Source of the DNA: Promethearchaeia archaeon
GTDB lineage: Archaea; Asgardarchaeota; Lokiarchaeia; Sigyniarchaeales; SOKP01
Length of the DNA: 64,000 bases
Direction of reading: 5' to 3'
Assembly (NCBI GenBank): GCA_029856155.1
Contig: JAHQWL010000040.1
Span: forward strand, 1 to 64,000
Below, one piece after another: positions 1-64,000 of this stretch (positions within the stretch are counted from its first letter, which is position 1; each line of letters begins with the position of its first letter). The position numbers and the translations under genes were made by a program. Below the pieces are notes generated by a model. That model did no database searches and was not told where the DNA came from. It saw nothing but the letters and a program-made list of their open reading frames with translations.

Positions 1-291
1 TGTATCATCCGTGATTGTTCCATTTGTAGCCCGATACCTAAAAAAGGGAGAGGTATTAAAACCTAGACTAGATATATAGTTATTGTCGAAAAAAACACGA
101 ACTAAGTCAAAGTTTTTGCTATAAGGATTCTCAAAGGATAATTGAGGTGTTTCCACTTTAAAAGTTGCTGAATCTTCCCGGGTTTGATTCTCTAGATTGT
201 CAAAGTTAATTGGAAACGTCTTTATAGTGATAAGAATAATTAAGAGTGCGGACAGTATGATTCTAATATTTTTAGAATTTTTATATTTGAT
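1..291 (-). CDS. Partial secreted/membrane-anchored protein running off the window edge; apparent ATC start
   Basis: Open frame IKYKNSKNIRIILSALLIILITIKTFPINF...GTITDDT with a basic then hydrophobic N-terminus; AGGTGTGA SD-like sequence just upstream; in-frame TGA at 295-297 leaves no ATG/GTG/TTG start for this N-terminus. Not in the ORF track. Confidence 0.6.
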   Translation of the reverse strand, partial: MKYKNSKNIRIILSALLIILITIKTFPINFDNLENQTREDSATFKVETPQLSFENPYSKNFDLVRVFFDNNYISSLGFNTSPFFRYRATNGTITDDT

Positions 292-394
292 ATCTCACAC
301 CTATATACAGGCAATTTAGTGATATTATTAAAGATGATCTGTAATTGAATTTGCATTTTGACGAGTTTGTAATAGATTATCTTAAAATGAAAAA

Positions 395-514
395 CTATTT
401 ATATTTTTGTAAATTCGCTCCAAAATCAAGAAATAGACCTTTCCCGTTCTCCTCAACATAGATTTTATTGCCTCCTATGGTATCATTTCCATTATAAACT
501 GTGATTGAAGTCAT
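395..514 (-). pseudogene. 5' remnant of an MBL-fold (RNase J-like) metallo-hydrolase
   Basis: 39-aa ORF MTSITVYNGNDTIGGNKIYVEENGKGLFLDFGANLQKYK matches the IGGN...LDFG N-terminus of the family and stops before HxHxDH. Confidence 0.65.
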
Positions 515-709
515 TGGAATTTATCTTTCGCTAATTATCTTATGTTACAATTGAGGTGCTTTCTTAATAAGTCTTTGAGTACTTCATTTTTTAAATTTAT
601 TAGGCTAATTACTTAAAATAACTTCCATGATTTTTGTCTTATTTTTTCAATAAAAAACGGAATTTTTAGTCGTCAATCTTTTTAATTTTTTCTTTTTCAG
701 GGTAAAATT

Positions 710-838
710 TTAAAAAATACTATAGACATTAATTCTTTTCTTTTCTCTTGTTATAGTTCTCTTAACTTTTTTTTGTGCCCAACCATGGACACATCTTAAA
801 TTACAACCTTCAATAATATTTAAAAAAAGACGTTTCAA
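710..838 (-). pseudogene. Remnant of a radical SAM protein N-terminus
   Basis: LKRLFLNIIEGCNLRCVHGWAQ: CxxxCxxC motif with the third Cys replaced by Gly (GGT), stop after 42 codons. Confidence 0.5.
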
Positions 839-1053
839 CCCCTTCACGAAGGAATATTATTAAGTTAGGAACATCTATATAGTAAATTAAAAAGAATAAC
901 ACTATGCTAAAGTTTTATTAAGTTGTATCACTATTTAAAATTCTTTTCTAATTTCTTCCAAATTATTTTTCTTTAAAAAGACTGAATTAGACATATTTTC
1001 AATGAGTTATTATAATTGTTCTTGCCATAGACATTTCATTTAACATTGAAAAT

Positions 1054-2760
1054 ATGCCCGAACCTCAACAAAATACGCTTTCAATCTCACATAAAGTAAT
1101 AGATAATACCCTAATGGTTAATTTCAAATTTCCTCAAAACTTAATATTCAAATCAGAAAAATCGTTTAAAATGTACTTGGATTTTGAACCTGTTATTTCT
1201 AAAAGATCCAAGATTAAGAATTTGTTAGTGCCCATCTATTCACTAAAAAAAGGGATAAGGCGTGCCGTCTCAATAGTAATTAGACAAACTCCAGAAATAT
1301 ATAAAAATTTAGTGTCATATCGAAAAGATTTAATTAGTTTTTGTAAAACAGCTTGTAATGATTATTCAAAATTGAATTTTCACACTCCTGAATATAAGAG
1401 AATCCGCAAAAAAATCAAAGAAATGGATAAAAAATTACGAATGTTCCTAAAACACAATAATAGAGAGAAAATACAGCAATTGTGGAACTTATTAGACGAG
1501 TATGAAAAACGGGAAAGCAAATTGGAGCAAAATTTAATAAATCAGTTTTTCACTCAAAAAAAACCAGAATTTATTTTATTAAGAGAAACATACATAGGGA
1601 TTTGCAGAGATATATTAAAAATTTTTAAAGAGAAAGTCCCTGATTCCTATGAGAATCAGGCTTCATTTGAAGAATTAGAGAAATCTCTAGAATTTTTTAG
1701 AGACATTAATAATATAATAGATCCTACTAAAGTTAAGTATTTTACTGATATTTTACTAAATTGGAAAAAAAAAATCAAGAAATCTCTTATTAAAATCGAA
1801 AATAAAAAAGAAAATAAAGAGAGAGACGATGAGATTGATAAAAACATTAATCCTAAAAGAATAATAACTCATCAAAATATTTTACAATCACTTTTTTATA
1901 ATGCTAAAATTGAAAGTAAAAAGAGAAAAAAAGCGAAGTTATCAAAAAGCTTGAATATTGACTATAATAATCCGAATATGTTATTTGAGTTCGATTTAGA
2001 GAGAGTGTATAAAAATTTTCTTTCATTTCTCTCAGCTGTCATTAAACACAGTATTAGATATAAGAAGACAATTGAAGATGATTATTTAAAAATTGACCTA
2101 AAAAAAAATGATATTGATATAATCTGTAATAAATTCAAAGTGTTTAATAAAAAGGTATTAAAAATTAAGCAATTTAATTCATTAATCGGAATTCAATTAA
2201 ATTTCTCTGAAATCTTTACATTGGTGTGGGGTAATTTCACGAAAGATAAATCGCGATCGAAGTTATTTAAGAAAAATAATTGGTATTCTAATATTCAATT
2301 TTCGGAACGTGCTAAAAATGCTCTCAAAATAGGTCTGTCAGTTTTTGCAGTTATTTTTTTAACTATTGGTTTAACCATGAGTACCATTACAAATTCAAGA
2401 CCTACGATTGTTGGAAAATATGATTCAGTAAAGATTGATTATCAATTCTGGGAGTCCGACAAATATAAGGATTATAATATACTTAATCCGTTATTTGATA
2501 ATACTATTTGGATTACTATGATACCAATTACAGAGAATTCTACTTCGGGGCTTATCTTAGGGTTATATAATAATCTATTGGGAAAAGAAGTGTATTATGA
2601 AAGCGGATTAATATGGCTAGAGAAATGCATTGACCAAGATCGAGACGGTATAGATGATATCACTGAAAAACCCGCACTCACATATGGAAACAGTTCAGAC
2701 CAATATTTCAATACATATTTGATGATCCAATTTAAAGTTCTTAGCATTCGAAAAACTTAG
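1054..2760 (+). CDS. Hypothetical protein: Lys-rich helical N-region, single TM, small C-terminal (probably external) domain
   Basis: 568-aa ORF; hydrophobic IGLSVFAVIFLTIGLTM; DQDRDGIDD Ca-binding-like motif near the C-terminus. Confidence 0.75.
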   Translation: MPEPQQNTLSISHKVIDNTLMVNFKFPQNLIFKSEKSFKMYLDFEPVISKRSKIKNLLVPIYSLKKGIRRAVSIVIRQTPEIYKNLVSYRKDLISFCKTACNDYSKLNFHTPEYKRIRKKIKEMDKKLRMFLKHNNREKIQQLWNLLDEYEKRESKLEQNLINQFFTQKKPEFILLRETYIGICRDILKIFKEKVPDSYENQASFEELEKSLEFFRDINNIIDPTKVKYFTDILLNWKKKIKKSLIKIENKKENKERDDEIDKNINPKRIITHQNILQSLFYNAKIESKKRKKAKLSKSLNIDYNNPNMLFEFDLERVYKNFLSFLSAVIKHSIRYKKTIEDDYLKIDLKKNDIDIICNKFKVFNKKVLKIKQFNSLIGIQLNFSEIFTLVWGNFTKDKSRSKLFKKNNWYSNIQFSERAKNALKIGLSVFAVIFLTIGLTMSTITNSRPTIVGKYDSVKIDYQFWESDKYKDYNILNPLFDNTIWITMIPITENSTSGLILGLYNNLLGKEVYYESGLIWLEKCIDQDRDGIDDITEKPALTYGNSSDQYFNTYLMIQFKVLSIRKT

Positions 2761-2839
2761 GAAAACTTCAAAAGAAGAGATTGATCAAATTGTTGGAAAG
2801 AAGTTAGCTAATAAAATTCAATTAGCTTATAGGGAATAG
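2741..2839 (+). pseudogene. Orphan 3' remnant resembling the C-terminal HhH of UvrC/XPF-type proteins
   Basis: Start-less frame LAFEKLRKTSKEEIDQIVGKKLANKIQLAYRE* overlapping the end of the 568-aa ORF. Confidence 0.4.
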
Positions 2840-3577
2840 CTTTACTTTCTATTATAGATTGTAATTGAATGTATATAAAAAATATTAATTTAATAATTTA
2901 TAAATATAAGACTATTCTAAATGGTTTTTCAATCTATGGATGTTTATGGAACCCAATAAATTCAATGATATTTCACCCTTTTAGTTTATTTGTTGTAACT
3001 TTCAATAATAAATGAGATTTTTGCAGGAATAAATAAGACAATTCTTAAAAATAAATAAGACAACCAACTTACCATCCCCCTACTCTATTTTTCTATAATT
3101 TTTATTACTTAAATCCATTAATAAAACCATTTATAATTGATTTCTCAAAAATCTCTTTTAAATTTATCTCAAATAAGCAAATCTCTCATTTGATTAAATC
3201 TATTTATTCTTATATACCTAAAGTACTTTTCATGTATATATCTTTTTCTTAGGTTTGAATTTTCAATTGGAGAAGAAGTAGAAATTAAAGAAAGAACCAT
3301 AGATTTATGTTTCAAAACCACTTACGGTGCAGATGTTTTTAGATTTATTATATTTGATCACCTACTTATTGATTCTTTTTATTTTAAATTGAAAAAAATC
3401 CAAGGATATAAAATGTCAAGTTTTTAATAAAAATGTAAAAATATTTGATACCACTTTTAATTACATGGACAAATTATTTAAATAGTGATTATCGAACAAT
3501 AAGCACTAAAATTACTGAAGCGACTTTAAGAACTAGAATAAAAAATATTAAAGAATTATCAAATTTAAACTAAGAGT

Positions 3578-5638
3578 GTGATTATGAATTCGAAAGGCTT
3601 ATTTTTAGTTAGCCCAAACTTTGGGCATCCCAGAATATTGAATATTGACAGAGAATTAACCAAGCAAGACTTTAAAACAGATTTATTAATCATAACTCAT
3701 ATAGAGAATCCAAAAAAAGTAAAAGAAGTATTAACTAACAATATAAAATTTATACCTATTTTTGAATATAAGTGGAAATTAGAGCAACTTATCGAAAAGA
3801 GAGGATTAAGAGATAAAATTAAGAGTTTATGGAAAAAAATAAAAAAAATTTTCTCATTTGAAAAAAAAGAAAAAGGATTTGAAATTTCAATTGAAGAATT
3901 AGATAAGTTTGGAAACAAACAAGTAAGGGTTAAAAAAATAAAAAAGAAAGATTTAAAGAAAATAAAACCACGTGCTTTTAGGGGAAATCCAATAATCACT
4001 AAAATCATAAACATAAGGTCAACAACTCCAACAAAGATCAATAAGTCAATATATATAGAGGATCAATATTGTAACCCACAGAATTATTTAAGAAAATTAG
4101 AGGTGTTTGGTAATTTAGAATATTTTTATACAATTACTTTAGAATTTAACTTAACTGATGAGATTTTAGACTTTTTATCAAATAGAAATTTCATTATGTT
4201 TGATATTTTATTGGCAAATTCTAATTTGGATAAAAAAGTAAATTATCATGCGATTGTCATTTCGAAAAATGATTGGAGAAATATTAATATCGTGCAAGCT
4301 ACTGATTTACATATAGCTAAAAGAAATGATGAAATGTTTAATAAAATTAATAATATGTATCAAAATCTTAGAAGTGAAAATATCAAAAGAATAAATCAAA
4401 TCGAAACGATTCCACCAAAATCAAAAGATAAGGATGAGATTAGAAAATCTCTTGTTAAAATCGATCTCTCATATAAAAAGAGATTGATTAATCCAAACAA
4501 TCTTTTTAGAAAATTTGTTAAAATTATAAATAAAAAAGTTATCAATAATGAAATTGATTTTGTAATTATTACAGGAGATATTGTAGATTTTACTAATATG
4601 AGTAAAATCTCTTCAAGTAAAAATAATATTTTTGCTTATGAGAATAGTAATTGGAAGACTTTCAAAAATATTCTCTTAAATATAGACCAAAATAATCAAA
4701 AAGGTATAAAAAAAACCGAAGAAATCTTATGTCCTATCTTTACCATTCCCGGAAATCATGATTATCGCCCTTGGCAGTATGATTTAACTTGGGGAGGAAT
4801 TTATAAAAAAATAGGGCTTAAAAAAATCGAAGCTCAGGCATTAAAAGAAGAATATTCAGCTTCTCCAATAAGAGCTATTTTAAGAAGTGAAAATGCATTA
4901 GAAGGATACTTATCAGAAATAAATGCTTCATTAGATTACTATTTAAAATTAGGTAATTCTTTATTCATTTTTTTAAATACTGGCGCGGATTCCTATAAAA
5001 AAATGGCTGATTTTTTATCAGGAAGTCCATCTCTAACAGGTCTTACTCAGAAACAAATAATTTTTTTAAATAATATTATTAAATCTAAGTATAATAAAAA
5101 TTCTCAAATTTTTCTGTGTTTACATGCGCCTCCAATAAATACAAGGGAGAAACGAGGTATTTTAAGTCGAATAAAAAAAAAATTTAAAAAAATAATGAAA
5201 ATAAAATTAGATCAGTTCAGAGAATCTAAATTTGCTGGTCTAAAAAGGAAAATAGAAAAAACCCGTATTGATGATAAATTTAATGTTAGATATGGAACGA
5301 TTTCTTCTAATTGGGAGAAATTGATTAATTTTTGTTATGATTATTGTACTCTTATTATATCAGGTCATACACACATGTTAAATGAATATAGATTGAAAAA
5401 GATTTTTCAAAATAGCTCTAATGATGAAGAAGAAAAAGATTCATCGATTGCAGTATTTTATGATGTTTATTCTGAGATTTATAATAATAATCAGAATATT
5501 CAAAAATATAGGCCCTTCATAGTTCAGACTCCTGCCTTGGGACTGAAATCCTTTAAAAGACGTAAGAAAGTAGGAGCATATCGAGAGATATTAATCAAAA
5601 ATGGAAAATTGTTTTCATTTCAAGTTAATTACGTTTAA
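3578..5638 (+). CDS. Large calcineurin-like metallophosphoesterase
   Basis: Motifs TDLH, TGDIVD, PGNHD, LHAP, SGHTH separated by long Lys-rich insertions. Confidence 0.85.
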   Translation: MIMNSKGLFLVSPNFGHPRILNIDRELTKQDFKTDLLIITHIENPKKVKEVLTNNIKFIPIFEYKWKLEQLIEKRGLRDKIKSLWKKIKKIFSFEKKEKGFEISIEELDKFGNKQVRVKKIKKKDLKKIKPRAFRGNPIITKIINIRSTTPTKINKSIYIEDQYCNPQNYLRKLEVFGNLEYFYTITLEFNLTDEILDFLSNRNFIMFDILLANSNLDKKVNYHAIVISKNDWRNINIVQATDLHIAKRNDEMFNKINNMYQNLRSENIKRINQIETIPPKSKDKDEIRKSLVKIDLSYKKRLINPNNLFRKFVKIINKKVINNEIDFVIITGDIVDFTNMSKISSSKNNIFAYENSNWKTFKNILLNIDQNNQKGIKKTEEILCPIFTIPGNHDYRPWQYDLTWGGIYKKIGLKKIEAQALKEEYSASPIRAILRSENALEGYLSEINASLDYYLKLGNSLFIFLNTGADSYKKMADFLSGSPSLTGLTQKQIIFLNNIIKSKYNKNSQIFLCLHAPPINTREKRGILSRIKKKFKKIMKIKLDQFRESKFAGLKRKIEKTRIDDKFNVRYGTISSNWEKLINFCYDYCTLIISGHTHMLNEYRLKKIFQNSSNDEEEKDSSIAVFYDVYSEIYNNNQNIQKYRPFIVQTPALGLKSFKRRKKVGAYREILIKNGKLFSFQVNYV

Positions 5639-5688
5639 CATAATTATTTATTTATATAGATAAAAGTATAAAAAAAAGGTGATCATTA

Positions 5689-5859
5689 ATGACTTTCCAA
5701 GAACTAGGAATTAGTATTAATGCAATCAATGGTCGAAAAGATATAAATATAAATAATCCTCCACTCGTTCAAGAGAAAGAATTTATGGATTCGGATACTT
5801 TAAGAAATTTATTAAATCGTGGTCAAAAACCAAATAATAAGAAAAATCATAAAAGCTAA
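5689..5859 (+). pseudogene. Truncated DEAD-box RNA helicase remnant (Q-motif region only)
   Basis: MTFQELGISINAINGRKDININNPPLVQEK resembles the MTFxELGLS...PTxVQEK helicase start; GGTGA SD upstream; no Walker A or DEAD motif follows. Confidence 0.55.
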
Positions 5860-6112
5860 TTAGGAAACCATTACGGGAGAAACTAATTATTAGAGAGAAT
5901 GGGCTCAAGATAAATACTTTAATGCCTCAACTTCTATAGGGATTAAAATTTAATATCGAGATTATGAAAGACTTCTATGATATAGATTTAGAAGAAAAAT
6001 AACTAATCTCAGTAGACACAGGCATTTAAATATAAAAAAGATGTACTTTTTAAAACAGCATGACATTATTTAATTATAATAATTAGACATTAGAGATCGA
6101 AGTGAGATACAA

Positions 6113-6562
6113 ATGGAACTATTTGATTGGTTATTTATCATTTCAAGCATGATTTTTTTCTCTTCTGTAATTGGAGTATTTATCTTAACTGCTAATAATA
6201 AGACTGATAAAGTTAAAGTATTTGGAGTGATTTTTGCTGTTTTAATGCTTCCAATCGGTGCGATATTGATTAATTATATTGTAATTGGAAAACCTCTGAA
6301 ACTAATTATATATGTAATACTGATCCTTTTTTATTTGCTGGTAGAGTTTTTGCTTGATCAGGTTTTCAAGATTGATTTTCGATCAAAACTAAGTACACAC
6401 GTTCCTTATATCATTATTGAATGGGCTGCTTGCTATTCTCTCTTGTTTGGCTCTCTCGCAATCGATTTAACTTGGGGATGGGTAATATTTTTCTTTTTTT
6501 TGGCCTTCATAATTGCGTTAGTATATAATATTGTAAAACTTAAGAAACTGAAAAAAGAATAG
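6113..6562 (+). CDS. Hypothetical membrane protein (about 5 TM)
   Basis: 149-aa hydrophobic ORF. Confidence 0.8.
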   Translation: MELFDWLFIISSMIFFSSVIGVFILTANNKTDKVKVFGVIFAVLMLPIGAILINYIVIGKPLKLIIYVILILFYLLVEFLLDQVFKIDFRSKLSTHVPYIIIEWAACYSLLFGSLAIDLTWGWVIFFFFLAFIIALVYNIVKLKKLKKE

Positions 6563-6797
6563 ATATCTGTAGATATAATAAAGAAAAATATAATCAAATT
6601 AAGAAGATCGTTAAGTCCTCGTATTAATAGGGAAATAAGGATTGATTAAAGCGAGGATTATTTTTACAAGAATCTCCAAAAACTCTTTATCGGCCCCAAA
6701 TTGATGAGGAAATAAGACATGATGATAAATAAGAGCTTCTTAATATTTAATTTTATGGATTTGATTAGTGAATATGTATTAGAAATTCTTTTAAAAT

Positions 6798-6947
6798 TTA
6801 TGTAGGCATCTCTTTTCTCACAAAAAATTTTTTTGAAGATTTACACTTTGGACATCTAAATTCATTTTCATCTAATTCTTCGAAAGGTTTATCTTTTTCA
6901 TCATTATCGTAAATATAATTACATCTTTTACACCGGTAAAGCGAAAT
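6798..6947 (-). CDS. Rubredoxin (49 aa), apparent ATT start
   Basis: (I)SLYRCKRCNYIYDNDEKDKPFEELDENEFRCPKCKSSKKFFVRKEMPT: CxxCxYIY...F..L....CPxC; GAGGTGA SD 6 nt upstream; directly downstream of the oxidoreductase. Absent from the ORF track. Confidence 0.8.
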   Translation of the reverse strand: MSLYRCKRCNYIYDNDEKDKPFEELDENEFRCPKCKSSKKFFVRKEMPT

Positions 6948-6973
6948 TGACTTTCACCTCATTATAAATATAA

Positions 6974-8326
6974 TTAGGAATTACTTTTTTTCTTAAGTTC
7001 TTTTTTGGAGCCTTTACAATTTGGACAGGTCCAATCAGGTGGTAGATCCTTAAAGAGAATACCCATTTTAGCCTCATCATATTCCATTCCACAATTATTA
7101 CATACGTAAGCATATAATTCTAATAATTTTTTCAACTCATCTCTATCAACATCTTCTTCCATCTTGTTATACACATAAGACAATGCTTTATTTTCACCAA
7201 ATAATATGGCTCCTTTTAATTTATTTCCTTTTAGCACTAACTTCTGATAACAACAATCTTTTTTATCGGCTTTTTTTAAGATTTCCCAGGCGCCACCTTC
7301 TTCTTTCGTAGGATCTATAATTCCTATTGATGTTAGTTCTAGTCCTACAATTTTAAGAGTATTTTTAGGTGTAGTTCCTTCATAATCGACGTTTTTTAAC
7401 CCAAGCAAAGAAGCTGCGACTATTTTTGATTGTTCCATACACGCTGGAATAATACCCCATATTTGATTTTTATATTCTATACAATCTCCAACAGCATAGA
7501 TATCTTTTTCACTGGTTTCTAAAAATTCATTAACGATTATTCCTCTATTTGTTTGGATATTTGCTTCCTTAGCTAAATCTATCGTTGGACTAATACCTGC
7601 TTGAATCAAAACAATATCGCTATCAAATTTTCGTCCATCTTTTAATTTAATTCCTTCGACTCTACCATTTCCTAAAATTTCTTCGGTAACAGCATCTAAG
7701 ACTACATTAATTCCTCGACTTTCGATTTCTTCTTTTAACATAGCACCGCATTCTTCATCTAATTGTCTTGGTAATAATCGGGGAAAGAATTCTACTACAG
7801 TAGTTTCCAAATTACACGCTTTTATTTGATTAGCTAATTCTAGACCTAATAAACCCCCACCAATAATTATTGCTGTTCCAACTGAGGATTTTTTTATAAA
7901 ATCTCGTATTTCTAGAGCATCATCAATACTCCGGAGTGTAAAAACACCTTTCTTTTCTTGTTTCATTTCAGCTGCATTTTTAATAGGTGGAATACTAGGA
8001 GTACTTCCAAGTGCTAAAATGAGCTTATCATAGGCAATCAATGAATTCTCTCCTTCTATGTGTATTAATTTTGAGTTTGGGTCGATTTTATTAACTTTTT
8101 TATTTAAATGTAAGTCAATTTGCTTACTTTTATACCAATTTTCTTTAAAAACAATTAAATCATCAATAGTCACTTTCTCAGATATCAATTCTGGTAGCTT
8201 TACCCTTGTATAATAGGGGTATTTTTCTTGCGTATAGATCTCAATTTCTACTTCATCGTTGAGAGATCTTAAATTTTGGGCAGAAAATGTTCCAGAAATA
8301 TTGTTCCCGATTATAACAACTTTCAT
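6974..8326 (-). CDS. FAD-dependent NAD(P)H:rubredoxin oxidoreductase with fused C-terminal rubredoxin
   Basis: GGGLLGLE NAD-binding motif, IYAVGD FAD motif; C-terminal CNNCG...WTCPNC. Confidence 0.9.
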   Translation of the reverse strand: MKVVIIGNNISGTFSAQNLRSLNDEVEIEIYTQEKYPYYTRVKLPELISEKVTIDDLIVFKENWYKSKQIDLHLNKKVNKIDPNSKLIHIEGENSLIAYDKLILALGSTPSIPPIKNAAEMKQEKKGVFTLRSIDDALEIRDFIKKSSVGTAIIIGGGLLGLELANQIKACNLETTVVEFFPRLLPRQLDEECGAMLKEEIESRGINVVLDAVTEEILGNGRVEGIKLKDGRKFDSDIVLIQAGISPTIDLAKEANIQTNRGIIVNEFLETSEKDIYAVGDCIEYKNQIWGIIPACMEQSKIVAASLLGLKNVDYEGTTPKNTLKIVGLELTSIGIIDPTKEEGGAWEILKKADKKDCCYQKLVLKGNKLKGAILFGENKALSYVYNKMEEDVDRDELKKLLELYAYVCNNCGMEYDEAKMGILFKDLPPDWTCPNCKGSKKELKKKSNS

Positions 8327-8397
8327 AGAATAATTAGTTTTTTCATCTTATTTTAACATTATTATTATACATTTTAATCTAGAAGCCAGACCCCAAT

Positions 8398-8407
8398 GAA
8401 CATGCTC
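8398..8407. promoter_or_regulatory. Candidate operator GAACATGCTC (near-palindrome)
   Basis: In the divergent cooS/oxidoreductase intergenic region; 9/10 identical to the palindrome at 10751. Confidence 0.35.
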
Positions 8408-8483
8408 AATTTCAAACTTAAATCATAATGACTTATTTTTTAAATACAATAGTTTTAAAAAATTTGGATAAAAGTGGTTAATT

Positions 8484-10388
8484 ATGGAAAACGAAAGAAT
8501 CTCTTATCATAAATCTGTTCAAAAGGTTTATGAAAGAATTAAAAAAGATGGGATGACTAATATTTGGGATCGCTTTGAAGCCCAGGGGTTTGGAGGGGAT
8601 CCTGATAAACGATGTCCATTTTGCTTAAAAGGTGCGCGTTGTGACTTATGTTCTAATGGGCCTTGTAGAGCCGATTCATCAATAGACAAACGGGGCGTAT
8701 GCGGAATGACTGCGGACGGTATGGCAATGCGCATGATGCTTCTTAGGAATGTTATGGGCGCATCAACGTATCATTATCATACTGAAACAACTTTGAAAAC
8801 CTTAAAGGCTACGGTAGAAGGTAAAACTCCATTTAAAATTTCTGAACCCGAGAAATTAAAAAGTTTTGCTGAGCGTCTTGGTTTAGATACATCCGGTTCT
8901 GAAAAAGATATTGCAATTAGATTATATTATTTTGTGAAGGAGGACTTTATTATACCTTATGATGAACAAAGCAAAATTGTTGAGAAATTAGCACCTCCCG
9001 AAAGACAAGAAGTATGGAAAAAATTAGGAATCTTTCCAGGGGGAATTTATGGTGAAATGATGTTCTCAACAAGCTCTTGCCTTACAAATGTAGATGGATA
9101 TTATGCAAGTTTAGCTCTAAAAGCAATGAGACTTGGGATTGCCATGGCCTACCAAAGCCAAATTGTTAATGAATTTACTCAAGATATTTTATTTAATATT
9201 CCCAGACCACATAAAATGAGAGTTAATCTAGGAGTATTAGATCCAGATTACGTAAATATCCTTCCAAATGGGCATGAACCATTTCTAGGATTTGCAATGG
9301 TCCAGCTTGCACGAAAATCTGAATGGCAAGAAAAAGCGAAAGCAATCGGTGCAAAAGGAATAAGAATTATAGCAAATATTGAGACCGGACAAGAAATGAT
9401 ACAAAGATGGGAAATGGATGATGTATTTTATGGATTTACAGGAAATTGGATTATGCAAGAAGCAATCTTGGCAAGTGGCTGCATTGATGCCTTTATCTGT
9501 GATATGAATTGTTGTATGCCAATTGACCCTATATATGCTAAAAAATATAAATTCAAGTTAGTTCCGGTTTCCGAAGTTGTGGTTTTTGAAGGCATAACTG
9601 AACGAGTAGATTATAAACCTGAAAAAGCTGAAGCGCAAGCAGCAACATTAATTCAAATGGCAATTGATAATTTCAAGGAACGTAGAGCAAGTGTGGAACC
9701 TATTACAGGTTTAGATATGAGTGAAGCGGTAGTTGGATTTTCAAGTGAAAGTATTCTTTCTGCTCTTGGAGGGACATTGGAACCTTTACTAGATGTAATT
9801 AAAGACGGTACAATACGAGGAGTTGCCGGATTAATATCTTGTACTACACTTAGAGATTACGGCCAAGATGTGCATACAATTCAAGTGGCTAAAGAATTAA
9901 TTAAAAGAAATGTTTTAGTATTATCAATGGGATGTGGCAATGGTGGCCTACAAGTTGGAGGATTATGTGTACCAGAAGCGAAAGAAATGGCTGGTCCTGG
10001 CTTAAAAGCGGTTTGTGAAAAACTAGGAATTCCTCCAGTTCTTAGTTATGGAACATGTACAGATACAGGTAGAGTTGCCGATTTGATAGGAACTATCTCT
10101 GCCGCACTCGGTGGTGTACCAATTTCAGATTTACCAGTAGTAGCAGCAGCTCCAGAATATATGGAGCAGAAAGCCACAATTGATGCAATATTCGCGTTAG
10201 CATTTGGTCTATATACATATGTTAATCCAGTACCTACAGTCACTGGAGGTGCCGATTTAGTTAAACTCTTAACCGAAGATTGTAAAGATTTAACAGGTGG
10301 AATATTGCATATTGAAACTGATCCAATTCAAGCTGTCGATGCAATGTTAGCCCATATTGAGAAGAATAGGGAAAAATTAGGTATATAA
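8484..10388 (+). CDS. cooS: Anaerobic CO dehydrogenase catalytic-subunit homologue (divergent C-cluster)
   Basis: CPFC...CDLCSNGPC...CG, GHEP, DMNC, SCTT, MGCG, GTCTD and EQKA motifs of the CODH/HCP family. Confidence 0.9.
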   Translation: MENERISYHKSVQKVYERIKKDGMTNIWDRFEAQGFGGDPDKRCPFCLKGARCDLCSNGPCRADSSIDKRGVCGMTADGMAMRMMLLRNVMGASTYHYHTETTLKTLKATVEGKTPFKISEPEKLKSFAERLGLDTSGSEKDIAIRLYYFVKEDFIIPYDEQSKIVEKLAPPERQEVWKKLGIFPGGIYGEMMFSTSSCLTNVDGYYASLALKAMRLGIAMAYQSQIVNEFTQDILFNIPRPHKMRVNLGVLDPDYVNILPNGHEPFLGFAMVQLARKSEWQEKAKAIGAKGIRIIANIETGQEMIQRWEMDDVFYGFTGNWIMQEAILASGCIDAFICDMNCCMPIDPIYAKKYKFKLVPVSEVVVFEGITERVDYKPEKAEAQAATLIQMAIDNFKERRASVEPITGLDMSEAVVGFSSESILSALGGTLEPLLDVIKDGTIRGVAGLISCTTLRDYGQDVHTIQVAKELIKRNVLVLSMGCGNGGLQVGGLCVPEAKEMAGPGLKAVCEKLGIPPVLSYGTCTDTGRVADLIGTISAALGGVPISDLPVVAAAPEYMEQKATIDAIFALAFGLYTYVNPVPTVTGGADLVKLLTEDCKDLTGGILHIETDPIQAVDAMLAHIEKNREKLGI

Positions 10389-10400
10389 TTGTTAAAAATT

Positions 10401-10604
10401 TTATTTTTTCTTTTTTATTTGATAAACTCCGTCCGATAAAAGCATAAAGTGCAGTTTTCCATATTTATATACTTTATCAACTTTATTATTTTTTGCAATT
10501 TCCACGAATTCTTCCCAAGTCTTTATTTTAACAGTTCTACCGGCTTTCATAACATTCGTTACTTCAATAATTTTGAATTCTTCCGTCATTTCGACTTCCT
10601 CCAT
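10401..10604 (-). CDS. Small hypothetical protein
   Basis: 67-aa ORF with protein-like composition; GGAGG before the second Met. Confidence 0.6.
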   Translation of the reverse strand: MEEVEMTEEFKIIEVTNVMKAGRTVKIKTWEEFVEIAKNNKVDKVYKYGKLHFMLLSDGVYQIKKKK

Positions 10605-10750
10605 TTAATTTATTTATATTCATTTATTAGGTTTAAATTTTTAATTTTATAAGTTATTAGGATGTATTTATTTAAAAACTACTAGCAACTCGAAAAATAT
10701 GATGCTGGTATGTAATCATAAACTATAATATATTCATCGGGAAAAAAAAA

Positions 10751-10760
10751 GAACATGTTC
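10751..10760. promoter_or_regulatory. Perfect palindrome GAACATGTTC, candidate operator
   Basis: Upstream of the 4Fe-4S protein gene; near-copy at 8398. Confidence 0.35.
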
Positions 10761-10798
10761 GAAATTAAAATCATATTCTAATCTCCCATCTTTTAATT

Positions 10799-11584
10799 AT
10801 GACAGTTTCAGAAAAAAATAATTTGACAAAAAGAAAAATCATCAAAATCGATGAAGATCTTTGCACAGGATGCGGAAATTGTGTGGTAGATTGTGCAGAG
10901 GGAGCTTTGAAGGTAATCGATGGAAAAGCTAGGGTTATAAATGAAGTTTTCTGCGATGGTCTTGGTGCGTGCATTTCTGGTTGTCCTGAGGGAGCACTTG
11001 AAATAATTGAAAGAGAAGCTTTAGAGTTCGATGAAGAAGCTGTTGAAAAATATTTAGAATCTATGAAACATAATGAACAAGCTGAAACAGCACAAATAAA
11101 AGAAATTGTTACTGAGCACGTCCACCAATGTGGTTGCCCTTCTGCTCGAACCATGGTTTTTGAGGAACCAAAAACGCAAACAGAAGTATCTGGAAAGATA
11201 CCTTCAGCACTACGACAGTGGCCTGTTCAAATGCATTTAATCAATCCTCGAGCACCTTATTACCAAGGAGCAGATGTACTTTTTTCGGCAGATTGTGTAG
11301 GATTTTCATATGGAGATTTCCATAGAGACTTTCTAAAGCAGAAATCGATAGCAATTGCTTGTCCAAAACTCGATCAAGGTAAAGAAGTTTACATAGAAAA
11401 AATTAAATCTTTAATTGATGACGCAAAAATAAACACACTTACAGTTGCTAGTATGGAAGTGCCTTGCTGTTCTGGTTTATTAGCTTTGGCTCAAGAAGGA
11501 GTTAAACGAGCAAGTAGAAAAGTTCCAATAAAATTTGTTGTCGTGGGCATACAAGGAAATATTTTAAAAGAAGAATGGGTATAA
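10799..11584 (+). CDS. 4Fe-4S dicluster protein with Cys-rich C-terminal domain (type often found near hcp/cooS)
   Basis: CTGCGNCVVDC, CDGLGACISGCP, CGCP, LRQWPVQ, CPKLD, MEVPCC. Confidence 0.85.
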   Translation: MTVSEKNNLTKRKIIKIDEDLCTGCGNCVVDCAEGALKVIDGKARVINEVFCDGLGACISGCPEGALEIIEREALEFDEEAVEKYLESMKHNEQAETAQIKEIVTEHVHQCGCPSARTMVFEEPKTQTEVSGKIPSALRQWPVQMHLINPRAPYYQGADVLFSADCVGFSYGDFHRDFLKQKSIAIACPKLDQGKEVYIEKIKSLIDDAKINTLTVASMEVPCCSGLLALAQEGVKRASRKVPIKFVVVGIQGNILKEEWV

Positions 11585-11604
11585 TTTTTCTTTATATTTT
11601 TTAC

Positions 11605-12261
11605 TTATTGTTTCTCAAATAAGACTTTCTTTTTAATAATTTTTCTAAGCATTACGGATAAAGCTGATTTAGATTTGCCCAATTCGTTAGCTAATTCTTC
11701 TAAGGAAATCTTTCTTGGAATTTCAAAAAATCCGGAAGAAATTGCCTTATCAAGTATATTAGATTCATCATAGGTTAATTTATTTTTATCATCTTCAATA
11801 ATGTATGGAGATAATCCAATTCTTAATAATTCAAAATTAATATTTTTTTCTTCAAAAAGTGTTAATAATTGATCTATTCGTTCTCTACTCGATATCAACC
11901 TCCAATAAGCAAATCCATCCTCAACTCTTACTGGGAAGTCAATAAGGACTCCGCATTTTATTATCGCATATAATAAATAAGGATCTTCTGTTTTCACGTT
12001 AAATTTAACTTTGTTTTCTTCTTTCTCTAATACACTTAACTCGAAAACAGAAGGATGATTCCTAATTTCTACTATAATAGAATCAATATCGTAATGTAAA
12101 ATCTCAATTAGACTATTTCCAATGGACTTCTCAAGATCATAAGGCAGAAAATAGGAAATTTCCATTTTTATATCAGGAAAGTTCTTAAAAATTTCAGAAA
12201 TCCATATCTGATCTGGAAACCTAATCTTAATTCTTGCTAAACTCGACCTACTTGTATCCAT
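11605..12261 (-). CDS. HTH-10 (bacterio-opsin activator type) transcriptional regulator
   Basis: C-terminal AISSGFFEIPRKISLEELANELGKSKSALSVMLRK. Confidence 0.85.
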   Translation of the reverse strand: MDTSRSSLARIKIRFPDQIWISEIFKNFPDIKMEISYFLPYDLEKSIGNSLIEILHYDIDSIIVEIRNHPSVFELSVLEKEENKVKFNVKTEDPYLLYAIIKCGVLIDFPVRVEDGFAYWRLISSRERIDQLLTLFEEKNINFELLRIGLSPYIIEDDKNKLTYDESNILDKAISSGFFEIPRKISLEELANELGKSKSALSVMLRKIIKKKVLFEKQ

Positions 12262-12347
12262 CTTTTAATATTAGGATTTTGATTTTACAACTTTTATTTT
12301 ATACAATAATGATTAATTATTAATAAAAGCAAGTTAAATGCATTATT

Positions 12348-12944
12348 ATGGTCGAAAAGAAGAATCTACTTTTAGGGATATGTGGAAGTCCAAGAAAGCA
12401 AGGAACAGAATATGCTGTCGAGTATGCCTTAAACTATGCTGCTGAAAAATTTGGATTTGACACAGAGTTTTGGAGTGTTAGAAATAAAAAAATTAATTTC
12501 TGCATTCATTGCGATTATTGTATTCGAGAGAAAAAAGGATGTGTCAATAAGGATGATATGGAAGATCTTTATTCTAAATTGGAAGAAGCTAAATTTCTTC
12601 TCTTTGGTACTCCAGTATTTCAAGGCAATTTATCAGGTCAACTAAAAACGGTAATGGATCGGTGTCGTGCTATGGTTGCTAAGAATCCTAATGTGTTTAA
12701 AGATAAAATTGGAGCGGCATTGGCTGTAGGGGGAGATAGAAGCGGAGGACAAGAGATTGCTATAAGAAGTATTTTAGATTTTTACCAACAAAATCATATT
12801 TTACCAGTATCTGGTGGCGCTTTTGGAGCGAATATAGGTGCTAGTTTGTGGAGTAGAGATATGGGAAAAGAAGGAATCGAAAATGATGAAGAAGGGTTGA
12901 GAACCATCCGAAAAGTAATAAAAAGATTAGTAGATTTTTTATAA
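12348..12944 (+). CDS. Iron-sulfur flavoprotein (Isf)/NADPH-dependent FMN reductase family
   Basis: GSPRK, CIHCDYC-x6-C, GTPVFQG, GGQE. Confidence 0.85.
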   Translation: MVEKKNLLLGICGSPRKQGTEYAVEYALNYAAEKFGFDTEFWSVRNKKINFCIHCDYCIREKKGCVNKDDMEDLYSKLEEAKFLLFGTPVFQGNLSGQLKTVMDRCRAMVAKNPNVFKDKIGAALAVGGDRSGGQEIAIRSILDFYQQNHILPVSGGAFGANIGASLWSRDMGKEGIENDEEGLRTIRKVIKRLVDFL

Positions 12945-13048
12945 GCGAGTATGAAGTATTAAATTTAAGTCAAAACAAATAAATATTCTAATTTATCATA
13001 GATATTGTATAATAAAAAAAATAATACTATGAAATAAAAGGAGCTCTG

Positions 13049-13441
13049 ATGGGGCATAAGTTTTGTCATTATGTAATAAATTCGAATATAGATGAGGTAT
13101 GGAATGGGACATTACATTTTTGGCAACTTAATCGAGGAAAAATACTTGATCAATATATTTCAGAAAATGAGTTATATCGCAAACTTATTGTTCGTCATGG
13201 AATGACATTAGCATCATTTGGAGAAACTTATAAGATAATCCTTGGTTATCACCCCTATGAAAATATCACATTCGTTGCTTTTGATATTAAGTTAATGTTT
13301 GGTACTGGCCTACAATGGTTAAAACCTGTAGAATTAATGAAAAAATGGTCTTTCGAGATGAGGATTAACCCCATGAAATTAAGCAAAAGAAAAAATCAGT
13401 ACTTTGAGGAAAATTTTATCGAAATTTGCTCCTATTTTTAG
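13049..13441 (+). CDS. Hypothetical protein
   Basis: 130-aa ORF with AGGAG upstream. Confidence 0.65.
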   Translation: MGHKFCHYVINSNIDEVWNGTLHFWQLNRGKILDQYISENELYRKLIVRHGMTLASFGETYKIILGYHPYENITFVAFDIKLMFGTGLQWLKPVELMKKWSFEMRINPMKLSKRKNQYFEENFIEICSYF

Positions 13442-13540
13442 TTGAAATCATTAATTTCATACAGCTAACACTAGAAAAGTGATAAAAAGATTAGTAGAAT
13501 TTAAAAAATAAAAAATTAATTTAAAAATTCAATAAAAAAA

Positions 13541-13846
13541 TTATTTAACTCCAAATAATTTCTTTGCTTCTTTTTCTCTTAATCCAGAAATCCCCCAAAG
13601 CTCCTTAAACCAATATTTTCCTTTATGAATAACAACCGGGGTGTTCACTATACAACCATCAGCATCACAGAACGTTTTTGAAAAATTGTCATCATGTAAT
13701 AGCTCGTGTACAAATTCCTCATCATTTATATCTCGTTCAATATATCTAACTTCGTGTTTATTGAGCCATTCCTTTAACTCTTTACATCTGTGGCAGCCTT
13801 CCTTGGTTATCACTATTGCTGTCTTAGATTCTGCCAAAATAATCAT
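13541..13846 (-). CDS. Glutaredoxin-like protein
   Basis: CHRC motif, TPV cis-Pro loop, extra CDADGC. Confidence 0.8.
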   Translation of the reverse strand: MIILAESKTAIVITKEGCHRCKELKEWLNKHEVRYIERDINDEEFVHELLHDDNFSKTFCDADGCIVNTPVVIHKGKYWFKELWGISGLREKEAKKLFGVK

Positions 13847-14066
13847 CTCATTTTTGTTATTTCTTAGTATTTTATCCTATAAATAAATAATAATTTTAAA
13901 AAATATTTATCTTCTAATTTATAAATTTTAAAATTGTTTAATTATTACTAAAAAGCTTTTTAAAAATAAAAAGCCATTTTTCTCTTTTCCTTTATTCTAT
14001 TTTTAGCAATTTTTAATAATTTATTATGATCAGATTCTTATTTCTTATTCTTATTCTAATCTTAAG

Positions 14067-14516
14067 ATGGATCAAAAAACTCGAAATGAAGCTTTTAATG
14101 AATACATTAAAACACTATTTAATAACTCCAGTTTTAAAGAGCGGGCGATCGCTGCGCAAAACCTTGGTCAATTAAAAGAAGGTAGAGCAATTAATATGTT
14201 AGCTAGAGCTTTAAAATCTGAAAAAGATGATGTAGTCATTAATCATATTATTGAAGCTATGGGGGAAATTGGAGACCCAAAAGCTACAATGCTAATTATA
14301 GAATTTTTAAAACAAGAAGTAGAAAAACCTGAAGAAGATCAGGATAAAACAAGATTATTCACAATTATAGAAAGTCTTATGAAGATTGGCGATAAAAGAG
14401 CGCTCGAGCATTTAGGCATATTATTAGATTCTTGTCATAGCGATATTAGAAATTTAACAGAAGAAGCTTTTGAATGTATTGATCCAGAATGGAAACTGAA
14501 TATTAAATCAGTATAA
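14067..14516 (+). CDS. HEAT-repeat (PBS lyase-like) protein
   Basis: Repeats AAQNLGQL, EAMGEIGDPKA, ESLMKIGDKRA. Confidence 0.8.
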   Translation: MDQKTRNEAFNEYIKTLFNNSSFKERAIAAQNLGQLKEGRAINMLARALKSEKDDVVINHIIEAMGEIGDPKATMLIIEFLKQEVEKPEEDQDKTRLFTIIESLMKIGDKRALEHLGILLDSCHSDIRNLTEEAFECIDPEWKLNIKSV

Positions 14517-14556
14517 ATTAAAAAGATTTTTATAATAATGAGGAAGAAATAAAATT

Positions 14557-14868
14557 ATGGCTGAAATTATAGAAAACATAGCGCAAACTGTTGAGGGATC
14601 CAAAAAAAGCAGAGATATCACAATTTTAACATTATCTACTTGTATGTGGTGTAAAAAATGTAAGGCTTGGTTAAATGAGCGCGATATACAATTTAGATAC
14701 GTAGATGTAGATAAAATTAATTTTGAAGAAAAATCAAAAATTATGGATTATTTAAGGGGAAAATACCAATCTAGAATTTCATATCCATTTATGATCTGTG
14801 ATGATGAAGTTGTAGTAGGATATAATCCAAATAAATACGAAGAATTATTGAAAACTGGAGGAGCTTAA
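14557..14868 (+). CDS. Glutaredoxin/NrdH-like redoxin
   Basis: STCMWCKK, SYP, VVGY; immediately upstream of FTR. Confidence 0.85.
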   Translation: MAEIIENIAQTVEGSKKSRDITILTLSTCMWCKKCKAWLNERDIQFRYVDVDKINFEEKSKIMDYLRGKYQSRISYPFMICDDEVVVGYNPNKYEELLKTGGA

Positions 14869-14869
14869 A

Positions 14870-15235
14870 ATGGATATGGGAACTAAAGAAGGGATGATGG
14901 AATATTGTAATAAAGTATGCAAAACGAATAATTGGATATTAAATAAAGACCAAGAAACTCTAAATAATTTAATTGACGGGTTATTAGAAAATAAGAATAA
15001 TCATGGATATCAATCATGTCCATGTCGTTTAGCTTCAGGGAATCGAAATTTGGACAGAGACTTGATATGTCCTTGTGATTATGCTCCATTAGATATAAAA
15101 GAATATGGTGCCTGCTACTGCAATTTATATTTACGTCCAGATTACTATGAAACTGTTGGAAAAATATTTATTCTGGTTCCTGAAAGAAGACCTGTAGAGA
15201 AGGAAAAAGCAGTATTAGATTATTTTAAAAAATAA
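14870..15235 (+). CDS. Ferredoxin:thioredoxin reductase catalytic subunit
   Basis: Diagnostic CPC...CPC...CYC triad. Confidence 0.9.
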   Translation: MDMGTKEGMMEYCNKVCKTNNWILNKDQETLNNLIDGLLENKNNHGYQSCPCRLASGNRNLDRDLICPCDYAPLDIKEYGACYCNLYLRPDYYETVGKIFILVPERRPVEKEKAVLDYFKK

Positions 15236-15343
15236 ATCTCTTTTTACTCAACTTTTTTTTTGTCAATTTGTTTTAAAAGAGTTGTAATTAATTTTTTATT
15301 TATAAATAAAATCCTTAAATAATAGGGTTTCTCTATGTAAATT

Positions 15344-15502
15344 ATGACAGATAATGAAATATCTGATGATGAATTAGACGAAGAACTTGATAAAGCATTC
15401 AAAGACAGTGAAAGGTTAAGGGATCATTGTGGAACCCCTATGCCAAGTAATAAAGAAGTAGGTATACAGAGAACCGACGTTAAACTCAAAAAAGATAAGT
15501 AA
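15344..15502 (+). CDS. Small acidic hypothetical protein (52 aa)
   Basis: MTDNEISDDELDEELDKAFKDSERLRDHCGTPMPSNKEVGIQRTDVKLKKDK; followed by a T-rich tract. Confidence 0.5.
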   Translation: MTDNEISDDELDEELDKAFKDSERLRDHCGTPMPSNKEVGIQRTDVKLKKDK

Positions 15503-15671
15503 ATCCTAAAGAATTTTCTTTTTTATTTATTTTTAAACTTGTTTATATTTGATCGATATTCAATTTTATATTAAAAATAAAGATATAATGTATATAATCA
15601 GATAACTGCTTTATTGAATATTAATGAAGCTTTTATAAAGAATTAATCTTTGTTAATTACGTGAGAAATTT

Positions 15672-16652
15672 ATGAAAGAAAGAATTAAAGGGAGAAAGAA
15701 TTACCCTACCGATGAAGTTGATCCGGATAACTTTCTTAGTGATGAAACAATAAGACATTTCATTAGGAATAAGGATAAAATTCAATTTAAATCAGATGAT
15801 TATAATAAACTCTATAATTGTGTGCATTGTGGAGAATGTGAGACTGAAAGTGAACGTATTTTATTAAAACAAAAATATATTGAAGATGGAAATACATTTG
15901 AAGGGATAAATGAGATGATTGAATATTTTGAGAACTATAGATCGCCATATCCTACAAATAAAATGCGAATAAGACCCCCAAAAGGGATTCCAAGAGATTC
16001 TGATACTTTATTTTTTATGGGTTGTCTCTCTACAATAAGAATTCCCCAATTTACTGAACATGCTCTTCAATATCTAATGCAACAAGAGATTGATTTCACA
16101 ATTTTGGAAACTGAAATTTGTTGTGGATGGCATTTAAAAATAAGCGGGCTGATAAAAGAATATGAAACATCTGTGGAAGAGAATCGAGAACTTTTTAATT
16201 CAAAAAAATTTAAAGAGATAATTTGCTTATGCCCAGCTTGTTATTATCTTTTTAAAAATGAGATGGATGGCTTAAATGCAGATGTAAGATATATTTCTGA
16301 CTACTTGACCCCTTCAAATGTCCGTAAATCGGGTAAAGTAGGGGTACAACATTTATGTCAATTAATGAACAGAGGTAAAGAAGGTGTAGAAACGATTGTT
16401 GATGATATTCTTAGAAAGATTGGTTATGAGGTTTTAGATGTTCCACATTGGTGTTGTGGTGGTGGTTCTGGTTGGATGGGACGAACTGATATAATAGAAC
16501 GAGTTGCTCGGAAGAGAATGTCAGATTTTGATCGAGAGGACCTTGATTATATAACAACTTATTGTCCTTCCTGTTGGTGGATACTTCGTCGATTTAGTAA
16601 AAAATGCAAAATTCACCCAAAAGCTGTAGATTTATTTGAATTATTGCTATAA
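15672..16652 (+). CDS. CCG-domain Fe-S protein (HdrB/HdrD/GlpC-like)
   Basis: CVHCGEC; two CCG domains (CCG...CPAC, CCG...CPSC). Confidence 0.85.
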   Translation: MKERIKGRKNYPTDEVDPDNFLSDETIRHFIRNKDKIQFKSDDYNKLYNCVHCGECETESERILLKQKYIEDGNTFEGINEMIEYFENYRSPYPTNKMRIRPPKGIPRDSDTLFFMGCLSTIRIPQFTEHALQYLMQQEIDFTILETEICCGWHLKISGLIKEYETSVEENRELFNSKKFKEIICLCPACYYLFKNEMDGLNADVRYISDYLTPSNVRKSGKVGVQHLCQLMNRGKEGVETIVDDILRKIGYEVLDVPHWCCGGGSGWMGRTDIIERVARKRMSDFDREDLDYITTYCPSCWWILRRFSKKCKIHPKAVDLFELLL

Positions 16653-16695
16653 ATATAATAAATTGAAGAGTTCTTAACCTATAAAAATTTAAGAC

Positions 16696-16860
16696 TTAAA
16701 ATGCTTCAGGAATTTCTACTACAAAATTACTTCCTTGACTATAATTATAATCTATCCGATTTTCAACCCAGGTTTTACCATTATAGCTTTCAATTATCTT
16801 TTTTACGAGAGAGAGTCCTATTCCCATTCCTCTCACATGATTGTCTTTCTTATAACCTTT
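16696..16860 (-). pseudogene. 3' remnant of a sensor histidine kinase (HATPase G2 box to end)
   Basis: KGYKKDNHVRGMGIGLSLVKKIIESYNGKTWVENRIDYNYSQGSNFVVEIPEAF*; in-frame TGA directly upstream. Confidence 0.8.
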
Positions 16861-17100
16861 TCAAAATTTAATCTACTTTCAAGAGACACTAAAATAAACC
16901 TTAATATAAAGATGTAGTTAATTTTTTCCTAATTTATTGAGATTAGTTAGATAAAGCTTAATCTGAAAATATGATAGAGTAAATAAATTTAAATTTATTG
17001 AAAGAGAAAAAGTAATTCTAAAAGCGTTATAACTATTTGGAGACGCTTTGGTTAAAAAAAATTGCCAAGAAATTTATTAAATTTGGGACTTTTTTAATAT

Positions 17101-18261
17101 TTGATTAGTGTGGAACAAAGTGAGAGTCTTAATGAAAAAAAAGCTGAAAAAAAATTTAACAAGTTCACTTTAAGAGAATTTGGAGGAGCTTTTGGAGATT
17201 GGGGTACATTAGTTCCATTTATAATTGGATATATATCAATTGTAGGATTAAGTCCAGCAGGAATCTTCATTACTTTGGGAATTACTAATATTATATTAGG
17301 AGTGAAATTTAACCTCCCACTTCCAGTTCAACCTCAAAAGACTATTGGTACTGTAGCTATTTCAAGACATTGGAATTCAGACTTAGTTATTTCTACTGGA
17401 TTTGGTACCGGAGTGATTTGGTTCCTTCTTGGATTTTCAAAAAAACTTAATTACATTGTGAATAAAGTTCCTATTATAGCAGTAAGAGGTATCCAACTAG
17501 GATTAGCCTTCATTTTAGGGTGGACAGGAATTTTATTATTTGGTGAGAATATTATTTTAGGTTTCATTTCAATTTCAATTATTTTATTGCTTATAAAGAA
17601 TAAACCAATACCATCCGCAATAATTCTTACATTTGGGGGAATTTTAATAATGTTTTTTACAGGTGTTATTAGCATTACAGAATTAAAATTAGGTATTCCA
17701 ACATTATCTTTTGGAATACCTACATGGAATAACTTTTTATACGGAATGATATATGCAGGAATTGCCCAATTATTTTTGACGTTGACAAATGTTATGATTG
17801 CTACTGTTGTATTAATTAAAGAGCTTTTTCCAGAGAAAGAAGGGATTGATGCTAATACCTTAGCTTTTAATATGGGAGCAATGAATTTAATTAATCCTTT
17901 TTTAGTAGGGATGCCTTTATGTCATGGTTCAGGAGGATTAATGGCTCAGTACGCTTTTGGTGCTAGAACTGGAGGGTCTATGATATTAGAGGGAATAATG
18001 GAATTATTTCTTGGATTATTTTTTTCTGACACTCTATTTCTTCTTTTTACTAAGTTTCCCATGGCTATTCTAGGAGCTATGCTTATTTATACTGCCTTTT
18101 TATTAGGAAAAATAGCTTTTAGAGATTTTAATATTAAAACGTTCCCAATAATATTGATCTCCGCAATTTTTTCCTACTTTATTAATATAGCTATTGGATT
18201 TCTAATTGGAATAACGCTTTATTATATTTTTAAAAAATTAATTGACAAACCTGAAAGTTGA
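17101..18261 (+). CDS. MOT1-family molybdate/sulfate transporter
   Basis: GAFGDWGT, PLPVQPQK, PLCHGSGGL..QY.FGARTG. Confidence 0.85.
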   Translation: MISVEQSESLNEKKAEKKFNKFTLREFGGAFGDWGTLVPFIIGYISIVGLSPAGIFITLGITNIILGVKFNLPLPVQPQKTIGTVAISRHWNSDLVISTGFGTGVIWFLLGFSKKLNYIVNKVPIIAVRGIQLGLAFILGWTGILLFGENIILGFISISIILLLIKNKPIPSAIILTFGGILIMFFTGVISITELKLGIPTLSFGIPTWNNFLYGMIYAGIAQLFLTLTNVMIATVVLIKELFPEKEGIDANTLAFNMGAMNLINPFLVGMPLCHGSGGLMAQYAFGARTGGSMILEGIMELFLGLFFSDTLFLLFTKFPMAILGAMLIYTAFLLGKIAFRDFNIKTFPIILISAIFSYFINIAIGFLIGITLYYIFKKLIDKPES

Positions 18262-18401
18262 TCCAATAAAATTTATATTTTTAACTATTAATACAATTCT
18301 ATTAGAATTTATCCTATAGTAATTCTGAGCTGATTTTTTTTATAATTTAAATGAAAAATTCTTTTAAGTGTGAAAGTAAATATTCATATTAGAATGAACA
18401 A

Positions 18402-19106
18402 ATGGGTGATTATTTGTTATTTTCCGAAAATGAAATGAATAATATAAAAAGAGAGATGGCCAAACTAAAAGAAAAAGTTGTACTTAAACTATTTACTGAT
18501 TTTAAAACTAAAGAAGATGGAACAAAAATAAGAAAGTGTATGGCTTGTGAGGGTTCATATGAGTTATTAAAAATTTTAAAAGAGCATTCAAATGGAAAGC
18601 TAGAAATTGAGGAAATATCTACTGAAGAAAATGAAGAAGAAGCAAAGAAATTCAATGTTACTAAAATACCTGCTATTCTATTTGTAGATGACAATGACAA
18701 TGAAATTATTCGATATTTAGCACACCCAATAGGATCCGAATTTGTACCCTTTCTCAATAGTATACAATATTTTTCAGGGGTTAGACCATATTATGCGGAT
18801 CAAATTCTTACTCACCTTAAAAAAATAGAGAAATCAAAAATAAAAATATTTATAACGCCAACATGCCCTTACTGTCCAGCAACAGTACCCGTCTTAACTC
18901 TCTTTGCTATTGTTTCCAAGGGAAAAATAACAGCAGAAGTAATTGATGTTAACATGAATCCTGATTTAGGAGAGAAATATCAAGTACAAGGGGTGCCCCA
19001 TACTGTTGTCAATGAAAAAAACCACATATATGGAATGTTCACCCCCCAAGATTTATTGGATAAACTTACAAAGGGTCAGCGAGATTTTGGAGGAATGTAT
19101 GCATAA
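18402..19106 (+). CDS. Protein disulfide oxidoreductase (PDO/AhpF-NTD-like), copy 1
   Basis: Two thioredoxin folds, CMAC and CPYC. Confidence 0.85.
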   Translation: MGDYLLFSENEMNNIKREMAKLKEKVVLKLFTDFKTKEDGTKIRKCMACEGSYELLKILKEHSNGKLEIEEISTEENEEEAKKFNVTKIPAILFVDDNDNEIIRYLAHPIGSEFVPFLNSIQYFSGVRPYYADQILTHLKKIEKSKIKIFITPTCPYCPATVPVLTLFAIVSKGKITAEVIDVNMNPDLGEKYQVQGVPHTVVNEKNHIYGMFTPQDLLDKLTKGQRDFGGMYA

Positions 19107-19128
19107 TACAGATAAGGTGATATAATAA

Positions 19129-19812
19129 TTGGCTCAAGATTCAAAATATAGGGAAATTATAAGGAGAGAAATGGTTAAATTAAAAAAGCCTGTTAAATTA
19201 AGGGTTTTTACATGTAAAGAAAAGCCTTCATCGGGGAGTTTAATAAGAGAGTGTATGGATTGTAATCAATTTATGGCACTATTGAAAATATATGAAGAAA
19301 ATTCCAATGGAATGCTAACAATTGAGGAATTATGTATTGATGATAACCCTGAATTTGCTAAAAGGTATGATATTTCGAGAGTACCTACAATCTTATTTAT
19401 TGATGAGGAGGGAAGAGAAATTATAAGATATTTAGCAGCTCCTCAAGGCGGCGAAATTCAACCGTTTATCCAAGCTATATTTGCTTTTGCGGGAGCATCA
19501 AATTACTACGAAGCCACAATAAAACACAATTTAGACAGAATTCAACCTTCTACAATTAAAGTAATGATAACTGAAACTTGTCCTTACTGCCCTCAGGTTT
19601 CTACTATCGCCAATAACTTTGCGATTGCATCTAAGGGGAAAATAAGAACCGTGATTGTAGATATTATAGCAAATCCAGATATCGGACAATATTATGACGC
19701 AGCAGGCGTTCCTTATACTATCATAAATGATCAAAAAACCCTGGTTGGAATGGTTGGTGCAAATGAAATATTAAGAGCGTTGATCGGAGGTAATATACAT
19801 GTTCAATATTGA
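19129..19812 (+). CDS. Protein disulfide oxidoreductase, copy 2
   Basis: CMDC and CPYC; paralogue of the preceding gene. Confidence 0.85.
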   Translation: MAQDSKYREIIRREMVKLKKPVKLRVFTCKEKPSSGSLIRECMDCNQFMALLKIYEENSNGMLTIEELCIDDNPEFAKRYDISRVPTILFIDEEGREIIRYLAAPQGGEIQPFIQAIFAFAGASNYYEATIKHNLDRIQPSTIKVMITETCPYCPQVSTIANNFAIASKGKIRTVIVDIIANPDIGQYYDAAGVPYTIINDQKTLVGMVGANEILRALIGGNIHVQY

Positions 19813-19813
19813 T

Positions 19814-20743
19814 ATGGATGGGATTGATTTAGAAAAAACGTACGATCTTATAGTTTTAGGTGGAGGTCCTACTGCATTAGGATGCGCCATATATGCAGCT
19901 CGATTTGCGATGGATATCTTAGTTGTTGGCAAAACTTTTGGAGGTTTAATTGCAACAACTCATATTGTAGAGAATTATCCCGCTATTACATCCATAAGTG
20001 GCCAAGGGTTGATGGATATGTTTAAGGACCATATGGATTCACTCAAGATCCCTTACATCTCAGATGAGATACGGAGTATTGATAGAGGTGATGATCACTT
20101 TGAACTCCATTCTTTCTTTCAAAAATTTAAAGCCTATTCAATTTGCATAGCAACTGGGTCAGAAAGAAGGAAATTAGGCATTCCTGGGGAAGAAAAATTC
20201 GTTGGGAGAGGTGTTTCATATTGTGCGACTTGTGATGGCCCATTTTATAAGGATAAAAATGTTTCTGTGATTGGTGGGAGTGATTCCGCTGCTAAAGAAG
20301 CCTTATTTTTAGCTCAAAGTGTAAATAAGGTATATATTATTTACCGAGGCGAAGAAATTAGGGCTGAACCCATAAATAAGCGAAGAGTGTACGATAATGA
20401 TAAAATTGAGATAATTTACAAAACAAAAATTATAGAAATTAAAGGGGATACCACAGTAAAATCAGTAATTTTTGATAATGGAAAAGAATTTGAAGTAGAT
20501 GGGGTGTTTATTGAGATAGGATCGATTCCTAAATCTGAATTAGCAAAACATATTGGAGTTGAAACCAATGAAAAAGGTGAGATTAAAATTAATCGTAAAT
20601 CAGAAACAAACGTTCCAGGCATTTTTGCCGCGGGAGATGTAGCTGATGCTCCTTTTAAACAAGCTATTACAGGAGTTTCTGAAGGCGTAATAGCAGCATA
20701 TTCTGCTTTCGATTACGTTAAAGAAATGAATATTGAATATTAA
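19814..20743 (+). CDS. trxB: Thioredoxin reductase
   Basis: GGGPTA, GRGVSYCATCDG, GGSDSA, AAGD; start moved to MDGID directly after the PDO2 stop (track start 19799). Confidence 0.9.
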   Translation: MDGIDLEKTYDLIVLGGGPTALGCAIYAARFAMDILVVGKTFGGLIATTHIVENYPAITSISGQGLMDMFKDHMDSLKIPYISDEIRSIDRGDDHFELHSFFQKFKAYSICIATGSERRKLGIPGEEKFVGRGVSYCATCDGPFYKDKNVSVIGGSDSAAKEALFLAQSVNKVYIIYRGEEIRAEPINKRRVYDNDKIEIIYKTKIIEIKGDTTVKSVIFDNGKEFEVDGVFIEIGSIPKSELAKHIGVETNEKGEIKINRKSETNVPGIFAAGDVADAPFKQAITGVSEGVIAAYSAFDYVKEMNIEY

Positions 20744-20768
20744 TAGATAATTGTTCCTTATTTAATTC

Positions 20769-21302
20769 TTACTTTATGAGCATTTCCATAAAGATCCAGT
20801 TTTGGCGTATAGGATCTAAAATTTCATTTTGAACAACTTCACTCTCTTGATATGGACCAATTTCGTTAAATCCAATTGATTTGTATAGTCCTTGAGCTTC
20901 CTTCATGAATGGACCAGTATCTAATCGAAGCTTTGAAAATTCTAAATCACGTGCTTTATTAATCAAGCTTTCGAGTAATTCCTTACCTAAACCTTTACCC
21001 CGAAATTCAGGACGAACATACATTCTCTTAATCTCACCAATCTTCTGATCGATCCTCCTCATTGATGCTAATCCAACAATTTGATTATTGAATTTACAGA
21101 GAAATAAACACCCCTCAGGTGGCAAAAATTTATAAAATTCATTCATACTTGTATCAACTGCTTCTTTAACTAATTCAGCAACGTCAAAATTAAGATTAAG
21201 CTCTATATTTATTTTTGACACGACCCATTCAAGGTATTCTGAGTATAATTCCTTAATTTGGTTTTTATAATCATCAGTTTCAATTTGAATGATCCTAATC
21301 AT
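20769..21302 (-). CDS. GNAT N-acetyltransferase
   Basis: EIKRMYVRPEFRGKGLG; LYKSIGF. Confidence 0.9.
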   Translation of the reverse strand: MIRIIQIETDDYKNQIKELYSEYLEWVVSKINIELNLNFDVAELVKEAVDTSMNEFYKFLPPEGCLFLCKFNNQIVGLASMRRIDQKIGEIKRMYVRPEFRGKGLGKELLESLINKARDLEFSKLRLDTGPFMKEAQGLYKSIGFNEIGPYQESEVVQNEILDPIRQNWIFMEMLIK

Positions 21303-21398
21303 AGTTTATACAGAATACTTATGCATAAAATTACTTTATTAAAATAGTGTTTAATTTATTAAAATAATTTTAATTCAAAAAAAGAGAAAAAAAAAGAT

Positions 21399-21764
21399 TT
21401 ATTCAATTTCAATCTCAACACTATGGAACTCGGGCTCCTTGAAAGGTACTTCAATCTTTAGAAGTCCATTTTTATAAACAGCTTTTGCTTCTTCTGGTTT
21501 TATAGGACAACAAACAGTATAGGAACCTATATAGATAGTATCTTCGGTTTCTCCTTTAACGAAAAAGCTATCATCATGCATTTTAAGTTTAATTGTTTCT
21601 TTCTCTACTCCAGGCAATTGAATTTCAATTTTATAGGTATTATCTTCGTCATCAGCCCAAGAACACACCTCTGGCGATATTAAAAACTTTTCTGCTTCCT
21701 TTACTTCAGACATATTTTTCAACTCGAGGGTTAAAATTATTGTTTTATTTCTTGTCAAATTCAT
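21399..21764 (-). CDS. Small heat-shock protein (Hsp20); likely start 21713
   Basis: LPGV.KE.I...AVYKNGLLKIEVP alpha-crystallin motif. Confidence 0.85.
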   Translation of the reverse strand: MNLTRNKTIILTLELKNMSEVKEAEKFLISPEVCSWADDEDNTYKIEIQLPGVEKETIKLKMHDDSFFVKGETEDTIYIGSYTVCCPIKPEEAKAVYKNGLLKIEVPFKEPEFHSVEIEIE

Positions 21765-21898
21765 ACAAAAGAGCTGATTTAAAAGTTCTTTCTAAATATT
21801 ATTAATAAAAGAGATTTTTCTCGCTTAATTATTAGTTTAAAAATCAGATCTATTTTTAATTTATAATATTATAGATCTTTAAGTAGTACAGAATCAAA

Positions 21899-22810
21899 TT
21901 AAGGTTGAATTTTAACTGAGTCTTCTGATAAAATTTCTAAAATTTTTCCCCAATATTCTTTTATATCCCAATCTTGGTTCTTTTTTACTTTTTCAGAGAT
22001 TTCTTTCAGAATTTCTCTAATTTTAAGCGAATCAAAATAAGATAAATTTGGCGTGATTACTGATAACATATATTGTTTTTCTCCATATCTCTCATTATCA
22101 TCTGGAAAAGAATCAAAAAATAGATACCCGTTATTCTTAATATTTTCAATGTTTATTAATATACCTTGAGATCTCGTGATTTTATCATGCCCATAAATCG
22201 AAGTTGCAGCATGAAATAATTGCCTACCAACTGTATTAATTGAAAAAGGTAAATTTTTATCAGGGGGATAACCCTCCTCTACAGTAGGACCCGTAATATC
22301 ATTCCAATATATTATAGATAAACATAAAAGCTGTTGATCTTTATCAAAAATGGACGGTTGCTTCTGAATTTTTAACGAGGAGAGTAATTGTTTAATCTCA
22401 TTATCGATAAGATTAGATTTATTATTTCGCGCAATTTTCCCCGAAATTGATGCAATTAAATCTTCTTTTCTGAAGGGTTTGGTTATATAATCATCCACTC
22501 CCAACATTTTACCTAATCGAATATCTTCAGGAGTAGATTTAGCAGTTAGAAATAGAAATGGAATTCGATTCCATTGAGGGGTATTAGATACTGTCTCAAA
22601 AAAATCATACCCATTCATTCCTGGCATCATAATATCACTAATGATTACATCTGGAGGTGATTTTATTTCAGATAAAAGTTTTATAGCATCTCTACCATTT
22701 ATTGCTGTTTTAACTGCATAGTTATTATCTTCCAATAAGACTTTCAAATGAAATAAGATATCTGCATTATCATCAACTATGAGTATTACAGATCGGGACT
22801 CAACTTGCAT
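21899..22810 (-). CDS. Response regulator: receiver domain plus longin/uDENN-like output domain
   Basis: REC: VDD, SDIMMP, LTAK, KPF; C-terminal LSIIYWNDITGPTVEEGYP...DDNERYGEKQYMLSVIT. Confidence 0.85.
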   Translation of the reverse strand: MQVESRSVILIVDDNADILFHLKVLLEDNNYAVKTAINGRDAIKLLSEIKSPPDVIISDIMMPGMNGYDFFETVSNTPQWNRIPFLFLTAKSTPEDIRLGKMLGVDDYITKPFRKEDLIASISGKIARNNKSNLIDNEIKQLLSSLKIQKQPSIFDKDQQLLCLSIIYWNDITGPTVEEGYPPDKNLPFSINTVGRQLFHAATSIYGHDKITRSQGILINIENIKNNGYLFFDSFPDDNERYGEKQYMLSVITPNLSYFDSLKIREILKEISEKVKKNQDWDIKEYWGKILEILSEDSVKIQP

Positions 22811-22871
22811 AGTGGTTCGCTTGATACTCCTATATTGAAAATATCAATTAGAATTATATTTAAATTTTATT

Positions 22872-25040
22872 TTAAAAATTATCTATTCTTGGAAAAAAAA
22901 TGGAAAAGGTTGTTTCATTTCCTAATTTGCTTTCAACAAAAATTTCTCCCTGGTGAAGTTCTATTATATCCTTTGCTATTGATAAACCTAATCCGGTTCC
23001 AGAAGTATCTCTAGCATTTGAAGCTCTATAAAATCTTTCAAAAATATGAGGTAGTTCATCTTCACTAATTCCTATACCACTATTTTTAAATTGAAATAAA
23101 GTCCCATTTTTTCCTTTAGGATTAAAACTTCCTTTGTAATTTTCAATCACAATTATCTTGATAATTGTATTTTCATGTGAATATTTTATTGCGTTATCAA
23201 GAAGAATTCGAAAAACTTGATCAATCCTTTTAATGTCCCCTTTCATATTGATATCTTCATTAATATTAATTTCAAAAGCAATGTTCTTTTCTTCAGCAAA
23301 AGAAGCGAAGAATAATTCCATATCTTGTAATAGCTTTAAGGGATTATAGTTTTCTAAATTAAGCTCTAATTTTTTTTCATCAATTTGAGAGAGCATGAGA
23401 ATATCTTCTGATAAATCTTTTAGAAGTGAAAGATTCCTCTCTTCTATCTCAATAATGTAGTTTTGTAGTTCAGGGGTTAGTGAAGCTTTTTTTTGCTTGT
23501 ATAAATCTAAAGACATCATTAGAACGGTTATTGGTGTTCTCAATTCATGAGAAACTGTCGACACCAAGTTTTTAATTCTTCTTTCTGCTAAAATTCTCTC
23601 TGTGATATTAAGACCATAAATATTAAGATACAATTTTTCAGCTATGGGGGTTATAGTAAATGAATAAAATTGATTATTTAATTCAAGCTCAATTTGTTGA
23701 ATTATTTGAGTATGAAAGACTTCCTCTACTACATTATTTAAACTAGGGGGTATTTTATTCCCAATCTCAATATTAAACAATTTTTGACCAGCATCATTTA
23801 TATATAGGACAATTTCATTACTGACTCTTAATATTGGATTTGGATTCTCCGAAGGAAACTTTGCTAAACTCTTAATTTGTTCTTCTGCTTTTCTGCGTTC
23901 AGTAATATTTCGACCAACAGAAACGATATAATTAATATCTCCATGATCATCAGTAATAACTGAGCCTAAATATTCAAAGGGTATTTTTTTCCCTTCCTTT
24001 GTAATTAATTCCATTTGAACTGTAGTATTGCCAGTTTCTATGGCATTAAGTATAGCCTTTTCAGCTTTTTCTAAATCTTCTTGGTTGTAATATGAATCAG
24101 GTGCTTTCATGGATAATATTTCCTTATCAGTATAACCACTGATCTCATTAAAAGCTTTATTCCATTTTATCGCTTTACCGTTCTTTGGATTGAACACAAA
24201 AAAAGTATCCATTTGAGTATTTAATGCTGTTTTTGTAAATTCCTCACTCTGTTTTAATCTTGTGAATAAAGTATTTAAAGGATCCTCGAATCCCTTTTGG
24301 ACAATTGCTAAATAAATAAAATAAAAAGAAACTATTTTAAAGATATGCCCTATTAAAGAGGAAAGATCATATACACCAATATATAAAGTAAAAGCTACCT
24401 CCGCTATTATTAATGATAAGATCGAAAATATTTTCAATCGAAACGTTGTTAAATTGAGCTCTTTTCTATTTTTATATAATACTATTATAGATACTACTAA
24501 AATTCCAATAATTATATATTCGCTGATAATTTTAAATGGTGTAAGACCTTCACTATAACAAACCGGAAAAATTTTAGTAAAAATCAATATTACCAAAAGT
24601 GTAGTTACAATCGAATATCCAATTAGTAAAAGAGTTGGATTAATCTTTTTATACATTAAAAGAAATGCCAAGAGAAATGAGACTGCTTGAAGATATCTGG
24701 CAGCGATCCATAATTGAGTAGGTAAATTTGCGTCATATCCTTCAAATATATTCATTCCACTATATGCTAAAGTATGGATTAGATCAATTGAGCCAATAAA
24801 TAATAGACTGACGCCTAGAACTAAGAAAATCGAGCTCTCTATATTCTTTCGAGTATTCCATCCAATCATAAAAATGCCAAATGCAATAACTATACTAAAT
24901 AACTCAGCTATAGTATGAAATAACAGAAAGCTATAGAAATTAGTAAGATAAATAAGAAGTAAGATTAAAGCAAAAACAATTAACGATGATCTATATTTTA
25001 CTCGACTTGTTATTTCCTTTTTTTCTTCCTGCGACAACAT
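22872..25040 (-). CDS. Sensor histidine kinase, MASE3-PAS-PAS-HisKA-HATPase
   Basis: FHTIAELFSIVIA...HTLAYSGM...WIAAR (MASE3); SHELRTP, LDNAIKY, IFERFYR, GTGLGL. Confidence 0.92.
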   Translation of the reverse strand: MLSQEEKKEITSRVKYRSSLIVFALILLLIYLTNFYSFLLFHTIAELFSIVIAFGIFMIGWNTRKNIESSIFLVLGVSLLFIGSIDLIHTLAYSGMNIFEGYDANLPTQLWIAARYLQAVSFLLAFLLMYKKINPTLLLIGYSIVTTLLVILIFTKIFPVCYSEGLTPFKIISEYIIIGILVVSIIVLYKNRKELNLTTFRLKIFSILSLIIAEVAFTLYIGVYDLSSLIGHIFKIVSFYFIYLAIVQKGFEDPLNTLFTRLKQSEEFTKTALNTQMDTFFVFNPKNGKAIKWNKAFNEISGYTDKEILSMKAPDSYYNQEDLEKAEKAILNAIETGNTTVQMELITKEGKKIPFEYLGSVITDDHGDINYIVSVGRNITERRKAEEQIKSLAKFPSENPNPILRVSNEIVLYINDAGQKLFNIEIGNKIPPSLNNVVEEVFHTQIIQQIELELNNQFYSFTITPIAEKLYLNIYGLNITERILAERRIKNLVSTVSHELRTPITVLMMSLDLYKQKKASLTPELQNYIIEIEERNLSLLKDLSEDILMLSQIDEKKLELNLENYNPLKLLQDMELFFASFAEEKNIAFEININEDINMKGDIKRIDQVFRILLDNAIKYSHENTIIKIIVIENYKGSFNPKGKNGTLFQFKNSGIGISEDELPHIFERFYRASNARDTSGTGLGLSIAKDIIELHQGEIFVESKLGNETTFSIFFPRIDNF

Positions 25041-25155
25041 ATACTTATGAAAGTCTGTAACTTTTTTTGCTTCGATACTAAATAGTATTCTTTTCTAATA
25101 TATTTTAAAATTTTCAAATTATTTAAAATCGCTAAAATCACTAAACCTACATCAT

Positions 25156-25704
25156 TTATATAACTGTAGATTTTTCAAAGATTGCGTATATTGATGTTTT
25201 ATAAAGTGAATAATTAAATTTTGGAGGAATAGTCTCTTTTATTTTTCTTATAAAATCATCAATAACATTTTCATTTAAATTGCTATCAAATACCAAATCT
25301 GGGTCAAATTTATGGAGAAAAATAGAAAAGTCAATGCCATTTTGTATTTCAATTGAATTTATTACTTTGATCATATATTCAAGGGCAAGATCATAACGAT
25401 TAACATCTTGAATATCAATTACATATATAAATTTACTGGTTCCCTTTACATATTTTTTAAAATCGTTGAAATACTCATCAAGATATGCTTTTTGCCCGCC
25501 AAGATCCCAAATAGAATATTCTGAATTTAAGGCTTGAAAATGCTCAACATCAAGACCTCTAGTGGGCATTGGACTATTAAAAGCAGAAATAGCTTTGATA
25601 CCCTTTAAACAATTCAAAATTGATGTTTTCCCACTATTATCTAGTCCTAGAAGCACAATCTTTATTGATTGTTTAGTTGGTTTATCTTTTTTTGAGGATT
25701 TCAT
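25156..25704 (-). CDS. Small GTPase, Asgard Arf/Rag-like
   Basis: G1 GLDNSGKT, G2 PTRG, G3 WDLGGQ, G4 HKFD, G5 TSIY. Confidence 0.9.
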   Translation of the reverse strand: MKSSKKDKPTKQSIKIVLLGLDNSGKTSILNCLKGIKAISAFNSPMPTRGLDVEHFQALNSEYSIWDLGGQKAYLDEYFNDFKKYVKGTSKFIYVIDIQDVNRYDLALEYMIKVINSIEIQNGIDFSIFLHKFDPDLVFDSNLNENVIDDFIRKIKETIPPKFNYSLYKTSIYAIFEKSTVI

Positions 25705-25745
25705 ATTTTTTTAGGGATTTTAAAATAAAATATATTCTTAAAAAG

Positions 25746-26081
25746 CTAAGATAATGTATCAATGATGTCAACATCGATTAAGTCTTTAAGTTTCTCAGTG
25801 TTAATATTAGCTACTGTTGATTTTATATGAGAGAGAAGAGTAAAGATATCACTATTTTTAATTTTATAGTATTTTATATTGTTTTTTTTCTCAAAATCTA
25901 TAAGGTTATTGTCAATGAGCAAGTTCAAATGTTTGGAAATTGTTGATTGAGATCTACTCAGTGCATCTTGAATTTCTTTTGAGTTTTTCTCACCATTTTT
26001 CAATTGATCTAGTATTTCTAATCTTGTTGGATCGGCTAATACCTTTAAAAATTCTATTGTGTATTTTCTTAATTCGCTCAT
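25746..26081 (-). CDS. ArsR-family transcriptional regulator
   Basis: LKVLADPTRLEIL...SQSTISKHL..L. Confidence 0.9.
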   Translation of the reverse strand: MSELRKYTIEFLKVLADPTRLEILDQLKNGEKNSKEIQDALSRSQSTISKHLNLLIDNNLIDFEKKNNIKYYKIKNSDIFTLLSHIKSTVANINTEKLKDLIDVDIIDTLS

Positions 26082-26192
26082 AGATTTAATAGAATATTTT
26101 TTTTACTAGTTTTTAAAGCTTGTTTTAATGGATTATTAATGTTTTTATAATAATAAAAGTGACACAAAGGTTTAAATAGTATGTTATCGTAT

Positions 26193-26210
26193 TATCGTTA
26201 TATGACGATA
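26193..26210. promoter_or_regulatory. Imperfect inverted repeat TATCGTTA-TA-TGACGATA, candidate operator
   Basis: Between divergent arsR and lrp genes, just downstream of TTTAAATA (26171-26178). Confidence 0.4.
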
Positions 26211-26258
26211 TATGAATATTAATCTGATTTTTAATTTTAATATTAAGAGGTAAAGAAA

Positions 26259-26777
26259 ATGATAAGTGAAAAAATGGGAATGGATGATATCGATTGTAGA
26301 ATTATGGATCTAATTCAGAAAGAGCCCAATCTTACACACACAGAAATTGCGGGGCATGTAAATCGTAGCCAGCCAACTGTGGGGATGCGCATCAAGAGGC
26401 TTGAAAAATTAGGTGTTTTGAAATATCAAGCAGGCGTAAATATCAAAGTGGCAGATCTCTGTTTTGGTAGAGTTGAAATTCAAACAAAGAATCCAAAAAA
26501 GGTTATTGAGATTGTAAAAAACTGCCCCTTCATGATCAACGCATTTAAATTAAGCGGAGATAGAAATATGAGCATCCTTCTGATTGGTACCAACTATAAA
26601 TTCCTTGATAATATCGTAAATATCCACTTTCGGAATAATCCAGATGTTATGTTTACCCACATGGACATAATTGAGAATGTGATTAATGATCTTGTCTTAC
26701 CAATAGATTTAAATCTTGATTTTGGAGAAGTATCTTTGCACGCAACTTGTTGTGAAAAATGTATTTACGCTCAATGA
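26259..26777 (+). CDS. Lrp/AsnC-family regulator 1
   Basis: N-terminal HTH (LTHTEIA...SQPTVGMRIKRL), RAM-like domain, CCEKC tail. Confidence 0.88.
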   Translation: MISEKMGMDDIDCRIMDLIQKEPNLTHTEIAGHVNRSQPTVGMRIKRLEKLGVLKYQAGVNIKVADLCFGRVEIQTKNPKKVIEIVKNCPFMINAFKLSGDRNMSILLIGTNYKFLDNIVNIHFRNNPDVMFTHMDIIENVINDLVLPIDLNLDFGEVSLHATCCEKCIYAQ

Positions 26778-26971
26778 ATGAAAAAACTTACTATTCTTCA
26801 AAATAATAATTTTTCAATTTATTGATATAATTTTTTATTTTAATGAACTTCAGTACTGAAGTTGCATTTAACGCTATTTATCTTGAATATTTTGATAAAT
26901 ATCTTCAATTAAAGTAAGGAAAATTTATATATAGAGATATATCAAGAGATTTAAAATGAATTTTTAGTGGG

Positions 26972-27211
26972 TTAATCAATGAGAATAGCTCTAAATTTAC
27001 ACGCTGTAGTACAAATATGGCATTTAACACATCGATCTTCATGATCCTCCACCACAATACATTTAGGTGTAGAGTCTCTATTAATTACTTTATAAATACC
27101 CCTAAAGCAAGCCTCTTCACAAGCAAAATCTTTGCATTGAGTACATTTTGAAGTATCTATATGATGAAATTTATAACTTACAATAGTAGCTTGATCGTCT
27201 GGCTCACTCAT
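26972..27211 (-). CDS. 2x[4Fe-4S] ferredoxin-like protein
   Basis: CTQCKDFACEEAC and CVKCHICTTAC. Confidence 0.8.
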   Translation of the reverse strand: MSEPDDQATIVSYKFHHIDTSKCTQCKDFACEEACFRGIYKVINRDSTPKCIVVEDHEDRCVKCHICTTACKFRAILID

Positions 27212-27323
27212 TATGATTATTCAAATAATAAACTCTTTTTATCTATTAAGGTTATATTCTATAATAAAATCTCTTAAGATTTACTCACCTAGCATTTGAA
27301 TTAACTCATCAAACAAAATTATT

Positions 27324-27992
27324 ATGAATGATATTAGACAAAAAATTATTGAGATTCCAAACTTAATGAAAGGTATTTTTTTTTCCCATCCTAATAGATT
27401 TGTAGCCGAGATTAAATATAAGAGTCAAATAGAAACTGCTCATGTTCATGATCCTGGTAGATTAAAAGAATTGTTGATTAAAGACGTTGAAATTTTATTT
27501 ACACACTCAAATGGAAAATTGAAGTATTACATTAAGGCAGTTAAAACTAAAGAAGAATGGGTTCTAATAGACACTGCTTTACATTCTAAGATTGCTCAAG
27601 AAGTTTTCAAATTCTTACCAGAATTTTCGAATGTGAAAGAAATCAGAAAAGAAGTAAAAATTGGAAATAGCAGAATAGATTTTCTACTTGATGGCGTGCC
27701 ATTAGAAGTAAAAGGCGTGACATTGGTTAAAGAGGGTAATGCTCTTTTTCCAGATGCTCCTACAGAACGTGGAGCAAGACATGTAAAAGAAATTATTGAA
27801 CATAATGGAATTTTACTTTTTTTAGTATTTCGCAAAGCAAAAAGTTTTGCTCCAAATTGGGAGATGGACTCTAGATTTTCAAATAGATTAAGTGAAGCAA
27901 GAAAAAAGGGTATAAGAATAATTGCTGTCCGAATTAGTTTTGATGGAAAAATAGTTTATTATAATAACAAAATTCCTTTATCAAATTTTTAA
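27324..27992 (+). CDS. sfsA: SfsA-family nuclease
   Basis: PNRF, HVHDPGRL, SRIDF, EVKGVTL, FPDAPTERG..H. Confidence 0.92.
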   Translation: MNDIRQKIIEIPNLMKGIFFSHPNRFVAEIKYKSQIETAHVHDPGRLKELLIKDVEILFTHSNGKLKYYIKAVKTKEEWVLIDTALHSKIAQEVFKFLPEFSNVKEIRKEVKIGNSRIDFLLDGVPLEVKGVTLVKEGNALFPDAPTERGARHVKEIIEHNGILLFLVFRKAKSFAPNWEMDSRFSNRLSEARKKGIRIIAVRISFDGKIVYYNNKIPLSNF

Positions 27993-28060
27993 TACTTATA
28001 TTTTAAAAAAGTTTAAAGGATAAAATCTATTGAATTTTTTAGAGAAAAAAAAATCTTTAT

Positions 28061-28609
28061 TTGATTATTATGATATCTGATAAACTAAAGCTTGATGAGA
28101 TTGATAGGCAAATAATATCACTTGTTCAAGAAGATCCTAACCTTACGCACACCGAAATAGCCACAAAGATAAACAGATCACAACCCACTGTTGGTATGCG
28201 AATAAAAAAACTAGAAAAAAATGGAATTTTACAATTCCAGCCAGGGATCAATTTTAAGAAAGTAGATTTACATCTCGCGACCGTTGAGGTAAAAACTAAG
28301 AATCCGGAAGAAATTATGGACATGGCTAAGCACTGTCCTTTTATGCTTAACGCATTTAAACTCTCAGGTGAACATAACGTTTGTATCTTACTCGCGAGTT
28401 CTAAACTTCAGAAGCTTGATAATATTGTTAATTATCATTTTCGAAATAACCCTGAAGTAACTAGTGTTTCTATGGAAATTGTGCTTGATATTGCCAAGGA
28501 TTTCGTTTTACCTATTGATTTTGATTCAGAAGATCATAATCCAACTTTAGAAGATGGCTGCGGTGAAAAATGTAAGTATAGAATCGCAAAAGCGAAGGGT
28601 TTAGTGTAA
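28061..28609 (+). CDS. Lrp/AsnC-family regulator 2
   Basis: Paralogue of 26259; CGEKC tail. Confidence 0.88.
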   Translation: MIIMISDKLKLDEIDRQIISLVQEDPNLTHTEIATKINRSQPTVGMRIKKLEKNGILQFQPGINFKKVDLHLATVEVKTKNPEEIMDMAKHCPFMLNAFKLSGEHNVCILLASSKLQKLDNIVNYHFRNNPEVTSVSMEIVLDIAKDFVLPIDFDSEDHNPTLEDGCGEKCKYRIAKAKGLV

Positions 28610-28702
28610 ACTGAGTTAGACTAATTTTTTTTTATATTCTTTATTGGTTTTTTAAAGTTAAACTAAGCGTATAATTTCTTATAGAAAATAGATGAAACTT
28701 AC

Positions 28703-29278
28703 TTAAATTTCTTTTTCCGGATTGAATTTAAATTGAGGTATATCTTCCCTCATATTACATTCGGGTCCACAATATCTACCATCAAAATCTTCAATTTGAA
28801 AATCAATTGGGACAACAAAATCATGGATGGATTCAATTAATATATTAGTTTTAACATTGACAACATTTTCATCGCGTCTAAAGCACAAATCTACTAATTT
28901 TTCAATGGTCTGTAAATCCGAAGCGGCAATAAAGCAGAGTACATTAAATTCTCCTGAAATTTTGAACGCATGATTAATAAAGGGACAATTCTCAATCTTT
29001 CGGACAATATTATCAACATCTTTAGTGGAAACATAGACAATAGCAACTTTAATATCGACTTCTTTTATATTAAAGCCTACTTGTTTTGTGAGTAGATGTT
29101 TTCTTTCTAACTTAATTATTCGGGCACCTACAGCGGGTTGGGATTTTTCTATCTCCTTAGCTATATCACTGTGGGTAATATCGGGGGTTTTTTCAATCAT
29201 CTCGATGATTTTTTTATCGTCATTATCAATGTTTAAAATTTCATTAAAACTTTTTTTTTTCATATCCATTACTTTCAT
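28703..29278 (-). CDS. Lrp/AsnC-family regulator 3
   Basis: Paralogue; CPF and CGPEC. Confidence 0.88.
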   Translation of the reverse strand: MKVMDMKKKSFNEILNIDNDDKKIIEMIEKTPDITHSDIAKEIEKSQPAVGARIIKLERKHLLTKQVGFNIKEVDIKVAIVYVSTKDVDNIVRKIENCPFINHAFKISGEFNVLCFIAASDLQTIEKLVDLCFRRDENVVNVKTNILIESIHDFVVPIDFQIEDFDGRYCGPECNMREDIPQFKFNPEKEI

Positions 29279-29665
29279 AACCTCACATTAATTTAAACTT
29301 AGTTTTAATGAATTTAAATGTTTATAAAGAGTAATCTTATATATATTAGGATTCGGACTTAGAAAATCTATAATTCAAAAATAAATGAATTGGTAAATTA
29401 TTTTAGGGCTTATATTTAAATTTATGAGTAAAATTCACTCACAATAATGTTTGTTGAATGTATATTGTATAATACACCAAGTTCTCTTACAATTTCTAAA
29501 AAGAAATCAAAATTCTTTTCAAAAAGTAGTTCTTTTTTACTTCCAAAAATGTCTTTAACTCTCTTAGCTCATCTTCAATGCAAACTTTTATTATAGAAAT
29601 TAAGTTAATATAAATTCATAATTAAATTATAAACTCAAAATTAAAATCATTTATGAATTAAGAGG

Positions 29666-30157
29666 TTGAGGGATTTAATGGAAAAAGGTGGAGCAGTTTT
29701 AGGCGTTATTGCATTGATATTAGGTGCTGGAGGCTTAGGTTTTGGGCTGATTACATGGATAGAACAAGGGAAAATAGATTTCTGGTATGATTGTAAAGAA
29801 GATATATATACCCCACCAGCTTTAGTATACGTAACCGTTCCTGATTTATATGTAATCGTTAGACTGGATGCTTCTGCTACGGTTCATCTATTATTCACTA
29901 CAAGTACTAGGATCCTTCCGGATCCAATTAGTTTTGCTGATATGTTTTTCTATTTTTGGATTGATGGTGTACGATTAACTAATCCTTTTACGCGTGCAGG
30001 ACCCTATCAAGGGGATGCAACTTATCAGTATTATCCAGTCGCACTGCAATATTCTCAGACATTGTCCAAAGGAACGCATAATATTAGTATAGTGGTTATT
30101 TCTGAAACAGCGGGTAACTTTATGAGATCAAGCAGTCTTGCTGTAACTCGTTATTAA
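29666..30157 (+). CDS. Hypothetical exported/anchored beta-rich protein
   Basis: N-terminal hydrophobic helix then beta-strand-like pattern. Confidence 0.7.
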   Translation: MRDLMEKGGAVLGVIALILGAGGLGFGLITWIEQGKIDFWYDCKEDIYTPPALVYVTVPDLYVIVRLDASATVHLLFTTSTRILPDPISFADMFFYFWIDGVRLTNPFTRAGPYQGDATYQYYPVALQYSQTLSKGTHNISIVVISETAGNFMRSSSLAVTRY

Positions 30158-30315
30158 TATATAAAATTCAAATCTTATCTTTTTTTTTTTATTAATTGAT
30201 TTTTTGATTAATTCTTTAAAAAGATCTATCTGGTAATAAGGAACAAAGGTTCTATATTCTAATTTATAAGAAATGACTTTTTTTAAAACATTAAAGCTAA
30301 GTAGCGATATATCAT

Positions 30316-31278
30316 TTAAAGAACATTTGTAAAAATATTAATGAGTATTATTACTACAGCGAACCCTACTAAACCAGTCATGAACTTCAATGGATTTCCT
30401 TTCTCTTTTTCTGGAATAACTTCCCTTACAATAACATATAAAATCACACCAGAAATGAATGAATAAAAAATGAATAGGAGCTCTAAATTAGGCGGTAAAA
30501 ATGAATTTATTATTAATCCAATTATTATACCAGTTAGTGCAGAACTACATGAGATGTACTTAACAATAGGTTTTGCTTCATATTTTTGTTCTTCATAGAT
30601 TTCTAAATCAGTAAAGATGAGATGTGCCTCAGATCGTTTGGTTACAATAGTTCTAAAAAAGGCATATATGAAAAAGAGAATACCTCCTATTAGTTCAATC
30701 CTTAATAACCCTATTAAAATAATACCTACAAGAAAGTGGTAAATATAATCTGTAATAAACCGGAAGTTAGTTAGCTCTTTATTAATCTTATTTTGAATTT
30801 TAATTTTATAGTTATTTATTTCTGATCTCATTCCTTCTTCCTCTTCATTTAATTCAGAAAGTGTCCGAGCTATTTCTCTTAGCACAGCCTCATCCAGATT
30901 TTCATTAGTTAATTCTTTTGTAAGAATTTTTTCCATATTATGTTCAACAGTTTCTAAGATTTTCTCTTTTTTGATTAATTTCCTCATTTTTCTTTGAGTT
31001 CTCATTTCAGCTTTCTGCAGAATTAATTTTTCAGATATATGAATAAATGAAAAGCCAATAAGGACAAAGAGATATTCGAATAATGTTAAATGAAAAGGAA
31101 ATTCAGGCAGTCTTTGAGCAATTTCAGGAAGCACGATTAGGAAGAAATAAGATACAGATATTCCTGCGATTAATGAAGCATGTACTTGAATGAGTTTATT
31201 TTCAAAATAATCTGCGATAAAAAATAAAACTCCAAAAGGTAAAGCAAGAATTAGAACTATTATTAAATTAATACTCAT
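30316..31278 (-). CDS. ZIP-transporter-like membrane protein with a coiled-coil insert
   Basis: AGISVSYFFL..LPE and SFISGVILYVIVREVIPE resemble ZIP TM2 and TM7. Confidence 0.6.
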   Translation of the reverse strand: MSINLIIVLILALPFGVLFFIADYFENKLIQVHASLIAGISVSYFFLIVLPEIAQRLPEFPFHLTLFEYLFVLIGFSFIHISEKLILQKAEMRTQRKMRKLIKKEKILETVEHNMEKILTKELTNENLDEAVLREIARTLSELNEEEEGMRSEINNYKIKIQNKINKELTNFRFITDYIYHFLVGIILIGLLRIELIGGILFFIYAFFRTIVTKRSEAHLIFTDLEIYEEQKYEAKPIVKYISCSSALTGIIIGLIINSFLPPNLELLFIFYSFISGVILYVIVREVIPEKEKGNPLKFMTGLVGFAVVIILINIFTNVL

Positions 31279-31402
31279 TAATATTGAAAATAGATTTAAA
31301 AATTATTAAAGATCTAGTAATAAACTAAATTTATAAAATTTTCATTGAATCTAATAAATAGATTGTATGAAGAAAGCTCTTAGGTGATTTTTAATCGAGT
31401 TT

Positions 31403-32269
31403 TTGATTATAACTTCAACTGAAGATAACGCCTCAATGAATATTAGGGAAAAATTTTTAAAGTCTAAAGTCAATAATTTTGAGGAGTCAAATTTCATATG
31501 GCATAAAAATCCTGTTTTTAAACTGAAAAATAATTTAACAGAACATGAAATATTTTTGGGGTTAACAAAGGAACCTCTAATTTTTTTGAATGACCTAAAA
31601 TTAGAAGAATCAGAGTTAAAACCTGACTATCTTATTTTTGCTAGCCGTCATACTTCAAAAACAGCCAGACCAGCATTTTTAGTTCATACTACTGGGAATT
31701 GGGGTAGAGATGCTGATTTTGGTGGAGAACCTTATAATTTATCAAAAACAAGTGGATTACTTCATAAAGCAGGATTTATTTCGCTAAGTGAGCAACAATT
31801 TCCACCAGCATTAAAAGAATTCTCACTGGATATCGAAGTGACTCATCATGGTCCCACAATTTTAGATAAACCTTTAGTTTTCATGGAATTAGGGAGTAGT
31901 AAGGCAGAATGGACAATCGACGATGCGGGAGAGATATTAACAAATGTGATCTTGCGTACTATTATGAAATATTTTAAATATAAAGAAATGGGAGATCAAA
32001 ATATAGGTTTAGGCTTTGGAGGTACGCACTATGCTCCAAATTTTAATAGATTAATCAGAAATACGAATATAGCTATGTCTTTCATATGTCCAAAATATTA
32101 CATTCAAGAATTAAATAAAGATATAATTGAGCAAATGGTAAATAATACTCTTGAAAAGGTTGATTATTTTCTTATTGATTGGAAAGGGACAAATTCCGAA
32201 GATAAAAAACATCTAATACCTCTTTTAGAAGAATTTAATATCCCAATAAAGAAAACAAAAGATATGTAA
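31403..32269 (+). CDS. dtdA: D-aminoacyl-tRNA deacylase (archaeal DTD2)
   Basis: SRH, HTTGN, EVTHHGP, ELGS, GGTHYAP. Confidence 0.92.
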   Translation: MIITSTEDNASMNIREKFLKSKVNNFEESNFIWHKNPVFKLKNNLTEHEIFLGLTKEPLIFLNDLKLEESELKPDYLIFASRHTSKTARPAFLVHTTGNWGRDADFGGEPYNLSKTSGLLHKAGFISLSEQQFPPALKEFSLDIEVTHHGPTILDKPLVFMELGSSKAEWTIDDAGEILTNVILRTIMKYFKYKEMGDQNIGLGFGGTHYAPNFNRLIRNTNIAMSFICPKYYIQELNKDIIEQMVNNTLEKVDYFLIDWKGTNSEDKKHLIPLLEEFNIPIKKTKDM

Positions 32270-32315
32270 TATAAATTAATAAAATTAAATTAAAAATAAA
32301 ATAAATGATAGTCTT

Positions 32316-33218
32316 ATGTTAGGAAAAAACCTTACTATAATTGGTGGTTCTGGTGGCATGGGTAAAGTTTTTGGAGAATTTTTTAAAAGATATGGCTTTA
32401 AAATTACATTACATGCAAGAAATTTAGAAAGATTAGAGAATGTTGCTCATGAATTTGACGTAAATTATGAGTCTTCTTTAGAAGAGAGTGTGAAAGATGC
32501 AGACATAATTTTAGTTTCAATTCCAATTACATCTACTGTTAGTATGATTCAAAAGATTGCCCCATTATTAAAAAAAAATGCCTTACTCATCGATATTACA
32601 TCAATAAAAAACACAGTTGTGAATACAATGAAAAAGATTATTAAAGCTTATCCGATCAATTGCTTGTCACTACATCCTATGTTTGGTCCCGGTATAAAAG
32701 ATATGAAAAATTATGTTATGATTGTTTTAAAAGTTGGTGGAACGGAAAAGTATGATGATTTAGTAGATGAATTGATAGCTTTATTTGAATTAAATGGGCT
32801 AATAATTACTGAGACTACACCTGACATTCATGATAGACGAATTGCTTTAACCCTAGGAGTACCTCATATGTTTAACATTCTCTTTTTAAATCTTATTAGA
32901 AGGTCAAAAGAGCCTTTAACTGAATTAACGAAATATACTGGTACTACATTCTTGTTACAAAAAGTTTTCGCTGAGAGTATAATTCAAAGAGAGAGAGAAA
33001 TGTTTGCAGAAATTCAAATAGAAAATCAAGAATTTCATAAAGTGTTAAATTTATTAGAAAGCTTAATAAAAGAATATAAAACAATAATTCAAAAGAAGAA
33101 TATATCTAAGTTCAATCAGATTTTTAACGAAGCATTAGATTATTCTAAAGAAGATAATGATTTTAAAGATTCTTATAGATATTTTTATGATTTTATGAAA
33201 ATTTTAAAACAAGAATAG
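32316..33218 (+). CDS. tyrA: Prephenate/arogenate dehydrogenase
   Basis: GGSGGMG, DITSIK, HPMFGP, HD...PH. Confidence 0.9.
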   Translation: MLGKNLTIIGGSGGMGKVFGEFFKRYGFKITLHARNLERLENVAHEFDVNYESSLEESVKDADIILVSIPITSTVSMIQKIAPLLKKNALLIDITSIKNTVVNTMKKIIKAYPINCLSLHPMFGPGIKDMKNYVMIVLKVGGTEKYDDLVDELIALFELNGLIITETTPDIHDRRIALTLGVPHMFNILFLNLIRRSKEPLTELTKYTGTTFLLQKVFAESIIQREREMFAEIQIENQEFHKVLNLLESLIKEYKTIIQKKNISKFNQIFNEALDYSKEDNDFKDSYRYFYDFMKILKQE

Positions 33219-33264
33219 GAAGTATAATTAAATTTATTATTTATAACGACATAAATAATTTCGT

Positions 33265-33699
33265 CTACTGCTTTTTTTTCCTTATTATTTTTATTATAAT
33301 AAATCCTACAAAACCAGCAGTAAAAAATAATAATGTTCGAAAGGGAAATATCCCATCATTTCTATAAATATAAATATCAGTAGCTATAGATATAAAAGTA
33401 CATAATATTAATCCACATAAACCTATAATAAGTAATTCTATTTCCAAGGGTCTCTTATTCCCCCTTTTTATAGAATGGTAATACTTCCTTGGTGTTATTC
33501 CAATAAAAAAACCTCCAATAACAAATAGTAGCCATCCAATAATATAATATAAAGGAGATATAATTATCTCAATTACAAAACACATTATGAAATAATAAAT
33601 AAATGAAAAGGTTCCAATAAAAAAAAGAACTACGCCACTGAGAAGGAGTACATTTATTATTTTTGATGAAATTACCATACTAAATAATTTAACCTTCAA
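33265..33699 (-). CDS. Hypothetical membrane protein (4 TM)
   Basis: Hydrophobic 144-aa ORF. Confidence 0.6.
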   Translation of the reverse strand: MKVKLFSMVISSKIINVLLLSGVVLFFIGTFSFIYYFIMCFVIEIIISPLYYIIGWLLFVIGGFFIGITPRKYYHSIKRGNKRPLEIELLIIGLCGLILCTFISIATDIYIYRNDGIFPFRTLLFFTAGFVGFIIIKIIRKKKQ

Positions 33700-33850
33700 T
33701 TGACTATTTATATATTTCGAATTAAAATATGGAAAATTATTTAGTGCATTATAAATATTTAAAACAAAACACTAAAAGTACCAATATAAACTAAATTTTA
33801 TATTTATGCTCTAATTATATTGAATAGTCTATATAAATTTATTAAAGTGA

Positions 33851-34660
33851 ATGTTTACCTTGAATCTTGGGAAAAGAATAAGATTAGAACGGATTTTTGA
33901 TAGGAAAAGCAAAAAAACTATAATAATTCCAATGGATCACGGATTGACTATGGGTACTATCCCCGGATTAGAAGATTTAGCAGGAATGGTGGATAAAGTT
34001 GCCTTAGGAGGAGCAAATGCTGTTTTAATGCATTCTGGGATGGTTAGTGCAGGCCATAGGCAATATGGAAAGGATATTGGGTTGATTATTCATTTATCAG
34101 GAGCTACTAGTTTATCACCTCACCCTAATAGAAAGGTTTTAGTTTGTTCTGTTGAGCGTGCTTTAAAAATGGGAGCAGATGCGGTTTCAATACATATAAA
34201 TATTGGTGCAGAGGATGAACCAGAAATGCTTCAAGATGCTCAAAAAATTGTGGAAAAAACTAGAGAATGGGGTGTGCCCTTAATAGCAATGATGTATCCA
34301 AGAGGAAAAAAAATTACAAATGAAAACGATCCTAATGTAGTTAATATTGCAGTTAGAGCGGGAGTTGAATTGGGAGCCGATGTAGTTAAAACAAATTATA
34401 CTGGAGATATTGATTCATTTAGCATGATTACTAAAGGAGTAAGACATATTCCAGTTATTATTGCGGGGGGTCCTAAAATGGACACCATTCCAGATTTACT
34501 CCAGATGGCGCAGGACTCGATTGAAGCAGGTGGATCAGGAGTTGCTTTTGGCAGAAATGTATTTCAATCGGAAGATCCTACAAAATTGGTTCGAGCTATA
34601 AGTAAAATCCTTCATGAGAATTATTCTGTAGGAGAAGTAATGAAAGAATTCAAATTTTAA
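33851..34660 (+). CDS. aroA': ADH synthase (AroA')/DhnA-type class I aldolase
   Basis: [33 protein letters not shown]; near tyrA. Confidence 0.8.
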
Positions 34661-34676
34661 GAAGAATTGAAAGATA

Positions 34677-35546
34677 TTAAATAGACTCTTCTTTAATTTT
34701 TACGTAATATTTGATTAAATTTTTGAAGACATAGTTAGTAGGAGAAAATCCTTGTGTAGCGGTTTTTAGCAGGATTTTTTGAAGAAAATCACCATACTTA
34801 ACGTTTTGATCTAAAGTAACATTTAATTCTCTGATATTGAAGAAGCTACGAAAAAAGAGGGTTGGAAAATCAACTAATGGTTGTAGTACTTGACTATAGT
34901 AGTTCTTTCCCTCTTTAGTTAACTCTAATTCTTTTTTTATACTATAATGATAGTTTTTCCCTTTCTTTTTAATGTTAATGATTCCATCTGATTCGATTTC
35001 GTTCATGAAATTTTCGACATCAGTCAACTTTACATCTTTTATATTTAATTTGTTTAAGTTATCTAGTATTTCTTGATTTGTTTGGCCTTTCAACTTCATT
35101 AGCGTATAATTTCTGGCAATAATATTATATTTTAATGGAACAGATTCATGATCTAATTTATTGTATTGTATTAGATTTCCTAAAATCTCTTTTGCGACGA
35201 AATATTTTAATATTAGTTGATCTTCCTTAGAAAAATCATTTTTAAATAGCTCAGAATCAAAATAAGAACCATAAAAGGTTTGTAATAAAGTTTTTACTGA
35301 ATAAAAGCCATCCAATGTTGCTTGTTCAACGTTTTTTAGAACTGTAATTCTGTAATCAATATCTTTTAAAAATCTGTCTTTATCAAGAGGTATTTGGCAA
35401 ATAATATGAGGTTCAATATTAAGAGGCTCCAAATATTCGTCCCATTTTTTCTTAAAACGAGGAGATTGAGTTTTTACTATTCCTGATAATTTGTAAACCA
35501 CTTCACAAAGTTTATTTAGAAATTGTTCTTCTGAAACTTCAGTCAT
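34677..35546 (-). CDS. Hypothetical protein, possible winged-helix region
   Basis: 289-aa ORF; no clear family motif. Confidence 0.7.
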   Translation of the reverse strand: MTEVSEEQFLNKLCEVVYKLSGIVKTQSPRFKKKWDEYLEPLNIEPHIICQIPLDKDRFLKDIDYRITVLKNVEQATLDGFYSVKTLLQTFYGSYFDSELFKNDFSKEDQLILKYFVAKEILGNLIQYNKLDHESVPLKYNIIARNYTLMKLKGQTNQEILDNLNKLNIKDVKLTDVENFMNEIESDGIINIKKKGKNYHYSIKKELELTKEGKNYYSQVLQPLVDFPTLFFRSFFNIRELNVTLDQNVKYGDFLQKILLKTATQGFSPTNYVFKNLIKYYVKIKEESI

Positions 35547-35757
35547 CTACGAAATACCTTAACCTTATTCTATTTTTTTTTAACCTATTAATAATATTGT
35601 AACCTATAAATTTTTAAATTTTAAACAAAAAATTAATTGCGATAATTTACAAAACGATATAAATAATTAACTAAGATATTAAATAAAATTGATCGTAATA
35701 TTTGTATATAAATACGATTGTAAATTGAGCTAAACAAATGAAAATTGAGATTGATGA

Positions 35758-36168
35758 GTGTTAATGAATATGAGTGAAAAAAACTTAGAACATATAGCCA
35801 TTGCTGCAAATAACGAAAGCGATTCAGATAATTTTTTTATTGAATTATTAGGGTTAGAAAAAACAAGATCATTTACTGTCTCACCCGATTTGATTGAAAA
35901 ATTCTTTGGTATAAGTAAAGAACAAAAAATTATACGATATGAAAAAGGTTCTCTAAGTTTTGAAGTTTTTATTACTAATGATGAAAGTAATGCACAGGAC
36001 ACTTTTACTCACTCATGCTTATTAATAGAAAACAGAGATGATTTTGTTAAGAGGGCAAGCTCAATGGGATATGATATAGTGAAAGTTCCAAGGAAAGACG
36101 GTGTTGGATATTATCTTTTTATTAAAGATTCTTTTCAAAATCTATATGAAATAAAGGAAAAAATATAA
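35758..36168 (+). CDS. VOC (glyoxalase-like) family protein
   Basis: LEHIAI...FFIELLGL...HSCL...FIKDSFQNLYEI. Confidence 0.8.
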   Translation: MLMNMSEKNLEHIAIAANNESDSDNFFIELLGLEKTRSFTVSPDLIEKFFGISKEQKIIRYEKGSLSFEVFITNDESNAQDTFTHSCLLIENRDDFVKRASSMGYDIVKVPRKDGVGYYLFIKDSFQNLYEIKEKI

Positions 36169-36179
36169 TCCTATTAATC

Positions 36180-36602
36180 TTAATTATCTAAAATCCCTGA
36201 ACTCTTAATAATGTCCAAATGATCAAAAGCTAATTTTAATGAAGAAAGATTTGATAAGGGTACAACTTCTAGGGCAGCAGCGTCGTCTAAAGCTTTTGGT
36301 TTCTCCCTTTTTGTTAATGGTTCACATAAATAAGCTATAGTAACAGTGTGTCCTCTTGGATCTCTCTTTGGATCGGAGAAAATTCCAATAAGTTTTAGAA
36401 TTTTCACTGTAATATTTGTTTCCTCTTTCACTTCACGAATACAAGCATTTTCAACAGTTTCTCCTACGTCAACAAATCCTCCAGGTAATGCAAATTGCCC
36501 CTGAAAAGGATGATTTTTGCGCCGGATTAAGACAATATCCTTTTTATTATTTAATAGGATTAAAGCATCAACCGTTAATAATGGTGTAACTGGTTTGGGC
36601 AT
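36180..36602 (-). CDS. NUDIX hydrolase (ADP-ribose pyrophosphatase-like)
   Basis: PGGFVDVGETVENACIREVKEET; RDPRGH; LAFDH. Confidence 0.92.
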   Translation of the reverse strand: MPKPVTPLLTVDALILLNNKKDIVLIRRKNHPFQGQFALPGGFVDVGETVENACIREVKEETNITVKILKLIGIFSDPKRDPRGHTVTIAYLCEPLTKREKPKALDDAAALEVVPLSNLSSLKLAFDHLDIIKSSGILDN

Positions 36603-36631
36603 ATTTATACACCTGTTTTATAGAATTCTTA

Positions 36632-37453
36632 TTATTCATCCCATACTGCTGATGCAAGTAAATGTTCGATTCTAGTTTTCCGTGGTCTAATAAACTCTGT
36701 ATGATGTTCCTTTCGTTCCAGTAATAAATTCTTCTTAAGATTGGTTGAATTAACTATATAAACTTCTAAATTACCTTCATTAAGAAATATATGATTAAAA
36801 CTAGGGGAATCATTAGCGCGGATTTTATTTGAAGTTGAAGTACCACTGTAAAGAAAAGTTGTACTTGAGGAATTCTTCCAAGAAATGGTATACGCATGAG
36901 GAACATGGCGATGGCCCATTAGTACTAGATCTATTTCAAATAAATTAGTAAACTCTAAAATTTCTCCTGCATCTCGAACTGTTGTAAATTTTTGTCCAGA
37001 CATTGGAATTGGAATTAAATGGTGATGTAATGCTATTACTCTATCTTCTAAATTCCGGTTAAATTGACGGCCTAACCAATCCAATTGCTCATCTCCAATC
37101 ATTCCTTCCGCCATATCGTCTCTAGCGGAACAAACACCTACTATCAATGCATTCTTTTCCTCTAGAATCATTCTAGACCTTCTTGGTCCAATAAGTTTCT
37201 CAAAAAATATGAGCCCTGAATTTTTTGCATCATGATTGCCTGGTACTGCAATAAACTTAGTAATATCCTTTATTCTATTTATATATTGAACTACTTTTTC
37301 AAATTGATTAACCCGTCCTTTATGTACGAGGTCCCCAGTGCAAATTACGACATCAGGATGAGTTTCTTTAATATAACTAATAATGTTTTCAAAACAATCT
37401 TCTCGGAATTCACTTCCGTAATGTAAATCGCTAATTTGTATAATTTCTACCAA
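36632..37453 (-). CDS. Icc-like metallophosphoesterase
   Basis: SDLH, TGDL, GNHD, LHHH, GHRH. Confidence 0.9.
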   Translation of the reverse strand: MVEIIQISDLHYGSEFREDCFENIISYIKETHPDVVICTGDLVHKGRVNQFEKVVQYINRIKDITKFIAVPGNHDAKNSGLIFFEKLIGPRRSRMILEEKNALIVGVCSARDDMAEGMIGDEQLDWLGRQFNRNLEDRVIALHHHLIPIPMSGQKFTTVRDAGEILEFTNLFEIDLVLMGHRHVPHAYTISWKNSSSTTFLYSGTSTSNKIRANDSPSFNHIFLNEGNLEVYIVNSTNLKKNLLLERKEHHTEFIRPRKTRIEHLLASAVWDE

Positions 37454-37616
37454 TTTTCAGCATCTCCTCATCATGAGGTTAATTTTTAAGAGAGAATTTC
37501 TATATTTATAAATTTATTAATTAGTACTAAATTTAAAATGTTTTTGATGAGATAAAAATCTTAAATAAAAAAAAATAGTTTGAAAAAATTCAAGTTAAAC
37601 AAAAACTAAGATAGTT

Positions 37617-37799
37617 TTAGTTATAGCTCTCTACATTGAGAGAGTGAATTGTCATTGCGAGCTTTTGATGTAAATTACGCTGTTCTGCTAATGATATAAG
37701 AGTGTTTTCATTATCGCAATTAAAACAAACGCCATTAACAATTATATAACGTAATTCTCCACATTGTGGACATTTAAACTCCTTATATATAGCTTTCAT
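37617..37799 (-). CDS. Small Zn-finger protein
   Basis: CPQC-x10-CFNC; AGGAG upstream. Confidence 0.65.
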   Translation of the reverse strand: MKAIYKEFKCPQCGELRYIIVNGVCFNCDNENTLISLAEQRNLHQKLAMTIHSLNVESYN

Positions 37800-38154
37800 T
37801 GTTTTTTCTCCTAAATTTGTAATTTTAATATATAAATTAAATTTGATTTAATTTTGTTATTTTATCGATATCTTGTTTAATTTTTTCAATTATACCATCG
37901 ATAGATTTTTCGAGTGGTGTCTGTAAAACTTCTTTTTTTAATATGATATATTCATCCTTTTGGATTAGTAATGTTAATAGATATCGATTAAACATTTTTA
38001 ATATATAGTTTCTCTATTTTTCTTTATTATTATAGAAAAAAAATAGAGTTTTAAGCACTCTCGTTATATAATATAGAGTCTATATAGTCTATATAGAAAG
38101 AAGGAGGAATGAAAAATATTAATTCAATGAAATTTTAGAGCCTATTTTTTTCTT

Positions 38155-39957
38155 CTATTTTGGTATTCCTTCTGAATCCCAACCTCTAATATTATAATAT
38201 TTCTCTAACATGTCTTTAAGGGGTGGTATATTCCCTTTTGTTCCTCCTTTAGGGATGGGAATTGAAAATCTTGTTCCGATTGAATCATCCTTTTTTGTAA
38301 TACCACATTTTATATTGTATTTTCTTTTTAAATTAAATAGATTTTCGCCAATACTTACCCAATCTTCAATTGTATAGGACCTCCCTGTGATTGCATTAAC
38401 AGCATCCACCCATGGACTGATCTCACTAGAATAAAAAAAGCCAAACATACATCCTCCTGTTGCTGTGTATGATTCGCAAGCATCTTGTATTTTTTTGACT
38501 GCATTTATGACTTCCTCACCTCCAGAAAATGCATCAATTCTTTCAGTAAGTCCTAATTCCTTTTTAAAATGTGTAGAAAATGATAAGTGAAATGGTTCAT
38601 AACCATGGTATGCCCCACGAGAAGATGTGGCGAAATCTAATGCTGTCATATTGTTCGAACGAGGTTCATGAGCAGGTACTTCAAGACCTTTTCCTTGTAT
38701 GTTAAGATCATCTGGTAAATTATTATTTTGACAAAATATCCGAACACCATCAGCCAAATCGTTCCCAATTTCTTTTCGAAATGCAATTAACTCGATTAAA
38801 TTTTCAATTGCTGAAGTGGCACCCCAAATAGTATATTGATTCTTTTCTGGATCTTTTTCAAACCCTAGACCATTATAGTCAATTTCAATTAATTTTCGCT
38901 CTACCGCTTCTAGAAAAACTCCAAGAACTCCACCAAGAGAAATGCAATCCATCCCTAAATCATTAACCATAATGTTCCATCTAATTAAAGCTTCTAAATC
39001 ATCCATATATAAATTGGAACCCAACATTCCCAAGAATTCATATTCAGGCCATTCCACCCATTCATTATTATACTTAATTTTTCCTCTACAAGCAGTCCAA
39101 CAATTGAAACAAGAATAATGTTGTATTTCATAGTTATCTTTTAGTGAATAAAATCCAATCTTTTTTGTTCCTTTCCATCGACTTAGTGTGAAATTCTTAA
39201 TCGGTACATCTCCCGCACTAACGTAATTATCCATATGTGCAGGAGTACCTACATCATGCATAACTACAGAAAAAGGTGTTGTTTTTGCTATTGTTCTTAT
39301 TCTTTGTGCCGCCTCCATTAATTTATCTTCATTATTGATAGGTACATCTTTAGTACCACGTATAACTATTGCCTTTAAATTTTTACTTCCCATTACTGCA
39401 CCCATACCGCAACGCCCTGCAGCATGACCTTTTTCGCTCATAATTGAAGCGAATTTAACAAGATTCTCTCCTGCTGGTCCTATTGAAGCAACTTTTACTT
39501 TATCATCACCGATTTCTTTCTTTAACAAATCTTCTGTTTCTCGGGTTCCTTTTCCCCATAATTCTGTAGCATCCCGAAATTCAACATTATCATTATGAAT
39601 CCATAAATAGACAGGATTCTCACTTTTTCTGCTAAATATAATATGATCATAACCTGCTTTCTTCAATTCATTTCCAAAAAAGCCACCAGCAGAAGATTCA
39701 CCTAAAATCTTGGTTAACGGGGATTTTGCCATAACAAAATGTCTACCACAGTATGGGACAGGAGTTCCACAAATTGGACCTAAAGAGAAGATAAGGAGAT
39801 TTTGAGCATCAAAAGGATCAATAGCGGGGGGAACTTCTTTGATAAAGATTGCAGCAGCTACTCCAGCCCCTCCAATATATTTTTCTTCTAATTCAGGATC
39901 TACAATTTCTGTAGTAAAGTTCTTAGCTTCTAAATCAATTCTTAATATTTTTCCCAT
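38155..39957 (-). CDS. aor: Aldehyde:ferredoxin oxidoreductase family (W/Mo pterin)
   Basis: KSPLT, SIGPAGENLV, AAGRCGMGAVMGSKNLKA, CFNCWTAC, DLGMD. Confidence 0.9.
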   Translation of the reverse strand: MGKILRIDLEAKNFTTEIVDPELEEKYIGGAGVAAAIFIKEVPPAIDPFDAQNLLIFSLGPICGTPVPYCGRHFVMAKSPLTKILGESSAGGFFGNELKKAGYDHIIFSRKSENPVYLWIHNDNVEFRDATELWGKGTRETEDLLKKEIGDDKVKVASIGPAGENLVKFASIMSEKGHAAGRCGMGAVMGSKNLKAIVIRGTKDVPINNEDKLMEAAQRIRTIAKTTPFSVVMHDVGTPAHMDNYVSAGDVPIKNFTLSRWKGTKKIGFYSLKDNYEIQHYSCFNCWTACRGKIKYNNEWVEWPEYEFLGMLGSNLYMDDLEALIRWNIMVNDLGMDCISLGGVLGVFLEAVERKLIEIDYNGLGFEKDPEKNQYTIWGATSAIENLIELIAFRKEIGNDLADGVRIFCQNNNLPDDLNIQGKGLEVPAHEPRSNNMTALDFATSSRGAYHGYEPFHLSFSTHFKKELGLTERIDAFSGGEEVINAVKKIQDACESYTATGGCMFGFFYSSEISPWVDAVNAITGRSYTIEDWVSIGENLFNLKRKYNIKCGITKKDDSIGTRFSIPIPKGGTKGNIPPLKDMLEKYYNIRGWDSEGIPK

Positions 39958-40066
39958 AGTTAATTCATCCTCATAATTAAAACTCTAACAATAATACTAT
40001 TGGATTTAATCATATTAAATAGTTTTTAATAGTTGATAATGAAGTTATTTCATTTATTTTTAAGAT

Positions 40067-40966
40067 TTAAAAATTATTATAATTAAAATCTGAAAAAAAT
40101 GATTTAATTTGGTCTTTTTTCTTACTAGAAAGCCATTCAGAATGATGATATGAAGGTTTGAAACCAATCTTTTCTGGTTTGGATAACCATAATGGATTGT
40201 ATGGTACAAATCCTATTCTCTTTATATGTAGAGTTTTTAAATAGCGTGCTAACTTACTTAAATTTTCTGATGTATCTGTTATATCAGGAATAAGGGGGAT
40301 TCTTGGTAGAACTTCTATATTTTGTTTATTAATTAAATTTTCAAAATTTTCCAAAATGCGCTCATTGGAAACTTTACAATATTGGGCGTGAAGATTAGGA
40401 TCGAACATCTTTAAATCAAAATAAATTAAATCAACATACGGTTGTATCAGCTCATCAAATTTATTTTTATTATATAACCCACATGTCTCAATACATATAT
40501 GGATCTCTTCTTTTTTAAGTTCTTTGAGTAGATTATGAACAAAATCCATATGGTAGAGAGGTTCTCCTCCAGAAAGGGTCACTCCTCCACCAGAATTATC
40601 ATAAAATACTTTGTCTTTTAAAATAATCTTCATTAATTCTTTGATTGTATACATTTTACCTACAAATTTTAAGGCATTATTAGGACAAAAATCTATACAA
40701 CGTCCACATAGGTTACATATCCTTCGATCTATACGATATTTATAATCGAATTTAATCGCATTTTGATTACATTCTTCTAAACATTTACCACATTCTGCAC
40801 ACAATTCCTTATCAAAATATAGTTCCATAAAAGGAGATTTTGCTTCTGGATTTTGACACCAAACGCAAGAAAGGGGACAACCTTTAAAAAAGATAAGTGT
40901 TCTAATTCCCGGACCATCATCTAACGCATTTCTTTTGATGTCTACTATAAGGGTTTTCTCTGTCAT
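40067..40966 (-). CDS. Glycyl-radical enzyme activase with 2x[4Fe-4S] insert
   Basis: DGPGIRT.IFFKGCPLSCVWCQNPE; CAECGKC; CNLCGRC; GGVTLSGGEP. Confidence 0.93.
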   Translation of the reverse strand: MTEKTLIVDIKRNALDDGPGIRTLIFFKGCPLSCVWCQNPEAKSPFMELYFDKELCAECGKCLEECNQNAIKFDYKYRIDRRICNLCGRCIDFCPNNALKFVGKMYTIKELMKIILKDKVFYDNSGGGVTLSGGEPLYHMDFVHNLLKELKKEEIHICIETCGLYNKNKFDELIQPYVDLIYFDLKMFDPNLHAQYCKVSNERILENFENLINKQNIEVLPRIPLIPDITDTSENLSKLARYLKTLHIKRIGFVPYNPLWLSKPEKIGFKPSYHHSEWLSSKKKDQIKSFFSDFNYNNF

Positions 40967-41011
40967 TATTTCAAGAAATAAAAATTAAAAAATAAAAATA
41001 TTGCATATTTG

Positions 41012-43975
41012 CTATCTTGAATGATATTCATGCCTTTCAATCAGTTCTAATTGCATGTTTTTATTAAGTTTTGTGAAATAAGCATTATATCCTGAGACTC
41101 TAACCAAGAGCCATCTATAATCAATCGGATTAGCCATCGCATCTCTCATAGTTTCCGAAGATACAACGTTAAATTGCCATTGCATCCCATTTAGATCAAA
41201 AAAGCTCTGGACATAGCTCGTGAAAAGATCTAGAGTTTGTTTATGGTCATCAGCTGGATGCGGAACAAGTTTCACATTATAAGAAGCATTATTTGCCATT
41301 TTTAAGAAGTCTAAAGCTGCAACACTTTGAATGCTCGGAAGTAAGATATCAGTGGTACCAGGTGCGGGAGTTAATCCTGGAGTTAACGCCTTTCCTTTCT
41401 TTCTACCCGATGGTAAAGCTCCAGTCAGCATTCCAAATCCCGTATGATAACTTATCGACCAGTAGCCTACCAGATATTTACCACCTCTATAATTTTCGAC
41501 AGAATTGTAAATATCATAACAAAAATCAATTATATCCTGAGCCATTTCAATGGTTCCATCCTCACCTGAACCAAATTTTGGAACTTGTTCTATTTTATGC
41601 AAAACGGACTCGTAACCTTCGAAGTTATTATCAATAGCATCCTTTAATGTAGCAAAATTAAATTCGTTTTTATTGTAGACTAAATCCTTAATGACTAGTA
41701 AACTATCAATTACATCCGTAAGTGCAACAAGTGCAACTCCCGAAGTATTATATACGGCGCCACCATTAATAAGATCCTTAGCTTTTTCTAAAGGACCTTC
41801 GTAAAAACTCGATAAAAGTGGTGTTGGATGTATATATCTATGTGATTCCCCCAAATAATTATTAATTTCAATTGATTGCTCTGCTAAATATTTGAGTTGA
41901 GTTTTATAAGCATTTAGGAAATCTTCAAATGTTATAAAATTGATACGAACATCGCCAGTTTCAATTCCCATTTTTTCTCCCGTTAATGGAATAATTCCGT
42001 TGTTCAATGCCATTTCTAAGGGAGCCACCAAGTTTAAAAGCATACAATTCGTATGACCATAATGTTTTCCTACAATGCTTGGCTCAACACATCCAGTTGC
42101 AGCCCAATCTCTAGCATCTTCTATAGTAAAACCTTCGTGAACCAATGCTTCAATCATAGTTCTATCATTATGAATGCTTGGAGATGCCCCCATGTTTACA
42201 TTTACTTCAGTTAAACGCCGTAAATATTCCTTTGAATTAATTCCAGAATAATATCTAGCATTCATATTAGGATCTTGGAAACCAAGCATCTCATTTGTCT
42301 TTAAAATAATAAAGCTCATATCATTCACAGCGTTATTTCCTTCTCTATCAACACCACCAACTGTCACAGTATCATCTGAAGAACTACCTCCGAAAAGTTT
42401 CCAACCCACATTTGGCATTAGTGGATCGTGGTCGTTAATTCTAATAAACAAGGATCCGACTAACTCAATTGCCTTACTTATGATTTGTTCTTTTTCATTG
42501 TCATTTTTAGCTTTCTCAATCTCTTTTAAAAAGAATGGTTGGAGCATTTGATCTAATCTACCAATTGATAAAGCAGAATTAGCATTTTCACAATGTAAAC
42601 AAACAAAACTCGTCCAAATTGACTGTATTGCTTCTTGAAGCGTTTCTGCTGGTTTTCCTGGTACTTTCGCACATATTCTAGAAATTTCCTTTAATTCTTC
42701 AATTCTTTTTGCTTGTTGTGGTTCATTTGGATCCAAAGATTCAGCAATTCTTATTGCTTCTTCACTCAGATTTTTAGAATATGTTAAAACACCATCTATC
42801 GCTATTTGAATTGCCTTATAGAAATTTTTTTTCTCTTTTGAATCCACTTCTTTTTCTAATTTTTCAGCTTTATGTTTTACACTTTCTAATCCTTCGTTTA
42901 TAACCATTGGAAAACCCGGGACTGTATGGCTGATGGCATTGGTTTTCATCATAAAATAAAATACCCAGCCTTCTTCTAAAGCTTGAGATTTGGGATTATC
43001 GAATTTTTTACGGCAGTATTCTCTCACGTTCCGTTCCATCCAATAAGGAAAAACCTCTAGACTTAAAATTTCTGCATCTTTATCGGAAATATCGTTAGGA
43101 TTTAGCTCGCGTTCACCAATCGTTTTCAGTTCAGGCCAAATAGCTGTCGCAATAAGTTCAGGATACATCGGGATCCCAACTTCTTTTGATGTAGTAGAAC
43201 CAGCAATCAGATGTCTATCATGAATTATAGGTTTTTTATTAGACATTATGTAATTTACTGCTCCTGCTTGTCGTAATTCTGGATCTAGTGGATTTCCAGA
43301 ACTATCTTCCTCGAACCCATTTTCCCTATGATATTGTGTTACTAATTTAGCCCTTTCAACACATATTGCTGGTTTTAAGGCAAAACGCCGGTTTTTTAAA
43401 TATTTTAAACGTGGAAAATCCTCCAAAGAGTATTTTGCTAGATAAGGATCTTCTAATACCTCAACTTTATCAACCTTTCGATTCAAACTTTCATTCTTAA
43501 GCCTTCTACTCTTTTCTCCACTATCAATATTCTCAATTGGATATATTATTCGGTTTTCAGGACCTTTATAATCCTTGATCTTAGCTCCCATAACGAGCGA
43601 TGTGAGATAAGAAAACTTCGTAAGGTAAGACATGTTTCCAATATATCCCATCTCGTTTGTTAAAAGATAATTAAGCGATTCTTCAGCACTCTTGCTATAG
43701 AGATTTGCCAAAGTCTCTTTATCCTTATAATATATAGTGATATTAGGATCATCAATTTTTCCATCTGCCACAGTCATCTTTCCATCTTTAAAAATCACGT
43801 GAACATTAAATGCATCATCTTTAGTTGTAAATTGATACTTGGCATTAAAGATGAAGCCGGTTTTTTCATTATATATCTCTCTACGCATTTTTCTGCGAGT
43901 ATCAAATATCATTGCCAGTAAATTTAACTGATCTTTGAAATTTTCAAGCTCTTTATCAATTTCTAATTCATTCAT
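41012..43975 (-). CDS. Glycyl-radical enzyme (dehydratase/eliminase-like) with N-terminal SCP2-like domain
   Basis: TGCVEP thiyl loop; RVSGY glycyl loop; N-terminal ~140 aa with SCP2-like pattern. Confidence 0.88.
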   Translation of the reverse strand: MNELEIDKELENFKDQLNLLAMIFDTRRKMRREIYNEKTGFIFNAKYQFTTKDDAFNVHVIFKDGKMTVADGKIDDPNITIYYKDKETLANLYSKSAEESLNYLLTNEMGYIGNMSYLTKFSYLTSLVMGAKIKDYKGPENRIIYPIENIDSGEKSRRLKNESLNRKVDKVEVLEDPYLAKYSLEDFPRLKYLKNRRFALKPAICVERAKLVTQYHRENGFEEDSSGNPLDPELRQAGAVNYIMSNKKPIIHDRHLIAGSTTSKEVGIPMYPELIATAIWPELKTIGERELNPNDISDKDAEILSLEVFPYWMERNVREYCRKKFDNPKSQALEEGWVFYFMMKTNAISHTVPGFPMVINEGLESVKHKAEKLEKEVDSKEKKNFYKAIQIAIDGVLTYSKNLSEEAIRIAESLDPNEPQQAKRIEELKEISRICAKVPGKPAETLQEAIQSIWTSFVCLHCENANSALSIGRLDQMLQPFFLKEIEKAKNDNEKEQIISKAIELVGSLFIRINDHDPLMPNVGWKLFGGSSSDDTVTVGGVDREGNNAVNDMSFIILKTNEMLGFQDPNMNARYYSGINSKEYLRRLTEVNVNMGASPSIHNDRTMIEALVHEGFTIEDARDWAATGCVEPSIVGKHYGHTNCMLLNLVAPLEMALNNGIIPLTGEKMGIETGDVRINFITFEDFLNAYKTQLKYLAEQSIEINNYLGESHRYIHPTPLLSSFYEGPLEKAKDLINGGAVYNTSGVALVALTDVIDSLLVIKDLVYNKNEFNFATLKDAIDNNFEGYESVLHKIEQVPKFGSGEDGTIEMAQDIIDFCYDIYNSVENYRGGKYLVGYWSISYHTGFGMLTGALPSGRKKGKALTPGLTPAPGTTDILLPSIQSVAALDFLKMANNASYNVKLVPHPADDHKQTLDLFTSYVQSFFDLNGMQWQFNVVSSETMRDAMANPIDYRWLLVRVSGYNAYFTKLNKNMQLELIERHEYHSR

Positions 43976-44126
43976 CTCATTTCTCTCAAATCTGTAGATT
44001 TATAGATCTTATTTTAAGATTAAACTTCTGATATTATAATGTATTTTATTCATTAATTATTTATATCTTTAGTATTAAACTAAAGAGTAGAGTTTACTAA
44101 TTTTAATTCTTTAATAAAAAAGTCTT

Positions 44127-47102
44127 TTATTTATCTTTGTTTTTGATATAATTGTTTTTTATATATTGTAAAACTTCTGCTGAAGTAACTCCTTTTTTTG
44201 TTATTAGGACTTGGCCAAAATCGTTTTTTCCTCCTCCTTTTCCATTGAAATGTTTTTTTATTGCTGATACAATATTACCGATATTAATATCTGATTCTAT
44301 TGATGATTTACTCCCTGACATACCCATAAGCATTATACCTTTTTCACTTTGATTTGATATAAATGTAATTGTAGTAGGATCTTTCTTTAAAATGTTTTGA
44401 CTCAAATTTTTTACATCATTTTGAGTTAAATCTTCTGTAGATTCAAAAATTAATTTAGCATTATGATACAATTGAGCATTTTCTATCCGTTTTTCAATTA
44501 ACTCATCGCTAAACAAGTCCTTGATTGTAGATAACTTTTGTTTTCCTTCTTTCCATTCATTGTATAGTTTTTGAATTTTATTTGATACATCATCTTTTTT
44601 AGTACTTAAAACTTGAGAAATTTCTGATAACACATCACCTTCAAACGTTTCAGAGGAGATTAATTGTAAATCTCTCTCATCTACATTACCAGTTTTTAAC
44701 GCTTTGTTTACATTTTTCCATTTTTCAAGTATTTCTTTTACACGTCCAACAAGTTGCTTGCGATCAACATTTAAAATCTCTTTTAATTCATTAAGAATTC
44801 TTTTATGTTTTTCTTTTAATTTATTTGTAGCCTCTCCAGCTACAAAAGTAAGCCTGACTATTCCATCTTGAATCTTTTGTGATCTAGTAATATGGATATA
44901 ACCTGTTTCTGAAGTATTATTTAAATGTGTGCCCCCACAAGCTTCAACATCAACCCCAGGTATTTCAACAATTCTTAAATATTTTCCTGGCACTGCACCT
45001 CCTTGATAAATCGTCATTCCATATTTTTGTTCTGCTTCAGCACGAGGGATGAAACTGAGATTAAGATCTATTCCTTCTTCAACTATCTGATTTGCTTTCT
45101 TTTCAATTTCAAGAAGTTTATCTCTTGGAATTTGTTCATAGTGGGTTATATCCAAATGAGAGTTTTTAAGTGTTTTTTTAGCTCCTGCTTGATTCACGTG
45201 GCTTCCTAAAACATCTCGTGCTGCGGCATTTACAATGTGAGTAGCAGTGTGATGTTGGGAGAGTTGAGTACGCCACTGCTTATCAACTTCTACTTTAACG
45301 ATATCTCCCTCCTTAAAATTAGGTTTTTCATCTAAAACATGAATCGTATAGTTCCCTTGTTTAAAAGCATCAGAGAATTTTTGTCCATTAATCGTACCTA
45401 CATCATGAAGTTGTCCTCCAGAAGTAGGGTATACTACTGTTTTATCCAAAACAACCATTTTATCAATGATTTTCAATACTTTCGCTTCATTAGAAGTCTC
45501 AGTATAGTCATAATAATAGAGTGATTTTGTTTCAGGAATTCCCTCTAAATCTAATTCCACTTCCTTTCCTGTTGCATGGATTTGTTCGGTTATTTCATGT
45601 CGTTGGACTACTAAATTATAAAAATCGTCTGGAATGTTTACTTTTATCCCAAATTTTTTAGCTGTTGATTTTACCATATCGGGACTTATGCCATTAGAAT
45701 CATATAGTTCTATTAGAGTGTCAGTGGATATATCTCCTTTTTTCAATAATTTTTCTAAAATTTTTCCTGCTTTTTGCTTAGTTACATAAAATTTCTGCCT
45801 CTCAACATCTAGAATTTCTCGAATTTCATTTAAATGTTCTGAAACCTCAGGGAAGATTCCCTTTAATTCTTCAGCATGCCATTGGCAGACATCGGTTATA
45901 TCAATTTCCCAATTAAATTTATCTATAAAACTTATGGCACGACGAAATATTACTCTTAAATTATATCCTCCACCGACATTTGAGGGAAGTTTTCCATCAT
46001 TTATTGCAAAAAGTAAGCTACGTGCATGTTCAGCGATTGAGTAAAGTGCCGTCATTGGTAATATTTTATGTTTTAATTCCCTTAATCCAATTTTTAATTC
46101 TTTCGCAACGCGATTCCAAGCTTCATCCATATCATCAACTTCATCTACATTTAAAAATGCTGAAAATCGTGAAAACTGATTATATAATACTAAATCTAAC
46201 TCAATTTTTGTGATTTCTCTTAATTTTGATAAAACCAATGGAAAAATGGCTTCATACATGTTAGGAGTGCCTTGAGAAAACCATGCTACACGGTCTTGCC
46301 CAAGTCCCATGTCAAGAACTTTAAGTTTAAGTTCACGTGGCCCTTCAGGAGTTTGTTCAAACATAGTATAAACTTGATTAAATAGCTCTACTCCTCTACT
46401 GAAGAATTCAAGGCTACACCCAAAAGAGCCCCCACCTGCCCATGAATCTTCATGTATAGTTATTTCTTCCTTTGGTAGACCAACACCTTCATGAATAAAA
46501 TCATGTATATCCATAAAAAGTTCTCCTTGATTCCATTCTTCAGGTGGTACAAACGTATGCTGCCCTATCATAACAAAACCAGTATTATGAGAACCCGTTA
46601 TTCCAACATTTTCAATATCATTGAATCTTAAACAAAATTGAGGGATTATCAGCTTTTTAGCGGGGGGCTCTACTTCTCCCGTAATAACATATGGTTGAAA
46701 CGCTGATATTGATGCGATTGTAAATTCAGAAGTCGGATTCCATCGAGCTACACAAGGATATCTTTTAATTGGGACATATCCTCTTGGTTCTAAAATCTCA
46801 ACGATTTTCTCCCAAACTCCAATAAAAGTTAATTTAATTTTAGAAGGGTTATCTATAACTACTTGAAAACCTCCTGAACACGCAGGATCTCCACATACTT
46901 CCCTTTCTTTAAGTGTTGTCCAAAAATATCCTCCGCAACATTCACAATTTTTTCTCATATATCCTAATTTTCTAAGCTCCTTAGTAGGAAAGTAGACATC
47001 AGGATTTCTTGAGGCTATTTTTTTAAATATTTGTTTTAATTCCTTATCAGTGTGAGCATCCTTTAGTTCTAATTTTTCTTTATCTGTGAGCACTTTAATC
47101 AA
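44127..47102 (-). CDS. alaS: Alanine--tRNA ligase, archaeal type
   Basis: N-terminal Cys cluster, TIASISAFQP, editing HHTATH and EACGGTH, C-terminal GKGGG. Confidence 0.95.
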   Translation of the reverse strand: MIKVLTDKEKLELKDAHTDKELKQIFKKIASRNPDVYFPTKELRKLGYMRKNCECCGGYFWTTLKEREVCGDPACSGGFQVVIDNPSKIKLTFIGVWEKIVEILEPRGYVPIKRYPCVARWNPTSEFTIASISAFQPYVITGEVEPPAKKLIIPQFCLRFNDIENVGITGSHNTGFVMIGQHTFVPPEEWNQGELFMDIHDFIHEGVGLPKEEITIHEDSWAGGGSFGCSLEFFSRGVELFNQVYTMFEQTPEGPRELKLKVLDMGLGQDRVAWFSQGTPNMYEAIFPLVLSKLREITKIELDLVLYNQFSRFSAFLNVDEVDDMDEAWNRVAKELKIGLRELKHKILPMTALYSIAEHARSLLFAINDGKLPSNVGGGYNLRVIFRRAISFIDKFNWEIDITDVCQWHAEELKGIFPEVSEHLNEIREILDVERQKFYVTKQKAGKILEKLLKKGDISTDTLIELYDSNGISPDMVKSTAKKFGIKVNIPDDFYNLVVQRHEITEQIHATGKEVELDLEGIPETKSLYYYDYTETSNEAKVLKIIDKMVVLDKTVVYPTSGGQLHDVGTINGQKFSDAFKQGNYTIHVLDEKPNFKEGDIVKVEVDKQWRTQLSQHHTATHIVNAAARDVLGSHVNQAGAKKTLKNSHLDITHYEQIPRDKLLEIEKKANQIVEEGIDLNLSFIPRAEAEQKYGMTIYQGGAVPGKYLRIVEIPGVDVEACGGTHLNNTSETGYIHITRSQKIQDGIVRLTFVAGEATNKLKEKHKRILNELKEILNVDRKQLVGRVKEILEKWKNVNKALKTGNVDERDLQLISSETFEGDVLSEISQVLSTKKDDVSNKIQKLYNEWKEGKQKLSTIKDLFSDELIEKRIENAQLYHNAKLIFESTEDLTQNDVKNLSQNILKKDPTTITFISNQSEKGIMLMGMSGSKSSIESDINIGNIVSAIKKHFNGKGGGKNDFGQVLITKKGVTSAEVLQYIKNNYIKNKDK

Positions 47103-47234
47103 ATTATGATAATCAAAACTATTTTATAAAACATTTAAAAGAATTATGATTCTCCTATAATAATTTCATCTAATATTTTCTTTCTTAACAATTTTATTAT
47201 CACTCTCTTGATTAATCTTCCGATAAATTATATA

Positions 47235-48338
47235 TTACTTTACCATTAGATAAGATCCTAATATTTTATACCAAATTACATTTTCATTTAACTTATCAAG
47301 AATTTTTTTTATTTTTGGATCATCTTTATCTCCTTCAAAGTCCATCAGAAAAATGTACTCCCAACGACCTCTTCTTCTTGGTCGAGATTCTATTTTTGAT
47401 AAATTGATATTTGCATCAGCAAAGATTTTTAAAACGCCGTATAAAGCGCCTGGAACGTGTTTAGTAATAAATATCAGAGATGTTTTAACTTTACCTTCTT
47501 TTTGATCGTTTTCTTTTTTTGAAATTATTAAAAATCTTGTAAAATTAACTGTATTATCTTCAATTTTAGAGCTTAAAACTTTCAATCCATATTTTTTACT
47601 TGAGAATTCTGTTCCAATAGCAACATAAGAATCATCATTTAATTCACTTACTCTTTGGGCAGCTTCTGCTGTAGAATTGACATTAATTAATTCTGCATTG
47701 GGCATATTTGTTTTAATCCACATTCTAGTTTGAGCAAAAGCTTGGGGGTGAGAAATTATATGTCTAATTTGTGATAAACTAGAATCTTTTGTTGACAATA
47801 AGTTGTGAATAATCCTAATCTCTATTTCCCCATAAATAACGAGATCCTTCTCAATTAATAAATCCAGAGTCTCTCTAACAGTTCCCTGGAGACTATTTTC
47901 TATTGGGATAACACCATAGTTTACTAAATCCTTCTCAACATTTTTAAAAATTTCTGATATAGAATTAAATGGTAAGAATTGTGTAGCAGCTTTTGGAAAG
48001 TATTCTAATGCAGCTTGGTGAGTAAATGTCCCCTTTGGGCCTAGATATCCAACTTTAATCATACTGCCTTGGATGAGTTTACAAGCGCTGATAATTTCTT
48101 TCCAAATCGCCTCTATACTCATCGGTTTTAATATTGTTGATTTTTGTTTAATTAACTCTATTATCTCCTTCTCTGTCTTCAGTTGATGAATTTCTATTCT
48201 TAATTCTTTTTTGAGATCCCCGATTTTTTGAGCAATTTTTCCTCTTTCATTTAAAAGTTCAATGAGTTTGTTATCAATTTTGTAGATCTCCTTTCGAAAT
48301 TCCTCTAATTCCAATTTGAATAAGTCTAGATCTTTCAT
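47235..48338 (-). CDS. pheA: Chorismate mutase/prephenate dehydratase
   Basis: CM domain, LGPKGTF, PIENS, SHPQA, NFTRF, ACT domain IESRP. Confidence 0.93.
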   Translation of the reverse strand: MKDLDLFKLELEEFRKEIYKIDNKLIELLNERGKIAQKIGDLKKELRIEIHQLKTEKEIIELIKQKSTILKPMSIEAIWKEIISACKLIQGSMIKVGYLGPKGTFTHQAALEYFPKAATQFLPFNSISEIFKNVEKDLVNYGVIPIENSLQGTVRETLDLLIEKDLVIYGEIEIRIIHNLLSTKDSSLSQIRHIISHPQAFAQTRMWIKTNMPNAELINVNSTAEAAQRVSELNDDSYVAIGTEFSSKKYGLKVLSSKIEDNTVNFTRFLIISKKENDQKEGKVKTSLIFITKHVPGALYGVLKIFADANINLSKIESRPRRRGRWEYIFLMDFEGDKDDPKIKKILDKLNENVIWYKILGSYLMVK

Positions 48339-48634
48339 TTGTTATTTTTTATATATTACTAAAAATTAAATCATTGATTATTTACATTTAATATTAATTT
48401 TTATTAAACTCAATAGTAAAAAGAACTTCTAGATTATAACTTTAATACAAACGATTCTTTTTAAAATAAAAATTTTATTTCTTAACAATTTTAGTATGCA
48501 ATTTCTGGATAAATCCTTTATCAGAGAGCAGATTCCTTGCCAATACTACTCTACTGATAAAACTTAAATACTATTGTATAAATATTTACTCACGAAGAAA
48601 TCTAATTTTAATTATATAAAGAGGTTGAAATCAA

Positions 48635-48937
48635 ATGGCTCATATTTTAGTTACAGGTTGGACTCCACAGTCCCAAGGAAACAAAATGATAAAAGTATAT
48701 ACGTCAAAAGATAAACCCGCATACCCCGATTTTATAAAAAAAGTACAGCATTGGTTGGCAATGTCTTCAGAGGGGATGATTAAAACTTATGCCGTGTACG
48801 AATGTCCAGATGATAAAATATTAGAAGGATTAAAAGCAATTGGCAGAAGATACACTTTATATGCTCAAATAGAGGGTTACAAATACTATCCTGAAGTACT
48901 ATTTGATGCTCAAGAAATAATCAAAATGTTTCTTTAA
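48635..48937 (+). CDS. Hypothetical protein
   Basis: 100-aa ORF with GAGGT SD and T-rich downstream tract. Confidence 0.75.
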   Translation: MAHILVTGWTPQSQGNKMIKVYTSKDKPAYPDFIKKVQHWLAMSSEGMIKTYAVYECPDDKILEGLKAIGRRYTLYAQIEGYKYYPEVLFDAQEIIKMFL

Positions 48938-48961
48938 TTTTTATAAATTTCTTTTTTTTTT

Positions 48962-49408
48962 TTATAGTACGAGAGTCTGAAGTCGTGAATATCCTTTTTT
49001 CACAAAATCATAATTAAGTAATTCAATTTTTTCAGGGATTATTTTCAAGAGTAATTTCCTCCTCCCTCGAACAATTTTTTGAGCTTTTTTGAATTCTTCA
49101 TTTCCTTCTTTTAGAAATATCAACCTTTCTTTACCTATAGCGGTAATTTGCATACCTTGTATTTTTCCTTCAGACATAGGAGTATATATACCAATACTAA
49201 TAATTGGGTTTTCTTCTATATTCTTAACTTTCCTTCCCGGAGCTGGCCCTACATAAATATTAAAACTATCTTTCTCTGTATAGAAATCCATTGGAGTCGC
49301 ACGAGGAATATTATTGCTACAAGTACAGAGAACTAATACCTTTCTATTATCTAAAAAGTTACGAATTTCTATCTTTAATTCTTCTTTAGGCATATCTTTA
49401 TTATTCAT
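48962..49408 (-). CDS. Pyridoxamine 5'-phosphate oxidase-like FMN-binding protein
   Basis: LCT...PRATP...RKVKNIEENP.ISI. Confidence 0.8.
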   Translation of the reverse strand: MNNKDMPKEELKIEIRNFLDNRKVLVLCTCSNNIPRATPMDFYTEKDSFNIYVGPAPGRKVKNIEENPIISIGIYTPMSEGKIQGMQITAIGKERLIFLKEGNEEFKKAQKIVRGRRKLLLKIIPEKIELLNYDFVKKGYSRLQTLVL

Positions 49409-49507
49409 TTTCTCTATCGCTAAATTATATAATTTAAATCATAAATGAAAATGAACAAATGAAAATAAATGTTTAATGAATAGTAAAAAAGATCCGATTT
49501 TTTCGCC

Positions 49508-50659
49508 TTAAAAGCCAACTATGCTCGTAGGCGTAAAATCATTATCTGAATCTACAGCAGCTCGTACATATGGTGAAACAGGCCCATTAGCTAAGACCAT
49601 TATTTTTATTTTCGATCCCATATCAGGCTTATTTTGAACGCCAAATTTTAATTGAGCGGTTTCTGGGATCTCATTTGAGATAGTTGATACAACTTTATCA
49701 ACTTTAGATAATGTTAAAGTATGATCACCAGTAACAGATACTAAACATCTATTCACTTGTGTTGGGTCTGGCTTTAAAAGAGGATTATTTAACGCTAATC
49801 TTGCTTTTTCTATTAAATCTGATTCTTCGCCTAAACATTCTGCTATTCCCACTAAGCCAGAAGGATATTTTCCATTTGGGTTTTCCAAAAGTGTTTTTTT
49901 TACATCTGCAAAATCAATGTTAACTAAACCACAATTATTAATTAAATTTACAACTTCACCAATATTTCTTATTAGTATTTCGTCCATAATCTTAAAGCCT
50001 GTTATCATAGGTATTTTTCCGACAATTCCTAGCAAATTATCGTTTGGAATTGGAATTAAGAAATCAGAATATTTAGCAAGATTTTTTAAACCTAGTTGAG
50101 CTCTTACTGATCTTTGCTTACCTTCAGAGCTAAATGGAAGTGAGCAAAAAGTAACTACAATTGCATTATTTTTTTTTGCTTCTGCTGCAATAATGGGTGC
50201 AGCTCCAGTTCCCGTACCACCACCTAATCCGCAAGTTAAAAAGATTATATCAGCATTTAAAGTTTTATTTAACCTGTCGCGGTCTTCTTCTGCTGCTTCA
50301 GCTCCAACTGAAGGGTCATTGCCTGACCCTAATCCATTACATCGTTCTTTTCCAATTAATATTTTATGCTTTGAATTTGAGTAATATAAGTCATGCGCAT
50401 CAGTATTAATATTTACTGTCTCAGCATTACTAATGCCCATATCATCTAATCTTGAAACTGTATTATTTCCAGCACCTCCTACACCAACCACGTATGTTTT
50501 AATTTTCAAAACTTTTAATAGATCTGCTAAAAATTTGTCATCATCACAATTAGGGTTTGAGTTAGGATTTTGGTTAAACTTAGCTATTTCATTGAACCTT
50601 TCTCTTACAGATGATCGAGATTTGGCTAATTCAACTAGGTCAAATATATCATCACTCAT
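49508..50659 (-). CDS. ftsZ: Cell division GTPase FtsZ
   Basis: GVGGAGNN, NTD, GLGGGTGTGAAP, PNDNL, NIDFADV. Confidence 0.93.
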   Translation of the reverse strand: MSDDIFDLVELAKSRSSVRERFNEIAKFNQNPNSNPNCDDDKFLADLLKVLKIKTYVVGVGGAGNNTVSRLDDMGISNAETVNINTDAHDLYYSNSKHKILIGKERCNGLGSGNDPSVGAEAAEEDRDRLNKTLNADIIFLTCGLGGGTGTGAAPIIAAEAKKNNAIVVTFCSLPFSSEGKQRSVRAQLGLKNLAKYSDFLIPIPNDNLLGIVGKIPMITGFKIMDEILIRNIGEVVNLINNCGLVNIDFADVKKTLLENPNGKYPSGLVGIAECLGEESDLIEKARLALNNPLLKPDPTQVNRCLVSVTGDHTLTLSKVDKVVSTISNEIPETAQLKFGVQNKPDMGSKIKIMVLANGPVSPYVRAAVDSDNDFTPTSIVGF

Positions 50660-50869
50660 CGAATATCATCAAAAAAATAATTAAATAGAAATATCTAGAT
50701 AATACAGATATATTCTAAAATAAAAAAGGGAGAAATATCTGCGTAATATAAAATAGAGAAAAGATTTATTGAGAACTAAATCATTTTTTTGGTTTGAAAA
50801 AGAAAACACATCATTGTAGAGAATAAATTTATAAGCTTAAATTATCATGAATATCAAGGGGTATAGAAT

Positions 50870-51109
50870 ATGGAAATTGATAACACTAAAGAAAGCAGCG
50901 ATAAAAACATAAGTGCATCAGAAGTTAGCGATTTAATTCAAGTAAGGGCTATAATTAGCTGTCCAAACTGTAATTATAAGAGAAAGTTTAGAAATCAATT
51001 TCCTCGAAAAGACCTTGAATTGCTTACTGTAGCAGTTAAAGTTTTTGATTGGATGACATGTAATACTTGTGGAGATCTACTTAAATTAGATTTAGAATTT
51101 AAAATTTAA
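50870..51109 (+). CDS. Small Zn-ribbon protein
   Basis: CPNC...CNTC. Confidence 0.7.
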   Translation: MEIDNTKESSDKNISASEVSDLIQVRAIISCPNCNYKRKFRNQFPRKDLELLTVAVKVFDWMTCNTCGDLLKLDLEFKI

Positions 51110-51136
51110 AATGTATTTGTAATTTTACCTTTTTAA

Positions 51137-52447
51137 TTATATCTCAAGATTAATTTCCCCGTACGTTCCTCCTCCCCCTGGAGTATAATTAATCTCGTCA
51201 TTTCTCATTGCTTTTATAATTGACGCTATATTCTCATTAAACTTTTTAATATGATTAATAGGTGTATCGATTATTATCTCAAATTCTGAACCTAACTTTT
51301 CAATAATATTATTATAAGCATTGAGTACCGTTTTACTAGTTTTACTTGTTATGTGTTTCACTGAACGTATGATATCGATTAATGGAACAGCATTAATATA
51401 ATCTGGTCTGTGATCTGGATGATTGGGTTTTTCACTAGTTGAAATCAGATCTATTCTTTCACTTACACCCAATTTTATTTTATAATTTTTACTTAATTCT
51501 TTCTTACAAGAAGGACATACTATTTTGGCCTTATTTACTTGACTAATATAATCTCGTTTAGCGATATCGGGATCATTAGTATATATAATTATAAAATTCT
51601 CTGTTATCGAATATTGGCTAAAGACGTCATTAAACGACTTTCTTGTTTTTTTAAAAAGAATTCTTCTTCTACATTTATTGCAAAACATATTATAATATTT
51701 TCCGAGTTTAGGATGCAACCCTACATTTAGTGATATTTTTCTATTATCTTTTCTTCTTATCGCTAATACTATTTCTTCAAAGGAGGGGTTATCAATATCA
51801 AATCTATTAAATTCTCGGCCTAAAGAGCGTGGTCCTTGTGAATGTGCATCGCTATTACTTAGAAAAGTTACATCTCTTAAACATTCCAATCTGTCTGCAA
51901 GATTCGTATTGGCAGATAATCCAAGTTCTATAAAATGAACTTTTTTTGTAGCATCTTGATAACAATCTGAAAGAGTTTCAAATCTATTTTGCCGAAATAT
52001 CGCTTTAAAAGGAGTAAAAGCGTGAGCAGGACCAATTAAAGCACCTTCATCTGAGATTATATCAACCAATTCTGCGGGAGGTAAATTAACCCTTGGACGT
52101 CCACCCCATTCACCCAAAATATTACTTGAATAAGGTTCTAATTTCTTTTGAATATTTCTAACCATCTCAAAATCTTCAAAAATGACAACTTCATGAACAC
52201 TTTCTTGATCTTCTATTTCAGATTGAAGAATAAAATTAACATCTTTATAATTATAGGCTCTATCTTTATTTTTTTCTAGTTTTTGTTCTAAATATTTTAA
52301 CCAATCTGGCTGTAAAACATCTCCAGTTCCTAAAATATTTAAACCTTTTTTTTTGCAGGTATCGATCATAGTATCTAAATTTAAAGATTTTGATACTCCA
52401 ATAGAATGGGGGGAATGAATGTGTAAGTCAGCATTGAAAAAATTCAT
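51137..52447 (-). CDS. PHP-domain endonuclease Q (TIGR00375-like) family protein
   Basis: ADLHIHS, GTGD, PAHAFTP, ELGLS, NSDAHS, LGRE, LGKY, Zn finger, GGGGTYG. Confidence 0.88.
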   Translation of the reverse strand: MNFFNADLHIHSPHSIGVSKSLNLDTMIDTCKKKGLNILGTGDVLQPDWLKYLEQKLEKNKDRAYNYKDVNFILQSEIEDQESVHEVVIFEDFEMVRNIQKKLEPYSSNILGEWGGRPRVNLPPAELVDIISDEGALIGPAHAFTPFKAIFRQNRFETLSDCYQDATKKVHFIELGLSANTNLADRLECLRDVTFLSNSDAHSQGPRSLGREFNRFDIDNPSFEEIVLAIRRKDNRKISLNVGLHPKLGKYYNMFCNKCRRRILFKKTRKSFNDVFSQYSITENFIIIYTNDPDIAKRDYISQVNKAKIVCPSCKKELSKNYKIKLGVSERIDLISTSEKPNHPDHRPDYINAVPLIDIIRSVKHITSKTSKTVLNAYNNIIEKLGSEFEIIIDTPINHIKKFNENIASIIKAMRNDEINYTPGGGGTYGEINLEI

Positions 52448-52519
52448 TTTTTATCCAAATTAAATAGTAGTGTTATAAATATTTTTAATTAAATTGAATT
52501 AAGAGTATTTTATTTATGA

Positions 52520-53566
52520 TTAAATAATGATCATTTTATCTTGAATTTGATCACTTAATAGAACTCTAAAATATTCTAATTCCTTCTTGAAAATTACTTT
52601 TTCTAACTTTCCTTCAACTAATACTTTTTCATTTTCTCTTGCGTGCTCACAAAAGCGACCTCTGAATGAGCTGATTTCACTAATATCTTTTATATTAATT
52701 TTGTTTGAATTATTACTAATTTCAAGAATTTTTAAAGGATTGATTTTATATGAACAAGGTGTAAAAATAGAGTCTCTTGAATCTATGATGTGTGCTTTAA
52801 GTTTAATTCTACCAAAATTTTTATATTGATAATCATAAAAATTTCCTTTCCAATCGTTGGGGCTTTTAATATATCTAATAAAAAAATCGGTATCCATATA
52901 TTTTCCCTGATGCTGTTTTCTTTGTTCACTTCTCAGAAAATCTTCAAATGGAATATTAGAACCACCTACTCTCCAATTATAATGCGATTTATATTCATCT
53001 ATATTATACTTCCGACAATTATTTGATTTCTCAAAGATTTTTACCAATTTTTCTTGAAATTTAACACTTGTTTCTGTACCATAAATTATTATGTCAATGT
53101 CAGATTCTTCAGTATTCAGTCCCACCATTATTGATCCTGTAATCCCTATTGAACCCTCAGAAAGATTTCCTTGCGAGCTAAATAATTCACATAATGTTCT
53201 AGAACGCTTTTCGCTAGTTGATAATATTTTTTTTTCTAATAGTTTTTTAAAGCAGTTTCGTGGGGTATAAATTTTTTTTATTTCTTTTTCTTTAACTCCT
53301 TGGACCTCTAAATCAAGTTCTTTAGAAAAAAAAAGATATTCTGGATATTTTTCTCTCAAAAGGGCATATCTATCTTCTAATTTGTAAATTTTTTTAAAAT
53401 TAATACCATTTTTTATCCGGGATCCCTCTGGATGAGGAAAAAATCGTAAAAAGCATATGATATAATCATTTGGATGGAGAAGACCTTTTACATCAAAAAA
53501 TAAATTATCATTTTTTGTTTCTATATAATCTCCTTCAATTCCTTTTAGAATTTTCATGAAATTCAC
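52520..53566 (-). CDS. Predicted nucleotidyltransferase (COG1665-like)
   Basis: GITGS...SDIDIIIYG. Confidence 0.8.
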   Translation of the reverse strand: MNFMKILKGIEGDYIETKNDNLFFDVKGLLHPNDYIICFLRFFPHPEGSRIKNGINFKKIYKLEDRYALLREKYPEYLFFSKELDLEVQGVKEKEIKKIYTPRNCFKKLLEKKILSTSEKRSRTLCELFSSQGNLSEGSIGITGSIMVGLNTEESDIDIIIYGTETSVKFQEKLVKIFEKSNNCRKYNIDEYKSHYNWRVGGSNIPFEDFLRSEQRKQHQGKYMDTDFFIRYIKSPNDWKGNFYDYQYKNFGRIKLKAHIIDSRDSIFTPCSYKINPLKILEISNNSNKINIKDISEISSFRGRFCEHARENEKVLVEGKLEKVIFKKELEYFRVLLSDQIQDKMIII

Positions 53567-53577
53567 AATTCAATTTA

Positions 53578-54735
53578 TTAATAACCAGAGGGAGTTTTTG
53601 TTTTAATATCTGATGGAGTCTTTGTGTTAATTGAGGGAGTTTTCTTTCTTATCTTTCTCAATTCTCTTTCAAATGCCTTTTTCTCATTTAGAAATCGTTG
53701 TTGATCTTTTTCTAATTTTTCTCTTTCACGTTTGATAATATTTTTATCACTTTCTAAGTTCGCTTTTTGCTTTTCCAGTTGTCTATATTCATTGTTTAAT
53801 CTGTTAAATTTTTCCTCTAAATTTGGAATTTTGTGATTCAAGGAGTGATATTTATTTTCTAGGGCAGGAATTTTTTTTTCTAATTCTTTTAATCTTGCTT
53901 CTTGTTGATGTCTTCTTTTTTCCAAATCATTTACATTCCTTTCTATCTTATCTTTATATTTTTTTAGATCTGCTTTTTTCTTATCAATTTCACGAGTTTT
54001 TAGGTCAATATCTTGCTTTTTATAACGAGTTTTTTCTCGTTCTTCTTTTAATTTTTTCTTTTCGTCAGAGATTCGATTTTTTTCATCACTAATCTCTCTC
54101 CTTAGACTATTAATTTCCTTATTTAAATTATCCCGATCTTTAGTTAAATCTTTGATTTCGTTTCTTAAATCCATTAACTTAGATTCTAGATCATTAATAG
54201 TTCTTTCTAAAGCATTTTCTCTTCTTTCCATACCAGGAATTTTTGTTTTTATTTCCTTTATTCGTTTTTCTGTCCGTTGTTTTTCCCATTCTAGATTCTT
54301 TTTTTGATCCCCGATATCCTCTCTCAATTTATCTAATTTTTCTTGAAATCTCTCTAATTCAGCATTTTTTTGATCTAATTCCTGATTTTTATTTCTGATT
54401 TTTTCTCTAAATTGTTGTTCTTTAGTTGTTAAATCACTATTCTGTTGTTTTATTTGATTTTTCGTTCTTTCTAACTCATCTCGTAAGTTATCTCGTTGTT
54501 CAAGGAGATATTTAATTTTAAGTTCTTTTTCTTTTCTTTTTTTCTCAAGATCTTCAACATTTTCTTTATAATTTTCAATTTGATTAATAACTTTTTCCCA
54601 TTCACTCTTTTCTTTATCTAACTTGATCCTTTCTTTTTTTAGTTTTTTAAGCAATTTTTTATCCGAAATTGTATCTAGTTTTTCATCTGGTGTTTTTTCT
54701 CGAATTTGATACTTAGGAATTGGTTCGTCGTTCAT
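53578..54735 (-). CDS. Long coiled-coil protein with C-terminal KTPS repeats
   Basis: Continuous E/K/R/L heptad-like sequence; tail KKTPSINTKTPSDIKTKTPSGY. Confidence 0.8.
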   Translation of the reverse strand: MNDEPIPKYQIREKTPDEKLDTISDKKLLKKLKKERIKLDKEKSEWEKVINQIENYKENVEDLEKKRKEKELKIKYLLEQRDNLRDELERTKNQIKQQNSDLTTKEQQFREKIRNKNQELDQKNAELERFQEKLDKLREDIGDQKKNLEWEKQRTEKRIKEIKTKIPGMERRENALERTINDLESKLMDLRNEIKDLTKDRDNLNKEINSLRREISDEKNRISDEKKKLKEEREKTRYKKQDIDLKTREIDKKKADLKKYKDKIERNVNDLEKRRHQQEARLKELEKKIPALENKYHSLNHKIPNLEEKFNRLNNEYRQLEKQKANLESDKNIIKREREKLEKDQQRFLNEKKAFERELRKIRKKTPSINTKTPSDIKTKTPSGY

Positions 54736-54935
54736 AACGGTTCAATTTTTAATATACTCTATTAATAAATTCATATGAATATTGACTCTAAAGTGTTTGC
54801 TAATCAAGACTTTAATATTAAAATTTTTAATTTTGTTGATTCTATTTATATAGCTTAATTTCTATTATTTTCATATAATCATAGCAAAAAAAGTACAAGA
54901 TTTATATTTAAAATATAATTATTGAGGTTTATTTT

Positions 54936-55361
54936 ATGGGTTTTGATAATGAATTTGATGATGAATTTGATGAACAAGAATTTGATGAAGATTTAGAAGA
55001 ATTAGAAGAAGAGTCTGAAGAAAATACAGAAGAAGATAAAGAAGAACCTTTTGAAAAGATTCCTGAGGAAGAAGTTGAAACAAAAACTCCTACTACTAAA
55101 ATTGTTTCTGGAGGGAAGAAGATTTCAGTATATTTTATGTCTACCATTGGTCCAGGTGAGAAAAAACAAAAACTAACTGTTAATGATGGAAATCTTGTCG
55201 GTGATATTAAAGAAACCGTAGCAAATTTATTTGGTTTAGATCCTGCTGACTTTCATTTATCTTGTGGTGGTATAACAATGGATGAAACTAATTCTTTAAG
55301 CTATTATACTATTTCTGATGGAGATGATATACTTTTAATTCCAGCTAGTACTGCCGGTTAA
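54936..55361 (+). CDS. Ubiquitin-like protein 1 with long acidic N-tail, C-terminus STAG
   Basis: Beta-grasp pattern V.DIK..V......L..GG..MD...L..Y.I.DGD.I.L; terminal Gly. Confidence 0.85.
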   Translation: MGFDNEFDDEFDEQEFDEDLEELEEESEENTEEDKEEPFEKIPEEEVETKTPTTKIVSGGKKISVYFMSTIGPGEKKQKLTVNDGNLVGDIKETVANLFGLDPADFHLSCGGITMDETNSLSYYTISDGDDILLIPASTAG

Positions 55362-55406
55362 ATCTTTCTTATAGAAATAAAGGGTTTTAAAATTAAGGTC
55401 GCTTTT

Positions 55407-56204
55407 TTAATTTTTCTCTTTTCGTGAGGGAATTAGAGCAATTTCATCGTCATCATCGATACTATAGTCCTTTATTTGTGAGTTCTCATCTAATAATATC
55501 CCCCCGGAAGATAAGAGAAAATCATGTTGTTCATAATCAAATAATAGTGCAATTTTCTCTTTAACTGCTCTTGCTGATTCATCTGTATCTATTATTATAA
55601 TTTTCGTTTTCTCACCCGGTTCCAATAGTGATCGTATATATACGCGAATTTGATCTTCTATTTCTATAGAACTTTTAGGAGGTGTATAAGTTATTGCACC
55701 ATTAATATTATCTCTGTTTTCCAACATATTTTCGATTAACTCTTTTCTCTCATTTGGGTCAAAATATATCATTTCTCTGATAAACAATATCTTGTCCATT
55801 TTTGATAACCCCAATAAGTTGATTTTATTTAATTCTTCCTGACTTAAGATTGAAAAAATATATTTATCAATAATTGGCATATCCTTATAGGACTCATTTG
55901 ATTCAACATAAGCTTCTATTGAGGGCAAAGCATCAATATAATCTTCAATAATAGTGAAATTGTTCTTTTGAATTGACTTTGGTTTTGCGATATACTTTTT
56001 ATCTTTTATCGTCTTGAAGGGACTACTACTTTTAGACTGTAAAACTGAATAAATTGTACTAGTGGATAAAACAGCAACACTACCAATAGTAAGAACAAGA
56101 AATAATGGCGTATTTTCTATGTGATATAGGAAAAAAAAGACATAGAACAAAATACACACAATATAAAGAGCGAAAACACTTAAAATTCTATAATTTTTTC
56201 TCAT
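55407..56204 (-). CDS. Membrane-anchored (2 TM) protein with C-terminal Ubl domain lacking terminal Gly
   Basis: C-terminal domain aligns with the two Ubls (PGEK...DF.LSSGG..LDENS...DY.IDDDDEI.LIP) but ends SRKEKN. Confidence 0.82.
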   Translation of the reverse strand: MRKNYRILSVFALYIVCILFYVFFFLYHIENTPLFLVLTIGSVAVLSTSTIYSVLQSKSSSPFKTIKDKKYIAKPKSIQKNNFTIIEDYIDALPSIEAYVESNESYKDMPIIDKYIFSILSQEELNKINLLGLSKMDKILFIREMIYFDPNERKELIENMLENRDNINGAITYTPPKSSIEIEDQIRVYIRSLLEPGEKTKIIIIDTDESARAVKEKIALLFDYEQHDFLLSSGGILLDENSQIKDYSIDDDDEIALIPSRKEKN

Positions 56205-56289
56205 GATTTTTTAATTAGATTGTTTTCTGAATTTAAAATATTTAATTTAAAATTTAAATGGGATTGGAATAAAATTGGAGTTTTTAATC

Positions 56290-56961
56290 TCATTCACCTT
56301 GAATTGATTTTCTCACATTGAAATATTTTCTAAGATCTAATTTGAATATATTCCTATTTTTTTCTTTTTCAGTTTTTATTAACTTTAAATCTATTAAAAT
56401 ATCTATATATTTTTTAATAGTGCTATGATTCTTTTTTAAACCATCTGCTATCTCTGTGATTTTTAATGCTTTATTTTCAATTCTCATAAATTCTATTATA
56501 TCTTGAACGAGATTCTTTTTCAAATAATAGTGAAACGGGTCAAGTTTTGGATTTGAATCAAATTTGAAGAACATTCTATGATTATTGATTTGTTTTGACC
56601 TAACAAATTGAAATTTTTCTAAGCATGATAAATGCCATAAAGCTTGATTACTGCCAATTTTTAGAACCTTCATTATTTCATTAATATTTGATGGATTTTT
56701 TTTTATAAAATTGAAGATTTCATTTCTTATAGGGTGTTCTATAATATTATTTTTCATTAATTTTGTTCCAGGGATAATAATACGCCGTTTAATTAAATCC
56801 TTTAAAACTAACTCGATTCTATTCTCGTTTATATTAGGGTTGTATCGTACTCTATTATTTATAAAGGAGATAATTTCTCTAATTGAAAAGAAGGTTTTCT
56901 TTTTTAAATACTCCCTTACTAATTCAAGAACAACAGATTCCGTATTATCCAGATGATTCAT
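56290..56961 (-). CDS. Multi-winged-helix transcriptional regulator
   Basis: RNEIFNFIKKNP...WHLSCLEK and ITEIADGLKKNHSTIKKYI HTH motifs. Confidence 0.8.
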   Translation of the reverse strand: MNHLDNTESVVLELVREYLKKKTFFSIREIISFINNRVRYNPNINENRIELVLKDLIKRRIIIPGTKLMKNNIIEHPIRNEIFNFIKKNPSNINEIMKVLKIGSNQALWHLSCLEKFQFVRSKQINNHRMFFKFDSNPKLDPFHYYLKKNLVQDIIEFMRIENKALKITEIADGLKKNHSTIKKYIDILIDLKLIKTEKEKNRNIFKLDLRKYFNVRKSIQGE

Positions 56962-57229
56962 AAGTCTTTACTTTTATTCCGTCAATTGATCCGGTTTTTA
57001 TAATTATATACTCTCTCTACAACAACTTTTCATAATTCATATATATATTGATAGGGTTTCATACAATTTATAATATAATTTCTTAAGAATTCTAATTTTC
57101 ACCTTTTTATTTTTGATAAGAACTTGAATACTTCAAAATCATTCCAAAGGGTTTTATAATATCTTTTTAACGCCATTTTATTAAGACTAATAAAAATTTA
57201 AAAATTAAAAATAAATGGAAGTGATATGA

Positions 57230-57562
57230 ATGAGTTTTGATGAATTTGATGAAGATTTAGGAGGAAATGAACCTGTAAAGTCTAAAACTCCTGCTAGTAA
57301 AACTCCCGCTGCAGGAAAGAAATTGACTTTATACTTTATGTCAACAATTGGTCCTGGCGAAAAGAAGGAAAAATTAACTGTAAATGACAGTAATCAAGTA
57401 AGAGACATTAAACAAACATTAGGAAATTTATATGGTCTTGATCCTAATGATTTCCATATTTCTAGTGGAGGGGTGACTATGGATGAAAATAGTTCCCTAA
57501 GCGACTATGATGTAAATGATGGTGACGATATTCTATTAATTCCCGCCAGTACAGCTGGTTAG
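57230..57562 (+). CDS. Ubiquitin-like protein 2, C-terminus STAG
   Basis: Close paralogue of 54936; directly upstream of E1. Confidence 0.87.
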   Translation: MSFDEFDEDLGGNEPVKSKTPASKTPAAGKKLTLYFMSTIGPGEKKEKLTVNDSNQVRDIKQTLGNLYGLDPNDFHISSGGVTMDENSSLSDYDVNDGDDILLIPASTAG

Positions 57563-57646
57563 ACTTATAAAACTTTCTTCATAAAATATAATATAAGTTA
57601 AGGGCATTTAGCCCTTCAATTTTTTTTATTTTTTTTGTAAAACTTA

Positions 57647-58906
57647 ATGGTGATAATATTGGATAAGGATACAGATTTTTTCGCAAAAGAATTGTCAGTG
57701 GAAGAGAGAGACCTTTATGACCGCCAATTTCGTTTGGAGGGATGGTCCCAGAAATTGGTAAAGAATTCAAGAGTTCTTATAGTTGGGGTTGGAGGTTTAG
57801 GTTGTGAAATTGCTAAAAACTTAGCTATGCTCGGTGTTGGTCACCTTGATCTTATTGATTTAGACATTATTGAACATTCTAATTTAAACCGTCAAGTTCT
57901 TTTTACGGGAGCAAAGATAGGAGAACCTAAGGCAGTTGTTGCAGCTCGAAAGTTGAAAGAAATTAATCCTAACATTATTGTTAAGGGATACCATACCTCT
58001 CTAGAACGTTTGAATCCCACACTATACCAAGCTGCGGATGTTGTTATTGGAGGTCTTGATTCAATGAATGCACGTCTAAATTTAAATGCACAATGTATAA
58101 GATTTAGAAAGCCATTAGTAGATGGAGGAGTATCTGGTTATTATGGTCATGTATACACAGTTTTTCCGTATAAAAATGCTTGTTATGAATGCAATCCATT
58201 GCCAGTAGGGGAAACTGATGAAATGGCTGCTTGTACCGTAGTTGGTATCCCTCGAAAAAGGATCCATTGTGTTTTTAAAGGAGATATGGCATTTAGAGAA
58301 AAATTTGATAGAGATCCAAATCCAAAAAATGTAAATGATATTAAATTCATTCAAAAGGTTGCAAATGAACTAGTAACCAAGTATGATTTCTTTCCTGAAT
58401 ATACTAAGGATGATATTGTGAAAATCATTGATAGACACGATCCTGGTATAATAACTATAAATGCTGTTATTTCTGCATTACAATCACATGAAACCACTAA
58501 AATTCTTCATTGGAAAAAAGGTCATAAAGGATTAGGTGAACCTATTAGAAATTATGTGATCTATAATGCAATTACAATGAAATTTTATCATATTGAAAAA
58601 AAAAGAAATCCAGAATGTTCTCAATGTGGTAAACAGGTTCGTCGAATATCTATAAAATTGAGATCTCAATCACCTTGTATAAATATAATTAAAATATTGG
58701 AGAAAAACGGATTTAAATTAGATCCAGATTCTGAACCGATACTAACTTTACTGGATTTCAATGATATTATGGTAATTGATTTAGAAAAGAATCCAATTGA
58801 AAATCGTCTAAGAAATTACGAATTTATGACGGCAGCAGGGTTTAAAGGTGGAGAAATTTTTGTAACCTTAAAAATAAAACAAAATTTGAATCAGAAAAAG
58901 GTTTAA
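57647..58906 (+). CDS. Ubl-activating enzyme E1 (UBA3/UBA2-like)
   Basis: YDRQ, GVGGLGCE, SNLNRQ, CYEC, catalytic ACTVVGIPRKRIHC, CSQC. Confidence 0.92.
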   Translation: MVIILDKDTDFFAKELSVEERDLYDRQFRLEGWSQKLVKNSRVLIVGVGGLGCEIAKNLAMLGVGHLDLIDLDIIEHSNLNRQVLFTGAKIGEPKAVVAARKLKEINPNIIVKGYHTSLERLNPTLYQAADVVIGGLDSMNARLNLNAQCIRFRKPLVDGGVSGYYGHVYTVFPYKNACYECNPLPVGETDEMAACTVVGIPRKRIHCVFKGDMAFREKFDRDPNPKNVNDIKFIQKVANELVTKYDFFPEYTKDDIVKIIDRHDPGIITINAVISALQSHETTKILHWKKGHKGLGEPIRNYVIYNAITMKFYHIEKKRNPECSQCGKQVRRISIKLRSQSPCINIIKILEKNGFKLDPDSEPILTLLDFNDIMVIDLEKNPIENRLRNYEFMTAAGFKGGEIFVTLKIKQNLNQKKV

Positions 58907-58973
58907 AATTAATATTATAAGAAAAAAACAATTATAAAATAAAAAATTAAAGATAATAATAAGGGTTGAGAAA

Positions 58974-59501
58974 ATGAGTATAAGAAGTAGTCGTATTTCC
59001 CGAGATTTTGCGGGATTAAAGAAAATGCTGAAAGAGGGTAGTCTTGTTCAATTAAACCCATTTAATCCTAAAAGGAAGAGTATTGATCATTTAGCAATTT
59101 CATTTAAAGGACCTAAAGGTACTGTTTATGCAGGTGGTCTTTTTAGGCTAGAATTGAAATTCCCAGCTCAATATCCTAATCAACCTCCTTTTGTTAGATT
59201 TCATACTCCAATTTGGCATCCAAATTTTTGGCCAAAACCATCTGAATATAAAGGACAAAGAAATATTTGTCTAGCGTTAGTAGATCCATCGTTTATAGGT
59301 AAAAAAGGGGGATGGAGTCCTTCAAAAACAGCTGTTACGGTTGTTCAAGCGATAATTGCTATGTTAAATACACGCGGTAAATATGTAAATCCTACTGATG
59401 TTTTCAATAAAAAAGCAGCAATTGAAATGATGAAAAATCCCAAATTTTTCGAGAAAAAAGTAAAAAATCTTGTTAAGAAGTATGCAAACAAAAAATGGTG
59501 A
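58974..59501 (+). CDS. Ubl-conjugating enzyme E2
   Basis: GPKGTVYAGG, FP.QYP..PP, IWHPN...ICL...WSP. Confidence 0.92.
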   Translation: MSIRSSRISRDFAGLKKMLKEGSLVQLNPFNPKRKSIDHLAISFKGPKGTVYAGGLFRLELKFPAQYPNQPPFVRFHTPIWHPNFWPKPSEYKGQRNICLALVDPSFIGKKGGWSPSKTAVTVVQAIIAMLNTRGKYVNPTDVFNKKAAIEMMKNPKFFEKKVKNLVKKYANKKW

Positions 59502-60325
59502 TTTTATCTATGGACGATAAAGAATCAGCCAAAAATTCAATCAAAGATACAATTAAGAGGAAGATAAAAGAAAAAATAAAACAAGAACTACTAGATGAAA
59601 TCTGTGAAGAACTAGCATTAGAAGAAGACGAATTAACAGAAGAAATTTCTTCAATTCTTACAAAAAAAACTTCTAATAAACCAACTATAAAACTTACAAA
59701 GATCCCTACAGCAGAAATTACAGAAAAAAAAGAGGTTGATATTCAAGAAGAAGAGAAAATCAATAAGGAAATTTATATTTCAGTAAAAGCGATCCTTAAA
59801 ATAGCGAGTCATGCACTTAAATATGCGAATTCTAAGATTCCAAGAGAAAAATGGGTGGAAGTTATAGGACTTTTAGCAGGAAAGATAGAAAAAAACAATG
59901 GTATCTTACATATTGAGGATGCTTATCCAATGGGGCATGGTACAGCTGTCTATGCTGAAATTAAAGATTATAAAAACTATGCTAGAGCATTCCAAGATAT
60001 TAAAAAACAAAGATTATTTATCTGTGGGTGGTATCATTCACACCCGAGCTATGGATGTTTTTTAAGTTCGGAAGATATGGGTACGCAAGCTAGATATCAA
60101 AAACTTTGGGATAAATCCGTTGCTCTTGTCATTGATCCATACCAAATTGATGGAAAATCCACAGGATTTGAAATATATACAGCGGATCTTAGAACTAAAA
60201 CATGGTATCCTTTAGTGTACGGAATTAAGGGATCACTAGATATTAAGATGCTTCCAGAAATTTTAAAATTTATGAATCCAATTATTGAAGGGAAAGCTGT
60301 ATACCTTGAATATGATGAAGATTAA
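59495..60325 (+). CDS. JAMM/MPN+ isopeptidase (Rpn11/CSN5-like); likely start 59510
   Basis: EVIGLL and GWYHSHPSYGCFLSSED, ALVIDP. Confidence 0.92.
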   Translation: MVILSMDDKESAKNSIKDTIKRKIKEKIKQELLDEICEELALEEDELTEEISSILTKKTSNKPTIKLTKIPTAEITEKKEVDIQEEEKINKEIYISVKAILKIASHALKYANSKIPREKWVEVIGLLAGKIEKNNGILHIEDAYPMGHGTAVYAEIKDYKNYARAFQDIKKQRLFICGWYHSHPSYGCFLSSEDMGTQARYQKLWDKSVALVIDPYQIDGKSTGFEIYTADLRTKTWYPLVYGIKGSLDIKMLPEILKFMNPIIEGKAVYLEYDED

Positions 60326-60354
60326 AATATAAGAAATTTGGTGATAATTAAACT

Positions 60355-61542
60355 GTGCCTAAATTTAAAGCTGTCGCAATAACACTGACGATATTTTTAT
60401 TTATAGGCATAATACATGGTGCAATTTTAAATTCTTTTAATGTATTTGTGAGCTGGTTATTAATAGGAATATGGTTAATTTTTTCTTTCAAAGTTTTAAA
60501 AAATATTAAACAATATCGTGAATATCGAAGTCCTCACAATACTGCATTTTTTACCGTTGGTCCTGTTTTTGTAGGTATATTTTATTCCATCTGGGGAAAT
60601 TTTACTGGTTTATTAGGAGAAAATCTTCTTGTAATTTCAGATTTATATTTAAGTTGGTGGAGTATTCTATTTGGATTTCCTTATGTATTGTATGGCTCAA
60701 TATCGTTATATCATTGTTTTAAAAAATATAATGTAATTTATTTTGGGACAAAATCAATAAACGCACGAAAATTTGGCTATATGTTAGGTTTTTCAATTCT
60801 ATTTTTCATAATTGTTTACTGGATAAGTTTTTATTCACTTATCGACTACTATGAATCGTTATTAATACCTCTCCATTTTTTAATAGATCTTAATCTTTTA
60901 TTATTGCTTATTGGTTCTATATTAATAATAATTATTCACGGTTTTTTTGGAACTCGAACCCAATTACCCCGATTGACAAGAGATTATATAACTAGACGTA
61001 CAAGTAGATTGAATGATTTAGCATCACCTAATAGGCGTAGAGAAAGTACCCGTAGTACAATACGATCATCCCCCACACCATCAACTAGAACAGTATCTCG
61101 TACTTCAAGATCAGTTTCTAATTCCTCAAGATCAACTCCTACTGCACATATACAATCAAGGAGTTCTAGAGTCAAAACAACTACTCGAACTACAAGTGGT
61201 AGTAAAACAGGACAGCCATTTAGAAGTAGTAAAAGTTCTATAAAACACATAAATTTTAAGTTATATAGACCAAAAGCTGCGAATTTGTCAGTGGAAGATT
61301 TTAAATGCATATTTTGTTTTAGATTACCCGAATTTCCTAAGGATAAGGGAAGAGGAATAATTTTATGTCCAAATTGTAGATATCCCGCTCATGCGGATGA
61401 ATTCAAAGATTGGCTCAGAAGCTCTCGTCTTTGTTCTAGATGTAATGCTCCTATTCCATCAAGTTATAGGAAAAATCCTAAAATTATTAGTGTAAAAAAT
61501 TATATAGTCATTTATAAGAGCTTATTAAGCAAAAGACTGTAA
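60355..61542 (+). CDS. Multi-pass membrane RING-finger protein (putative E3)
   Basis: About 5-6 TM helices, S/T/R-rich linker, CIFC...CPNC...HADE..W......CSRC. Confidence 0.8.
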   Translation: MPKFKAVAITLTIFLFIGIIHGAILNSFNVFVSWLLIGIWLIFSFKVLKNIKQYREYRSPHNTAFFTVGPVFVGIFYSIWGNFTGLLGENLLVISDLYLSWWSILFGFPYVLYGSISLYHCFKKYNVIYFGTKSINARKFGYMLGFSILFFIIVYWISFYSLIDYYESLLIPLHFLIDLNLLLLLIGSILIIIIHGFFGTRTQLPRLTRDYITRRTSRLNDLASPNRRRESTRSTIRSSPTPSTRTVSRTSRSVSNSSRSTPTAHIQSRSSRVKTTTRTTSGSKTGQPFRSSKSSIKHINFKLYRPKAANLSVEDFKCIFCFRLPEFPKDKGRGIILCPNCRYPAHADEFKDWLRSSRLCSRCNAPIPSSYRKNPKIISVKNYIVIYKSLLSKRL

Positions 61543-61574
61543 TTTCTTTAAATTATTAGAATTTTAATTAAAAA

Positions 61575-62519
61575 CTAACTTCTAATTTTCAGTTTTTTTT
61601 TTAATTCCCCTACAGTTGTTTTCAATTCAGCATATACGTTATGTGGATGGATACTTTCAAAGCTTTCAATTTTAAATTTTATTTTAAAATCATCTTCAAG
61701 ATTGGCAAAATCTCTTATAATGAAATTTTTTGCCATTTCTCTGATAACATCTTCAGAAAAAAGAGGTTTTAAATGAGCACTTCTTACTAATTCAGCTTCT
61801 TCAGGTCTTTTTAAAACAGATTGAATTTTTCCACTCATGGAGTCCTCTATTACATCAATGATATCTAAAACATCTATCTTATGATTGGTAAGGTCTTTTA
61901 TCTGAATGATTATCGTTCCAATAGATCTTTGATTGTGAGAAGAAAAGGGTAGGATATTTAATAATTTGTTGAGATCCTCCTCTGAAACGTTAATATCTTT
62001 TCTAGAGTTCACAACTTGTTCTGCATATTCCAATGAAAGCTCTTTAGCGCAAGGACATACTGTCATACCGACTGCACTAGCACTTATAAAATAATTATAA
62101 TCAATATTGCCTGAAATATCTCGACTTGCTTTTACAAAAGAACTAATTTTATAGGATTTTTGAATGATTCTTTCATCATTTTCTCTTACTTGTACGATGA
62201 TTTTTCCCTCTAATTTAACTTCAGCTTTTGAAGTATATGGGTGACGTTCCATCAATCTTTTTACAATTCTATCTCCTACAAGCTCAATTGTAGGAGTCGG
62301 TTTGAAAATTACTTCATTAATGACTTCTTCAATAGTCTCTGAAGTTCGGGACATATGTATACCACGTTGCTCAGCAGGAAGATTGATTAATGCCGAAATT
62401 TTAGGGTAAAACGAGTATCTTTTATTTTCTTGAACAATCTCAACTTTTTTTTCTAATTCTACAATACCAACCTTATCTATGGGAATGTCTATTGCTGAAC
62501 CAGAGTCTTGCAAATCCAA
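61575..62519 (-). CDS. mptA: GTP cyclohydrolase, MptA/FolE2 type
   Basis: D.QD, RGIHMSR, GMTVCPCA, SHNQR, LKRPEE, ESIHPH. Confidence 0.88.
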   Translation of the reverse strand: MDLQDSGSAIDIPIDKVGIVELEKKVEIVQENKRYSFYPKISALINLPAEQRGIHMSRTSETIEEVINEVIFKPTPTIELVGDRIVKRLMERHPYTSKAEVKLEGKIIVQVRENDERIIQKSYKISSFVKASRDISGNIDYNYFISASAVGMTVCPCAKELSLEYAEQVVNSRKDINVSEEDLNKLLNILPFSSHNQRSIGTIIIQIKDLTNHKIDVLDIIDVIEDSMSGKIQSVLKRPEEAELVRSAHLKPLFSEDVIREMAKNFIIRDFANLEDDFKIKFKIESFESIHPHNVYAELKTTVGELKKKLKIRS

Positions 62520-62627
62520 TTTAAATTTGGGAATTTAAAGTCACCAGAATCAAAAATTAATTTTTTAATGTTCTATTTTTTAAAAGGATTAGAAATATTT
62601 AAAATGATTTACAATGTTTATGAATTA

Positions 62628-63797
62628 ATGGCTAATAAATACTTATTCAGCAATTATGCTTTAATTGGAGAGAATTTAGATTTAAAGCAGAATGTAAATT
62701 TAGAAATAGACCAAAATGGAAGAATTACCCATATTTCTTGCGATAATATAAGTGAAAATATCGAAATTCTAGCGAATCATCAGACATTTTTAATGATGCC
62801 AGGTTTTATAAACTCACATGTCCATATTGGAGATAATTTCGCAAAAGAATTGGGTTTTAATAAAGATCTAGGGGAAATTGTTGCCCCACCATTTGGTCTT
62901 AAACATAAATTATTAAGACAAACTCCAAAAGATATTAAAATTAATGGAATTCAAAATGCTGTTCTAGAAATGCTTTCAAATGGTATTACATTTTTTATTG
63001 ATTTTCGAGAGGAAGGAGTAGATGGTTTAAAGCTTTTAAAAACAGCGCTTACTGACAGTTCAATTAATTTTTTAGCTTTAGGACGATTTATGGATGAAAG
63101 TGAAATAGAATCTATATTTGATATAGCAGATGGTGTTGGATTATCTAGTTATAAACAAATTACTTCATCAAATAAAAGATTTATTGTATCTGCTAAACAT
63201 AAATTTAAAAAAATTATTGCTTGCCATTGTGCAGAAAAGATTCGTAGTGAAAATTTAATAGATAAAATATTTAACGATAATATTGTTGATGTCATTATTC
63301 ATGGAACCAAATTTACCAAAAAAGATTTAGAAAAAATAAATAGATATAATAAATCTCTTGTTTTATGTCCTCGTTGTAATGGATATTTTGGAACTGGATT
63401 TCCTCCCATCAGTGAAGTTATTAACTTGAAAATTCCAATATCATTAGGCACAGATAATTTAATGGTAAATAATACTGATTTATTTGAAGAGATAAGATAT
63501 CTTTATCGAATTTCGAGGGTTTTATGCAATTATAATAAAGAGCTTCAAGTTTCCTCCAAAGATTTATTGAAAATGATAACAATTAATGCTGCAAAAAATT
63601 TTAATCTCGAAAAAGAGTTTGGCTCAATTTCAATAGGAAAATTTGCTGATGTTTTTTTAATTGATCTTGGCTCTCCAAATCTTTTTTCTTCTAAATTAGA
63701 TTCTAATAATATATATAATTTAATTACTCAAAGAACAAAATCAGAAAATATAAAAAAGACATTTATTAAAGGAGGGTTAGTATTTGAAAAAAGTTAA
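62628..63797 (+). CDS. Metal-dependent amidohydrolase/deaminase
   Basis: PGFINSHVH, HCAE, CPRCN, LGTDN, G.I..GK.AD; start shifted from 62508 to avoid overlap with mptA. Confidence 0.85.
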   Translation: MANKYLFSNYALIGENLDLKQNVNLEIDQNGRITHISCDNISENIEILANHQTFLMMPGFINSHVHIGDNFAKELGFNKDLGEIVAPPFGLKHKLLRQTPKDIKINGIQNAVLEMLSNGITFFIDFREEGVDGLKLLKTALTDSSINFLALGRFMDESEIESIFDIADGVGLSSYKQITSSNKRFIVSAKHKFKKIIACHCAEKIRSENLIDKIFNDNIVDVIIHGTKFTKKDLEKINRYNKSLVLCPRCNGYFGTGFPPISEVINLKIPISLGTDNLMVNNTDLFEEIRYLYRISRVLCNYNKELQVSSKDLLKMITINAAKNFNLEKEFGSISIGKFADVFLIDLGSPNLFSSKLDSNNIYNLITQRTKSENIKKTFIKGGLVFEKS

Positions 63798-64000
63798 CAA
63801 CCCCTATATTATTTTAAACGCTGCAATGACTATAGATGGTAAAATTGCTACTAAAGAAGGTGATTCAGAATTATCGGATAAAGTTGACTGGAAAGAGGTT
63901 CATAAACTTCGAACTCAAGTTGATGCAATAATGGTAGGAAAGGAGACAATTTTAAAAGATAATCCAAAATTGCATATTAAATATTATAACCACAAAGGAT
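63784..64000 (+). CDS. Partial RibD-C/ArfC-type pyrimidine reductase (riboflavin pathway)
   Basis: TTG start; PYIILNAAMTIDGKIAT...VHKLRTQVDAIMVG..TILKDNPKL; runs off the window. Confidence 0.85.
   Translation, partial: MKKVNNPYIILNAAMTIDGKIATKEGDSELSDKVDWKEVHKLRTQVDAIMVGKETILKDNPKLHIKYYNHKG

Follow-up and report, generated by a model that had tools for sequence, protein, structure and literature searches.

The locus raises the question of what reaction a glycyl radical enzyme (GRE) would catalyse when an SCP2-fold module is fused to its N-terminus and an aldehyde oxidoreductase gene lies beside it. In the stretch of DNA analysed here (64,000 nucleotides, referred to as the window), the oxygen-sensitive GRE (987 aa), its activase (299 aa) and the aldehyde:ferredoxin oxidoreductase (AOR, 600 aa) form a compact, head-to-tail three-gene unit, and the three open reading frames, which share the minus strand, are placed as an earlier, sequence-only reading of this DNA had them. 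The genes and the putative transcript signals around them are:

41012..43975, minus strand: GRE P0001, an SCP2 module, a linker and a PFL-like barrel with glycyl radical domain
40067..40966, minus strand: activase of the GRE, a radical SAM enzyme whose additional ferredoxin-like insert has two clusters
38155..39957, minus strand: AOR-subfamily aldehyde:ferredoxin oxidoreductase, with CxxCxxxC and a fourth Cys for a 4Fe-4S cluster
43998..44003, minus strand: TATA-like hexamer tataaa, preceding the GRE start codon by 23-28 nt
44116..44121, minus strand: six-T run directly after the AlaRS stop codon
38036..38043, minus strand: eight-T run about 110 nt past the AOR stop codon

The GRE stop and the activase start are 45 bp apart, the activase stop and the AOR start 109 bp, and no small ORFs were found between the three genes at this locus. 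Judging from the letters, the tataaa hexamer is a possible archaeal promoter of the GRE, the six-T run may be a terminator between AlaRS and the GRE unit, and the eight-T run could mark the end of the GRE-activase-AOR transcript.

The catalytic part belongs to the GRE superfamily: a PFL-like barrel (PF02901, residues 190-848, E=1.5e-161) is followed by a C-terminal Gly_radical domain (PF01228, residues 865-968, E=1.1e-21) with the RVxG motif, and the gene of a dedicated radical SAM activase adjoins it, as it does in 51 homologous loci. The activase matches Radical_SAM and ferredoxin-type clusters in Pfam and scores 298.8 bits against TIGR02494 (cut-off 174), with the HypD activase as its best named model. 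Four elements of the GRE define the predicted active site:

41087..41101, minus strand: glycyl radical motif R959-V-S-G962-Y963 (RVSGY, residues 959-963), from the translation and the relatives' alignment
42080..42094, minus strand: Cys loop G628-C629-V630-E631-P632, with the predicted thiyl radical Cys and catalytic Glu
42926..42928, minus strand: His350, aligned with His164 of the B12-independent glycerol dehydratase (GDH; 1r8w)
42368..42394, minus strand: pocket loop FGGSSSDDT, residues 528-536, in which Asp534 replaces GDH Tyr339

Cys629, Glu631, His350 and Gly962 are invariant among 137 relatives; in the AF2 model of the GRE, pLDDT falls under 50 in both the Cys loop and the Gly loop. The sequence-only reading had placed the enzyme in the dehydratase/eliminase class on the strength of its GCVE loop (residues 628-631). 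The class assignment is supported by a single Cys, a Glu two residues on (C629-V-E631) and His350 at the general-acid position of GDH His164 and HypD His160. The loop alone, however, does not define the class, as the decarboxylase HPAD presumably has a C-x-E loop too, and the dehydratase-type reading gains its strength from the conservation of His350.

The pocket around these residues is a different matter. The loops ENANSALS (463-470), FGGSSSDD (528-535) and YWSISYH (838-844) are all present in the translation, and the suggestion that they differ from those of characterised GREs was borne out. The residues that we take to bind the substrate in GDH (H281, S282, Y339, D447 and Y640) are all replaced, by S467, A468, D534, N643 and W839 respectively, which sets the enzyme apart from glycerol and propanediol dehydratases. 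It also scores well below every NCBIfam equivalog cut-off tested (HypD 435/1100, CutC 421/1050, sulfopropanediol dehydratase 380/1000, indoleacetate decarboxylase 287/1100, HPA decarboxylase 211/1150) and does not reach that of the subfamily model TIGR01774 (533 bits, cut-off 678). Within the clade linked to AOR, the replacement pocket is strongly conserved: F528, S533, D534, D535 and T536 are kept in 53/53 sequences, S531 in 49/53 and S532 in 52/53 (the remainder being Thr), and S467, A468, D534, D535, H638, H641 and N643 are invariant in all 53, which come from both domains of life. Since Asp534, Asp535, His638, His641 and Asn643 give the variable positions of the pocket a strikingly polar character, the GRE most likely targets a polar head group and not a hydrocarbon chain.

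The N-terminal region, which lies outside the catalytic barrel, divides into two parts:

43586..43975, minus strand: SCP2-fold module, residues 1-130 (helix-helix-four strands-helix-helix-strand-helix)
43415..43585, minus strand: linker, residues 131-187, from the AF2 full-length model and conservation

The segment previously proposed to match the SCP2 pattern contains the strings FNAKYQFTTKD, VIFKDGKMTVADGKIDDPNITI and LLTNEMGYIGNMSYLTKF, all of which occur in the translation, and the proposal itself proved correct. Pfam SCP2 on this GRE alone gives 16 bits (E=0.016), below the 21.3-bit gathering cut-off, but 27/34 homologous N-domains match Pfam SCP2 (best E=1.5e-6) and 6 match the SCP2-like Alkyl_sulf_C. 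A profile of the N-domain had three matches in the PDB, all SCP2 proteins; the top Foldseek matches were SCP2 proteins, UbiJ-SCP2 and alkylsulfatase SCP2-like domains (E down to 7e-6); and VIA-align against 48,161 chains returned nine SCP2-family chains at Z 9.5-11.8 and a tenth at Z 7.2, with the best non-SCP2 chain at Z 6.0. The SCP2 fold of residues 1-130 is thus real, and solid at the family and fold level. In the linker, model confidence is low for residues 131-146. Residues 160-190 are conserved (D169, V171, L174, D176, P177, F187, P188), and for these the full-length model has high confidence.

The module accompanies GREs in three arrangements: the N-terminal fusion seen here, a C-terminal fusion in some relatives (hhalign probability 93-98%; Pfam searches of full-length distant relatives miss SCP2, and profile-profile comparison was needed), and a separate gene of about 160 aa between GRE and activase in 56/80 sister-clade loci. 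This recurrence argues that the pairing of GRE and SCP2 was selected rather than accidental. Two other candidates for the module, a 172-aa ORF beside the C24 GRE paralogue and a conserved 209-aa bacterial neighbour (c38) with no Pfam match, were rejected as not SCP2-like. Our search of the literature for SCP2 or sterol carrier together with glycyl radical found no paper describing such a pairing. To our knowledge, nearly all described SCP2 folds bind or present hydrophobic ligands (SCP2, UbiJ, alkylsulfatase domains), and from its fold the module would bind a lipid or hydrophobic tail.

The third gene encodes a member of the AOR subfamily: it has both AFOR domains (AFOR_N and AFOR_C, E=1e-81 and 1e-84), the Cys ligands of the 4Fe-4S cluster (CFNCWTAC and GGCMFG), and true AORs as its best PDB matches (9mqx, 398 bits; 1aor, 385 bits). 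From its family, its metal would be tungsten. An AOR gene lies within 8 kb in 28/63 main-clade loci versus 1/80 sister-clade loci (Fisher p=3e-11), although many loci are related and independent events must be fewer than these counts suggest; the chance expectation of a nearby AOR is about 7% in this genome, which has 16 AOR genes. A tree of AORs from a quick search, which lacks two of those 16 genes owing to an ORF filter, joins 19 GRE-linked Asgard AORs in one clade (SH-aLRT 100) and leaves out 13 other AOR paralogues of this genome. The sister of this clade consists of AORs beside Desulfobacterales homologues (support 96). The association is therefore not chance, since a dedicated AOR clade travels with the GRE across Archaea and Bacteria; the co-occurrence with AOR for which the sequence-only reading had proposed to look is upheld.

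The usual Asgard neighbours do not share this history. Ldh2, CDF, SnoaL and DUF1848 genes lie together on another contig of this genome, without a GRE, from which we conclude that GRE, activase and AOR moved as a block. As obligate partners we rejected the two Ldh2 proteins, the CDF transporter, a CrtI-like flavoprotein with its FNR-type reductase, SnoaL, DUF1848 and FAD_binding_4; because they occur on contigs C103 and C26 of this genome without a GRE, they mark ancestral synteny only. Candidates for removing a lipid head group were also seen nearby, namely Metallophos at the window-type locus and a Zn phospholipase C, an alpha/beta hydrolase and HAD phosphatases at other loci, and are given little weight because each is limited to 1-6 related loci.

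Sediment Asgard archaea, sulfate reducers and syntrophs all carry members of this large GRE family, and homologues also occur in the alkane degrader Desulfatibacillum and in Bacteriovoracaceae and Polyangiaceae contigs. Bacterial operons add an acyl-CoA ligase, an acyl-CoA dehydrogenase (602 aa) and a crotonase variant with neither catalytic glutamate. One of them (L056) opens with GRE2 and a long-chain acyl-CoA ligase, followed by crotonase, AOR and acyl-CoA dehydrogenase, these five genes being 10-55 bp apart, and closes with the SCP2-GRE. The start of the SCP2-GRE is less sure, as its longest ORF runs into the dehydrogenase gene, and the match seen by tblastn sets in about 80 bp past that gene. 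Literature searches on GREs with ether lipids, on GREs with AOR and on Desulfatibacillum GREs turned up no account of the family.

Based on these observations, we propose that GRE, activase and AOR form one functional unit, in which a radical C-O lyase or dehydratase attacks an amphiphile at its head group and the resulting aldehyde passes to AOR; we put the probability of this reading at roughly 55%. The activase would install a radical at Gly962, which would hand it to Cys629, and the Cys629 thiyl could then abstract hydrogen from a hydroxyl-bearing carbon in the polar head while the SCP2 module holds or delivers the hydrophobic tail. Glu631 would deprotonate the hydroxyl and His350 protonate the leaving group, a hydroxyl or alkoxy, on the neighbouring carbon. 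This would be a 1,2-elimination of the kind catalysed by the glycerol and propanediol dehydratases, with an aldehyde as product. The dedicated AOR would oxidise this aldehyde to the acid and reduce ferredoxin, and in the bacterial versions the acid may become a CoA ester, to be handled by the unusual crotonase and the acyl-CoA dehydrogenase. In this scheme the nature of the leaving group, the formation of an aldehyde and the substrate are all inferred. Against the proposal stand the polar or acidic, rather than greasy, character of the variable pocket residues, and a second clade with the same fusion (46-48% identity) in which AOR is nearby in 0/17.

Alternatively, the enzyme could be a dehydratase or lyase of small, soluble, polar compounds (polyols, amino alcohols or phosphorylated sugar-like molecules), with the SCP2 module serving only as its structural or regulatory small subunit. 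Small subunits occur in other GREs, and the HPAD small-subunit gene presumably lies between GRE and activase, just as the SCP2 gene does in the sister clade. The polar pocket, Ser467 included, would suit such a substrate, and the window locus itself has no lipid genes, its neighbours being housekeeping genes only. We nevertheless consider this unlikely, given the almost exclusive use of the SCP2 fold for hydrophobic ligands and the presence of a long-chain-type acyl-CoA ligase and the 602-aa acyl-CoA dehydrogenase in the bacterial operons.

Within the proposed amphiphile lyase, a more specific and rather doubtful version is that the unit starts an oxygen-free breakdown of ether lipids, which may be alkylglycerols or else archaeol-type lipids that have already lost their head groups. 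With the alkyl chain held by the SCP2 module, the GRE would dehydrate the glycerol head or eliminate an alkoxy group from it to give a 3-alkoxypropanal, which the dedicated AOR would convert to 3-alkoxypropionate. Where the bacterial operons are fuller, their acyl-CoA ligase and glutamate-less crotonase could set the fatty alcohol free, through beta-elimination from the CoA ester, and leave acryloyl-CoA for the acyl-CoA dehydrogenase homologue. We know of no anaerobic enzyme for ether-lipid cleavage, and ether lipids are only a candidate substrate.

The two Asp residues of the pocket, invariant in the AOR-linked clade, could instead bind an ammonium group, much as choline TMA-lyase presumably holds one with an aspartate, and the enzyme would then be a deaminating lyase on a long-chain amino alcohol, for example a sphingoid base, eliminating ammonia and passing a hydroxy-aldehyde to AOR. 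The homologues in Bacteriovoracaceae and Polyangiaceae contigs would fit, but the idea turns on two residues, His350 is kept as in hydroxyl-eliminating dehydratases, and no sphingolipid genes were seen nearby; we find it improbable.

Disfavoured, and in our view very improbable, is a fumarate-adding enzyme like alkyl- or benzylsuccinate synthase that activates hydrocarbons, even though SCP2 could hold an alkane and the family is present in an alkane degrader. Related Asgard GREs have been named in this way, with a reported 29-33% identity to AssA/BssA (PMC8163825). For one of the five Hermodarchaeota 'Ass/Bss' proteins, the alignment to PflD leaves an N-terminal offset of 137 residues, consistent with possible membership of the SCP2-GRE family. 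Among solved structures, however, the GRE scores 382 bits with PFL2 and 353-363 bits with HypD, propanediol dehydratase and glycerol dehydratase, versus 203 with MasD and 176 with TutD. Its GCVEP loop carries the catalytic Glu, in contrast to QACMSP in a methylalkylsuccinate synthase fragment (PMC8163825 supplement), its activase scores 310 bits with dehydratase-type models versus 204 with BssD, genes for beta/gamma small subunits are absent from the locus, and an aldehyde oxidoreductase would have no role in fumarate addition. A true pyruvate formate-lyase, the meaning of the public name formate acetyltransferase carried by homologues, is refuted at the sequence level by one Cys in place of the Cys-Cys pair, 129 bits against TIGR01255 (cut-off 994) and 100 bits with E. 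coli PFL, so that both exclusions made in the sequence-only reading hold.

GREs are the main route by which anaerobes carry out chemically hard reactions, and newly assigned families have opened pathways for choline, hydroxyproline and sulfonates. An SCP2 module in three arrangements together with one co-inherited AOR clade yields a testable hypothesis of anaerobic attack on an amphiphile head group, and the three-gene unit points to an as yet unstudied, oxygen-free chemistry by which a greasy molecule would be cut at its polar end. If the substrate were an ether lipid, this would fill a gap concerning the O2-free degradation of such lipids, including archaeal membrane lipids, in sediments. 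Present names for the family are formate acetyltransferase and, in one paper (PMC8163825), alkylsuccinate synthase. Care is needed before hydrocarbon degradation is read into Asgard genomes from these GRE genes.

Among known systems, the best-scoring solved relative is Archaeoglobus fulgidus PFL2/PflD (2f3o; aligned over GRE residues 201-981), whose own function is likewise unproven. It shares the single Cys, the GCVE loop and a His at the His350 position, but has no SCP2 module, and carries Q/A for S467/A468, Asp at N643 and GQATNQ for SSSDD. HypD (6vxc) and choline TMA-lyase CutC have the fold and the C-x-E loop in common with this GRE, which falls far below both of their equivalog cut-offs. 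The N-domain has the fold of UbiJ-SCP2 and of the C-terminal domain of the alkylsulfatases SdsA1/PisA1 (Foldseek E 1e-5 to 1e-4, VIA Z 10-11; 10-16% identity), and in the latter a lipid-carrier fold is likewise joined to a soluble enzyme, although the partner here is a GRE. If the ether-lipid idea is right, alkylglycerol monooxygenase (AGMO) would do the same job of opening alkylglycerols, but it needs O2 and tetrahydrobiopterin and bears no sequence relation to this GRE. Glycerol dehydratase (1r8w) and 1,2-propanediol dehydratase (5i2a) have the same catalytic set (Cys433=C629, Glu435=E631, His164=H350, Gly763=G962), have activases of the same ferredoxin-insert type and yield aldehydes; this GRE differs in its additional 187-aa N-terminal region and in its partner, probably a tungsten-type AOR, where theirs are usually NAD-dependent aldehyde or alcohol dehydrogenases.

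The window's GRE, its activase and an AOR are co-directional genes, separated by gaps of 45 bp (GRE-activase) and 109 bp (activase-AOR):

41012-43975, minus strand: GRE, 987 aa, with a PFL-like domain (residues 190-848) and a Gly_radical domain (865-968)
40067-40966, minus strand: GRE activase, 299 aa, whose insert is ferredoxin-like and has two clusters, assigned by domain and model matches
38155-39957, minus strand: AOR, 600 aa, with the true AORs 9mqx and 1aor as closest solved relatives

An archaeal-type AlaRS gene, followed by a six-T run, lies upstream of the GRE, a TATA-like hexamer lies 23-28 nt ahead of the GRE start and an eight-T run lies downstream of the AOR, features that, as read from the sequence, are consistent with a single three-gene transcript. 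We propose as the best-supported reading, with a probability of roughly 55%, that the SCP2 module would handle the tail of an amphiphilic substrate while the GRE would carry out a radical 1,2-elimination at its hydroxylated head, and that the resulting aldehyde would be oxidised by the AOR with reduction of ferredoxin. Around them lie mostly housekeeping genes (PheA, prephenate dehydrogenase, D-aminoacyl-tRNA deacylase, FtsZ), in the 4.1-Mb, ~29% G+C genome of a Loki-type Asgard archaeon. In each of the six orthologous loci arranged in this way (the window, L002-L004, L033 and L054), the AOR is followed by metallophosphoesterase and Nudix genes (36180-37453, minus strand, in the window); weak LpxG/CpdA-type similarity might fit a lipid phosphodiesterase role. 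The 700-bp gap between AOR and metallophosphoesterase, of similar size (about 650-750 bp) in orthologous loci, holds a 60-aa ORF with two zinc-ribbon-like CxxC pairs (37617-37799, minus strand).

Taken by themselves, residues 1-195 of the GRE score 16 bits with Pfam SCP2 (E=0.016), a weak match that stays under the cut-off, but the broader evidence is strong. The same N-domain is common to at least 130 GREs of ~985 aa, from Asgard lineages through Bacteria, where identity goes down to ~50% (Desulfatibacillum, Desulfomonilia, Thermodesulfobacteriota). Individually, 27 of 34 N-domains match SCP2 (best E=1.5e-6) and another six match an SCP2-like alkylsulfatase C-domain; against the PDB, the N-domain profile matched SCP2 proteins only. 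An AF2 model of the N-domain (pLDDT 85-94 at residues 1-90, 64 at 91-110 and 75-84 at 111-130) retrieved with Foldseek the SCP2 protein AF1534, UbiJ-SCP2, alkylsulfatase domains and the SCP2-like domain of MFE-2, and gave Z-scores of 9.5-11.8, with a clear drop below, in a VIA all-against-representatives search. The SCP2 fold is thus real. The strings quoted in the sequence-only reading, which had matched the N-terminal segment to the SCP2 lipid-binding pattern, are all found in the translation.

A search of 1.84 billion representatives took N-fused SCP2-GREs to 31-34% identity and returned relatives of 1020-1070 aa with an extra C-terminal segment, which profile-profile comparison identified as the same module (probability 93-98%). 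In the sister clade (L081-L160), 56 of 80 loci carry a separate ~160-aa ORF between GRE and activase, found by tblastn with the window N-domain and matching SCP2 at E=0.003. Since it is retained across three gene arrangements, the SCP2-GRE pairing is functional. The flanks of the sister-clade operons often hold DUF6765 (25 loci), an unannotated ~620-800-aa protein (20 loci) and calcineurin-like phosphoesterases.

Alignment with solved GREs equates C433, E435, H164 and G763 of B12-independent glycerol dehydratase (GDH) with C629, E631, H350 and G962 of the window GRE; H350, C629, E631, W839, H844 and G962 are invariant in 137 relatives. The substrate-binding positions of GDH, in contrast, are changed (H281 to S467, S282 to A468, Y339 to D534, D447 to N643, Y640 to W839), and no NCBIfam equivalog model reached its cut-off with the window GRE. 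With the catalytic residues kept, the binding positions replaced and no equivalog assigned, the enzyme is, as its residues predict, dehydratase-type machinery with a polar pocket of its own. S467, A468, D534, D535, H638, H641, T642 and N643 are invariant in 53/53 main-clade sequences, archaeal and bacterial; at these positions the sister clade is more hydrophobic, with M or V in place of S467 and V or N in place of D534. The full-length AF2 model has a pLDDT of 76 and is poor precisely at the Cys and Gly loops. A less probable alternative, which such a polar pocket would suit, is that the GRE acts on a small polar substrate and that SCP2 serves as a structural subunit.

The amphiphile reading draws on the AOR as well. 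In the main clade (the AOR-linked SCP2-GREs of Asgard archaea and Bacteria), 28 of 63 loci have an AOR no more than 8 kb away, against 0/17 in a second N-fused clade at 46-48% identity and 1/80 in the sister clade; as the window's genome holds 16 AOR and 7 GRE paralogues, ~7% adjacency would be expected by chance. A quick maximum-likelihood tree groups the 19 GRE-linked Asgard AORs, the window's among them, in a single clade (SH-aLRT 100). None of the genome's 13 other AOR paralogues in the tree falls inside this clade, whose sister (96) consists of the three AORs adjoining Desulfobacterales homologues. A second, looser set of GRE-nearby AORs falls in a different AOR clade. At most Asgard loci the GRE is flanked by Ldh2-Ldh2-CDF-FNR-CrtI-like genes and by SnoaL-DUF1848-FAD_binding_4. 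In the window's genome these usual neighbours lie on other contigs without the GRE and the trio adjoins AlaRS, so the trio moved as a block. This joint move is the best evidence that the GRE makes a substrate for the co-inherited AOR, which would be an aldehyde. A further GRE of this genome lies just past the window on the same contig (C44:73326-74831).

Desulfobacterales loci show the core order activase, crotonase, GRE, AOR (L031, L035, L055), with an extra 602-aa acyl-CoA dehydrogenase in L039, L044 and L056. The last is a tight operon (L056:1228-13671) in which a second eliminase-type GRE and the SCP2-GRE flank genes for a long-chain-type acyl-CoA ligase, crotonase, AOR and acyl-CoA dehydrogenase; the second GRE (831 aa) has HypD and GDH as its closest relatives, and L044, too, carries another GRE close by. 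The annotated neighbour families include neither a hydroxyacyl-CoA dehydrogenase nor a thiolase, several unclustered ORFs of these loci lying outside that set. Of the 15 GRE-linked crotonases, 11, from both domains, have neither catalytic glutamate of enoyl-CoA hydratase but a conserved GAD motif instead. Such variants stand beside the GRE in L024, L025, L027, L035, L037, L039, L044, L055 and L056, the glutamates being replaced by Ser/Ala/Gly and Tyr/Ile/Phe; their motif, GAD-x-(G/A)-SS, somewhat resembles MenB/BadI-type enzymes. We read the glutamate-less crotonase as probably catalysing a special reaction outside ordinary beta-oxidation. At L161 (G000:C24:38000-54079, in the window's own genome), positions 6849-12032 hold a GRE paralogue of 801 aa, 29% identical and also GCVEP with His, in divergent orientation to three tandem crotonase genes; as these are 57-72% identical to those beside the SCP2-GRE in Asgard L024 and L025, one crotonase type partners two GRE families.

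As to the amphiphile itself, an ether lipid processed through 3-alkoxypropanal would employ every conserved partner; we know of no enzyme for anaerobic ether-lipid cleavage, and consider this substrate improbable. A sphingoid-type amino alcohol is a rival candidate, likewise improbable.

Related Asgard GREs from Hermodarchaeota were labelled Ass/Bss on the basis of 29-33% identity and a single Cys (PMC8163825); in the alignment to PflD at least one of them is offset by 137 residues at the N-terminus, and it may be a member of the SCP2-fused family. For that family the label, and with it fumarate addition, is unsupported, since the Cys loop retains Glu, small subunits are absent and scores against the fumarate-adding MasD and TutD are low. 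The literature searched has no description of an SCP2-linked GRE; new points are the AOR clade, the argument from relocation of the trio, the signature of invariant pocket residues and the glutamate-less crotonase.

Follow-up and report, generated by a model that had tools for sequence, protein, structure and literature searches.

The 64,000-nucleotide stretch analysed here (the window; contig JAHQWL010000040.1 of a Promethearchaeia archaeon) contains a locus that I read, with a probability of roughly three in four, as a dedicated Asgard ubiquitin-like (Ubl) conjugation cascade on the cytoplasmic side of the cell membrane. This reading starts from observed gene content, intact motifs, synteny, tail pattern, a predicted RING fold and a shared motif, and extends by homology and architecture to the biochemistry, site and substrates. 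The features are:

53578..54735, minus strand: coiled-coil protein of 385 aa, divergent from Ubl1, beyond the earlier borders
54936..55361, plus strand: Ubl1; long acidic N-tail with one KTP, ubiquitin-family core, end LLIPASTAG
55407..56204, minus strand: TM-Ubl; two N-terminal TM helices, middle region, C-terminal Ubl domain ending IPSRKEKN
56290..56961, minus strand: double winged-helix (wHTH) protein, ArsR/SdpR-like (HTH_5 2.2e-7, HrcA_DNA-bdg 2.5e-5)
57124..57163, plus strand: conserved intergenic block; palindrome TTGAA-TAC-TTCAA (57124-57136), then TATA-like TTTTATAATA
57230..57562, plus strand: Ubl2; short acidic N-tail with SKTPASKTP, ubiquitin-family core, end LLIPASTAG
57647..58906, plus strand: E1; ThiF adenylation domain with catalytic-Cys insert, CxxC...CxxC, 80-aa C-terminal domain
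58974..59501, plus strand: E2; UBC fold, HPN and Cys99, with the invariant insert FWPKPSEYKGQRNI between them
59495..60325, plus strand: Rpn11-like JAMM metalloprotease; variable 90-aa Lys/Glu-rich N-tail
60355..61542, plus strand: six-TM protein, candidate membrane E3; 100-aa Ser/Thr/Arg linker, C-terminal RING/U-box-fold finger (61264-61539)

Every open reading frame of the initial annotation, which listed Ubl1, TM-Ubl and wHTH followed by Ubl2-E1-E2-JAMM-TM-RING, was found at its coordinates, and the eight genes of 54936-61542 are all real and conserved. That border was too narrow, the unit starting at 53578 with the coiled-coil gene, and "self-contained" was an overstatement because this conserved partner lies outside 54936-61542, a third Ubl lies on contig C24 and other contigs (C35 and C54) carry additional E1/E2 sets. 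The nine-gene order is seen again in about 45 species-level genomes and thus is not due to chance. In the synteny survey suggested earlier, about 60 Promethearchaeota genomes (species level) showed the core order Ubl-E1-E2-JAMM-TM-RING, which also occurs in other Asgard classes; ten loci from other families, orders or classes carry it whole or, on short contigs, in part. The operon is tight (E2 and JAMM overlap by 7 nt; gaps are 29-84 nt), and identities across these genomes of 69-97% for E1 and 55-94% for E2 indicate strong purifying selection. Its neighbours are housekeeping genes such as those for FtsZ and GTP cyclohydrolase, and the core itself has been inherited vertically as housekeeping machinery and is no defence island.

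Both free Ubls, 69% identical to each other, end in LLIPASTAG, as expected from the earlier description of two paralogous modifiers ending in STAG; the AG-ending Ubl on C24 is 94% identical to Ubl2. The ending had been singled out as a "non-GG modifier", and although the AG end is real it is nothing odd, being a conserved family trait. One terminal Gly is also used by UFM1, ATG8 and ATG12 and so is not mechanistically exotic. Across 28 sequences the tail LLIPxSxAG does not vary; it is followed by 0-6 extra residues overall, with extras in a minority of species: Ubl2 orthologues have the exact AG end in 46 of 56 cases and 1-4 residues beyond it in ten, and about 9 of 47 Ubl1 orthologues bear a short extension. 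Such short extensions identify the final Gly as the residue that reacts, and a tail with few extra residues looks like the pattern of a processed precursor; the Rpn11 of Caldiarchaeum processes its Ub precursor (PMC6043591). Judged by sequence, the tag belongs to the ubiquitin family and not to Ufm1, Ubl2 scoring over the PF00240 cut-off (1.6e-6) and Ubl1 under it (2.2e-4). Ubl1 holds the ancestral position, adjoining the coiled-coil gene, is ancestral-like in sequence and falls in the tree with the single Ubls of relatives lacking the insertion described below. Ubl2 (clade support 100/98) opens the operon and is a derived paralogue with very high conservation; having come with that insertion, it cannot be counted as an ancestral component.

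TM-Ubl, wHTH and the Ubl2 paralogue form an insertion confined to close relatives. The membrane-tethered third Ubl described earlier does have two TM helices by hydropathy and a Ubl domain (PF00240 1.9e-5, 24.8 bits, cut-off 25.4; in tblastn, 33-37% identity to both free Ubls, E 1e-11 to 1e-15), and the presumed local regulator does have two winged-helix domains (NCBIfam ArsR/SmtB 1.5e-8, SdpR 4.8e-8), but neither belongs to the ancestral system. None of 46 TM-Ubl orthologues has a terminal Gly, so the protein is not conjugatable as encoded, and an Atlas search with it returned nothing besides its own Promethearchaeota cluster. The wHTH gene occurs solely where TM-Ubl does, and its product is a candidate local regulator. 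Likewise, the intergenic block (columns at least 90% conserved in 45 aligned intergenic regions) is a candidate operator and promoter: the palindrome is found at a single place in the window, where 0.01 occurrences would be expected, and the TATA-like element lies about 70 nt ahead of the Ubl2 start.

The catalytic residues reported as intact in E1, E2 and JAMM are kept across 28-64 orthologues. E1 matches ThiF at 5e-61, and among solved structures its nearest relatives are SAE2, UBA1 and UBA3 (1e-38 to 1e-36), with UBA5 at 4e-16. Its GxGGxG and NLNRQ motifs and the Cys of AACTVVG, which aligns to Cys173 of SAE2, are invariant in 64 sequences; the C-terminal domain is possibly a ubiquitin-fold domain. 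As no partner subunit is encoded, E1 is probably a homodimer. E2 matches UQ_con at 9e-26 and, among solved structures, Ubc15, Cdc34/UBE2R, UBE2G1 and others (7e-17 to 1e-13); H82-P83-N84, C99 and the insert columns are invariant in 28 sequences from several classes. The protease (JAB, 5e-17) is closest among solved structures to the Caldiarchaeum Rpn11-like 6FJV (1.5e-16), then to Rpn11 and CSN5, and its orthologues keep the Glu of EVIGL and HSHPx7SxxD.

The six-TM protein closes the operon with E1, E2 and JAMM, a place kept across classes. Pfam has no family for it, and among its 378 homologues, those with a name at source are all called "hypothetical protein"; of the phylum's 400 genomes 240 carry it, as do 118 of the family's 134, mostly with one match each. 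The earlier proposal of a multi-pass E3 holds up as a candidate, with six TM helices by hydropathy and AF2 and a finger that folds as RING/U-box. Modelled alone, the finger reaches pLDDT 88 and its top Foldseek matches, HRD1 RING being among the matches, are all RING or U-box E3 domains; within the full-length protein, AF2 models it with low confidence. Invariant in it are C318, C321, C338, C341, H346, W353, C360 and C363, of which seven are metal ligands. The eighth ligand position (D348/E349) varies, with HADAF and HISEW in distant homologues, so a full two-zinc cross-brace is only putative. The remaining invariant residue, W353, is at the E2-contact position; in RING-H2 fingers a Trp serves this contact. 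A fold search with the TM domain matched no known fold, which leaves no tie to Hrd1 or other ERAD ligases. From a positive-inside reading of the loops, the finger and the Ubl domain of TM-Ubl are predicted to lie on the cytoplasmic side. Action at the membrane, as first suggested, is thus where the architecture points, and it is retained here as an interpretation of that architecture.

In about 50 close loci, and in six of the ten from other families, orders or classes, the coiled-coil gene sits upstream of the Ubl and is transcribed divergently. Its product begins with IPKYQIREKTP and ends with three xKTPS repeats and a final GY, end motifs that almost every orthologue retains (Thr varies, whereas Lys and Pro are nearly invariant). 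In the tag N-tail, K19-T20-P21 is invariant. Outside this system the proteome rarely has the motif: only 5 of the genome's 3621 open reading frames have at least two KTP within 40 aa, three of them from this system. The motif common to tag and partner makes the coiled-coil protein a candidate built-in substrate or docking scaffold, and, of the two roles first suggested, quality control and scaffold tagging, lends indirect support to the latter only; both stay putative. Lys-Thr-Pro may just as well serve docking or phosphorylation as act as an acceptor site.

In the proposed cascade, the tag would be produced ready with its Ala-Gly end, any extra residues being cut by the Rpn11-like JAMM. E1 would adenylate the terminal Gly, load the tag on its own catalytic Cys and pass it to Cys99 of E2. 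The cytoplasmic finger of the six-TM protein, on its long flexible linker, would recruit the charged E2, and this tethering would limit tagging to lysines of proteins in or near the membrane; JAMM would also remove the tag. The candidate acceptor is the invariant Lys of Lys-Thr-Pro, which in the tag's own N-tail may give SUMO-like chains and at both ends of the coiled-coil protein would make it a built-in substrate or scaffold. The three-gene insertion of this genus and its close relatives added a second tag (Ubl2), the non-conjugatable, membrane-anchored TM-Ubl as a possible adaptor and the double winged-helix regulator.

The ubiquitylation operon of Candidatus Caldiarchaeum subterraneum encodes Ub, E1-like, E2-like, small RING finger and Rpn11-like proteins (PMC5654768, PMC6043591), and Asgard clusters combine Gly-Gly ubiquitin with soluble RING E3s (PMC9192718; bioRxiv 10.1101/2023.07.25.550441). 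All five component types recur in the present operon: the tag is of the ubiquitin family, the E1 is ThiF-type and has a catalytic Cys, the E2 has HPN and Cys, and there are a RING-type finger and an Rpn11-like JAMM. The Caldiarchaeum protease is the nearest solved relative of this JAMM and, as there, the tag has a short C-terminal pro-peptide in some orthologues. Unlike them, it has an Ala-Gly tag with an acidic N-tail and invariant Lys-Thr-Pro, an E1 that is longer, at 419 aa, has a C-terminal domain and resembles eukaryotic E1s in its catalytic-Cys region, an E2 with an invariant insert, a finger that is the C-terminus of a six-TM protein without a conserved eighth ligand, and a co-inherited coiled-coil partner; no ESCRT linkage was found, the genome's ESCRT genes sitting on C8 and C57. 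The claim of a system distinct from the Gly-Gly operons is therefore borne out by its own AG tag family, the insert between HPN and Cys and the RING-fold finger on a six-TM protein. A literature search found no paper describing it. The same genome has other E1/E2 sets on C35 and C54, the latter contig with a Caldiarchaeum-type operon whose tag ends in GGS, and these pairs might cross-react with the three AG-ending tags.

Eukaryotic pathways offer further parallels. As in SUMO, a disordered N-terminal arm carries an invariant Lys in a short motif that recurs in a candidate substrate, and SAE2 is the E1's top solved match; the tag, however, ends in AG rather than GG, its motif is K-T-P rather than psi-K-x-E, and the Rad60-SLD (SUMO-like) Pfam model scores below ubiquitin on it. 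Like ERAD-type membrane RING E3s (Hrd1, gp78, Doa10/MARCH6, Dsc complex), the six-TM protein is multi-pass with a predicted cytosolic RING-type finger; TM-Ubl, encoded beside it, is membrane-anchored and non-conjugatable like the Ubl-domain cofactors HERP and TMUB1, and the solved structures closest to the E2 include the loop-bearing Ubc15/UBE2G1 and Cdc34 group. Yet the TM domain has no detectable sequence or fold relation to solved ligases, and the tag differs from true ubiquitin; the similarity is one of layout and does not imply homology.

Could the cascade be real and the six-TM protein no ligase? E2 would then read Lys-Thr-Pro directly, like Ubc9, through the family-specific invariant insert by its active site, and the six-TM protein would be a substrate, anchor or receptor of tagged proteins with a plain zinc-binding module. 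The seven conserved ligands with a variable eighth, and an acceptor-like motif that never varies in the tag and that the coiled-coil partner conserves, would suit this. I consider it unlikely, as the finger fold matches E3 RING/U-box domains only, the E2-contact Trp is invariant and the last place in the operon is kept across classes, much like that of Caldiarchaeum's srfp E3 (PMC5654768). Still less probable is an Asgard counterpart of the UFM1 pathway (UBA5, UFC1, UFL1-DDRGK1, ER membrane), acting at the membrane on ribosome-associated or ER-like targets. Mature UFM1 has a single terminal Gly with I-P-x4-G spacing, which the tag tail shares, and the genome has a Ufl1-like gene. Structure-based Ufm1 homologues are reported in nine Asgard clades, from models that omit long disordered ends and with some matches partial (PMC12962969), which would fit this tag family and its fusions. 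But PF00240 matches 28 of 28 tags and PF03671 (Ufm1) none even at E 10, nor did PF03671 match in the locus; a profile search of solved structures placed ubiquitin first, with UFM1 absent among the best 60. Moreover, E1 is far nearer SAE2/UBA1/UBA3 than UBA5, E2 is a canonical HPN UBC with no UFC1 (PF08694) found, the Ufl1-like gene is unlinked, on C52, and the protease is a JAMM, whereas that of the UFM1 pathway is the UFSP cysteine protease.

An antiviral module that tags viral proteins, like bacterial Bil or CBASS Cap2/Cap3, would have the identical part list (Ubl, E1, E2, JAB), and E1 weakly matches PADLOC CBASS E1-E2 models (3e-18). These matches are far weaker than those to ThiF and eukaryotic E1s, E2 and JAB barely score, and there is no E1-E2 fusion; with a conserved position, mostly one match per genome across the phylum, high sequence conservation and housekeeping neighbours, I regard defence as very improbable. 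Least credible of all is that the AG-ending proteins are sulfur carriers (MoaD/ThiS/Urm1/SAMP-like), with E1 serving cofactor or tRNA thiolation and no protein being tagged. E1 does match MoeB/ThiF models (1e-43, well under their cut-offs), and SAMP and Urm1 are dual-use systems. Known sulfur carriers, however, end in Gly-Gly, not AG; Pfam finds ThiF alone on E1, with no rhodanese domain; the neighbours scanned include no sulfur-transfer gene, whether sulfurtransferase, MoaE or ThiG; and E1 is inherited together with a UBC E2, a RING-fold finger and an Rpn11-like protease.

Returning to the membrane conjugation cascade, a complete and highly conserved AG-tag gene set in this Loki-type Asgard archaeon with a likely six-helix membrane ligase suggests that ubiquitin-style tagging at the membrane is probably older than eukaryotes.

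The ORF list of the window contains every gene that the initial annotation had named for this locus, at the coordinates claimed for each.

Genes of the Ubl locus from the ORF list (window positions, strand, product)
54936-55361, +, Ubl1
55407-56204, -, TM-Ubl, two TM helices and, at the C-terminus, a Ubl domain
56290-56961, -, protein with two winged-helix domains (wHTH)
57230-57562, +, Ubl2
57647-58906, +, E1
58974-59501, +, E2
59495-60325, +, JAMM
60355-61542, +, six-TM membrane protein (TM-RING)

Because the genes from Ubl2 to TM-RING are co-directional, with intergenic gaps of 29-84 nt and a 7-nt overlap between E2 and JAMM, this block reads as one operon. Pfam recognises the E1 (ThiF, 5e-61), the E2 (UQ_con, 9e-26), the JAMM protein (JAB, 5e-17) and Ubl2 (ubiquitin, 1.6e-6); Ubl1 and TM-Ubl score slightly below the cut-off of the ubiquitin model and are clear paralogues by tblastn. 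The upstream neighbours (window 49508-50659 (-) and 51137-53566 (-)) are FtsZ/tubulin-family, 436-aa and nucleotidyltransferase-domain genes, none of them visibly connected with the Ubl locus; the 436-aa protein has no Pfam match, and its N-terminus is PHP-like by eye. The contig of which the window forms the first 64 kb is 189 kb long and belongs to a 4.1-Mb, 97%-complete assembly.

The catalytic residues had been described as intact, and alignment of the E1, E2 and JAMM motifs bears this out, since all of them are conserved. The Cys of the AACTVVG motif in E1 aligns with the catalytic Cys of SAE2, and the best solved relatives of this E1 are SAE2, UBA1 and UBA3 (1e-38 to 1e-36), far above MoeB, ThiF and UBA5. 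In E2, H82-P83-N84 and C99 are invariant, as is an unusual insert of 14 residues between the HPN motif and the Cys. The locus thus agrees with archaeal ubiquitylation operons in its enzyme pair: the E1 is of ThiF type and has a catalytic Cys, and the E2 is a UBC protein with both HPN and Cys. The closest solved relative of the JAMM protein is the Caldiarchaeum Rpn11-like enzyme 6FJV (1.5e-16), followed by Rpn11 and CSN5, and its metal-site Glu and HxHx7SxxD motif, as expected of an Rpn11-like protein, are kept in 64 sequences. Residues 1-90 of the JAMM protein (window 59495-59770) form a Lys/Glu-rich, poorly conserved N-terminal extension which the Caldiarchaeum enzyme lacks.

Ubl1, Ubl2 and a further copy on contig C24 of the same genome all end in Ala-Gly, and I refer to them and their orthologues as tags. 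Among 28 tags from several classes, all match PF00240 (best 1.2e-10), and a profile search of solved structures with the tag places ubiquitin and archaeal ubiquitins, including Caldiarchaeum Ub, at the top. These 28 tags share an acidic N-tail in which K-T-P is invariant, a STIGPGEK loop and an invariant tail, L-(L)-I-P-x-S-x-A-G. The annotated non-GG modifier is confirmed, as the tail reads S-[TIVR]-A-G in all orthologues and its terminal Gly is invariant, with no Gly-Gly end. Translation stops exactly at this Gly in 46 of 56 Ubl2 and 38 of 47 Ubl1 orthologues, the remainder carrying short extensions; tags of distant loci end AG-I, AG-M, AG-GF or AG-GISIAS. Such extensions suggest a processed precursor of which the last Gly would be the reactive end. 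In Caldiarchaeum, Rpn11 processes that organism's Ub precursor (PMC6043591). Two other Asgard genomes carry fusions, each adjoining the same type of operon: at locus L070 (15075-16814, -) a HerA-type P-loop ATPase carries an AG-ending Ubl as its C-terminal part and ends SSRAG, and at locus L078 (2213-3961, +) a vWA-domain protein carries one in the same place and ends ASTAG plus 6 residues.

In a maximum-likelihood tree of Ubl cores, one clade (100/98) on a long stem unites the C24 orphan with every E1-adjacent copy. The Ubl2 clade is nested in a group (95/90) that also holds copies of Ubl1 type and, from relatives lacking the TM-Ubl and wHTH insertion, their single tags. This topology indicates that Ubl2 is a derived paralogue whose origin coincided with that of the insertion. 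To judge from the sequences, Ubl2 has been kept almost constant since its origin, and Ubl1 retains both an ancestral-like sequence and the ancestral position. The orphan (C24:30900-31232, +) falls in the Ubl2 clade and is 94% identical to Ubl2; no E1, E2 or JAB gene lies near it, and its neighbours encode small zinc-ribbon and membrane proteins.

How far does this arrangement extend beyond a single genome? A search with the E1 recovered 62 related loci, nearly all titled Promethearchaeota, as NCBI names the Asgard phylum. Gene order is identical to that of the window in about 45 loci with enough flanking sequence, running coiled-coil (-), Ubl1 (+), TM-Ubl (-), wHTH (-) and then, all on the + strand, Ubl2, E1, E2, JAMM and TM-RING. 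TM-Ubl, wHTH and a second tag are missing from three family members at greater distance (E1 identity 69-75%), and likewise from ten loci of other families, orders and classes; these ten keep Ubl-E1-E2-JAMM-TM-RING where the contig is long enough, and in six of them the coiled-coil gene lies upstream in divergent orientation. Of 400 genomes of the phylum, 240 have the TM-RING protein, and so do 118 of the 134 family genomes; most of them give a single match. Identity across close loci is 69-97% for E1, 75-95% for E2, 67-98% for Ubl2, 37-90% for TM-RING and 30-90% for the coiled-coil protein. Synteny and identity conserved to this degree mark the locus as core machinery passed on vertically and not as a defence island. 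Within the same order, a closed genome of 6.04 Mb has the core operon with the coiled-coil gene, and a closed 4.4-Mb genome from the same family as the 6.04-Mb one gives only a weak TM-RING match (6e-7).

The TM-RING protein has six helices by hydropathy and AF2, followed by a Ser/Thr/Arg linker of about 100 residues, and from the charges of its loops both ends, and hence the C-terminal finger, are predicted to be cytoplasmic. The finger is part of this membrane protein (residues 304-395 of 395 aa) and not a small soluble RING (srfp), and the ORF list has no separate small finger gene within the locus. Because the full-length AF2 model was moderate (mean pLDDT 59, with finger and linker at low confidence), a model of the domain by itself was used; the last 92 residues, folded alone with a 30-sequence alignment, reached pLDDT 88 and pTM 0.77. 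Almost all of the top 50 Foldseek matches to this model are RING or U-box domains (probability 0.9-1.0, TM about 0.5, E from 1.8e-3), including 3LRQ, Bmi1/Ring1b, Rad18, the HRD1 RING, RNF38 and Prp19. As modelled, the finger has the RING/U-box fold of a beta-hairpin, a helix and two loops. Of the eight ligands of a zinc cross-brace (C3HC4 or C3H2C3), seven putative ones (C, C, C, C, H, C, C) are invariant, as is W353 at the position that usually contacts the E2. The eighth ligand, at the ligand-6 position, had been annotated as Glu; most orthologues have Asp or Glu there, but the position varies in distant ones, reading for example HADAF or HISEW, and this assignment is therefore doubtful. 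Complex prediction for E2, finger and two zinc ions gave scores of 0.00, 0.35 and 0.01, with the mark at 0.32, which speaks neither for nor against an interaction.

Pfam and NCBIfam searches with the TM-RING protein returned nothing beyond a sub-threshold zinc ribbon. A fold search with its TM domain (VIA wide, full-length model) gave only generic helical bundles (Z 8.8 or less), and the TM part was thus given no fold assignment. Neither search relates the TM domain to ERAD-type E3s such as Hrd1 and Doa10: it matches no Pfam family and resembles no solved structure. Homologues that a source has named are all called 'hypothetical protein'. The second membrane protein, TM-Ubl, combines two helices with a Ubl domain predicted to be cytoplasmic, and none of its orthologues ends in Gly; an Atlas search with it returned only its own cluster.

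The product of the divergent coiled-coil gene has a motif in common with the tag. Two or more KTP within 40 residues occur in only 5 of 3621 ORFs of the genome, and the coiled-coil protein, Ubl2 and the C24 tag account for three of these. In coiled-coil orthologues the N-terminal end has IPK(Y/H)xI(R/K)xKTP and the C-terminal end has (I/x)K(S/T)KTPS, repeated one to four times, and these motifs are found in nearly all of them, other orders and classes included, with Lys and Pro nearly constant and Thr variable. SUMO chains form via a lysine in a disordered arm. An invariant Lys in a disordered arm of the tag and at both ends of its partner would look like a consensus acceptor site, and a docking or phosphorylation motif would explain K-T-P equally well. 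Matches of the coiled-coil protein to ATG16, APG6, JetC, LmuB and others in Pfam and PADLOC were below cut-off and typical of coiled-coil noise, and were not accepted as homology.

The locus may also have its own control. The wHTH protein matches ArsR/SdpR-type HTH models in Pfam and NCBIfam, and the 268-nt region between its gene and Ubl2 has blocks conserved in 45 genomes.

Candidate control sites in the wHTH-Ubl2 intergenic region (window positions)
57124-57136, conserved palindrome TTGAA-TAC-TTCAA, candidate operator
within 57124-57163, about 70 nt before the Ubl2 start, TATA-like box, candidate promoter

The palindrome and the TATA-like box are compatible with control by a local protein, be it a repressor or an activator. 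Neither Rfam nor a tRNA scan gave a match in the 64-kb window. The sequencing runs listed for the source DNA are marine-sediment and salt-marsh metagenomes, with no RNA run among those listed.

The locus had also been called self-contained, which is only partly true, since the C24 tag and further E1 and E2 sets lie elsewhere in the genome.

Ubiquitin-type genes on other contigs of the source genome (contig:positions, content)
C54:13617-16599, Caldiarchaeum-type operon with a 76-aa zinc finger, an 85-aa tag (VIGGS end), an E2-like protein, a 294-aa E1 and a 166-aa JAMM
C35:18720-22175, eukaryote-like pair of E1 (527 aa) and E2 (172 aa)
C52:28865-29473, Ufl1-like 803-aa open frame (E3_UFM1_ligase, 3e-16)

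In its adenylation core the C35 E1 is 48% identical to the locus E1, and the C35 E2 is 37% identical to the locus E2; because no tag gene accompanies the C35 pair, these enzymes might use the AG-ending tags as well. Beside the C54 operon lie three paralogues of about 300 aa whose N-termini are alike. Contig C52 has one ubiquitin-family match, and ESCRT-III genes are found on C8 and C57 and not at the Ubl locus.

To which known system, if any, could this locus belong? The spacing of the tag's tail recalls UFM1. Structure-based Ufm1 homologues have been described in Asgard archaea (PMC12962969). PF03671 matches none of the 28 tags even at an E-value of 10 and gives no genomic match at this locus; the E1 resembles SAE2 and UBA1 (1e-38) far more than UBA5 (4e-16); and the E2, which would have to be of UFC1 type, matches UQ_con and has an HPN motif. 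The genome as a whole yielded neither PF08694 (UFC1), a model also silent in every control genome, nor the Ufm1 family, and membership of the tag, E1 and E2 in the UFM1 system is not supported by these sequence comparisons. A defence role of the Bil or CBASS Cap2-Cap3 kind fares no better, as PADLOC gave only weak generic matches and the synteny is phylum-wide, with mostly one match per genome. Sulfur carriers (MoaD, ThiS, SAMP, Urm1) were rejected on the AG tail, an E1 with ThiF only and the presence of an E2.

The archaeal ubiquitin operons come nearest, with the same predicted enzymology. Work on these includes a reconstitution of Caldiarchaeum ubiquitylation (PMC5654768), a study of Caldiarchaeum Rpn11 (PMC6043591), a survey of Asgard ubiquitin and ESCRT (PMC9192718) and a reconstitution of Helarchaeial Gly-Gly ubiquitin with a soluble RING (bioRxiv 10.1101/2023.07.25.550441). 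The known Asgard operons have Gly-Gly tags and small soluble RINGs, and some are tied to ESCRT. The present locus differs from the archaeal ubiquitin operons in the tail of its tag, in a membrane-embedded ligase candidate and in a motif-marked coiled-coil partner, to which the source lineage adds a membrane Ubl-domain protein, a regulator and a tag paralogue. No description of an Ala-Gly tag, a membrane-embedded RING or a coiled-coil partner was found in the literature searched, which excluded most subscription journals.

A distinct Ubl pathway acting at the membrane, as initially annotated, is thus the best explanation of the locus: its distinctness agrees with the AG tag and the six-TM RING-fold protein, and its place at the membrane is read from the architecture of the proteins. 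A more detailed model, to which I would give roughly one chance in four, is that the locus represents a third, Asgard-wide type of Ubl pathway besides Gly-Gly ubiquitin and SAMP/Urm1. The E2 would read Lys-x-Pro, and the membrane RING would polymerise the tag through its N-tail Lys and tag both ends of the coiled-coil protein, building or dismantling a tagged scaffold on the inner side of the membrane.

If the locus works as a distinct Ubl pathway at the membrane, trypsin would leave no Gly-Gly remnant on its targets, and remnant-based proteomics would therefore miss the tag; as K61 is the last Lys of Ubl2, the tryptic remnant would be some 49 residues long. The coiled-coil protein with its shared Lys-Thr-Pro would be a concrete candidate for the first substrate. 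The locus is a second Asgard system, equally ancient and more strongly conserved than the known operons, whose sole ligase candidate is an integral membrane protein. Eukaryotes base ERAD and membrane-protein sorting on membrane tagging by RING E3s, and on the same condition such tagging would already have been present in their archaeal relatives. Finally, if the six-TM RING is a forerunner of the eukaryotic membrane E3s, the endomembrane system would be younger than the control of membrane proteins by ubiquitin-type tagging.

Follow-up and report, generated by a model that had tools for sequence, protein, structure and literature searches.

An Ala-Gly-ending ubiquitin-like modifier family with two differently armed paralogues, probably served by one E1/E2/JAMM cascade, in Loki-type Asgard archaea

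Results

Two genes in the window (the whole 64-kb stretch of DNA analyzed here) encode ubiquitin-like proteins (Ubls), Ubl1 and Ubl2, which are probably long-separated paralogues of one ubiquitin-type modifier family found in a subset of Loki-type Asgard archaea. In the explanation that we favor, and that as a whole we think likely to be right, Pro-x-Ser-Thr-Ala-Gly would be the conjugation end of this family, in the same register as the Leu-Arg-Leu-Arg-Gly-Gly of ubiquitin, and a single E1/E2/JAMM cascade would act on two tags that carry different N-terminal arms. The chemistry, the sharing of the cascade, and the roles of the arms are what we infer from the sequence features, conservation, fold, and gene context described below (Table 1).

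Table 1. Coordinates of the two Ubl genes, their parts, and neighboring genes in the window
Feature	Position	Strand	Length	Details
Coiled-coil protein, divergent from Ubl1	53578..54735	-	385 aa	Only coiled-coil-type Pfam matches
Ubl1, long-tail paralogue	54936..55361	+	141 aa	ORF
Ubl1, tail	residues 1-61			Acidic, disordered; four FD[DEN] units, acidic spacer, one TKTP motif
Ubl1, core	residues 62-141			Ubiquitin-type beta-grasp; PASTAG end at stop codon
Membrane protein with C-terminal ubiquitin-like domain	55407..56204	-	265 aa	PF00240, 24.8 bits, residues 195-257
Two-winged-helix protein (ArsR/TrmB-like), between the Ubl genes	56290..56961	-		PF01022 E 2e-7; PF03444 E 2.5e-5
Ubl2, short-tail paralogue, opening gene of the E1 operon	57230..57562	+	110 aa	MSFDEFDEDL start and two KTP motifs in the tail; PASTAG end at stop
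Ubl2, beta-grasp	residues 31-105			
E1-like activating enzyme	57647..58906	+	419 aa	PF00899 E 5e-61
E2, UBC fold	58974..59501	+	175 aa	PF00179 E 9e-26
JAMM/MPN+ metalloprotease	59495..60325	+	276 aa	PF01398 E 5e-17
Multi-pass membrane protein, candidate E3	60355..61542	+		ORF only

A conserved Ala-Gly end

Both reading frames lie where the initial annotation had placed them and both end in ...DGDDILLIPASTAG; LLIPASTAG forms the last nine residues of each protein, with a GGT codon followed by TAA or TAG. The cores were described there as near-identical in places, and the two proteins indeed share 67 of 97 aligned residues (69%; BLASTP E 3e-50), including the shared strings that had been quoted. 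The description of both as born mature and devoid of di-Gly also holds, the single terminal Gly being the last codon before the stop in Ubl1 and Ubl2. A di-glycine end is absent, and the penultimate residue is an Ala conserved at 90% or more in the family.

PASTAG stands at the stop codon in 109 of the 120 closest database homologues, and STAG is followed by two residues in 8 more. In a 45-sequence alignment that reaches down to ∼31 to 40% identity, P105, S107, A109, and G110 (Ubl2 numbering) are 90 to 100% conserved. Lack of conservation of the terminal Gly had been named as an argument against a conjugation end; that Gly and the preceding Ala are both conserved among homologues. From these alignments, we take the Ala-Gly end to be a signature of the family, not a chance occurrence.

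Several relatives continue beyond this point. Unconserved extensions of 1 to 7 residues follow AG in 18 of 105 Ubl ORFs from related loci, and two tandem proteins, P0121 and P0122, consist of three and two units, respectively, joined directly after STAG or SQAG, with the last unit capped by 2 residues. Both tandem proteins come from metagenomic contigs of ∼1.2 kb that give no gene context, and they are absent from the 64-kb window; a genome scan with P0121 yielded two adjacent separate genes and no fusion at the distant locus L084. Because relatives carry one to seven extra residues or whole units after Ala-Gly, this dipeptide appears to mark the end at which the proteins would be cleaved and conjugated. 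The family domain is also found at the extreme C terminus of HerA-like ATPase, Roadblock, Cdc48N+VWA, and zinc-ribbon proteins, again with a STAG end. Among the long-tail orthologues, about half have SIAG or SVAG in place of the STAG end, and in those genomes the enzymes might distinguish the two tags. An apparent Ubl-E1 fusion (P0271, 534 aa) has lost LLIPASTAG from its end and probably reflects a frameshift or misassembly.

A ubiquitin-type fold

Structure prediction, which had been proposed as a check, gave a true ubiquitin fold. The AF2 model of Ubl2 has a mean pLDDT of 77, with residues 1 to 28 below 50 and the core at ∼90, and its strands (residues 31 to 38, 45 to 52, 75 to 79, and 100 to 105) and helices (57 to 68 and 90 to 93) form a beta-grasp. 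Foldseek searches with this model returned Caldiarchaeum ubiquitin (6fno/6fj7) as the top match, followed by ubiquitin, ISG15, and SUMO1, and the matches to archaeal and eukaryotic ubiquitin had a probability of 1.00 and target-normalized TM scores of 0.83 to 0.90. The family profile matches PDB ubiquitin up to residue 67, after which nine residues remain in both; LLIPASTAG thereby pairs with HLVLRLRGG, and the terminal Gly falls in register with ubiquitin Gly76. The Pfam ubiquitin model PF00240 scores Ubl2 at 28.2 bits (29.2 for the core alone), above the 25.4 cutoff, and Ubl1 at 21.4 to 23.0 bits, under that cutoff, yet Ubl1 is 69% identical to Ubl2.

Membership of other families was rejected. 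The Rad60-SLD model PF11976 scores 20.1 to 21.0 bits, under its 23.8 cutoff, which argues against assignment to SUMO. A kinship with UFM1, prompted by the I-P-x4-G spacing, was ruled out by the Pfam, E1, and E2 evidence, with no match of the Ubls to the UFM1 Pfam model even at an E value of 10. UFM1, ATG8, and ATG12, which had been cited as single-Gly precedents, are therefore analogies only, given this null match, a canonical-type E1, and a UBC-fold E2 with HPN...Cys.

The operon and a probable shared cascade

Ubl2 stands at the head of an operon whose genes are separated by 29 to 84 nt or overlap and which encodes an E1, an E2, a JAMM protease, and a membrane protein. The E1 has a GxGGxG motif at residue 47 and CxxC motifs at 179 and 324, its candidate catalytic Cys196 aligns with the catalytic-Cys segment of SAE2, and its top PDB matches are SAE2, UBA1, and UBA3 at 128 to 136 bits; we assign it to the canonical type on these alignments. 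The E2 carries HPN-x14-Cys99, with a 7-residue insert relative to ordinary E2s (alignment to Ubc15), and is of the UBC type with HPN, not UFC1-, ATG3-, or ATG10-like. It is very basic (33 Lys and Arg versus 9 Asp and Glu), and mean column identity is 91% across 39 orthologues. The JAMM protease, with its HxHx7SxxD motif intact (HSHPSYGCFLSSED), is likely a deconjugase and, in relatives, likely a precursor trimmer as well. The membrane protein combines a basic Ser/Thr/Arg linker with a C-terminal Cys/His zinc-finger region that makes it a RING-like candidate E3; it has no Pfam match at E <0.01, with Prok-RING_1 and zf-RING_16 faint at E 0.25, and it is conserved at L084.

In the mechanism that we propose, the E1 of the operon would adenylate the terminal Gly and load the tag onto Cys196, from which it would pass to Cys99 of the basic E2 and then be ligated to lysines, probably with the aid of the membrane zinc-finger protein. 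The JAMM protease would strip the tag and, in relatives whose Ubls are extended or tandemly joined, would also trim after Ala-Gly. Most likely both paralogues share this one cascade, because their cores are almost alike and their last nine residues are the same; the earlier suggestion of one cascade for two tags fits the single E1/E2 set of the locus. Attachment of Ubl1 or Ubl2 would then give targets arms differing in length and charge.

The genome holds two further E1/E2 pairs elsewhere, with which there may be cross talk, and it also encodes Ubls of the GG type, one with a VIGG+S end beside its own E1, E2, and JAMM and one with a QAGG+F end. The membrane protein that carries a ubiquitin-like domain next to Ubl1 occupies this position in many related loci; it ends in ...LIPSRKEKN and, lacking a terminal Gly, is predicted not to be conjugatable.

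The acidic arms and KTP motifs

As first described, the tail of Ubl1 is acidic, with 28 Asp/Glu (46%) in residues 1 to 61, and that of Ubl2 (residues 1 to 30) is short, with two FD[DEN] units. The resemblance to SUMO-style tails is also borne out: judged from the Ubl2 model, the tails form disordered arms at the N terminus. Both are built from the same parts, acidic Phe repeats (two in Ubl2 versus four plus a long acidic spacer in Ubl1) followed by hydrophobic-K-[S/T]-K-T-P motifs, so the tails differ in the copy number of common motifs, not in kind. The conservation check that had been suggested for STAG and FDEFD shows the tail design to be conserved within each paralogue clade and the Ala-Gly end to be nearly invariant in the family.

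It is possible, though we would not bet on it, that the arms serve the cascade itself and not downstream readers: by docking on the basic E2, or else on the E1 or E3, they would set charging, discharge, or chain building, with the lysines of K-[S/T]-K-T-P as acceptors and the coiled-coil neighbor as a substrate. The charges are opposite, with a net of about +24 for the E2, -29 for Ubl1, and -9 for Ubl2, and a complex prediction for the E2 with residues 1 to 62 of Ubl1 returned "weak support," with a score of 0.48 against 0.02 for the best of three controls, at least 62% of contacts agreeing between runs and a partner pLDDT of at least 52. However, because the controls were not charge matched, the score could stem from unspecific attraction between acid and base. 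Of the 80 solved complexes and 110 mismatched pairs used for calibration, 58 and 2, respectively, passed the mark; among these passes, only 7 solved complexes but both mismatched pairs had scores of 0.60 or less, so that a pass at 0.48 is more often false than true.

The lysine motifs bear on the same idea. Two or more [ST]KTP motifs occur in just 3 of 3,488 ORFs of the genome, namely, the coiled-coil neighbor, Ubl2, and a copy of Ubl2 on another contig; specificity for this locus is seen only in proteins that hold several of the motifs. The coiled-coil protein has repeated K-T-P motifs, similar to those of the Ubl tails, at its C terminus, and its terminal ...IK[ST]KTPSKY is conserved in ∼35 related loci. 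Domain-fused family members have lost the acidic repeats and mostly keep KTP before the beta-grasp. Against this, a single KTP is not enriched genome-wide (180 seen versus 164 expected). The N-terminal consensus lysine of SUMO-2/3 is an acceptor site and serves as the model for the KTP lysines here.

A bolder proposal, which we consider doubtful when all its parts are taken together, is that the family is a second, SUMO-like tagging system of Loki-type Asgards with coded N-terminal arms, in which the basic E2 or a reader would be the docking site of the acidic Phe repeats and hydrophobic-K-[S/T]-K-T-P would be a lysine acceptor consensus that the cascade recognizes. The single in silico hint on the tails points weakly to the E2, not to a downstream reader by which, as first suggested, the two tags might be read differently. 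If the SUMO-like proposal is true, chains would form on the tag's own arm and the coiled-coil neighbor would be marked as a substrate, one enzyme set would write the two paralogues as signals that differ in strength, and the tandem genes would represent a polyubiquitin-style organization predating eukaryotes.

Two clades

Across ∼60 species-level genomes, the long and short paralogues fall into two clades, with SH-aLRT supports of 95 (long, with Ubl1) and 92 (short, with Ubl2). Both clades stand side by side, each with its own conserved tail design, in ∼45 of 62 related loci, where the spacing of the two genes is kept. L084 has the same gene order (Ubl-E1-E2-JAMM-membrane protein) and likewise keeps two distinct paralogues upstream of one E1. 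These patterns weigh against two redundant copies kept for dosage or its regulation, with no specific meaning in the tail difference, because simple redundancy predicts loss or homogenization. We consider such redundancy improbable even though the cores and ends are so similar, the upstream regions of the two genes are separate (200 and 268 nt), another contig carries a third short-tail copy that is nearly identical, and second short-tail copies recur within the genus.

That the Ubls are never conjugated and act as sulfur carriers (MoaD, ThiS, Urm1, SAMPs) or noncovalent adaptors is very improbable: the E1 belongs to the ThiF/MoeB superfamily and archaeal SAMPs do both sulfur carriage and protein conjugation, but the profile and fold match ubiquitin proper, with no match of Ubl1 or Ubl2 to the Pfam models of ThiS or MoaD; Pfam found just the ThiF domain in the E1, which aligns best with Cys-bearing eukaryotic E1 subunits; a UBC-fold HPN...Cys E2 and a JAMM isopeptidase share the operon; and precursor and tandem forms occur within the family.

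Discussion

The family described here occurs in Asgard archaea, the closest known relatives of eukaryotes, and bears on the diversification of one ubiquitin system into numerous Ubl systems running in parallel. It has its own Ala-Gly end and its own E1, E2, and JAMM beside GG-type systems in one genome, and its arm-differing paralogues, together with precursor, tandem, and domain-fused relatives, are signs of diversification, which suggests that this process was already under way in these Asgard archaea. The full-text literature searched yielded no account of an Asgard Ubl with an Ala-Gly end, an absence that is not proof of novelty; the Ala-Gly tagging system is a variant of known archaeal ubiquitin systems that is new within that literature. 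There is no Lys or Arg within the last 49 residues of the tags, and trypsin would therefore leave a very large remnant, so that K-epsilon-GG remnant proteomics in its standard form would miss such conjugates.

The closest comparison is the operon of Caldiarchaeum subterraneum, which encodes ubiquitin, E1, E2, a small RING, and an Rpn11-like JAMM (PMC5654768, PMC6043591), the last of which cleaves the precursor right after the conjugation end (PMC5654768). Either archaeal operon combines a ubiquitin-fold modifier with an E1 made as a single chain, a UBC-type E2, a JAMM, and a zinc-finger protein. The Caldiarchaeum modifier, however, is the product of one gene and has a Gly-Gly end, a 9-residue propeptide, and no acidic arm, and its RING is small and soluble, whereas here we find an Ala-Gly end, proteins born mature, two or three armed paralogues, and a membrane-borne zinc finger. 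The ESCRT-linked ubiquitin of the Heimdall, Odin, and Hel lineages (PMC9192718, bioRxiv 10.1101/2023.07.25.550441) belongs to the same superphylum and uses the same kind of E1/E2/RING cascade, and a separate "Ub region" has been described in Lokiarchaeota genomes (PMC9192718); the text of these two papers makes no mention of an Ala-Gly end, acidic arms, or tandem precursors.

Among eukaryotic systems, UFM1, ATG8, and ATG12 likewise have a single terminal Gly preceded by a residue other than Gly, but the E1 described here scores 136 bits to SAE2 versus 62 to UBA5 and 42 to ATG7, and its E2 is an HPN-bearing UBC. SUMO shares a disordered, lysine-bearing arm before the beta-grasp, SAE2 is the closest relative of our E1, and SUMO1 is among the structural matches; SUMO differs in its Gly-Gly end produced by a Cys protease, its heterodimeric E1, and an arm that has neither acidic Phe repeats nor KTP. 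Finally, the tandem relatives P0121 and P0122 join complete units head to tail after the conjugation end, as eukaryotic polyubiquitin genes do, but in contrast to polyubiquitin, the units vary in sequence and every one includes an acidic arm of its own.

Two paralogues with one core and two arms

The initial annotation had described two ubiquitin-like paralogues in this AT-rich window (G+C about 25-35%), and both were found exactly where it had placed them. An alignment of Ubl1 with Ubl2 spans 97 residues, 67 of them identical (E 3e-50), and the two share the C-terminus ...DGDDILLIPASTAG, with the stop codon immediately 3' of the Gly codon. Asp and Glu make up 46% of the Ubl1 arm (residues 1-61), which carries four FD[DEN] units; the Ubl2 arm (residues 1-30) starts MSFDEFDEDL and carries two. 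The region upstream of Ubl1 is its own, AT-rich and 200 nt long; that of Ubl2 spans 268 nt.

Features of the locus and related genes elsewhere
Feature	Position	Strand	Remarks
FtsZ/tubulin-family-like ORF	49508-50659	-	383 aa; GGGTGTG signature, family look judged by eye
Upstream ORF	51137-52447	-	conserved-looking
Upstream ORF	52520-53566	-	conserved-looking; nucleotidyltransferase domain PF01909, E 4e-6
Coiled-coil protein	53578-54735	-	divergent from Ubl1
Ubl1	54936-55361	+	141 aa
Membrane protein	55407-56204	-	C-terminal ubiquitin-like domain without terminal Gly
Winged-helix protein	56290-56961	-	two winged-helix domains
Ubl2	57230-57562	+	110 aa
E1			ThiF family, 419 aa
E2	58974-59501	+	UQ_con, 175 aa; HPN, Cys99, 7-residue insert between HPN and catalytic Cys
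JAMM protease			JAB/MPN, 276 aa
Membrane protein with Cys/His finger			multi-pass
Third Ubl, own genome	C24:30900-31232 (L069:1369-1701)		short arm, 110 aa, ends PASTAG
First extra cascade, own genome	C54 (L079:5618-8600)		Ubl ending VIGG+S
Second extra E1/E2 pair, own genome	C35 (L078:6721-10176)		527-aa E1, 172-aa E2
Ubl frame ending QAGG+F, own genome	C52 (L066:1444-1704)
Coiled-coil protein, related locus	L002:1925-3082
P0121, tandem Ubl gene	L081:59-1177		three units
P0122, tandem Ubl gene	L083:205-957		two units

The Pfam ubiquitin model matched Ubl2 above its cut-off and Ubl1 slightly under it. Structure prediction, which had been proposed as a check, gave a ubiquitin-type core: in an AF2 model made from a 45-sequence alignment, the Ubl2 beta-grasp (residues 31-105) is confident (pLDDT about 90) and the arm (residues 1-28) is disordered (pLDDT below 50). 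The best structural match is Caldiarchaeum subterraneum ubiquitin, followed by ubiquitin variants, ISG15 and SUMO1. Membership of the SUMO family was rejected, as the SUMO-type Pfam model stayed under its cut-off for the Ubls. The family profile also recovers ubiquitin in the PDB with an aligned block that stops at ubiquitin residue 67; since nine residues remain after it in both proteins, P-A-S-T-A-G occupies the place of ubiquitin L-R-L-R-G-G.

The Ala-Gly end

PASTAG directly precedes the stop codon in 109 of the 120 closest proteins in the database, and in 8 more STAG is followed by two residues. The signature I-P-x-S-T-A-G is kept down to about 40% identity in representatives of 50%-identity clusters, where it stands at the stop or ahead of short unconserved extensions. 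The 45-sequence alignment shows an invariant P105 and at least 90% conservation of S107, A109 and G110, so that the check on terminal Gly conservation proposed in the initial annotation came out in its favour. Extensions of 1-7 residues past AG, with no common sequence, occur in 18 of the 105 Ubl ORFs from related loci, and two relatives known solely from metagenomic contigs of about 1.2 kb, P0121 and P0122, consist of three and two complete arm-plus-core units fused immediately behind STAG or SQAG, in the manner of polyubiquitin genes. Taken together, the conservation, the extensions and the tandem units point to Ala-Gly as the functional end, which in extended and tandem relatives would be exposed by a protease cutting after it. 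The cutting enzyme is presumably the JAMM protease, by likeness to Caldiarchaeum (PMC5654768).

The family's Ubl domain, again with STAG or SRAG at its end, also terminates HerA-like ATPases (about 592 aa), Roadblock, Cdc48N+VWA and zinc-ribbon proteins. The HerA-like, Roadblock and Cdc48N+VWA members, which include P0274-P0290, P0140, P0125, P0152 and P0154, carry it at the extreme C-terminus, and some genomes (e.g., G041:C4) have a free Ubl less than 2 kb away from a HerA fusion.

Two clades upstream of one set of enzymes

Of 62 related loci, about 45 have the order long-arm Ubl, two genes, short-arm Ubl and E1. In a tree of the 80-residue cores, whose 80 columns leave many inner forks unresolved, one clade unites the short-arm genes (49 rows, SH-aLRT 92), and a second joins the long-arm genes with four single-copy genes of the most distant loci (47 rows, SH-aLRT 95). 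Each clade retains its arm design, so that the acidic Phe repeats, whose conservation had been a further point to check, hold clade by clade. Short arms read M-S-F-D-E-F-D-E-D-L, a few residues, V-K-S-K-T-P and a second K-T-P; long arms have two to five (D/E)-F-D-E repeats closing in F-D-E-D-L-E, followed by 15-40 residues of acidic spacer and one to three K-T-P. On a helix, the Phe and Leu side chains, spaced i, i+3 or i+4, i+7, would share one face. About half of the long-arm orthologues have SIAG or SVAG in place of the STAG seen in both Ubls of this genome. At the distant locus L084, the same E1-E2-JAMM-membrane protein set is immediately preceded by two other paralogues, one ending HSTAG, born mature, and the other VSTAG plus three residues.

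Downstream of Ubl2 the E1, E2, JAMM protease and membrane protein genes follow at gaps of 84, 67, -7 and 29 nt. The best alignments of the E1 are to the Cys-bearing eukaryotic subunits SAE2, UBA1 and UBA3 (128-136 bits), with far lower values for UBA5 (62 bits) and ATG7 (42 bits). UFM1 kinship was rejected on this distance from UBA5 and on the UFM1 Pfam model, which was absent even at E 10. Motifs in the E1 are GxGGxG at residue 47 and two CxxC, and a candidate catalytic Cys196 lies in the segment aligning with the SAE2 catalytic Cys. The E2 is strongly basic (net charge about +24), and this charge and the insert are both kept at L084. The JAMM motif HxHx7SxxD is intact, and the finger protein, with faint RING-type matches, is a RING candidate. 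Gene context and conservation back the earlier proposal of two tags on one cascade, and we regard it as well supported that Ubl1 and Ubl2 would share these enzymes. The tags may also, as the initial annotation suggested, be read differently.

The K-T-P motif

K-T-P is not enriched genome-wide (180 observed versus 164 expected), and two or more [S/T]-K-T-P occur in only 3 of 3488 ORFs: Ubl2, the extra Ubl2 copy on a separate contig, and the coiled-coil neighbour of Ubl1. About 35 related loci keep the C-terminus of this last protein, ...I-K-[S/T]-K-T-P-S-K-Y, which carries the same motif as the Ubl arms. Domain-fused family members are devoid of acidic repeats and mostly retain K-T-P immediately ahead of the beta-grasp. 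This distribution raised the idea, which we treat as a lead only, that the arm or its lysines might be acted on by the cascade itself. A complex prediction of the E2 with Ubl1 residues 1-62, each given as an alignment, lent it weak support, scoring 0.48 against 0.02 for the best of three controls that were not charge-matched; the runs agreed in at least 62% of contacts, with partner pLDDT at least 52. In calibration, 58 of 80 solved complexes passed the mark, as did 2 of 110 mismatched pairs; scores of 0.60 or under account for only 7 of those 80 complexes and for both of the mismatches that passed.

Distribution and comparison with known systems

About 60 genomes filed under Promethearchaeota or allied names encode relatives 69-97% identical to the E1, which places the window in a Loki-type Asgard archaeon. 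In 201 genomes spread evenly across the phylum, the Ala-Gly family was present in 71 and limited to 7 of 27 families; for instance, it occurred in 33 of the 40 genomes sampled from the family of the window and in none of 43 from another. The third Ubl of this genome, with a core 93% identical to Ubl2, is solitary, with unrelated genes for small zinc-ribbon proteins on either side; across the genus, a second short-arm copy was seen repeatedly. The genome also holds two more E1/E2 pairs, one with its VIGG+S Ubl, an E2-like gene, a 294-aa E1, a JAMM protease and a small zinc-finger protein, the other without an adjacent Ubl, as well as the separate QAGG+F frame. Three Roadblock/GTPase-like paralogues adjoin the VIGG+S cascade. 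Given these other pairs and Ubls, the Ala-Gly system is an additional cascade and not the sole ubiquitin system of the organism.

Reconstituted archaeal systems with Ubl, E1, E2, zinc finger and JAMM in one operon are those of Caldiarchaeum (PMC5654768, PMC6043591) and of a Hel-lineage Asgard archaeon (bioRxiv 10.1101/2023.07.25.550441), and Hatano et al. (PMC9192718) pointed out that Lokiarchaeota genomes contain a separate ubiquitin region. In the searchable literature on archaeal ubiquitin systems, we did not find the Ala-Gly end, acidic arms, paired paralogues or tandem precursors. The Caldiarchaeum and Hel-lineage modifiers have a di-Gly end and a propeptide, whereas Ubl1 and Ubl2 have Ala-Gly at the stop. 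The system is of a kind already known in archaea, of which the Ala-Gly end, the arms, the paired paralogues and, in relatives, the tandem precursors are variant features.
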